Source: a virus
Lineage: Duplodnaviria; Heunggongvirae; Uroviricota; Caudoviricetes
Length of the DNA stretch: 29,281 nucleotides
Strand: one strand, 5' to 3'
Virus record (IMG/VR): IMGVR_UViG_2671180846_000020
A program made the translations under genes and the position numbers. Below are positions 1 through 29,281 of the stretch, piece after piece (position 1 is the stretch's first letter; each line of letters starts with the position of its first letter). A model generated the notes under the pieces. It saw only the letters and a list, made by a program, of their open reading frames with translations. It was not told the DNA's origin and did not search any database.

Positions 1-230
1 TGTCACTTAAGCGTATGGTCAACCTGACAACCCGGTGTCCTCAACGGGGAAGGAATAACCCCGCCATACTTACCGCCGCGCCATTTTGCGGGTTGCCACA
101 ACCGGAAGCGCACGGTCGAATTAAATTTAACGACACCGTACAGTGAGACGAACTTCGCCGTGCGCTTTCGTGTTGTGTGCCTGCTTTTAACCACGTCAGG
201 CGAGGTGGTATCCTTAAAATCACCACAGTT

Positions 231-806
231 TTAAGGATTCATTAAGCAATGTCGCAACCACCAATAAATCCGCTTAAGAACATGAAAATTGATTACTGGT
301 ATAAAGCGCTTACAGTTGTTGGCGCTGCGTTGTTTGTCTTTAATGGAACGTCTTTTTTTGACAGATATCCCGTTGTTCCATTGGGTTTTTTGTCCTCCGG
401 CATCTTTTTTATTGGTTTGGGGGAGTGGATTAATCACCCTCTCATAGTGAGATTTATTGGTCCTGGAGTTTGGACTCGTGGATATAATCGTTCTTCGTGC
501 GCACTCGGTATCATCTTCGACATACTTGGTTGTTTCCTGATTGTTACAGGAGTCGTCAAGTTCTTCTGATGTAAAACCGCAAATGGGGCACGTAACGGGA
601 ATTTTGAAAAGCGTTTCTCCGGGTTCCAGAACAAAATTTTCTGCGGTCTGATTTTGCTTCTCATATTTGTGCTCCGCGTCATTGTGAGAGCACATTCTTA
701 TTCTGAGTGCCTGTTTAAACTCACTGAAGCTGAGAGCTTCTTCGCCTTCGGCAAGGCCTTCGAAGTATTCTTCGTAAGCCTTTTCCATGATTGTGTTGAA
801 ATCCAT
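231..806 (-). CDS. hypothetical leftward early protein (YdaG-like N-terminus), possibly extended by read-through
   Basis: Start MDFNTIMEKAYEEYFEG at 806 with AGGTGA SD 5 nt upstream, immediately after the stop of the upstream 51-aa gene (operon-like packing). The N-terminal ~90 aa are acidic and protein-like; the C-terminal part is K/N/R-rich and is antisense to the 3-TM ORF, so the true 3' end is uncertain. Confidence 0.4.
   Translation of the reverse strand: MDFNTIMEKAYEEYFEGLAEGEEALSFSEFKQALRIRMCSHNDAEHKYEKQNQTAENFVLEPGETLFKIPVTCPICGFTSEELDDSCNNQETTKYVEDDTECARRTIISTSPNSRTNKSHYERVINPLPQTNKKDAGGQKTQWNNGISVKKRRSIKDKQRSANNCKRFIPVINFHVLKRIYWWLRHCLMNP
249..569 (+). CDS. small putative membrane protein (three predicted TM helices)
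   Basis: ORF of 106 aa with three hydrophobic stretches of about 18-20 residues separated by charged loops; AAGGA Shine-Dalgarno about 10 nt upstream of the ATG. It overlaps a minus-strand ORF antisense, so only one of the two may be real in the overlap. Confidence 0.4.
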   Translation: MSQPPINPLKNMKIDYWYKALTVVGAALFVFNGTSFFDRYPVVPLGFLSSGIFFIGLGEWINHPLIVRFIGPGVWTRGYNRSSCALGIIFDILGCFLIVTGVVKFF

Positions 807-807
807 A

Positions 808-963
808 TCACTCACCTGAGTTTCTTTCCAGCCAGCGACGGGCACCATTTTCGGTTTTAAACGTTTTGCTTTTGGTATACGTCATCGCGGTGAACGTGCC
901 GTCCTGGTTGGGGAACACGCCACATACCAGAGATTCGCTGTTGCCAAGATCGATAGTATCCAT
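808..963 (-). CDS. small hypothetical protein, 51 aa (Rac YdaF-like by size and position)
   Basis: ATG at 963 (MDTIDLGNSESLVCGVFPNQDGTFTAMTYTKSKTFKTENGARRWLERNSGE) preceded by a GGGGA/GAGG SD; the stop abuts the next leftward start at 806. The YdaF assignment is from memory of size and synteny, not a search. Confidence 0.45.
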   Translation of the reverse strand: MDTIDLGNSESLVCGVFPNQDGTFTAMTYTKSKTFKTENGARRWLERNSGE

Positions 964-1078
964 GCTGACCTCATTTCCCCTTAACGCCGGGGTAGCGGAA
1001 CTGTTTGCTGAGAACACCGTGCGGTGTCTTGATGGAGGTAATTTAGTTTTCTCATTATTTTTCGTCAAGGTTTTTTGA

Positions 1079-1091
1079 TGAGAAAACTCAA
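1079..1091. promoter_or_regulatory. putative left operator half-site pair (TGAGAAAACTCA)
   Basis: Inverted arms TGAG/CTCA around AAAA; nearly the same motif recurs at 1614-1627 on the other side of the repressor gene, an OL/OR-like arrangement. Confidence 0.4.
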
Positions 1092-1155
1092 GTGTTGGCG
1101 CAAGATAAAGCCAATACATTGAAATGTAAGGCTTTAAAATTTTGTGAAGGGATGA

Positions 1156-1563
1156 TTATTGATGCTTGTTGCGTTTGCGAGCCTCTAATAGCTCGGTGAA
1201 CAGGCGATTAAAATTCTCAACGCGGGCGCGGAGTTCGCTGAGTTGTGCTTGTTGCTCTGATTTAGGAAGTGCGCGATACAAACGCAGCATCTCTAACTCA
1301 TCTTCCGATAAGTCTAAGGCACTATCGAGTGAAACAGGGGGAGCTGGTGTTTTGTCCTCGTCGCCAAACAGTATCCAAGTTGGTGAACATTGCAATACCT
1401 CGGCGAGGCGATGCAAATTTTGCCCGCGCGGGGCTGTATGGTCACTTTCCCATAATGAAATTGATGAGCCAGATACGCCAGCAGCTTTGCTTAAACCGTT
1501 TTGACTTAAGCCTACCTGCTTACGTCTTTCTCTAATGCGTTGACCTAAAGTTTTCTCGTTCAT
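1156..1563 (-). CDS. phage repressor, XRE-family HTH, no S24 peptidase domain (RacR-like)
   Basis: N-terminal HTH-like segment (TLGQRIRERRKQVGLSQNGLSKAAGVSGSSISLWE) in a protein of only 135-152 aa; sits divergent to a Cro-like gene. Start taken at the internal Met (1563); the ORF track allows a start at 1614. Confidence 0.7.
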   Translation of the reverse strand: MNEKTLGQRIRERRKQVGLSQNGLSKAAGVSGSSISLWESDHTAPRGQNLHRLAEVLQCSPTWILFGDEDKTPAPPVSLDSALDLSEDELEMLRLYRALPKSEQQAQLSELRARVENFNRLFTELLEARKRNKHQ

Positions 1564-1640
1564 ATTTAGATATCTTAATAACCCTTGACTTGAGATTCCT
1601 TGAGTGATTAGCATTGAGAAAACTCAATATTGGAGGTGCG
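1564..1640. promoter_or_regulatory. divergent promoter/operator region between repressor and Cro-like gene
   Basis: TTGACT -35-like hexamer, repeated TTGAG half-sites, the inverted repeat TTGAGAAAACTCAA at 1614-1627, then a GGAGGTG SD before the ATG at 1641. Confidence 0.5.
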
Positions 1641-1868
1641 ATGTTTAAATCAGACGTAATTAATTTTTACGGTACGAAAGCCAAAGTAGCGAAAGCTGCT
1701 GGCGTTGACCCATCTGCTGTTTCTCAATGGCAAGAGCTGGTTCCTGAAGGTCGCGCGATGCGTCTACAGGAGGCATCTGGCGGCGAGCTTCTGTATGATC
1801 CCAAGGTTTATGACGAATATCGTAAGACGAAGCGGGCGGGGCGGTTGAACAATGAAAATCACTCCTGA
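1641..1868 (+). CDS. Cro-like / YdaS-family HTH regulator
   Basis: 75-aa protein with the motif KAKVAKAAGVDPSAVSQWQ typical of Cro/YdaS-type small DNA-binding proteins; divergent from the repressor and first gene of the rightward operon. Confidence 0.65.
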   Translation: MFKSDVINFYGTKAKVAKAAGVDPSAVSQWQELVPEGRAMRLQEASGGELLYDPKVYDEYRKTKRAGRLNNENHS

Positions 1869-2373
1869 ACAGGCTCGTGAGGCTCTGGATGCCTGGATAT
1901 GTCGACCAGGAATGACACAGGAGCAGGCGACGATATTAATCACTGAAGCATTCTGGGCTTTGAAAGAGCGCCCGAACATCGATGTTCAGCGTGTCACAGA
2001 TGAAGGTGGCGCGGTTGATCAGCGAGCACTTGGCGTTAATCGAGTGAAGATATTCGAACGCTGGAAGGCTATCGACACCAGGGATAAGCGTGAAAAGTTC
2101 ACGGCGCTAGTGCCTGCAATTATGGAGGCTATTCGGATTAATGATTTCAGGTTGTATCGTGAAATTAGTGACGGAAAAAGCATCACGTACATGATCGCCG
2201 GGTTAAACAAAGAATATGGCGATGTGGTGGAGTCCGGACTGCTTTTTGCTGATCCTGCCGTAGTGGATCGTGAAACTGACGAACTTATAGAAAAAGCAAT
2301 TGCTTTCAAACTTGCGTATCGACAGCAATACCAACAAAAAGCTGGATGGAATTATGAGCCTTCTTTTTGCTGA
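1852..2373 (+). CDS. YdaT-like protein (position-based), function uncertain
   Basis: 173-aa ORF overlapping the Cro-like stop and followed by the replication initiator, the position YdaT occupies in Rac-type prophages. The family assignment is not verified by alignment. Confidence 0.55.
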   Translation: MKITPEQAREALDAWICRPGMTQEQATILITEAFWALKERPNIDVQRVTDEGGAVDQRALGVNRVKIFERWKAIDTRDKREKFTALVPAIMEAIRINDFRLYREISDGKSITYMIAGLNKEYGDVVESGLLFADPAVVDRETDELIEKAIAFKLAYRQQYQQKAGWNYEPSFC

Positions 2374-3319
2374 ACGCCCACTGGTTATAAACACACAGCT
2401 TGCGATGAAGATTGGCTTAAATGAAGCCATTGTGTTGCAGCAGTTGCATTACTGGTTGAGAGATACCAATTCCGGCATGGAATGTGATGGTGTTCGCTGG
2501 ATTTACAACACAACGGAACAATGGCTGGAACAGTTCCCATTCTGGTCAGAGTCAACGTTAAAGCGCGCGTTTGCAAGTCTGAAAACGCTGGGGCTTTTGC
2601 GTTGTGAAAAGCTCAATAAATCAAAGCGCGATATGACCAATTTCTACACGATCAACTACGGGAGCGAGCTTTTAGATGGTGGCAAATTGAGCGAATCCAT
2701 CGGTTTAAAATGCGCCGCTCCATCAGGTCAAAATGACACGATGGAAGAGGTCAAAATGAAACGCTCCATTGGTTCAAAACGACCCAATGTCATCGGGTCA
2801 AAATGGCCTGATGATCTTACAGAGAATACAACAGAGATTACTACAGAGAATAAAAACACTTTTCGTCCGGAAGCTTCGCAACCGGACCAGCAGACCGCTG
2901 AACAGGATTTTTTAACCCGGAACCCCGACGCGGTTGTGTTTAGTGCGAAAAAACGCCAGTGGGGTAGCAGGGAGGATTTGGCGTGTGCGCAGTGGATTTG
3001 GGGGCGGATCGTGAACCTTTACGAACAGGCTGCCAGCGACGATGGAGAGATCATGCGACCAAAAGAGCCTAACTGGACAGCCTGGGCCAATGACGTGCGC
3101 ACAATGCGGATGCTGGATGGCAGAAGCCACAGACAAATTTGCGAAATGTTTGGTCGGGTACAGCGAGATCAATTCTGGGTAAAAAACATCATGAGCCCGT
3201 CAAAACTCCGCGAAAAATGGGACGAACTGGTCATCCGCCTGGGACGTTCACCTGTACAGCGTTGTGTGAATCATATTTCTGAACCGGATACAGAAATTCC
3301 GCCTGGTTTCAGGGGATAA
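2354..3319 (+). CDS. phage replication initiation / replisome organiser protein (O-like, YdaU-like)
   Basis: 321-aa protein in the replication position of the rightward operon; its N-terminal region resembles phage replisome-organiser domains. Start could be 2300 or 2354. Confidence 0.6.
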   Translation: MSLLFAERPLVINTQLAMKIGLNEAIVLQQLHYWLRDTNSGMECDGVRWIYNTTEQWLEQFPFWSESTLKRAFASLKTLGLLRCEKLNKSKRDMTNFYTINYGSELLDGGKLSESIGLKCAAPSGQNDTMEEVKMKRSIGSKRPNVIGSKWPDDLTENTTEITTENKNTFRPEASQPDQQTAEQDFLTRNPDAVVFSAKKRQWGSREDLACAQWIWGRIVNLYEQAASDDGEIMRPKEPNWTAWANDVRTMRMLDGRSHRQICEMFGRVQRDQFWVKNIMSPSKLREKWDELVIRLGRSPVQRCVNHISEPDTEIPPGFRG

Positions 3320-3359
3320 GTGTTGATTTTAGGGTATAAAGTAATGTTCAGGAGGACTT

Positions 3360-3779
3360 GTGGCAAAAGTTTTTACACAAGAAGAGCGGGAAAAAATTAA
3401 AGGGCAGGTGGTGGAACTCGTACGCCAGAGTGGGCGCGAGACGTTACGACAACTGGAAGCTAAAACTGGGGCAACAAGATATCTGATGAGCGTTCTGGCC
3501 AGAGAGCTGGTTGCCAGTGGCGATGTATACAGCTCTGGTTACGGGTTATTCCCGTCTGAACAGGCGCGTAAGGACTGGCAAAACGCCCGCAAAAAACTCT
3601 CGAGGGCAAAGGTGAAGAAACCTGCTGTGGTTGATCCGGACCTTATCTGGTCATTACCTGACGGAGAAATACGTCGCTACGACAGTCGTCTAAACATAAT
3701 CTGTCGCGAGTGCCGGAAGGCAAGGAGAAGCAGGCTATTGTTAACACCAAGCTGTAATGTCCCCTTTGAACCATTCTAA
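3360..3779 (+). CDS. hypothetical protein, GTG start, C-terminus possibly altered by the adjacent insertion
   Basis: 139-aa ORF with a basic, DNA-binding-like character and no Walker A motif, so it is not a DnaC/P-like loader. It ends directly before the transposase gene. Confidence 0.4.
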   Translation: MAKVFTQEEREKIKGQVVELVRQSGRETLRQLEAKTGATRYLMSVLARELVASGDVYSSGYGLFPSEQARKDWQNARKKLSRAKVKKPAVVDPDLIWSLPDGEIRRYDSRLNIICRECRKARRSRLLLTPSCNVPFEPF

Positions 3780-5450
3780 AATGTCCCCAGACAATTCTCT
3801 GGGGGATTTTTCATGATCAAAGAGACTGTTACGATGAGTCATAAGGAACTCCACCGACTTCAGATTATTCAGGAGTCAATTAATCGACATATTACTCAGG
3901 AACAAGCTGCGGCACGCATTGGCATTTCTATTCGGCAGGTTAAACGTCTGGTGCAACGGTATAGAAATGAAGGGCCTTCTGGTCTGGTTTCCCACCGACG
4001 TGGAAAGCGTCCTAATAATTCCTTTTCTACTGAATTCAGAGCAACAGTAATTTCACTCCTCAAAGGCCGTTACGCTGATTTTGGACCTACGTTTGCGTGC
4101 GAAAAATTGCGCGAGATACACGGTTTATCTTTATCCGTTGAAACTCTCAGAAAGTGGATGATAGAAGAGGGGTTATGGCGTGAACGCCGTCGTAAAATTG
4201 CCCGTATATATCAACGCCGCATGCGACGACCATCTTACGGTGAACTGATCCAGATTGATGGCTCACCTCATGACTGGTTTGAAAATCGAGGCCCCAGATG
4301 TACACTGATCGTTTTCATTGATGATGCCACCAGTGCGTTGATGGCGTTGCGTTTTGTGCCTGCTGAAACAACCCGGGCTTACATGGAAACCCTCCGGGGT
4401 TACCTTAATGATCATGGCGTACCGCTCGCTCTCTACTCTGATAGACACAGTATATTCAGGGTAAATAACCCAGAGCGGGAAGGTGAGCTGACCCAGTTCA
4501 CTCGTGCGATAAAGACACTGGGCATCGAGCCAATCCATGCCAACAGCCCGCAGGCAAAAGGGCGGGTAGAGCGCGCCAATCAGACACTACAGGACAGGCT
4601 GGTCAAAGAAATGCGGCTTCAGAATATCAGTGATATTGAAACAGCAAATGCATGGTTGCCGACCTTTATTGAAGCCTATAACAACCGGTTCGCTACGTCG
4701 CCTCGTACTACTGATAATGCTCATCTTGATGTGCACCATTCTGAAGAGGAACTGGGTTATATCTTCAGCCTACAGGCGAAGCGCGTTCTGTCTAAAAATC
4801 TCACTTTCCAGTACAAAAGCAGTGCGTTTCAGGTACGCAGTGAGGGCCGGGGATATCGACTTAGGCATTCGGTTGTTACTGTATGTGAGAACTTTGACGG
4901 TGAAATTAACGTTCTGTATGACGGGAAAGCGCTGGGCTGGGAAAAGTATGTTGATGGCCCGGAGCCTATACCACTGGATGATGAAAAGAGTGTCCATGAA
5001 CGAGTGGATAATGCCCGTATTGATTTACGCTCAAAATACTATGTTAAATCTAAAGCTGACCATCCCTGGCTTACGCGCCGAACGCAAAGTCATCAGCAAG
5101 TTAAGCCCCCGAAGTTACCTAAAAAGAAGCCTGATCCCGATAAAATAGATTGAAACCAAGATCGATTCGGTTGAGTGCATATCCATTCATAGGGTAGATT
5201 CTTAAGTCGCGTTTCTGATGTTCATTTTCGGGTGGTTTGTTACTTGTTTTACCGGGGATATGCCAGAAACGCGCTGAGTCAGTCTGGGCGGTGCGCGTAA
5301 TGAGGCGTTATGGTAAATAGCCTATGCTAATGTCCGCTAAGAGCAAGAAGCGGAAGTTGGCAGTTTTGTGGACTGTCCCCACAAAAGTGACTACAGAAAT
5401 AGTTGCAATTCATAATTGATCATGGGTTGTCAGTTAAACTCGTGGCGATT
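3780..5450 (+). mobile_element. insertion sequence carrying a single DDE transposase (IS481/ISNCY-like); ends not resolved
   Basis: One 446-aa transposase gene with no phage role sits between the replication genes and flxA. I could not identify terminal inverted repeats or a target-site duplication by eye, so the boundaries are approximate. Confidence 0.45.
3813..5153 (+). CDS. DDE transposase, integrase-core (rve) type with N-terminal HTH
   Basis: N-terminal HTH (ITQEQAAARIGISIRQVKRLVQRY) and a D-D-E catalytic pattern (LIQIDGSPHDW ... LALYSDRHSIF ... QAKGRVERANQTLQDR) with the basic residue after E typical of the retroviral-integrase fold. Confidence 0.85.
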   Translation: MIKETVTMSHKELHRLQIIQESINRHITQEQAAARIGISIRQVKRLVQRYRNEGPSGLVSHRRGKRPNNSFSTEFRATVISLLKGRYADFGPTFACEKLREIHGLSLSVETLRKWMIEEGLWRERRRKIARIYQRRMRRPSYGELIQIDGSPHDWFENRGPRCTLIVFIDDATSALMALRFVPAETTRAYMETLRGYLNDHGVPLALYSDRHSIFRVNNPEREGELTQFTRAIKTLGIEPIHANSPQAKGRVERANQTLQDRLVKEMRLQNISDIETANAWLPTFIEAYNNRFATSPRTTDNAHLDVHHSEEELGYIFSLQAKRVLSKNLTFQYKSSAFQVRSEGRGYRLRHSVVTVCENFDGEINVLYDGKALGWEKYVDGPEPIPLDDEKSVHERVDNARIDLRSKYYVKSKADHPWLTRRTQSHQQVKPPKLPKKKPDPDKID

Positions 5451-5589
5451 TAAATAGACTAATTGGGAGTGCGTCCATTACTTATATCTTGTAATGTTAA
5501 CTATCAGAAATGATACAAAGATAATATGTCTTTAAAGAAAAGGCTGATGGCGAAAAGTGGCCCGATGAGGGCCACAATACGGCTGTCAC

Positions 5590-5922
5590 TTAGACGTAAA
5601 TATCAATGGTGCCAGCGGTATTTGTATCGTCTTTTTTCTCTTCTTTTTTATCAGGCTGAACTGTCGCGTCTTTATTCTTTTTCTCTGCCTGCTGCCTTAA
5701 CAACTGCTCCAGTTGAGCCCTGAGGCTTTCAATTTGCTTCTGTACCAATGCAGCCATTTCTTTTTTCTGCTGTGTCGTCATCCCCTCTTCCGATGAGATT
5801 TTCCCAAGCTTTTCAGTCAGCACCTGAATTTGTCTTGTGATTTTGGCTATTTCTGATGTTCCTTCCGGGGCGGAGTTGTTTGAAATAACGGTTGAGGTAT
5901 TTCCCTGAATTGTGACAGACAT
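5590..5922 (-). CDS. flxA: FlxA (FliA-regulated protein)
   Basis: 110-aa protein MSVTIQGNTSTVISNNSAPEGTSEIAKITRQIQ... recognised as FlxA of the Qin prophage; a sigma-28-type promoter lies upstream. Confidence 0.8.
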   Translation of the reverse strand: MSVTIQGNTSTVISNNSAPEGTSEIAKITRQIQVLTEKLGKISSEEGMTTQQKKEMAALVQKQIESLRAQLEQLLRQQAEKKNKDATVQPDKKEEKKDDTNTAGTIDIYV

Positions 5923-5945
5923 AGATTTCTCCTTTTAAAAAAGCA

Positions 5946-5972
5946 CTATCGGCATGCACAAAAAAATCTTTA
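5946..5972 (-). promoter_or_regulatory. sigma-28 (FliA) promoter for flxA
   Basis: On the minus strand TAAAGATT-N11-GCCGATAG, a close match to the sigma-28 consensus TAAAGTTT-N11-GCCGATAA, just upstream of flxA. Confidence 0.55.
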
Positions 5973-6124
5973 ATCGTATTTCTTGTGTCATTAATTGTTT
6001 GATGTTCAGATTGTTTTCCTCGCGGGCTGGCGCGCCTCAGAAAGTAAAGCTTGTTGACAGGGGTAAACGTTCGGCAATAATTTTCTGCCGCATGCGGGTG
6101 TTGCATAAAACGTGCTACGTTCCT

Positions 6125-6430
6125 TTATCGACAGGTCAGGTCACCGCTCACCCGCCGACGAGAAAGCAACACTGACATGCTAAAGCAAAAAATAGATGAA
6201 TAAGTTGAGTTGTGCATATGTAGCCTGACCGTCACAAAGTATATGGTGTCTGTACCAGTAAGATGATGGCCGGACTCTTTAAAAACGAGCTGACCTGCAC
6301 AATACAGGATGGACTTAGCAATGGCTGCTCCTGGCACAAAGCGGACAGTGATCACCGTTCTTACGACTACTTTCTGACTTCCTTCGTGACTTGCCCTAAG
6401 CATGTTGTAGTGCGATACTTGTAATGACAT
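6125..6430 (-). CDS. doubtful ORF, 101 aa (YdfV-like by position and length)
   Basis: Length and position match the YdfV ORF annotated next to relB in Qin, but the composition is not protein-like and its start lies inside the relBE operator. Confidence 0.25.
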   Translation of the reverse strand: MSLQVSHYNMLRASHEGSQKVVVRTVITVRFVPGAAIAKSILYCAGQLVFKESGHHLTGTDTIYFVTVRLHMHNSTYSSIFCFSMSVLLSRRRVSGDLTCR

Positions 6431-6454
6431 TTGTAATTACAAGAGGTGTAAGAC
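6395..6454 (+). promoter_or_regulatory. relBE promoter and operator
   Basis: The palindromic repeat TTGTAATGACATTTGTAATTACAA lies immediately upstream of the relB start, as in the known relO operator. Confidence 0.6.
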
Positions 6455-6694
6455 ATGGGTAGCATTAACCTGCGTATTGACGATGAACTTAAAGCGCGTT
6501 CTTACGCCGCGCTTGAAAAAATGGGTGTAACTCCTTCTGAAGCGCTTCGTCTCATGCTCGAGTATATCGCTGACAATGAACGCTTGCCGTTCAAACAGAC
6601 ACTCCTGAGTGATGAAGATGCTGAACTTGTGGAGATAGTGAAAGAACGGCTTCGTAATCCTAAGCCAGTACGTGTGACGCTGGATGAACTCTGA
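6455..6694 (+). CDS. relB: RelB antitoxin
   Basis: 79-aa protein MGSINLRIDDELKARSYAALEKMGVTPSEALRLMLEYIADNERLPFKQ... recognised as RelB; its stop overlaps the relE start (ATGA). Confidence 0.9.
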   Translation: MGSINLRIDDELKARSYAALEKMGVTPSEALRLMLEYIADNERLPFKQTLLSDEDAELVEIVKERLRNPKPVRVTLDEL

Positions 6695-6981
6695 TGGCGT
6701 ATTTTCTGGATTTTGACGAGCGGGCACTAAAGGAATGGCGAAAGCTGGGCTCGACGGTACGTGAACAGTTGAAAAAGAAGCTGGTTGAAGTACTTGAGTC
6801 ACCCCGGATTGAAGCAAACAAGCTCCGTGGTATGCCTGATTGTTACAAGATTAAGCTCCGGTCTTCAGGCTATCGCCTTGTATACCAGGTTATAGACGAG
6901 AAAGTTGTCGTTTTCGTGATTTCTGTTGGGAAAAGAGAACGCTCGGAAGTATATAGCGAGGCGGTCAAACGCATTCTCTGA
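6694..6981 (+). CDS. relE: RelE mRNA interferase toxin
   Basis: 95-aa protein MAYFLDFDERALKEWRKLGSTVREQLKKKL... recognised as RelE, translationally coupled to relB. Confidence 0.9.
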   Translation: MAYFLDFDERALKEWRKLGSTVREQLKKKLVEVLESPRIEANKLRGMPDCYKIKLRSSGYRLVYQVIDEKVVVFVISVGKRERSEVYSEAVKRIL

Positions 6982-7052
6982 ACCAAAGCATGACATCTCT
7001 GTTTCGCACCGAAGGTGACACTTCTGCTTTGCGTTGACAGGAGAAGCAGGCT

Positions 7053-7100
7053 ATGAAGCAGCAAAAGGCGATGTTAATCGCCCTGATCGTCATCTGTTTA
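7053..7100 (+). CDS. hokD: Hok-family toxin (HokD/RelF-like), N-terminal 16 codons only; rest masked by the N run
   Basis: MKQQKAMLIALIVICL is the start of a Hok-type membrane toxin immediately downstream of relE, then the sequence becomes N from 7101. Confidence 0.6.
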
Positions 7101-7157
7101 NNNNNNNNNNNNNNNNNNNNNNNNNNNNNNNNNNNNNNNNNNNNNNNNNNNNNNNNN
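7101..7157. other. run of 57 N (gap or masked sequence)
   Basis: Uninterrupted N characters in the supplied sequence; it interrupts the hok gene. Confidence 0.99.
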
Positions 7158-7171
7158 CGCACCCGCACTTA

Positions 7172-7203
7172 ACCCGCTTCGGCGGGTTTTTGTTTTTATT
7201 TTC
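7172..7203 (+). terminator. rho-independent terminator after hok
   Basis: Hairpin CCCGC-TTCG-GCGGG followed by TTTTTGTTTTTATTTT. Confidence 0.55.
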
Positions 7204-7318
7204 AACGCGTTTGAAGTTCTGGACGGTGCCGGAATAGAATCAAAAATACTTAAGTAGCGCGCAGGGATAAGAGGGATGGTCCCTTAAAGGGGAGAGCTAA
7301 TTATCCGGAAGGATTCTG

Positions 7319-7570
7319 ATGATGAACATCGAAGAACTGCGTAAAATTTTTTGTGAAGATGGCCTCTATGCTGTGTGCGTTGAAAATGGAAATCTTGTTA
7401 GTCATTACCGCATTATGTGTTTGCGAAAGAATGGGGCTGCGTTAATTAATTTTGTGGATGCTCGGGTCACGGACGGATTTATCTTGCGCGAAGGTGAGTT
7501 TGTCACTTCATTACAGGCATTGAAAGAGATCGGAATAAAAGCTGGCTTTTCTGCTTTTTCAGGAGAATAA
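7319..7570 (+). CDS. rem: Rem-like small protein, 83 aa
   Basis: 83-aa ORF with a GGAAGGA SD; length and position between hok and the DUF968 gene match rem of Qin. The sequence itself was not verified against a reference. Confidence 0.5.
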   Translation: MMNIEELRKIFCEDGLYAVCVENGNLVSHYRIMCLRKNGAALINFVDARVTDGFILREGEFVTSLQALKEIGIKAGFSAFSGE

Positions 7571-7636
7571 ACTCATCTACAATCTTGCGCGGGGCTGAAC
7601 TCCCGCTGAGTAACACCGTGCCACCGGAGAAAACCG

Positions 7637-7915
7637 ATGGCACGCAACGCAAAATATTACAATTCTGATAATTCGCCCGTTCTTGCCTGCACGCACGGGC
7701 GGTATTCTCACGCATTCAAGTCTGAATGGTTCCAGCACCCTCCATGCACTGCAGAACAGGCCGAATGGCTGATTCATTCTTACCGCAGGCGCGGGTTCGA
7801 GGTTAAGAAAGCTCTCAGTCTCGACTATCGGCACTGGATAATCTCTGTCAGGCTGCCTTATTCCGAACGCCCACCACGTGCGTCCCGCACTTTCCAGCAA
7901 CGGATCTGGAGGTAA
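7637..7915 (+). CDS. hypothetical protein, 92 aa, translationally coupled to the downstream DUF968 gene
   Basis: Its TAA stop (7913-7915) overlaps the GGAGGT SD of the next gene, whose GTG start is at 7917. Confidence 0.45.
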   Translation: MARNAKYYNSDNSPVLACTHGRYSHAFKSEWFQHPPCTAEQAEWLIHSYRRRGFEVKKALSLDYRHWIISVRLPYSERPPRASRTFQQRIWR

Positions 7916-7916
7916 C

Positions 7917-8966
7917 GTGCGGGTATTACTTAGACCTGTTCTGGTGCCTGAGCTTGGGCTGGTGGTCCTTAAGCCGGGCCGTGAATCCATACAGATATTT
8001 CATAATCCTCGAGTGCTGGTGGAACCGGAACCAAAAAGCATGCGTAATCTGCCATCCGGAGTCGTTCCTGCCGTTCGCCAGCCGCTGGCGGAAGACAAAA
8101 CATTGCTGCCGTTTTTTAGTAACGAACGGGTGATTCGTGCTGCTGGCGGCGTTGGCGCATTGTCCGACTGGCTATTACGTCATGTTACATCCTGCCAGTG
8201 GCCTAATGGCGATTACCATCACACTGAAACAGTCATTCACCGTTATGGTACCGGCGCAATGGTGTTGTGCTGGCACTGCGACAACCAACTGCGTGACCAG
8301 ACATCGGAATCACTGGAGCTGCTTGCTCAACAAAATCTGACAGCATGGGTGATTGACGTCATCCGTCACGCAATAAGCGGTACGCAGGAGCGGGAATTAT
8401 CTTTGGCTGAATTATCCTGGTGGGCGGTCTGCAATCAGGTGGTGGATGCACTACCTGAGGCTGTATCGCGTCGTTCGCTGGGATTACCAGCGGAAAAAAT
8501 CTGCTCGGTGTACCGCGAAAGCGACATCGTACCGGGAGAGCAGACCGCCACCAGCATATTGAAACAACGCACAAAAAATCTTGCACCGTTGCCTTACGCC
8601 CACCAGCAACAAAAATCACCACAGGAAAAGACGGTGGTAAGCATCACCGTTGATCCAGAGTCTCCGGAATCTTTCATGAAGCTGCCTAAACGTCGCCGCT
8701 GGGTTAAGGAGAAATACACACGTTGGGTTAAGACACAGCCGTGTGCTTGCTGCGGTATGCCAGCCGACGATCCGCATCATCTGATTGGTCACGGGCAGGG
8801 CGGAATGGGAACAAAAGCACATGATCTCTTTGTGTTGCCTTTGTGCAGAAAGCATCACAACGAGCTGCATACGGATACAGTGGCATTTGAAGATAAGTAT
8901 GGCTCCCAACTGGAGCTGATATTTCGTTTTATCGATCGCGCGCTGGCAATTGGCGTACTGGCGTAA
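7917..8966 (+). CDS. DUF968-type protein with C-terminal HNH-like zinc motif (YdfU-like)
   Basis: A GTG start at 7917 gives 349 aa. The C-terminus carries QPCACCGMPADDPHHLIGHGQGG ... LPLCRKHHNELH, an HNH-nuclease-like Cys/His arrangement, and there is a second CxxC (CWHC) earlier. Confidence 0.65.
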   Translation: MRVLLRPVLVPELGLVVLKPGRESIQIFHNPRVLVEPEPKSMRNLPSGVVPAVRQPLAEDKTLLPFFSNERVIRAAGGVGALSDWLLRHVTSCQWPNGDYHHTETVIHRYGTGAMVLCWHCDNQLRDQTSESLELLAQQNLTAWVIDVIRHAISGTQERELSLAELSWWAVCNQVVDALPEAVSRRSLGLPAEKICSVYRESDIVPGEQTATSILKQRTKNLAPLPYAHQQQKSPQEKTVVSITVDPESPESFMKLPKRRRWVKEKYTRWVKTQPCACCGMPADDPHHLIGHGQGGMGTKAHDLFVLPLCRKHHNELHTDTVAFEDKYGSQLELIFRFIDRALAIGVLA

Positions 8967-8979
8967 GTGGAGAACGAGC

Positions 8980-9732
8980 ATGAACCTTGAAGCCTTACCA
9001 AAATATTACTCCCCAAAATCTCCAAAATTGAGCGATGACGCTCCAGCGACAGGCACCGGTTGTTTAACAATTACGGATGTAATGGCAGCGCAGGGGATGG
9101 TGCAGTCGAAAGCACCACTTGGGTTGGCCTTATTTCTGGCAAAAGTTGGTGTTCAGGACCCTCAGTTTGCGATTGAAGGCCTGCTAAATTACGCGATGGC
9201 ACTGGATAACCCGACATTGAACAAATTGAGTGAAGAAATCCGGTTACAGATTATTCCTTACCTCGTGAATTTTGCCTTTGCTGATTACTCCAGGTCTGCG
9301 GCAAGTAAGGCTCGCTGTGAGCATTGTTCAGGTACGGGATTTTATAATGTATTGCGCGAAGTGGTGAAACACTACCGACGCGGGGAATCTGTAATCAAGG
9401 AAGAATGGGTGAAGGAACTATGTCAGCATTGCCATGGTAAGGGTGAAGTCAGCACAGCGTGCAGAGGGTGTAAGGGTAAAGGGATTGTTCTGGATGAAAA
9501 AAGAACCCGGTTTCATGGCGTACCGGTATATAAGATTTGTGGGCGTTGTAATGGAAACCGGTTTAGTCGTTTACCGACCACGCTGGCACGACGTCATGTC
9601 CAGAAGCTGGTACCAGACCTGACCGATTATCAGTGGTATAAGGGGTATGCGGACGTCATTGGTAAACTGGTAACAAAGTGCTGGCAGGAAGAAGCATACG
9701 CGGAAGCGCAATTGAGGAAGGTGACGAGATAA
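8980..9732 (+). CDS. late-gene antiterminator Q (phage 82/21 type)
   Basis: Positioned just upstream of a terminator and the lysis genes, with multiple CxxC zinc-binding pairs (CEHCSG, CQHCHG, CRGCKG, CGRCNG). Start taken at MNLEALPKYY. Confidence 0.7.
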   Translation: MNLEALPKYYSPKSPKLSDDAPATGTGCLTITDVMAAQGMVQSKAPLGLALFLAKVGVQDPQFAIEGLLNYAMALDNPTLNKLSEEIRLQIIPYLVNFAFADYSRSAASKARCEHCSGTGFYNVLREVVKHYRRGESVIKEEWVKELCQHCHGKGEVSTACRGCKGKGIVLDEKRTRFHGVPVYKICGRCNGNRFSRLPTTLARRHVQKLVPDLTDYQWYKGYADVIGKLVTKCWQEEAYAEAQLRKVTR

Positions 9733-9837
9733 ATGATTTTTGCTGAAGATGGCGACATGATGTTTGCATTTTTCAAAAAATATGGATAAAATTTTTTCAA
9801 CGATGGGCTTTGTATACCCGACGTTAAGAAAAAGTAG

Positions 9838-9868
9838 AAAACCCGCTGATGAGCGGGTTTTGTGCTTT
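9838..9868 (+). terminator. rho-independent terminator downstream of Q (tR'-like)
   Basis: Hairpin CCCGCT-GATG-AGCGGG followed by TTTTGTGCTTT, about 105 nt after the Q stop. Confidence 0.6.
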
Positions 9869-10153
9869 AAATGGGGCAATGGTAATGTTGAATCTCATCC
9901 CGGGACTCATGTCTGTTAACTTATTATTTAGCTGGTGACTTGGTTATTTGCCTGATGTTTAAAATGTTTTCTTCCAGTACAATGTCCCTAAACACAATGA
10001 GTCTGCTTATTATATTATTAGCAGAGCTATTACGGCCAAAGTACAGCATAAGCTTTTAAAGCCAATCAACCAGTCATCAAGACAGACGGGGTTATTCATA
10101 AAAACTCTCCATGTGTGATCCGATGGGGCCTGAAATTAAAGCTTTAATATAGC

Positions 10154-10366
10154 TCATGAAAGGTAAACATTGGCAGCTGAAGGGCCACGCAGACCATTTA
10201 TCCGGCAAAATTCCACGCGTAATCCGGTGGTAATTTCTTCTGCATCGCGGAGATTGAGCGCTGAAACATGAAGCTGGACATCGATACGACCATCGGATGG
10301 GGTGATAAGACCCTTGCCGCTTTTGCCGTCAAAGGTTTTGACAATTCCTGTCATTTTACGGGACAA
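10154..10366 (-). CDS. cspF: cold-shock-domain protein (CspF/CspH-like)
   Basis: 70-aa cold-shock-domain protein [26 protein letters not shown]..., divergent from the cspB-like gene. Confidence 0.75.
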
Positions 10367-10666
10367 AAAAATTCCTTAATACTGATAACTTGGCGCACTA
10401 TACACACGTTCCTGAAGAAAGCTATAGTTTTTTGATGGGGTTGAAGATGGCTGGATGTCTAAAATAAACATTGCTTCATATGTTCAACTATGCGTTAATG
10501 ATTGCGTCGGTTTGAAGAACAGACGATATACGAAGTAGTTTACTAAAGCAGTTCTCATTTCAGGTGTTATTCACTTATTCCTTCTTTGAGTCTCTCCAAT
10601 TAAGTACGAAGTCGTTTCTGTTATGCAAACCATTTATGCCGAAAGGCTCAAGTTAAGGAATGTAGA

Positions 10667-10882
10667 ATGTCAAATAAAATGACTGGTTTAGTAAAATGGT
10701 TTAACGCTGATAAAGGTTTCGGCTTTATTTCTCCTGTTGATGGTAGTAAAGATGTGTTTGTGCATTTTTCTGCGATTCAGAATGATAATTATCGAACCTT
10801 ATTTGAAGGTCAAAAGGTTACCTTCTCTATAGAGAGAGGTGCTAAAGGTCCTGCAGCAGCAAATGTCATCATTACTGATTAA
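10667..10882 (+). CDS. cspB: cold shock protein CspB-like
   Basis: 71-aa protein [38 protein letters not shown]... with the RNP motifs of CspA-family proteins; long upstream leader. Confidence 0.8.
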
Positions 10883-11163
10883 AATTCATCGCTCGTCTGT
10901 ATACGATAACGAAGAAGGCTGATGCCTGAGTAGAGATACGGACAGAGTAGTGAATATTGGATCTCTTTAATAAAAAGTAAGGAGGTCCAATACATGAAAC
11001 AATGGCTAGCATATTTGGCAAAATCTTAATCAGGAAAAGTATGCTAACCATTGTGGTGAAGTGCAGGTTTGCTGCATGAATAGTTTCACAGCAGAAGCTA
11101 ACTGCTGGCATCGCAAAACAAAGTGCGTAAGTGGATGACTCCCACAAAAAGCACCACAATCTC

Positions 11164-11190
11164 AAACCCGCTCAGGCGGGTTTTTTATTA
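11164..11190 (+). terminator. rho-independent terminator
   Basis: Hairpin CCCGC-TCAG-GCGGG followed by TTTTTTATT, about 280 nt downstream of the cspB stop. Confidence 0.55.
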
Positions 11191-11245
11191 TCTGCTTTAA
11201 ATATATTATTAAAATATAAAAAATACTTGTTACTAATAAAATCAA

Positions 11246-11416
11246 TCAGGCTACAGCTTTAAGATTTGTCTGGAATACTTTGTTGCAATGAGGGCAGATC
11301 AAAAGGGCACCTTTTTGTACTCTTGAAAAACTGTGTTCTGACTCTTGGGTGCAGTTTGGGCAGGAACATTTAACGAGATAATTACGGCGTGATTTTGAGT
11401 CTTTACGTTCTGACAT
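11246..11416 (-). CDS. small zinc-ribbon protein, 56 aa (absent from the ORF track)
   Basis: Read directly from the minus strand: MSERKDSKSRRNYLVKCSCPNCTQESEHSFSRVQKGALLICPHCNKVFQTNLKAVA, with two Cys pairs (CSCPNC, CPHC) and an AGGAAAA SD upstream of the ATG. Confidence 0.45.
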   Translation of the reverse strand: MSERKDSKSRRNYLVKCSCPNCTQESEHSFSRVQKGALLICPHCNKVFQTNLKAVA

Positions 11417-11635
11417 AGGCTTTTCCTGTATAATGGCCGTATACAGTACACTAAATATGAAAACATTTCTCGTATTATTATTTTATATATGACTTTCTTT
11501 CAAAATAATTACTCACATTTTTAATGTGTATGTTTCTTTAGCGCCGTTGAGAACAACGTGTGCTGTCAAAACTACCCCGTAGACTCCGATCTTTTTCAAA
11601 CATATTGCACCATCCGTGTACATCGGGGTGAGGAT

Positions 11636-11851
11636 ATGAAATCAATGGATAAGTTAACAACAGGTGTTGCCTATGGCACATCGGCGGGTAATGCTGGTTT
11701 CTGGGCATTACAGTTACTCGATAAAGTAACTCCGTCACAGTGGGCTGCAATCGGTGTGCTGGGTAGCCTGGTTTTTGGCCTGCTGACGTATCTGACAAAT
11801 CTTTATTTCAAGATTAAAGAAGACAGGCGTAAGGCTGCGAGAGGAGAGTAA
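11636..11851 (+). CDS. class II holin, phage 21 S-type pinholin
   Basis: 71-aa protein with a dual-start MKSM motif, two TM segments and a basic C-terminus ([13 protein letters not shown]); it precedes a SAR endolysin. Confidence 0.8.
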
Positions 11852-11855
11852 TCCA

Positions 11856-12163
11856 ATGACTCAAGACTATGAACTGGTTGTGAAAGGAGTCCGTAATTTT
11901 GAGAATAAAGTTACGGTAACTGTAGCCTTACAGGACAAGGAACGCTTTGACGGTGAAATTTTTGACCTGGATGTCGCCATGGACCGTGTTGAAGGAGCTG
12001 CGCTGGAGTTTTATGAGGCAGCAGCCAGAAGGAGCGTCCGGCAAGTCTTCCTGGAAGTAGCAGAAAAATTGTCAGAAAAAGTTGAGTCTTATCTGCAGCA
12101 TCAGTACTCCTTTAAGATTGAAAATCCTGCCAATAAGCACGAGCGTCCTCATCATAAATATAT

Positions 12164-12167
<4 letters not shown>
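11856..12167 (+). CDS. moron protein between holin and endolysin (YdfR-like, 103 aa)
   Basis: 103-aa soluble ORF inserted between S and R; the same size and position as ydfR in Qin. Confidence 0.55.
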
Positions 12168-13191
<1,024 letters not shown>

Positions 13192-13553
13192 GGTAATATT
13201 AAATCGGAACATTTACATCGCGGAATGTAAAATTTAAATAAAAAGGACTCTTCCATGAGCCAAAATTCCTGAAATCTTAAGGGTAAGATAAAAGGTCTTA
13301 ATCAGAATGACACGTTTTATTAATAAATAAAGCTATTCTTTCATTGCTGTGTTTTTCTTTACAAAAGTAATCCTTGCTATGGGTGGTTAATCATGCGTTA
13401 ATGGTGTTCTGGTTTGTTACAAATTTATCTGAAGCAGTCATTGTTATAATTTTATTATTTGTACCTCTTGAGATTTCCTTGTTGGTTTTTCTCTCTGATA
13501 TTTTTTTTCGGACCATTCTGCCCAAGGGCTAATTTCTTCAAAAGGTAATAATT

Positions 13554-13766
13554 ATGTCTAACAAAATGACTGGTTTAGTGAAATGGTTTAACCCTGAAAA
13601 AGGTTTTGGTTTCATCACGCCGAAAGATGGCAGCAAAGATGTGTTTGTCCATTTCTCAGCAATTCAGAGCAACGATTTCAAAACATTAACTGAGAATCAG
13701 GAAGTTGAATTTGGTATTGAGAACGGACCTAAAGGTCCTGCCGCTGTTCATGTAGTGGCGCTTTGA
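13554..13766 (+). CDS. cspI: cold shock protein CspI-like
   Basis: 70-aa protein [70 protein letters not shown]; long AT-rich leader upstream. Confidence 0.85.
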
Positions 13767-13967
13767 GGTAGACAATATTACAAACCATATTCACTTTAGA
13801 TGCCCGTGTTGTCATGGTTCCCAGTATAGAACATCATCTTTTGATGTTTCTGACATGAATCCTTTCGGGGCAAAATGTATCTTTTGTAAATCAATGATGA
13901 TTACATTTGATAATATTTCACAATACTTAAATGCCAGCCGTCTGTCGTTGGATTTAAAAAAGTGAAA

Positions 13968-13995
13968 ATGAAGGCTCCTTCGGGAGCTTTTTTGC
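13968..13995 (+). terminator. rho-independent terminator
   Basis: Hairpin GGCTCC-TTCG-GGAGC followed by TTTTTTGC. Confidence 0.6.
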
Positions 13996-14037
13996 TTGGT
14001 ATCTATTCGATGGATACTCACATACTACGGTAACATC

Positions 14038-14268
14038 ATGAAAAAAATCATAGTTTTTTTTAACTCTGAACCAGCAGTGGTAGTGCCAGCGATGACTGGA
14101 GTTAACACCATCATGCGTGAATATCCAAATGGCGAAAAAACACACCTTACTGTAATGGCCGCAGGGTTTCCATCTCTGACCGGAGATCATAAAGTCATTT
14201 ATGTAGCCGCGGATCGACATGTTACTTCAGAAGAAATTCTGGAAGCAGCAATAAGGCTCTTGAGTTGA
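14038..14268 (+). CDS. hypothetical small protein, 76 aa
   Basis: ORF beginning MKKIIVFFNSEPAVVVPAMTG; no recognisable motif. Confidence 0.45.
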   Translation: MKKIIVFFNSEPAVVVPAMTGVNTIMREYPNGEKTHLTVMAAGFPSLTGDHKVIYVAADRHVTSEEILEAAIRLLS

Positions 14269-14436
14269 TTTGATGCTATTGTATTGATAATTCAGGAAAA
14301 TTCTCTTTGTCTGTTTGTGTAAAATTTAGACTATCGTATGTTGATTATTGCGATGTTTCATCTTATCTTTTACACGTTTGCACCATATAATCGACTTACT
14401 GTGTAACTGGAAAGTCATAACAGACTAAAAGAGGAA

Positions 14437-14613
14437 ATGATGAATATTGAAAACTTAAAAACAAAAGCAGAAGCAGATATTTCTGAATATATAACAAAAA
14501 AAATTATTGAACTTAAGAAAAAGACCGGGAAAGAAGTTACCAGTATTCAGTTTACCGCACGGGAAAAAATGACGGGTCTTGAAAGCTATGATGTCAAGAT
14601 TAATTTAATCTGA
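14437..14613 (+). CDS. gnsB: GnsA/GnsB-family small protein (absent from the ORF track)
   Basis: Read directly: MMNIENLKTKAEADISEYITKKIIELKKKTGKEVTSIQFTAREKMTGLESYDVKINLI (58 aa from ATG 14437, 57 aa from ATG 14440), with an AAAAGAGGAA SD. Confidence 0.75.
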   Translation: MMNIENLKTKAEADISEYITKKIIELKKKTGKEVTSIQFTAREKMTGLESYDVKINLI

Positions 14614-14764
14614 TGTATTCAATAATAAAATTTATCCATAAACCTCGTTTTTTCGGGGTTTTGTTATATTTGAATGGTTCCGAATATCTAAATCACAATT
14701 GTTGATGGTTTTTATTAAACCAATGCAGTCCGGCTCAGGAGTGAGAGAAGCCGGACGTTATGGT

Positions 14765-15175
14765 TTAGCGTGGTAAGATCTGTGTAGTTTTCTGGATGCT
14801 TTCAGTAAATAGTAATGAGTTATCAAAGGCATAGTAATATCTTTGGTGTTCCTGGATATTTGTAACCCATCGGAAAACTCCTGCTTTAGCAAGATTTTCC
14901 CTGTATTGTTGAAATGTGATTTCTTTTGATTTCAACTTATTATAGGAGGTCTCTATAAGATGTTTGTTTCTGGAGAATTTAACATTTACAACCTTTTTGA
15001 GTCCTTTTACTAACACTATGTTGTCGTTTTCTAACACAATGTGAATATTATCTGTGGCTAAATAGTAAATATAAAGTGAGACATTGTGACGTTTTAGCTC
15101 AGAATAAAATAATTCACAGTTTAAATCTTTACGCACTTGATCGAATATTTCTTTAAAAATGGCAGCCTGAGCCAT
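14765..15175 (-). CDS. ydfO: YdfO-like protein (DUF1398 family)
   Basis: 136-aa protein starting [33 protein letters not shown]..., recognised as the Qin ydfO product. Confidence 0.75.
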
Positions 15176-15475
15176 TGGTAAACCTTCCATGTGATACGAT
15201 GGCGCGTAGTTAGCATTATCGTGTTTATTGTTTCAATCTGGTCTGACCTCTTTGTGTTTTGTTGATGATTTATGTCAAATATTAAGCCTGTTTTTAATGA
15301 ATAGTGTTGATTGCGTAACAAAATTGAGCCTTGCTGGCATCCAGGAGGGATATGCAACCGACAGATGTATGTAAGGTCGATGTACTCAAACTTTCATACT
15401 TTTCCTCTTTTATGCAGTAAGATTTGAAGTAATATTTTAACCGCTAGATGACGAGCAAACGCATGGAGCGACAAA

Positions 15476-15682
15476 ATGAATAAAGAACAATCTGCTGATG
15501 AAGTCTCGTTGGATCTGATTCGTGTAAAAAATATGCTTAATAGCACCATTTCTATGAGTTACCCGGATGTTGTAATTGCATGTATAGAACATCAGGTGTC
15601 TCTGGAAGCATTCAGGGCAATTGAGGCAGCGTTGGTGAAGCACGATAAGAATTCGAAGGATTATTCCCTGGTGGTTGACTGA
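15476..15682 (+). CDS. hypothetical small protein, 68 aa
   Basis: [29 protein letters not shown]...; no motif recognised. It lies just upstream of the cos region. Confidence 0.4.
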
Positions 15683-16006
15683 GCACCATAACTGCTAATC
15701 ATTCAAACTATTTCACCTGTGACAGAGTCAATATCGCATTCTGTCACTGTCAGGCTAATACAGAGCTGCAATTCAACTACTGCAATGTCCTCGTAATTAG
15801 GTGAATTTACAATATCGTCCTGTTCGGATGCCGGTTGCATTGCTGAAGATGAGGCATTTATGGTTCGCATATTTTCCCCTCATGCTCGTCAGTCCTGTGC
15901 GTAGGAAGAAACAGGACACTCACACTAATTTGTGTGGGCATGCTGTGATGTCCTTCTGAATTATTCCTATGCCATTATGTAAAGCGCTGTATCAGATGCT
16001 CATCAC

Positions 16007-16034
16007 GGCTGTCAGGCTGTCAGGCTGTCGGGTC
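16007..16034. repeat. three tandem copies of an 8-bp unit (GGCTGTCA/G) upstream of cos
   Basis: GGCTGTCAGGCTGTCAGGCTGTCGGG read directly in the sequence. Confidence 0.6.
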
Positions 16035-16039
16035 CTCCC

Positions 16040-16130
16040 GGTGGGGGCCCCTGCCACGGGGCGGGAGCGTCGCGGAAAAAGGCTAGTTTTTGCATTTCCA
16101 TGGCGGCGGCAGCATGTTTGGTAATTTATT
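16040..16130. other. lambda-like cohesive-end site (cosN near 16058-16069, with flanking cosB-like region)
   Basis: ACGGGGCGGGAGCGTCGCGG...TTTTTGCATTTCC resembles the lambda cos sequence ACGGGGCGGCGACCTCGCGGGTTTTCGC...AAATTTTCC, and lies about 190 nt upstream of the Nu1-like start, as in lambda. Confidence 0.5.
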
Positions 16131-16254
16131 GATAATTAAAAGTTATTTCTCTTTTCACCTGTACAATATTTCTTTCTCCCTGTCATTAGACCAGTTTGCA
16201 ATTAATTGAAATATATAAATAAACATGATTTTCACCTGCCAGATGGAGTTGCTT

Positions 16255-16782
16255 ATGTCAAATGTGAGCGGGATCGGTGATGCTTATTACTGGAGTGTTT
16301 TTAAAATCGCTGAGGCCTTTGGGCTTCACCGGGACACAGTAAAAAAACGGCTCCTCGCGGCTAACACTCCTGTGGCTGCGACTGTCAGGGGGAACCCCGT
16401 TTACGCCCTGCAGCATGTCGGGCCAGCCCTGTTTAGTGTGAAGCATGAGGCAGCAGACTCTGTTCATGATCCATCCCGTATGGAGCCGAAAGAGAGAAAG
16501 GACTGGTACCAATCTGAAAATGAAAGGATCAAGCTGGAAAAGGAGCAGCGAAAACTCATCCCCGTTGATGAAGTAGTCATCGTCTATTCGTCCATGAGAA
16601 AGGCTGTCGTCCAGGTTCTGGAGACAATTCCGGATGTTCTTGAACGCGATTGCGCCCTGACTCCTCAGGCCGTCGGCGTTGTACAGCAGGCCATTGATGA
16701 CCTGCGATACACTCTTCAGGAAAAATCCTACGAGGCTTGTGCTGCTGAATTAATTCCTGATGAGGAAGGAGAGAGTCTCTAG
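16255..16782 (+). CDS. terminase small subunit (Nu1-like)
   Basis: First gene after cos, about 175 aa, with an N-terminal DNA-binding-like region; GGAG SD; directly precedes the large terminase. Confidence 0.75.
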   Translation: MSNVSGIGDAYYWSVFKIAEAFGLHRDTVKKRLLAANTPVAATVRGNPVYALQHVGPALFSVKHEAADSVHDPSRMEPKERKDWYQSENERIKLEKEQRKLIPVDEVVIVYSSMRKAVVQVLETIPDVLERDCALTPQAVGVVQQAIDDLRYTLQEKSYEACAAELIPDEEGESL

Positions 16783-16790
16783 GAGGAATA

Positions 16791-18890
16791 ATGGGTTTTT
16801 CATCAGCCCGAAATTTGGGAAGGGACATATCGGCAGGATTTTCCCCACCACGTCGCATGCCGATTTCGGAGGCTGTTAAAAAATTCATGCGTGTTCCCAA
16901 GGGGGCTGGTAACTCGGTGCCATGGGATCCTGAACTGACACCCTACATCATTGAGCCCATGAACTGCCTGGCATCGCGTGAATACGATGCGGTGATTTTT
17001 GTTGGTCCTGCGCGAACAGGGAAGACCATTGGTCTGATCGATGGATGGATTGTCTATACCATCGTTTGCGATCCTTCGGACATGCTCGTTGTGCAGATGA
17101 CCGAAGATAAGGCCCGCGAGCATTCTAAAAAGCGCCTCGACAGAACGTTCAGAAGCAGTGCGGCGGTAAAGAAAAGAATGAGTCCACGTCGTAACGACAA
17201 TAATGTCCATGATAAGACGTTCAGGGATGGCTCGTTCCTTAAAATTGGTTGGCCCTCGGTCAACATTATGTCGTCGTCGGATTACCGGTTTGTCGCCTTA
17301 ACCGATTACGACCGTTTTCCGGAGAATATCGACAGCGAGGGTGATGGTTTCTCCCTGGCCTCAAAACGTACCACCACATTTATGTCCGCTGGGATGACTC
17401 TGGTGGAGAGCTCGCCGGGACGTGACATCTGCGACAGCAAATGGCGACGTAAGTCGCCTCATGAAGCGCCACCGACGACTGGTATTCTTTCCCTTTACAA
17501 TCGTGGTGACCGCCGCCGCTGGTACTGGTCATGTCCGCACTGCGGTGAATATTTTCAGCCAGCCATGGATGCCATGACCGGCTACCGTAATGAACCGGAT
17601 CCCTTTAAAGCCAGTGAGGCGGCGTATCTACTTTGCCCGCACTGCAGCGGCATTATCACTGCGGAGAAAAAGCGTGAGCTCAATAGTGCAGGAGTCTGGT
17701 TGCGTGAAGGTCAGGTCATTGATCGTAACGGCAACGTTTCCGGTGAACCGCGCCGCTCCCGTATCGCCAGTTTCTGGATGGAAGGGCCAGCTGCTGCGTA
17801 TCAGACCTGGGCGCAACTGGTTTACAAATTACTGACTGCAGAACAGGAGTATGAAGCGACAGGAAGCGAAGAAACACTCAGGGCGGTTATCAACACCGAC
17901 TGGGGATTGCCTTATCTTCCTCGTGCCAGCATGGAGCAACGAAAAAGTGAACTGCTTGAGCAGCGGGCAGAGCCAGTTCCTTCCCGCAGTGTGCCGGATG
18001 GCGTTAATTTCCTTGTGGCGACAGTGGATGTGCAGGCGGGACGTCATCGCCGTTTTGTGGTTCAGGTAACGGGCTATGGCAGTCGTGGCGAACGCTGGAT
18101 TATTGATCGTTACAACATCACGCAGTCATTGCGCAGTGACTGCGACGGGGAGAGCCAGCGAATTGATCCGGCCAGCTATCCGGAAGACTGGGATGTCCTG
18201 CTGACGGATGTTTTTCATAAAAGCTGGCCGCTGGCCTCCGATCCTTCTCAACAAATGCGACTGATGGCAATGGCGGTGGACTCCGGCGGTGAAGACGGGG
18301 TCACTGATAATGCCTATAAATTCTGGCGTCGTTGCCGTCGTGATGGCCTTGGTAAACGTATTTACCTGTTTAAGGGTGACAGCATCCGGCGCGCAAAACT
18401 GATCAGCCGTACATTCCCTGATAACACCGGACGAACGGGCCGCCGGGCGCAGGCCGCAGGTGATGTGCCGCTCTGGCTTCTTCAGACGGATGCCCTGAAA
18501 GACCGGGTGAATAACGCGTTATGGCGTGACTCGCCAGGTCCAGGCTATGTGCATTTCCCTGACTGGCTGGGGAGCTGGTTTTACGACGAACTGACGTATG
18601 AAGAGCGGAGCAGTGACGGGAAATGGAGTAAGCCGGGTCGCGGTGCCAACGAAGCTTTTGACCTGATGGTGTATGCCGAGGCTCTGGTCATTCTGCATGG
18701 ATACGAAAAGATCCGCTGGCCGGATGCACCGGAGTGGGCGAGCCGGGAGACCTGGCTGGAGTGTGTCCAGGACAGTACCGAACCGTCATCCTCACCGGAA
18801 CCGGTATCCACGCCTGTTAAAAAACAAAAACGGAAGAAAACAGTAACTGACGATGTTAACCCCTGGCTGACTTCCGGAGGATGGTTATGA
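16791..18890 (+). CDS. terminase large subunit (lambda gpA-like)
   Basis: 699-aa protein with a Walker A-like GPARTGKT and the lambda-A-like motif CPHCGEYF; strong AGGAGG SD. Confidence 0.9.
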   Translation: MGFSSARNLGRDISAGFSPPRRMPISEAVKKFMRVPKGAGNSVPWDPELTPYIIEPMNCLASREYDAVIFVGPARTGKTIGLIDGWIVYTIVCDPSDMLVVQMTEDKAREHSKKRLDRTFRSSAAVKKRMSPRRNDNNVHDKTFRDGSFLKIGWPSVNIMSSSDYRFVALTDYDRFPENIDSEGDGFSLASKRTTTFMSAGMTLVESSPGRDICDSKWRRKSPHEAPPTTGILSLYNRGDRRRWYWSCPHCGEYFQPAMDAMTGYRNEPDPFKASEAAYLLCPHCSGIITAEKKRELNSAGVWLREGQVIDRNGNVSGEPRRSRIASFWMEGPAAAYQTWAQLVYKLLTAEQEYEATGSEETLRAVINTDWGLPYLPRASMEQRKSELLEQRAEPVPSRSVPDGVNFLVATVDVQAGRHRRFVVQVTGYGSRGERWIIDRYNITQSLRSDCDGESQRIDPASYPEDWDVLLTDVFHKSWPLASDPSQQMRLMAMAVDSGGEDGVTDNAYKFWRRCRRDGLGKRIYLFKGDSIRRAKLISRTFPDNTGRTGRRAQAAGDVPLWLLQTDALKDRVNNALWRDSPGPGYVHFPDWLGSWFYDELTYEERSSDGKWSKPGRGANEAFDLMVYAEALVILHGYEKIRWPDAPEWASRETWLECVQDSTEPSSSPEPVSTPVKKQKRKKTVTDDVNPWLTSGGWL

Positions 18891-19099
18891 ACCAGAATGA
18901 TATCGAAGCCATGATTCAGCGTTATACGGAAGCTGAAATGGCGGTGCTGGACGGAAAATCCGTCACCTTTAATGGTCAGCAGATGACCATGGAAAACTTA
19001 TCTGAGATCCGGCAGGGACGGCAGGAGTGGGAGCGCCGCCTTGCGGCTCTGATTACACGACGACGGGGGCATCCCGGGTACCGGCTGGCGAGGTTCTGA
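18887..19099 (+). CDS. head-tail joining protein (lambda gpW-like)
   Basis: About 70-aa ORF between the large terminase and portal, the gpW position; its start overlaps the terminase stop. Confidence 0.65.
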   Translation: MNQNDIEAMIQRYTEAEMAVLDGKSVTFNGQQMTMENLSEIRQGRQEWERRLAALITRRRGHPGYRLARF

Positions 19100-20607
19100 T
19101 GGCAATTCTTGATGATGTGATTGGCGTTTTTTCACCAGGATGGAAAGCGGCAAGGCTGCGTTCCCGTGCGGTGATCCAGGCTTATGAGGCCGTAAAAACG
19201 ACGCGGACACACAAAGCCCGACGGGAGAACCGAACTGCCGACCAGTTAAGCCAGTACGGGGCCGTGTCGTTACGTGAGCAGGCCCGTTACCTTGATAACA
19301 ACCACGATCTGGTTATTGGTGTATTTGACAAGCTGGAAGAACGGGTGGTGGGGAAAAACGGGATTATTGTCGAGCCACATCCGGTATTACGCAATGGGGC
19401 CATTGCCCGTGACCTGGCTGCGGAGATTCGCACCCGATGGAGTGAATGGTCTGTCAGCCCGGAAGTCACCGGGCAGTTTACCCGTCCGATGCTGGAACGT
19501 CTGATGCTTCGTACCTGGCTGCGCGATGGTGAGGTGTTTGCCCAGATGGTTTCCGGGCGCATAAACAGCCTGGCGCCTTCTGCCGGTGTTCATTTCTGGC
19601 TGGAGGCGCTCGAGCCGGACTTTATTCCCATGACTAGTGATGAGAGCAACAGGCTGAATCAGGGCGTGTTTGTTGATGACTGGGGGCGTCCCGAAAAATA
19701 TCTGGTGTATAAAAGCCGTCCCGTATCCGGACGGCAGATGGAAACCAAAGAAGTGGATGCAGAGCGAATGCTGCATCTTAAATTTGTTCGCCGTCTGCAC
19801 CAGATGCGCGGGACGTCTTTGTTGTCCGGTGTGCTGATCCGCCTCAGTGCCCTGAAAGAATATGAAGATTCTGAGCTGACTGCAGCAAGGATCGCCGCTG
19901 CTCTGGGGATGTACATCCGGAAAGGCGACGGGCAGAGCTATGAACCGGATGGTAATGGCAGAAAGGAGAATGAACGTGAGCTTACCATTCAGCCGGGCAT
20001 TATTTACGACGATCTGAAACCCGGCGAAGAAATCGGAATGGTGAAGTCGGATCGCCCCAATCCTAACCTTGAAACTTTTCGTAATGGTCAGTTGCGTGCC
20101 GTGGCGGCGGGCAGTCGTCTGAGTTTTTCCAGTACAGCGCGCAACTATAACGGCACTTACAGCGCCCAGCGTCAGGAGCTGGTTGAATCCACTGATGGCT
20201 ACCTGATCCTGCAGGACTGGTTTATTGGTGCCGTCACCCGCCCGATGTATCGTGCATGGCTGAAACAGGCTGTGGCATCCGGTGTTATCAGGCTACCCCG
20301 CGATCTTGACCGTTCTTCACTGTATACCGCGGTGTATTCCGGACCAGTGATGCCGTGGATTGACCCTGTTAAGGAGGCTGAGGCCTGGAAAATCCAGATT
20401 CGTGGTGGAGCGGCGACAGAATCAGACTGGGTACGTGCTGGTGGTCGTAATCCGGATGATGTCAAACGTCGGCGCAAGGCCGAAATTGATGAAAACCGCA
20501 AGCTGGATCTGGTATTTGATACCGATCCGGCCAGTGATAAAGGAGGCAGTAGTGCCGCAACGAAACGACAGGAGCCGCAGCACACCGACGACCAGTCCGA
20601 AGAATAA
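19099..20607 (+). CDS. portal protein (lambda gpB-like)
   Basis: About 500-aa protein after W; its ATG overlaps the W stop; lambda gene order. Confidence 0.85.
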   Translation: MAILDDVIGVFSPGWKAARLRSRAVIQAYEAVKTTRTHKARRENRTADQLSQYGAVSLREQARYLDNNHDLVIGVFDKLEERVVGKNGIIVEPHPVLRNGAIARDLAAEIRTRWSEWSVSPEVTGQFTRPMLERLMLRTWLRDGEVFAQMVSGRINSLAPSAGVHFWLEALEPDFIPMTSDESNRLNQGVFVDDWGRPEKYLVYKSRPVSGRQMETKEVDAERMLHLKFVRRLHQMRGTSLLSGVLIRLSALKEYEDSELTAARIAAALGMYIRKGDGQSYEPDGNGRKENERELTIQPGIIYDDLKPGEEIGMVKSDRPNPNLETFRNGQLRAVAAGSRLSFSSTARNYNGTYSAQRQELVESTDGYLILQDWFIGAVTRPMYRAWLKQAVASGVIRLPRDLDRSSLYTAVYSGPVMPWIDPVKEAEAWKIQIRGGAATESDWVRAGGRNPDDVKRRRKAEIDENRKLDLVFDTDPASDKGGSSAATKRQEPQHTDDQSEE

Positions 20608-20620
20608 TTCCTGGTTCAGG

Positions 20621-22579
20621 ATGCAGGCTGGTCACCAGAGTGACGCGGATATTTATATTTATGACGAGATTGGTTTCTGGGGTGTTACAGCGAAGCAGTT
20701 TATCAGTGATCTGAATGCACTGGGCGATATCACCCACATTAATCTCCATATTAATTCACCGGGTGGCGATGTCTTTGAAGGCATCGCCATTTTTAATGCG
20801 CTGAAAACACATGGTGCGTCCATTACCGTTTATGTCGACGGTGTGGCGGCGTCAATGGCGTCGGTCATTGCGATGGTAGGAAACCCGGTCATTATGCCGG
20901 AAAACTCCTTCATGATGATTCATAAACCATTTGGCTTTACGGGCGGTGATGCGGAGGACATGCGCACCTATGCCGACCTGCTCGATAAAGTTGAGGCGGT
21001 TCTGTTACCCGCTTATGCACAGAAAACCGGGAAAACCACCGATGAAATTGCTGCCATGCTGGCGGATGAGACCTGGATGTCCGGTGCCGAATGTCTGGCA
21101 CAGGGATTTGCTGATCAGGTGACACCAGCCGTTAAGGCAATGGCATGTATTCAGTCAAAACGTACAGAGGAATTTAAAAAGATGCCGGAATCCATTCGAA
21201 ATATGATTACTCCGCCACGCAACAGTGCTCCACGCGTACAGGATGATGGACCTGCAGCCTCCCGGACGCCAGTGCAGGCAGCAGCACCCGTGGTGGATGA
21301 AAACAGCATCCGTGCGCAGGTCCTGGCAGAGCAAAAAGCGCGTGTAAACGGTATTAATGATCTGTTTGCCATGTTTGGCGGGCGTTATCAGTCGTTGCAG
21401 GCTCAGTGTCTTGCCGATCCTGAATGTTCGCTGGAGCAGGCCCGCGAAAAGCTGTTGAACGAGATGGGGCGCGAGTCCACGCCATCCAATAAAAATACCC
21501 CGGCTCATATTTATGCCGGTAACGGTAATTTTGTGGGGGACGGGATCCGCCAGGCGCTGATGGCGCGCGCCGGGTTTGAAAAAACTGAACGTGATAATGT
21601 CTACAACGGGATGACCCTGCGTGAATATGCCCGTATGTCACTGACTGAACGTGGTATTGGTGTTTCCAGTTATAACCCGATGCAGATGGTCGGTGCGGCG
21701 TTCACACACAGTACGTCTGACTTCGGTAATATTCTGCTGGATGTTGCGAACAAAGCCATTCTGCAGGGCTGGGAAGATGCCCCTGAAACCTATGAACAGT
21801 GGACGCGGAAAGGTCAGTTGTCTGATTTTAAAATTGCCCATCGTGTGGGTATGGGGGGCTTCAGTGCTCTGCGTCAGGTGCGTGAAGGGGCAGAATATAA
21901 ATACGTCACCACCGGAGATAAACAGGCCACTATTGCACTGGCGACCTATGGCGAGCTGTTCAGTATCACCCGTCAGGCCATTATCAATGATGATCTGAAT
22001 ATGCTGACCGATGTCCCGATGAAGCTGGGCCGTGCGGCGAAATCCACTATTGCCGATCTGGTTTATGCCATTCTGACGTCTAACCCGAAAATCTCCACAG
22101 ATAATGTAAGTCTGTTCGATAAAGCGAAACATGCAAACGTACTGGAGAGCGCGGCAATGGACGTGGCATCGCTGGATAAAGCCCGCCAGTTGATGCGCGT
22201 TCAGAAAGAGGGTGAGCGTCATCTGAATATTCGTCCTGCGTTCGTACTGGTACCGACGGCGATGGAGTCTGTTGCTAACCAGGTCATTCGCTCCTCAAGT
22301 GTCAAGGGGGCTGACATTAACGCCGGTATTATTAACCCGGTGAAAGATTTTGCGACCGTTATTGCAGAGCCTCGTCTTGATGATAACAGCCAGACCACCT
22401 TCTACCTGGCTGCGTCCAAAGGCTCCGATACGATTGAAGTGGCTTATCTCAACGGTGTGGATACGCCATATATTGATCAGATGGAGGGCTTCAGTGTGGA
22501 TGGCGTGACAACGAAAGTGCGTATTGACGCTGGTGTTGCGCCAGTTGATCACCGCGGCCTGGTGAAATGTACGGCGTAA
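20621..22579 (+). CDS. prohead protease (ClpP/S49-like) fused to an HK97-fold major capsid protein
   Basis: The N-terminal third has the ClpP-like motif INSPGGDVFEGIAIFNALK...ASMASVIA; the C-terminal portion resembles HK97-type major capsid proteins. It is one continuous frame of 652 aa from the ATG at 20621. Confidence 0.75.
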   Translation: MQAGHQSDADIYIYDEIGFWGVTAKQFISDLNALGDITHINLHINSPGGDVFEGIAIFNALKTHGASITVYVDGVAASMASVIAMVGNPVIMPENSFMMIHKPFGFTGGDAEDMRTYADLLDKVEAVLLPAYAQKTGKTTDEIAAMLADETWMSGAECLAQGFADQVTPAVKAMACIQSKRTEEFKKMPESIRNMITPPRNSAPRVQDDGPAASRTPVQAAAPVVDENSIRAQVLAEQKARVNGINDLFAMFGGRYQSLQAQCLADPECSLEQAREKLLNEMGRESTPSNKNTPAHIYAGNGNFVGDGIRQALMARAGFEKTERDNVYNGMTLREYARMSLTERGIGVSSYNPMQMVGAAFTHSTSDFGNILLDVANKAILQGWEDAPETYEQWTRKGQLSDFKIAHRVGMGGFSALRQVREGAEYKYVTTGDKQATIALATYGELFSITRQAIINDDLNMLTDVPMKLGRAAKSTIADLVYAILTSNPKISTDNVSLFDKAKHANVLESAAMDVASLDKARQLMRVQKEGERHLNIRPAFVLVPTAMESVANQVIRSSSVKGADINAGIINPVKDFATVIAEPRLDDNSQTTFYLAASKGSDTIEVAYLNGVDTPYIDQMEGFSVDGVTTKVRIDAGVAPVDHRGLVKCTA

Positions 22580-22597
22580 ACGTCGCAGACAACAACT

Positions 22598-22622
22598 CTG
22601 ATGGCCCGTAAGGGCTTTTTTT
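22598..22622 (+). terminator. hairpin/terminator after the capsid gene
   Basis: GCCC-GTAA-GGGC followed by TTTTTTTG; a second hairpin CAGCCCC-TGAAC-GGGGCTG follows at 22633-22651. Confidence 0.45.
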
Positions 22623-22665
22623 GTACCTGAAATCAGCCCCTGAACGGGGCTGTGCGGAGACAGTT

Positions 22666-22989
22666 ATGGCAAAGAATTTTGTAGAAGAAGGAAAAACGGT
22701 GGCGATTGTTGCCAGTGCAGCCATCAGCAGCGGAGATCTGGTGCAGGTGGGGGATGTTTTTGCGGTGGCGCTGACCGATATTCCACAGGGAGAAACAGGC
22801 GACGGCATAACCGAAGGTGTGTTTATGCTGCCTAAGCTGAAAACGGATGACATGAAAACGGGTAAGAAGGTTTATCTGAAGTCAGGAAAAGTTCAGCTGA
22901 CTAACAGCGGCTCTGAGCCGCTGGTCGGGGTTGTCTGGGCAGATGCCGGAACCAGTGCAGAAGAAGTGCCGGTAAAACTCAATGTCTGA
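22666..22989 (+). CDS. small capsid-associated protein (DUF2190-like; possible decoration or FI-position protein)
   Basis: 107-aa Gly/Val-rich ORF directly after the capsid gene; GGAGA SD. Confidence 0.5.
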   Translation: MAKNFVEEGKTVAIVASAAISSGDLVQVGDVFAVALTDIPQGETGDGITEGVFMLPKLKTDDMKTGKKVYLKSGKVQLTNSGSEPLVGVVWADAGTSAEEVPVKLNV

Positions 22990-23257
22990 TCCCTTTTCCC
23001 GGCTGGCAGCGCGTATGGATGCGATCACGGTCAGAAAGATGGGAAAGACAGCCTCGATTAATGATGTCGATATGATTGTGATCCCGGGAGAAACACTGGC
23101 AGAGCTGAATGCTCTGTCCGGACCTGCGGTCTCTCTGGTGGTGTTTTCTTCGGGATACCGCCCACGGCGCGGGGATCGCGTTGTTTATGACGGACAACAA
23201 TGGACGGTCACACGGCATGAACGTTTTAACGGTAAGCCAATGATCTTTATTGAGTAA
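22982..23257 (+). CDS. head-tail connector / head completion protein (FII-position)
   Basis: 91-aa ORF between the capsid and tail genes, overlapping the previous stop. Confidence 0.5.
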   Translation: MSDPFSRLAARMDAITVRKMGKTASINDVDMIVIPGETLAELNALSGPAVSLVVFSSGYRPRRGDRVVYDGQQWTVTRHERFNGKPMIFIE

Positions 23258-23268
23258 AGAGGTGTGGG

Positions 23269-23847
23269 ATGAAGGGGCTTGAGAATGCCATCCGCAATCT
23301 GAACAGCCTTGATACCCGTATGGTGCCACAGGCCAGCGCATGGGCGATAAACCGTGTGGCACAGAAAGCGGTCTCGGTTGCCACCCGGCAGGTTGCCGGG
23401 AATACCGTTGCGGGAGATAACCAGGTGAAAGGGATCCCCCTGAAACTGGTACGTCAGCGTGTCCGGGTGTTTAAAGCCAGTCCGTCAGGAAAAATGACGG
23501 TCAGGATCCGCGTTAACCGGGGCAATCTGCCCGCCATTAAGCTGGGGACAGCCCGGGTCAGACTGGCCCGGCGTGGTGGAAAACTGCAGTACCGTGGCAG
23601 TGTGCTGAAGGTGGGTAAATATCTTTTCCGGGATGCGTTTATTCAGCAACTGGCGAATGGTCGCTGGCATGTGATGCGACGTATTGATGGCAAAAATCGT
23701 TACCCCATTGATGTGGTGAAAATCCCGCTGTCCGGATCGCTGACACAGGCATTTGAAGATGCCCGCGACCACATCATTGCTGCGGAAATGCCGAAACAGC
23801 TGGGGTATGCACTAAAACAACAACTGAGGTTATGGCTGACCCGATGA
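23269..23847 (+). CDS. minor tail protein Z-like
   Basis: 192 aa, the same length as lambda gpZ, in the position before U and V. Confidence 0.65.
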   Translation: MKGLENAIRNLNSLDTRMVPQASAWAINRVAQKAVSVATRQVAGNTVAGDNQVKGIPLKLVRQRVRVFKASPSGKMTVRIRVNRGNLPAIKLGTARVRLARRGGKLQYRGSVLKVGKYLFRDAFIQQLANGRWHVMRRIDGKNRYPIDVVKIPLSGSLTQAFEDARDHIIAAEMPKQLGYALKQQLRLWLTR

Positions 23848-24245
23848 ACCGACATACACAAATCCGCCAGGCCGTACTGGCACGCCTTCGGGAACAGTGT
23901 GGAGACAGCGCCACGTTTTTTGACGGGCTTCCGGCATTTATTGATGCGCAGGAACTGCCTGCCGTGGCGGTGTGGCTGAGTGATGCTCAGTACACCGGAA
24001 AAATGACGGATGAAGATGACTGGCAGGCTGTTCTGCATATTGCCGTCTTCATCCGGGCACAGGCACCGGATTCAGAGCTGGATATGTGGATGGAGAGCAC
24101 CATTTTCCCTGCCCTGAATGATATACCGGCACTTTCCGGACTCATCGACACCCTGATCCCACTCGGTTTTAACTATCAACGTGATAATGAGATGGCCACC
24201 TGGGCGATGGCGGAAATCACGTACCAGATCACGTACACGAATTAA
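23832..24245 (+). CDS. tail terminator protein U-like
   Basis: 137 aa, overlapping the Z stop and immediately upstream of the major tail gene. Confidence 0.65.
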   Translation: MADPMNRHTQIRQAVLARLREQCGDSATFFDGLPAFIDAQELPAVAVWLSDAQYTGKMTDEDDWQAVLHIAVFIRAQAPDSELDMWMESTIFPALNDIPALSGLIDTLIPLGFNYQRDNEMATWAMAEITYQITYTN

Positions 24246-24255
24246 GGAGGTGGTA

Positions 24256-24999
24256 ATGACCACACCAAATCCACTGGCAAAGACGAAAGGTGCGGGGACG
24301 ACGTTCTGGATGTATACCGGCAACGGCGATGCGTTTGCGAACCCTTTGTCGGACACTGACTGGCTGCGTCTTGCGATGGTGAAGGATCTGCAACCTGGCG
24401 AAATGACCGCTGATGCAGAAGATGACACTTATCTCGATGATGAAGATGCAGACTGGAAAACGACAACCCAGGGGCAGAAATCCGTTGGTGATACTTCGGC
24501 GACGCTGGCCTGGCGTCCGGGTGACAGCGGGCAGAAAAAACTGGTTCAGTTGTTCGACTCCGGTGAAGTCTGCGCGTTTCGTATCAAATATCCCAACGGC
24601 ACTGTTGATGTTTTCCGTGGCTGGCTGAGCTCACTGGGTAAAACCATTGCCTCAAAAGACGTGATGACCCGCACTGTGAAAATCAGCGGTGTGGGGCGTC
24701 CGTATCTGGCAGAGGAAGGCACTGAAACCGTGAGCGTTACCGGGCTGACAGTATCACCGGCGTCTGCCAGTGTAAAAGTGGGAGCAACCACCACGCTGAC
24801 CTTTACAGTAAAACCTGACGGAGCCAGTGACAAAGCGATCAGTGTGCATTCGTCAGATCCACAGACTGCCACGGTTACCCTGAACGGACTTGTGGCCACG
24901 GTAAAAGGCGTGAAGCAGGGCAGTGTCAGCATTGTGGGCATGACCGCTGACGGGAATTTTGTGGCTGTGACTGCGGTGACTGTCAGCGCAGCAGGTTAA
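24256..24999 (+). CDS. major tail protein V-like with C-terminal Ig-like (Big_2) domain
   Basis: AAGGAGG SD; about 247 aa; the C-terminal ~90 aa are Thr/Val/Ser-rich beta-strand sequence (VTGLTVSPASASVKVGATTTLTFTVKPDG...) typical of Big_2 domains on lambda-like tail tubes. Confidence 0.8.
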   Translation: MTTPNPLAKTKGAGTTFWMYTGNGDAFANPLSDTDWLRLAMVKDLQPGEMTADAEDDTYLDDEDADWKTTTQGQKSVGDTSATLAWRPGDSGQKKLVQLFDSGEVCAFRIKYPNGTVDVFRGWLSSLGKTIASKDVMTRTVKISGVGRPYLAEEGTETVSVTGLTVSPASASVKVGATTTLTFTVKPDGASDKAISVHSSDPQTATVTLNGLVATVKGVKQGSVSIVGMTADGNFVAVTAVTVSAAG

Positions 25000-25017
25000 C
25001 AGGACGATACTCATCAT

Positions 25018-25046
25018 TTGCCCCGGTTATTCGGGGCTTTTTTGCA
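25018..25046 (+). terminator. hairpin/terminator after the major tail gene
   Basis: CCCCG-GTTATT-CGGGG followed by CTTTTTTGC. Confidence 0.5.
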
Positions 25047-25056
25047 GGTGGAGAAC

Positions 25057-25446
25057 ATGATGTTTCTGAAACAGGACACGTTTAATTATGAAAAACAGTC
25101 CGTGGTGCTCAGTGAGCTGTCCGGGCTGCAGAGAATTGAATATCTGACGTTTGTTCAGCAGCGAACGGCAAAGTTTGATGCCGGGGAGGGAGAACTGCCG
25201 GAGGCTGAACGACAGATTGCTTTTCTGCGGATGGGGATGGATATCAATGCCTGGCTGGTTTCCCGCTCACTGTGGAATGCGGATCAGTCTAAGGATGTAG
25301 AGACGCTTTGCGCATCCGTTATTACAACATGGTCGTATGATGCCCTGGGTGCGGGGGCGGAGATGGTTCTGTCGCTGAGCGGTATGGGGGCCATTGATAA
25401 TGCCGTGGATGATGAGCATGAGGCGCTGACGCCGGAAAAGTCCTGA
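25057..25446 (+). CDS. tail assembly chaperone G-like
   Basis: About 129-aa acidic protein between the major tail and tape-measure genes; followed by a -1-frame ORF, as in lambda G/T. Confidence 0.7.
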   Translation: MMFLKQDTFNYEKQSVVLSELSGLQRIEYLTFVQQRTAKFDAGEGELPEAERQIAFLRMGMDINAWLVSRSLWNADQSKDVETLCASVITTWSYDALGAGAEMVLSLSGMGAIDNAVDDEHEALTPEKS

Positions 25447-25784
25447 CGCGGGAAATGCAGTTTGTCATGCGGCTTGCCCGGGAGTTCCGGCGGGCAGACT
25501 GGCGGCGGATGCTGTCGGAAATGTCGGCCACTGAGCTTGGTGAGTGGGGCGATTATTTCCGGATGCAGAGCTTCAGTGATGTGTGGATGGATGCGCAGTT
25601 TGCCTCGCTGAAGGCATTGATCGTGAGAATGGTGTCCGGCAGCAGTGATGCTGCGGTGGCTGATTTCAGCCTTTTACCGGAAGAGAACGGGATACCGGAG
25701 CGAACGGACGAAGAACTGATGCATCTTGGGGAAGGTATTTCCGGAGGTGTGCGTTATGGACCAGATAGCCAACCTGGTCATTGA
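25431..25784 (+). CDS. T-like portion of the G-T tail assembly protein, reached by a putative -1 frameshift
   Basis: The ORF 25455-25784 is in the -1 frame relative to G and is open from just before the G stop. An A-rich stretch CCGGAAAAG lies at 25432-25440. Standalone expression is unlikely. Confidence 0.5.
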   Translation, partial: AGKVLTREMQFVMRLAREFRRADWRRMLSEMSATELGEWGDYFRMQSFSDVWMDAQFASLKALIVRMVSGSSDAAVADFSLLPEENGIPERTDEELMHLGEGISGGVRYGPDSQPGH

Positions 25785-28700
25785 TTTGGGGATTGATGCG
25801 GCAGAGTTTAAAAATGAAATTCCCCGTATCAAAAACCTTCTGAATGGTGCAGCCAGCGATGCAGAACGGTCTTCTGCCCGTATGCAGCGTTTTATGGAGC
25901 GTCAGACTCAGGCCGCCCGGCAGACAACGCAGGCAGCTTCTTCGGCTGCAACAGCCGCATCCGTCCATGCGCAGACGGTGGAGAAGAACGCACAGGCTCA
26001 TGAACGCATGGCCCGCGAGGTGGAGAAAACCCGCCAGCGCATGGAGGCACTGAGCCAGAAAATGCGCGAGGAACAGGCGCAGGCCATGGCTCTGGCGGAG
26101 GCTCAGGATAAAGCGGCTGCTGCGTTTTATCGTCAGATTGACAGTGTGAAACAGGCCAGTGCGGGGCTGCAGGAATTACAGCGTATTCAGCAGCAGATCC
26201 GACAGGCCAGAAACAGTGGCGGGATTGGTCAGCAGGATTATCTGGCGCTGATTTCTGAGGTTACTGCGAAAACCCGTGTTCTTACACAGGCTGAGGAAGA
26301 GGCTACCCGACAGAAAGTGGCGTTTATCCGTCAGCTTAAAGAGCAGGCAACCCGCCTGAATCTTTCATCTTCTGAGTTGCTTCGTGCTAAGGCAGCCCAG
26401 CTGGGGGTAAGCAGTGCTGCAGAAGTGTATATCCGCAAAATGGAGCAGGCAGGAAAAGCCACGCATTCGCTGGGTCTGAAAAGTGCAGCAGCCCGCCAGG
26501 AGATAGGCGTTCTGATAGGTGAACTGGCCCGCGGCAATTTAGGGGCGCTGAGGGGATCCGGGATAACGCTGGCTAACCGTGCCGGATGGATAGACACACT
26601 GATGTCACCGAAAGGCATGATGCTTGGCGGGGTTATTGGCGGTATTGCCGCGGCCGTCTATGGTCTGGGTAAAGCCTGGTATGACGGTCAGAAGGAGGGG
26701 GAAGAATTTAACCGCCAGTTGTCGCTGACGGGGCATTATGCCGGAGTCACTGCCGGGCAGCTGTGGACGCTCAGTCGTGCTATTTCCGGGAATGGTATCA
26801 CGCAACATGCTGCAGCCGGTGCGCTGGCTCAGGTGGTGGGGAGTGGTGCATTTCGTGGAAACGATATCGGTATGGTGGCGAGAGTTGCCGCACAGATGGA
26901 GCGATCGGTTGGCCAGTCGGTCAGCGATACCATAAATCAGTTTAAGCGGCTGAAGGATGATCCTGTAAATGCCGCGAAGGCTCTGGACAATGAGCTGCAT
27001 TTTCTTACTGCCACTCAGCTTGAGCAGATACGCGTCCTTGGGGAGCAGGGGCGGTCCAGTGATGCTGCACGGATAGCCATGTCTGCACTGGCAGAGGAAA
27101 CCGGTCGGCGTACTGCGGATATTGATAATAACCTCAATGCGCTTGGCAGTACGCTGAAGTATCTGTCTGATTTGTGGAGTCGTTTCTGGGATGCGGCCAT
27201 GAATATTGGTCGTGAAGACTCGCTGGATGAACAGATTGCCGCTTTACAGGAGAAAGTGTCGCGGGCGAAAAGACTCCCCTGGACGGCATCATCTTCTCAG
27301 GTTGAATACGATCAGCAGCGTCTTAACGATCTTCAGGAGAAAAAACGCCAGAAGGATTTGCAGGATGCAAAAGAGCAGGCAGAGCGGAATTATCAGGAGC
27401 AACAGAAACGCCGTAATGCTGAAAATGCTGCACTGAACCGGATGAATGAAACGGAAGCAGCACGACATCAGCGTGAAATTGCGCGTATTAATGCCATGCA
27501 GTACGCCGATCAGGCTGTCAGGGATGCGGCGATACAACGTGAAAATGAACGTTACGAGAAAGCCCTGGCATCCGGTAAGAAAAAAACACGCGAAACCCGT
27601 AATGATGAGGCCACCCGGTTATTGCTGCAGTACAGTCAGCAACAGGCACAGGTGGAAGGACAGATTGCTGCTGCCAGACAGTCAGCAGGCATTGCCACGG
27701 AAAGGATGACAGAAGCGCATAAACAGCTTCTGGCTCTGCAGCAGCGCATCAGCGACCTGGACGGGAAAAAACTGACGGCAGATGAAAAGAGTGTGCTGGC
27801 CCGTAAAGATGAACTGATTCAGGCACTGACGCTGCTGGATGTAAAACAGCAGGAGCTTCAGAAACAGACGGCACTCAACGAGCTGAAGAAAAAAACAATT
27901 CAGCTGACCAGTCAACTGGCTGAAGAAGAGCGCGCTCAGCGTCAGCAACATGACCTGGATATCGCCACGGTGGGTATGGGTGATCAGCAGCGACAGCGAT
28001 ATCAGGTACAACTGAGTCTTCGCCAGAAATACCAGCAACAGCTGGAGCAGTTGAGGCGGGATAGTGAGCAGAAAGGGACATATAACACGGATGACTACAG
28101 AAAGGCCGAGCAGGCGCTGACGGAGAGCCTGAACCGACAACTGAATGAGAATCGCCGTTACTGGCAACAGCTTGAAGTTGTGCAGGGTAACTGGAAAAAC
28201 GGAGTCCTGCGTGCATTTCAGGATTTTACCGTGGATGCAGATAATACGGCAGAAACAGCAGAACAGGTGTTCTCGTCAGCCTTCAGCAACATGGGAAATG
28301 GCCTGGCAACTTTTGTCACTACCGGCAAACTCAATTTCAAATCCTTCACCTCTTCTGTGCTGTCAGATATGGCGAAAATCCTGGCGCAGGCAACCATGAT
28401 GAAATCGATAAAAGGGATTGGCAGTGTACTGGGATTTGATCTCAGCAGCCTTTCCCTGAATGCCAATGGGGGGATTTATCAGTCTGCTGATTTGAGTCGT
28501 TACAGTGGCACGGTGGTTAACCGTCCGACGTTTTTTGCTTTTGCAAAAGGCGCGGGTGTGATGGGGGAAGCGGGACCTGAAGCCATTCTGCCATTGCGTC
28601 GTGGTGCTGACGGTAAGCTGGGGGTTGTGGCGGATATTGGGGGGTCAGGTATGGCGATGTTTTCCCCGCAGTACAACATCGAGATCAATAACGATGGCAC

Positions 28701-28821
28701 GAACGGGCAGATAGGTCCGGCTGCCCTGAAGGCGGTTTATGACCTCGGGAAAAAAGCGGCAGCGGACTTTATGCAACAGCAGGCCCGTGATGGTGGTCGG
28801 TTAAGTGGAGCATATCGGTAA
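25756..28821 (+). CDS. tail tape measure protein (lambda gpH-like)
   Basis: About 1021-aa protein with a long Ala/Gln/Glu-rich coiled-coil-like central region and a Gly-rich C-terminal part; it follows G/T and precedes M. Confidence 0.85.
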   Translation: MDQIANLVIDLGIDAAEFKNEIPRIKNLLNGAASDAERSSARMQRFMERQTQAARQTTQAASSAATAASVHAQTVEKNAQAHERMAREVEKTRQRMEALSQKMREEQAQAMALAEAQDKAAAAFYRQIDSVKQASAGLQELQRIQQQIRQARNSGGIGQQDYLALISEVTAKTRVLTQAEEEATRQKVAFIRQLKEQATRLNLSSSELLRAKAAQLGVSSAAEVYIRKMEQAGKATHSLGLKSAAARQEIGVLIGELARGNLGALRGSGITLANRAGWIDTLMSPKGMMLGGVIGGIAAAVYGLGKAWYDGQKEGEEFNRQLSLTGHYAGVTAGQLWTLSRAISGNGITQHAAAGALAQVVGSGAFRGNDIGMVARVAAQMERSVGQSVSDTINQFKRLKDDPVNAAKALDNELHFLTATQLEQIRVLGEQGRSSDAARIAMSALAEETGRRTADIDNNLNALGSTLKYLSDLWSRFWDAAMNIGREDSLDEQIAALQEKVSRAKRLPWTASSSQVEYDQQRLNDLQEKKRQKDLQDAKEQAERNYQEQQKRRNAENAALNRMNETEAARHQREIARINAMQYADQAVRDAAIQRENERYEKALASGKKKTRETRNDEATRLLLQYSQQQAQVEGQIAAARQSAGIATERMTEAHKQLLALQQRISDLDGKKLTADEKSVLARKDELIQALTLLDVKQQELQKQTALNELKKKTIQLTSQLAEEERAQRQQHDLDIATVGMGDQQRQRYQVQLSLRQKYQQQLEQLRRDSEQKGTYNTDDYRKAEQALTESLNRQLNENRRYWQQLEVVQGNWKNGVLRAFQDFTVDADNTAETAEQVFSSAFSNMGNGLATFVTTGKLNFKSFTSSVLSDMAKILAQATMMKSIKGIGSVLGFDLSSLSLNANGGIYQSADLSRYSGTVVNRPTFFAFAKGAGVMGEAGPEAILPLRRGADGKLGVVADIGGSGMAMFSPQYNIEINNDGTNGQIGPAALKAVYDLGKKAAADFMQQQARDGGRLSGAYR

Positions 28822-29150
28822 TGGAGACGTTTCACTGGAAAGTGCGCCCGGATATGAATGTGGTATCAGAGCCGAAAGTGGTGACAGTGAAGCTGGGCGA
28901 TGGTTATGAACAGCGTCGTGCGGCGGGACTGAATAACCAGTTGTCGACTTACAGCGTGACGATACGTGTTCGTAAATGTGACCACCCATCTTTAAAAGCC
29001 TTTCTGGAACGGCACGGTGGCGTCCGTGCATTTCAGTGGACGCCACCTTATGACTGGAAACCGATCAGGGTGGTTTGTCGTAAATGGTCGGCAAGCGTGG
29101 GGGCGCTGTGGGTAACCATAACGGCAGATTTTGAACAGGTCGTGGCATAG
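28821..29150 (+). CDS. minor tail protein M-like
   Basis: 109 aa, the same length as lambda gpM; its ATG overlaps the tape-measure stop. Confidence 0.75.
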   Translation: METFHWKVRPDMNVVSEPKVVTVKLGDGYEQRRAAGLNNQLSTYSVTIRVRKCDHPSLKAFLERHGGVRAFQWTPPYDWKPIRVVCRKWSASVGALWVTITADFEQVVA

Positions 29151-29159
29151 GAGGCTCTG

Positions 29160-29281
29160 ATGCAGGATATTCCACAGGAAACACATCATGAGACGACACG
29201 CCTCACTCAGTCAGCCCAGGTGGTGCTCTGGGAAATCGATCTGACAGAGGTCGGTGGTGAACGTTATTTTTTCTGTAATGA
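29160..29281 (+). CDS. minor tail protein L-like (5' partial, runs off the window)
   Basis: ORF begins MQDIPQETHHETTRLTQSAQVVLWEIDLTEVGGERYFF and continues past the window end; lambda L position. Confidence 0.65.
   Translation, partial: MQDIPQETHHETTRLTQSAQVVLWEIDLTEVGGERYFFCN

What the first reader, a model, noticed from the sequence alone, without database searches (positions are those of the whole stretch)
25420..25460. G/T-type programmed -1 frameshift with a non-lambda slip sequence
The T-like ORF is in the -1 frame relative to G and is open from just before the G stop. Lambda uses GGGAAAG; here the only A-rich candidate is CCGGAAAAG (25432-25440), which in the G frame reads CCG GAA AAG. 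The slip would have to occur on GAA-AAG or nearby, a less canonical heptamer, so the efficiency or exact site may differ.
Basis: partly seen in the sequence, partly recalled or inferred. Interest (0 to 1): 0.4.

Follow-up and report, generated by a model that had tools for sequence, protein, structure and literature searches.

The report
Tail-chaperone G-T frameshift at GGAAAAG
This is the well-known lambda-type tail-chaperone G/GT programmed -1 frameshift; it uses GGAAAAG instead of lambda's GGGAAAG, a slip site already annotated in phages N15 and phi80 and in fact the commonest one in this gene family, so the finding is real but ordinary.

Summary
G (25060-25446, PF06894) is followed by a T-domain ORF (PF06223) in the -1 frame. 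That frame is open only from 25422, so the frames must join within 25 nt. The only shift-prone sequence there is G_GAA_AAG (25434-25440).

It sits at exactly the position of lambda's G_GGA_AAG, and the two fused proteins align in register from the slip lysine onward.

The slip site is not new. GenBank records for N15, phi80 and phage LLS already mark GGAAAAG as the -1 slippery sequence. In my survey, 51 of 66 distinct junctions from genomes and phages, and 54 of 55 from viral contigs, carry GGAAAAG. Lambda's heptamer is the minority.

Synonymous positions show selection on the nucleotides themselves:
- G at heptamer position 1 in 24 of 25 deep clusters (10.5 expected).
- Glu always GAA.
- Lys almost always AAG.

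The ATG at 25455, which databases annotate as the T start, has no usable Shine-Dalgarno sequence and is absent from most relatives.

Most likely mechanism: tRNA-Lys slips AAG to AAA while tRNA-Glu re-pairs GAA to GGA through a middle G·U pair. A GAGG exactly 10 nt upstream (the dnaX spacing) recurs in 7 of 25 clusters and may stimulate the shift. No downstream structure is conserved. Efficiency is unmeasured.

The parts
24256..24999 (+). Major tail tube gene V (Phage_TTP_12 plus a Big_2 Ig-like domain); upstream boundary of the G-T cassette
   Evidence: Pfam E=5e-67 and 2e-12; annotated as major tail protein in mEp460 and PhiR55_1
25020..25045 (+). Terminator-like hairpin plus T-run between V and G; context only, not part of the slip signal
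   Evidence: Terminator scan hit; fold z=-2.25; annotated as a rho-independent terminator in mEp460, Ayreon and N15
25060..25446 (+). Gene G, tail assembly chaperone (128 aa; an alternative ATG lies at 25057); zero-frame product ends ...EALTPEKS*
   Evidence: PF06894 E=3.8e-40. Homologues begin MFLK. SD GGAG at 25050-25053, -6.4 kcal/mol, last paired base 5 nt before ATG 25060
25419..25421 (+). TGA in the -1 (T) frame; 5' limit of the region where the frames can join
   Evidence: Direct reading and translation
25420..25423 (+). Internal Shine-Dalgarno-like GAGG, exactly 10 nt upstream of the heptamer; candidate 5' stimulator (inferred, not shown)
   Evidence: Anti-SD duplex -5.6 kcal/mol. GAGG at a 10-nt spacer in 17 of 66 distinct junctions, i.e. 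7 of 25 clusters, against a background of 0.004 per position. Seen again in the viral-contig lineages L177, L184 and L195. The dnaX-mimic mRNA has the same 10-nt spacing
25434..25440 (+). Slip heptamer G_GAA_AAG: A-site tRNA-Lys AAG to AAA (cognate); P-site tRNA-Glu GAA to GGA (G-C, G·U, A-U)
   Evidence: Only A_AAR motif in the 25-nt overlap. Homologous to lambda G_GGA_AAG. Annotated as the slip site in N15, phi80 and LLS. Nucleotide-level conservation
25444..25446 (+). G stop codon TGA, one codon after the slip lysine; 3' limit of the joining region
   Evidence: Across the family the stop lies +0, +3 or +15 nt after the slip codon
25440..25784 (+). T segment read in the -1 frame after base 25440 is read again (114 aa plus stop). 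The fused GT product is 241 aa: ...EALTPEK|VLTREMQFVMRLAREF...
   Evidence: PF06223 E=5e-15; fusion built; aligns in register with the lambda, N15, phi80 and Fels-1 GT proteins
25455..25457 (+). ATG that databases annotate as the start of a stand-alone 109-aa T protein; probably just an internal Met codon of GT
   Evidence: Annotated this way by PGAP and GenBank. SD-like match of -4.3 kcal/mol abuts the ATG. An ATG at this codon occurs in only 6 of 66 relatives
25756..28821 (+). Tape-measure gene H; it overlaps the 3' end of T by 29 nt and is the downstream boundary of the cassette
   Evidence: TMP_2, Tape_meas_lam_C and TMP_4 domains; SD -10.8 kcal/mol

Best explanation
This is the lambda-type G/GT tail-assembly-chaperone recoding site of an mEp460/cdtI-like lambdoid prophage. 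Most ribosomes read G to its TGA and make the 128-aa chaperone. A minority slip back one base on G_GAA_AAG (25434-25440) and continue in the T frame, giving a 241-aa G-T fusion. By analogy with lambda, that fusion links the tape-measure protein H to the tube protein V.

Proposed slip: tRNA-Lys (mnm5s2UUU) moves from AAG to AAA, which is cognate. tRNA-Glu (mnm5s2UUC) moves from GAA to GGA, keeping the first and third base pairs with a G·U pair in the middle.

Shown here: gene identities, frame geometry, positional homology with lambda, and selection on all the synonymous positions of the heptamer.

Inferred: the tRNA details, that the fusion is actually made, its ratio to G, and any help from the GAGG 10 nt upstream.
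For: - Gene context: G is PF06894 (E=4e-40) and T is PF06223 (E=5e-15), lying between V and H.
- Geometry: the frames can only join within 25422-25446, and G_GAA_AAG is the only shift-prone motif there.
- Homology: the site is one base different from lambda's G_GGA_AAG at the same alignment column. K128 is invariant, and the peptides after the slip align in register: lambda VFDGELSFALKLARE, window VLTREMQFVMRLAREF.
- Prior annotation: the N15, phi80 and LLS GenBank records mark GGAAAAG as the -1 slippery sequence, with joined CDSs for phi80 and LLS.
- Survey: GGAAAAG is present in 51 of 66 distinct junctions from genomes and phages, and in 54 of 55 from IMG/VR. All 66 have A_AAR at this codon.
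- Tight overlaps: in Proteus L106 and Providencia L159 the overlap is 13 nt, that is 6 nt plus GGAAAAG, with the stop directly after it.
- Synonymous-site selection across 25 clusters of 65% identity or less: position 1 is G in 24 of 25 (10.5 expected), spread over Ala, Pro, Leu, Val, Thr and Lys codons. Glu is GAA in 19 of 19 (background 56%). Lys is AAG in 22 of 25 (background 34%).
- No independent T start: 31 of 66 relatives have no ATG, GTG or TTG within 14 codons after the slip.
Against: - No protein data exist for this lineage. The exact fused sequence is absent from a collection of about 15 billion proteins, and every record annotates T as a separate ORF.
- G GAA AAG is a poor shifter in a purified system, giving mainly 0-frame product at all EF-G concentrations (PMC6924986).
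- A_AAG tetramers without a stimulator are barely above background in vivo: 0.147% against 0.112% (PMC4066793).
- No significant or conserved downstream structure was found.
- The efficiency could therefore be well below lambda's roughly 4%.
- This clade does have an ATG 8 nt after the G stop, so some free T made by reinitiation cannot be excluded.
Confidence: 0.88

Rival explanations
1. T is made as a free 109-aa protein from its own ATG at 25455, as every database annotates it. Initiation would be de novo or by termination-reinitiation after the G stop 8 nt upstream. No fusion would be needed.
For: - The ATG at 25455 is in the T frame, 8 nt after the TGA of G.
- PGAP and GenBank annotate it this way in mEp460, cdtI, PhiR55_1 and in E. 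coli genomes. The 109-aa sequence sits on at least 1000 contigs under the name 'phage tail assembly protein T'.
- All 80 close IMG/VR relatives keep the ATG.
Against: - The best anti-SD pairing is -4.3 kcal/mol and ends 0 nt before the ATG. The values for G, H and V are -6.4, -10.8 and -13.4 kcal/mol at 3-6 nt.
- An ATG at this codon exists in only 6 of 66 distinct relatives, and 31 of 66 have no start codon at all within 14 codons.
- This model does not explain why GGAAAAG is conserved at synonymous positions.
- It also does not explain why the -1 frame opens just before the heptamer in every lineage.
- In lambda, the -1-frame T domain is described as part of the frameshift product gpGT (review PMC5009743).
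Confidence: 0.06
2. The shift is a single-tRNA event. Only tRNA-Lys slips on the A_AAG tetramer, as in IS1222 or Bacillus cdd. The preceding GAA and the G before it would play no part in re-pairing.
For: - A_AAR is the only element common to all variants: G_GAA_AAG, A_GAA_AAG, G_GTA_AAG, G_GCA_AAA, G_GGA_AAG, and C_CCA_AAA in Vibrio phages.
- Morganella uses A_GAA_AAG, where the Glu tRNA cannot re-pair.
- In 13 of 66 junctions a stop codon directly follows the Lys codon, which fits P-site slippage with an empty A site.
- NNA_AAG hexanucleotide sites are an established class (PMC5009743).
Against: - Heptamer position 1 is G in 24 of 25 clusters, against 10.5 expected, across six different amino acids. 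Under a Lys-only model that base would be free.
- Glu is always GAA, though part of that follows from the need for an A before AAG.
- The G·U-mediated GAA to GGA re-pairing has already been proposed for the mycobacteriophage GGGGGAA sites (PMC10885494).
Confidence: 0.2
3. The frames are joined by something other than ribosomal -1 slippage at the heptamer: transcriptional slippage on the A run, a shift elsewhere in the overlap, or T being a decaying remnant that is not expressed.
For: No protein-level data are available for this lineage. The heptamer does contain a run of four A.
Against: - Four A residues are far shorter than known bacterial transcriptional-slippage tracts (established knowledge).
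- The remaining 18 nt of the overlap contain no repetitive or shift-prone sequence.
- T is conserved as a PF06223 domain with 11 invariant residues across lineages 32-62% identical to the alignment's first sequence.
- The cassette is present nearly intact in 1846 of 5426 complete E. coli genomes.
Confidence: 0.02

Closest known systems
Bacteriophage lambda G/GT programmed -1 frameshift (G_GGA_AAG; Levin et al. 1993, Xu et al. 2004/2013/2014, as summarised in PMC5009743 and PMC3296357)
   Same: - Same gene families (PF06894 and PF06223).
- Same position between V and H.
- Same -1 direction and same alignment column for the slip Lys.
- Same A-site codon AAG.
- T has no conserved start of its own.
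   Different: - The P-site codon is GAA (Glu), not GGA (Gly), so the heptamer is not of the X_XXY_YYZ form.
- The G stop is 3 nt after the slip codon instead of 15 nt.
- The T segment is 114 aa here against 144 aa in lambda.
- A GAGG lies 10 nt upstream, which lambda lacks.
Phage N15 genes 14/15, phage phi80 gpG-T and phage LLS genes 11/12 (GenBank AF064539, FN582354, PQ299149)
   Same: The heptamer GGAAAAG is identical, in the same frame (G_GAA_AAG) and at the same alignment column. The depositors explicitly annotated it as the -1 slippery sequence.
   Different: - The proteins are only 36-37% identical to the window's GT.
- Their G stop is 15 nt downstream.
- They have no SD-like sequence near a 10-nt spacing.
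- I could not retrieve any paper that measures frameshifting for them.
A_AAG tetranucleotide / NNA_AAG hexanucleotide -1 sites (IS1222 G_CGA_AAG, Bacillus subtilis cdd A_CGA_AAG; PMC5009743, PMC4066793)
   Same: The A-site Lys AAG to AAA slip is the core event. The P-site tRNA re-pairs imperfectly. The intrinsic efficiency is low and depends on the 5' codon and on stimulators.
   Different: - Sharma et al. obtained high A_AAG frameshifting only with the IS3 pseudoknot stimulator.
- Here no 3' structure is detectable.
- Here position 1 is under selection, which argues for real two-tRNA re-pairing.
E. coli dnaX -1 frameshift (A_AAA_AAG with an upstream SD-like sequence and a downstream stem-loop)
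   Same: The A-site codon is AAG, read by the single tRNA-Lys. An SD-like element lies 10 nt upstream of the heptamer: AGGGAG-N10 in the dnaX-mimic mRNA and GAGG-N10 here.
   Different: - The SD-like element is only 4 nt long (-5.6 kcal/mol).
- There is no downstream stem-loop.
- The P-site codon is not slippery.
- The expected efficiency is a few percent or less, not about 50%.
Mycobacteriophage tail-chaperone slip sites GGGGGAA, and the 'twofour' motif class of PRFect (PMC10885494)
   Same: Both are non-canonical tail-chaperone slip motifs. In GGGGGAA the authors propose the same tRNA-Glu GAA to GGA re-pairing through G:U.
   Different: - The hosts and gene families differ.
- In that case the Glu tRNA is the 3' (second) tRNA of the pair, not the 5' one.
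- Those motifs were derived from annotation, not experiment.

Membership tests
Lambda-type G/GT tail assembly chaperone frameshift cassette | Two overlapping ORFs located between the major tail tube gene and the tape-measure gene | tested here: met
   V 24256-24999, G 25060-25446, T frame 25422-25784, H 25756-28821
Lambda-type G/GT tail assembly chaperone frameshift cassette | Upstream ORF homologous to gpG and downstream ORF homologous to the T domain | tested here: met
   PF06894 E=3.8e-40; PF06223 E=5.1e-15. The fusion is 34% identical to lambda GT over its full length
Lambda-type G/GT tail assembly chaperone frameshift cassette | Downstream ORF in the -1 frame, without a conserved initiation site of its own | tested here: met
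   T is in the -1 frame. ATG 25455 lacks a usable SD and is present in only 6 of 66 relatives
Lambda-type G/GT tail assembly chaperone frameshift cassette | A conserved slippery sequence inside the overlap, near the 3' end of G | tested here: met
   G_GAA_AAG at 25434-25440, at the column of lambda's heptamer. Conserved at synonymous sites across 25 clusters
Lambda-type G/GT tail assembly chaperone frameshift cassette | A G-T fusion protein is made at a low fixed ratio to G (about 1:30 in lambda) and is required for tail assembly | not testable with these tools
   Needs western blot, mass spectrometry and genetics. The fused sequence is absent from protein databases
Canonical X_XXY_YYZ tandem-slippage heptamer | Positions 1-3 identical and positions 4-6 identical, so that both tRNAs keep their two non-wobble pairs after the shift | tested here: not met
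   G_GAA_AAG has positions 1-3 = GGA. The P-site tRNA-Glu would face GGA, a second-position G·U (stated explicitly in PMC6924986)
Z_ZZN tetramer / NNA_AAG hexamer -1 sites | In-frame A_AAG that allows cognate re-pairing of tRNA-Lys | tested here: met
   GA[A_AAG] at 25436-25440 in the G frame. A_AAR is present in 66 of 66 homologous junctions
Z_ZZN tetramer / NNA_AAG hexamer -1 sites | A strong 3' stimulator (pseudoknot or stem-loop), which Sharma et al. needed for high frameshifting on tetramers (A_AAG reached 5.6% with the IS3 pseudoknot) | tested here: not met
   Window folds give z=-0.96, +0.51 and -0.34. RNAalifold on 57 distinct downstream segments finds no pairs within +60 nt
dnaX-like SD-stimulated -1 frameshift | An SD-like sequence about 10-14 nt 5' of the shift site | tested here: met
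   GAGG at 25420-25423, 10-nt spacer, -5.6 kcal/mol. It recurs at exactly this spacing in 7 of 25 clusters. Function was not tested
dnaX-like SD-stimulated -1 frameshift | A downstream stem-loop acting together with the SD | tested here: not met
   No significant or conserved structure

The most novel reading that the evidence does not exclude
Most of the lambda G/T family has settled on a deliberately weak, near-cognate heptamer, G_GAA_AAG, in which both slipping tRNAs (Glu and Lys) carry mnm5s2U34. In several lineages, including this window, an internal GAGG at the dnaX spacing of 10 nt would tune the heptamer up. If so, the G:GT ratio would be set by rRNA-mRNA pairing and would depend doubly on host tRNA thiolation. 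The sequence ribosome kineticists use as a 'non-slippery control' would then be a widespread natural programmed site.
Probability: 0.25. Interest if true: 0.4.

Novelty: already known. Interest (0 to 1): 0.22.

Why it matters
In practice this is an annotation matter. In 1846 of 5426 complete E. coli genomes, and in phages such as mEp460 and cdtI, T is annotated as a free 109-aa protein. The 241-aa GT fusion, which is probably the real product, is missing from protein databases.

Scientifically the value is modest. The survey shows that lambda's textbook G_GGA_AAG is the minority form and that G_GAA_AAG is the family norm, under clear nucleotide-level selection. Searches restricted to X_XXY_YYZ patterns (for example Sharma et al. 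2014) cannot see this site. It also offers a natural test case for near-cognate P-site re-pairing and for SD-like stimulation of a weak shift site.

Tried and rejected
- **Downstream stimulatory structure:** three folds of the window (z=-0.96, +0.51, -0.34) and RNAalifold with a column-shuffle control on 57 distinct homologous segments. Nothing within +60 nt, so rejected.
- **Independent T initiation:** compared SD strength and spacing with the G, H, V and M starts and checked start-codon conservation. Rejected as the main route.
- **Apparent in-frame G-T fusions:** IMG/VR loci L005 and L006 have match lengths divisible by 3. Alignment shows single-base indels near the junction in otherwise near-identical sequence, most simply assembly errors. 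Not pursued.
- **Literature on GGAAAAG as a phage slip site:** the open-access library has no paper that discusses it. The only hit is the EF-G kinetics paper that uses it as a control. Xu et al. 2004 and the phi80 genome paper are not held, so I could not check whether the N15 or phi80 frameshifts were verified experimentally.
- **Solved structures:** no PDB relative of the GT fusion at E≤1.
- **Structure prediction:** not attempted.
- **SD-like element versus heptamer weakness:** no clear association. The phi80/N15-type G_GAA_AAG and Morganella A_GAA_AAG lack the element, while Edwardsiella G_GGA_AAG has GGAG.

Full report
**What is in the window**

The region around the finding is a lambda-type tail module.
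- V, the major tail tube gene, is at 24256-24999 (Phage_TTP_12 E=5e-67, plus Big_2).
- G is at 25060-25446 (PF06894 'lambda tail assembly chaperone G', E=3.8e-40).
- A T-domain ORF follows (PF06223, E=5.1e-15).
- H, the tape-measure gene, is at 25756-28821.
- M is at 28821-29150.

The DNA is 99-100% identical to phages PhiR55_1, mEp460 and cdtI. It occurs in 1846 of 5426 complete E. coli genomes. The whole window is collinear with a lambdoid phage genome.

**Checking the observation**

The G frame reads GAG GCG CTG ACG CCG GAA AAG TCC TGA, with the stop at 25444-25446. The T frame is the -1 frame. It has a TGA at 25419-25421 and is open from 25422 to 25784. The frames can therefore join only within 25 nt. 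The only shift-prone sequence there is G_GAA_AAG at 25434-25440.

The heptamer by itself is not diagnostic, since it occurs 13 times in the window against 5.2 expected. Its placement is what matters.

**Homology with lambda**

Lambda's G_GGA_AAG (L003 1210-1216) lies at the same alignment column. The fused proteins align without a gap across the junction:
- lambda: ...SAGK|VFDGELSFALKLARE
- window: ...TPEK|VLTREMQFVMRLAREF

The slip lysine is an invariant column in a 5-sequence and in a 22-sequence alignment. The two heptamers differ by one base, G to A at position 3.

**The slip site is already annotated elsewhere**

A tblastn search of the fused protein against phage records found three records in which depositors mark GGAAAAG as the slip site.
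- Phage LLS has a misc_feature reading 'minus-one programmed translational frameshift site GGAAAAG'.
- Phages phi80 and N15 have misc_features reading 'slippery sequence for -1 translational frameshift'.
- In all three the marked sequence is GGAAAAG in the G_GAA_AAG frame, and phi80 and LLS carry joined CDSs.

By contrast, every record of the window's own lineage annotates T as a separate ORF starting at the ATG. This holds for mEp460, cdtI, Ayreon, PhiR55_1 and for RefSeq E. coli genomes. The exact 241/242-aa fusion is absent from a collection of about 15 billion proteins. The 109-aa ORF is on at least 1000 contigs.

**Family survey**

A scan of one genome per species, with an alignment as query, gave 80 loci across Enterobacterales. 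Together with the phage loci these give 66 distinct junctions.

| Heptamer | Distinct junctions | Where |
|---|---|---|
| GGAAAAG | 51 | most lineages |
| GGGAAAG | 5 | lambda group, Edwardsiella, E. albertii |
| AGAAAAG | 3 | Morganella |
| GGTAAAG | 3 | Pantoea |
| GGCAAAA | 2 | Kluyvera, Ewingella |
| GGGAAAA | 1 | Providencia |

- A second scan, of IMG/VR with a broader alignment, gave 54 GGAAAAG and 1 GGGAAAA among 55 distinct junctions.
- Distant Vibrio phages use C_CCA_AAA.
- The common denominator is an in-frame A_AAR lysine slip, and G_GAA_AAG is the norm rather than the exception.
- The G stop lies 0, 3 or 15 nt after the slip codon (13, 16 and 37 junctions).
- The -1 frame opens as little as 3-6 nt before the heptamer. 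In Proteus L106 and Providencia L159 the whole overlap is 13 nt, ending in GGAAAAG followed directly by the stop. This pins the shift to the heptamer.

**Selection on the nucleotides**

I grouped the junctions into 25 clusters at 65% or lower protein identity and compared synonymous positions with amino-acid-specific codon usage in the same genes.

| Position | Observed | Expectation |
|---|---|---|
| Base before the P-site codon is G | 24 of 25 clusters | 10.5 expected; no simulation of 200,000 reached 24 |
| Glu codon is GAA | 19 of 19 | background 56% |
| Lys codon is AAG | 22 of 25 | background 34%, P about 4e-8 |

The conserved G at position 1 is spread over GCG, CCG, CTG, TTG, GTG, ACG, AAG and ATG. 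The clusters are not fully independent, but the signal is large. Because position 1 is conserved, the P-site tRNA appears to matter. A pure Lys-only slip would leave that base free.

**Mechanism**

The following rests on established knowledge of E. coli tRNAs and is an inference for this site.
- tRNA-Lys (mnm5s2UUU) reads both AAG and AAA, so the A-site re-pairing is cognate.
- tRNA-Glu (mnm5s2UUC), moving from GAA to GGA, keeps G-C and A-U pairs and has a G·U pair in the middle.
- The PRFect authors propose the same G:U re-pairing for the mycobacteriophage GGGGGAA site (PMC10885494).

Expected efficiency is low.
- G GAA AAG was the 'less slippery' control in a reconstituted system and gave mainly 0-frame product (PMC6924986).
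- A_AAG tetramers without a stimulator were barely above background in vivo, at 0.147% against 0.112%. They reached 5.6% with a pseudoknot (PMC4066793).
- Lambda's site shifts about 4% of the time (PMC3296357).

**Stimulators**

No downstream structure is supported.
- Three folds of the window are not better than shuffles.
- RNAalifold on 57 distinct homologous segments finds nothing within 60 nt.

Upstream there is a GAGG at 25420-25423, exactly 10 nt before the heptamer.
- Its anti-SD pairing is -5.6 kcal/mol, similar to the real SDs of G and M.
- GAGG at exactly this spacing occurs in 17 of 66 distinct junctions, or 7 of 25 clusters. These include the Pantoea G_GTA_AAG and one of the two G_GCA_AAA junctions (Ewingella L099).
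- The background frequency is 0.004 per position.
- It recurs in further viral-contig lineages.
- The spacing equals that of the dnaX-mimicking mRNA, AGGGAG-N10-AAAAAAG.

It arises from an in-frame Glu codon GAG followed by a codon that starts with G.
- In that context, my count from the listing gives GAG 17 times and GAA 2 times.
- Before Pro codons, the same listing gives GAG about 9 times out of 25.
- This is suggestive, not proof. The phi80, N15 and lambda types lack the element.

**Rival: independent T**

The ATG at 25455 is 8 nt after the G stop.
- Its best anti-SD match is -4.3 kcal/mol and abuts the start codon.
- An ATG at that codon occurs in only 6 of 66 relatives.
- 31 of 66 relatives have no ATG, GTG or TTG within 14 codons of the slip.

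Some reinitiation in this clade cannot be excluded, but it is not the conserved route.

**Verdict**

The finding is real and correctly interpreted, but it is a known kind of site with a known heptamer. This survey adds three things:
- The 'non-lambda' heptamer is the family majority and is under nucleotide-level selection.
- The lineage is systematically mis-annotated.
- A candidate SD-like stimulator sits at the dnaX spacing.

None of this is very surprising to a recoding specialist, and efficiency and function remain untested.

Noticed in passing
window 25020-25045: A GC-rich hairpin (GCCCCGG-TTAT-TCGGGGC) followed by TTTTTT lies in the 57-nt gap between V and G (fold z=-2.25). The same spot is annotated as a rho-independent terminator in mEp460, Ayreon and N15. 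It could act as an attenuator that lowers G/T/H expression relative to the tube protein V.
   Followed up: partly
L144-L149, L152, L153, L155 (genome contigs): Junction sequences identical to phage lambda's sit on short contigs in assemblies labelled Kitasatospora, Shewanella, Pseudomonas, Oceanobacillus, Neobacillus, Leeuwenhoekiella and Chromatium; several contig names carry coverage near 1x. This is almost certainly lambda DNA contamination (spike-in or control), not real prophages.
   Followed up: no
window, 13 sites (e.g. 4940, 6929, 8624, 11033, 16536, 22885, 26452 on the + strand): GGAAAAG is over-represented in the window: 13 matches against 5.2 +/- 2.4 expected, and none of 100 shuffles reached 13. 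By my reading of the coordinates, at least one (8624) lies about 11 nt before a gene start and may act as an SD. I did not check whether any other site is in a G_GAA_AAG frame with an open -1 frame.
   Followed up: no
L101-L103 (Morganella), L097/L099 (Kluyvera, Ewingella), L140/L142/L158 (Pantoea): Some relatives use even less canonical sites at the same codon: A_GAA_AAG and G_GCA_AAA, each followed directly by a stop codon, and G_GTA_AAG. At these sites the P-site tRNA cannot re-pair well. They look like pure Lys-tRNA 'shifty stop' sites.
   Followed up: partly
L206 (IMG/VR), junction region: In an otherwise phi80-like context the heptamer is GGGAAAA followed by CCC, instead of GGAAAAG followed by CCC. 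It is a canonical G_GGA_AAA two base changes away (positions 3 and 7), which suggests lineages move between weak and canonical heptamers.
   Followed up: no
L005 and L006 (IMG/VR), near locus positions 1790-1940: Two close relatives show single-base insertions or deletions around the G-T junction, so the tblastn match length becomes a multiple of three. These are probably assembly errors in G-runs, but they could be naturally fused or broken G-T genes.
   Followed up: partly
window 20360-22579: A long ORF upstream of the tail genes (739 aa as listed) appears from its translation to combine a ClpP-like prohead protease/scaffold N-terminal part with a major-capsid-like C-terminal part; I did not run a domain search on it. 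PhiR55_1 annotates it as 'head-tail preconnector protein Nu3' and lists no separate major capsid gene between it and the tail genes.
   Followed up: no
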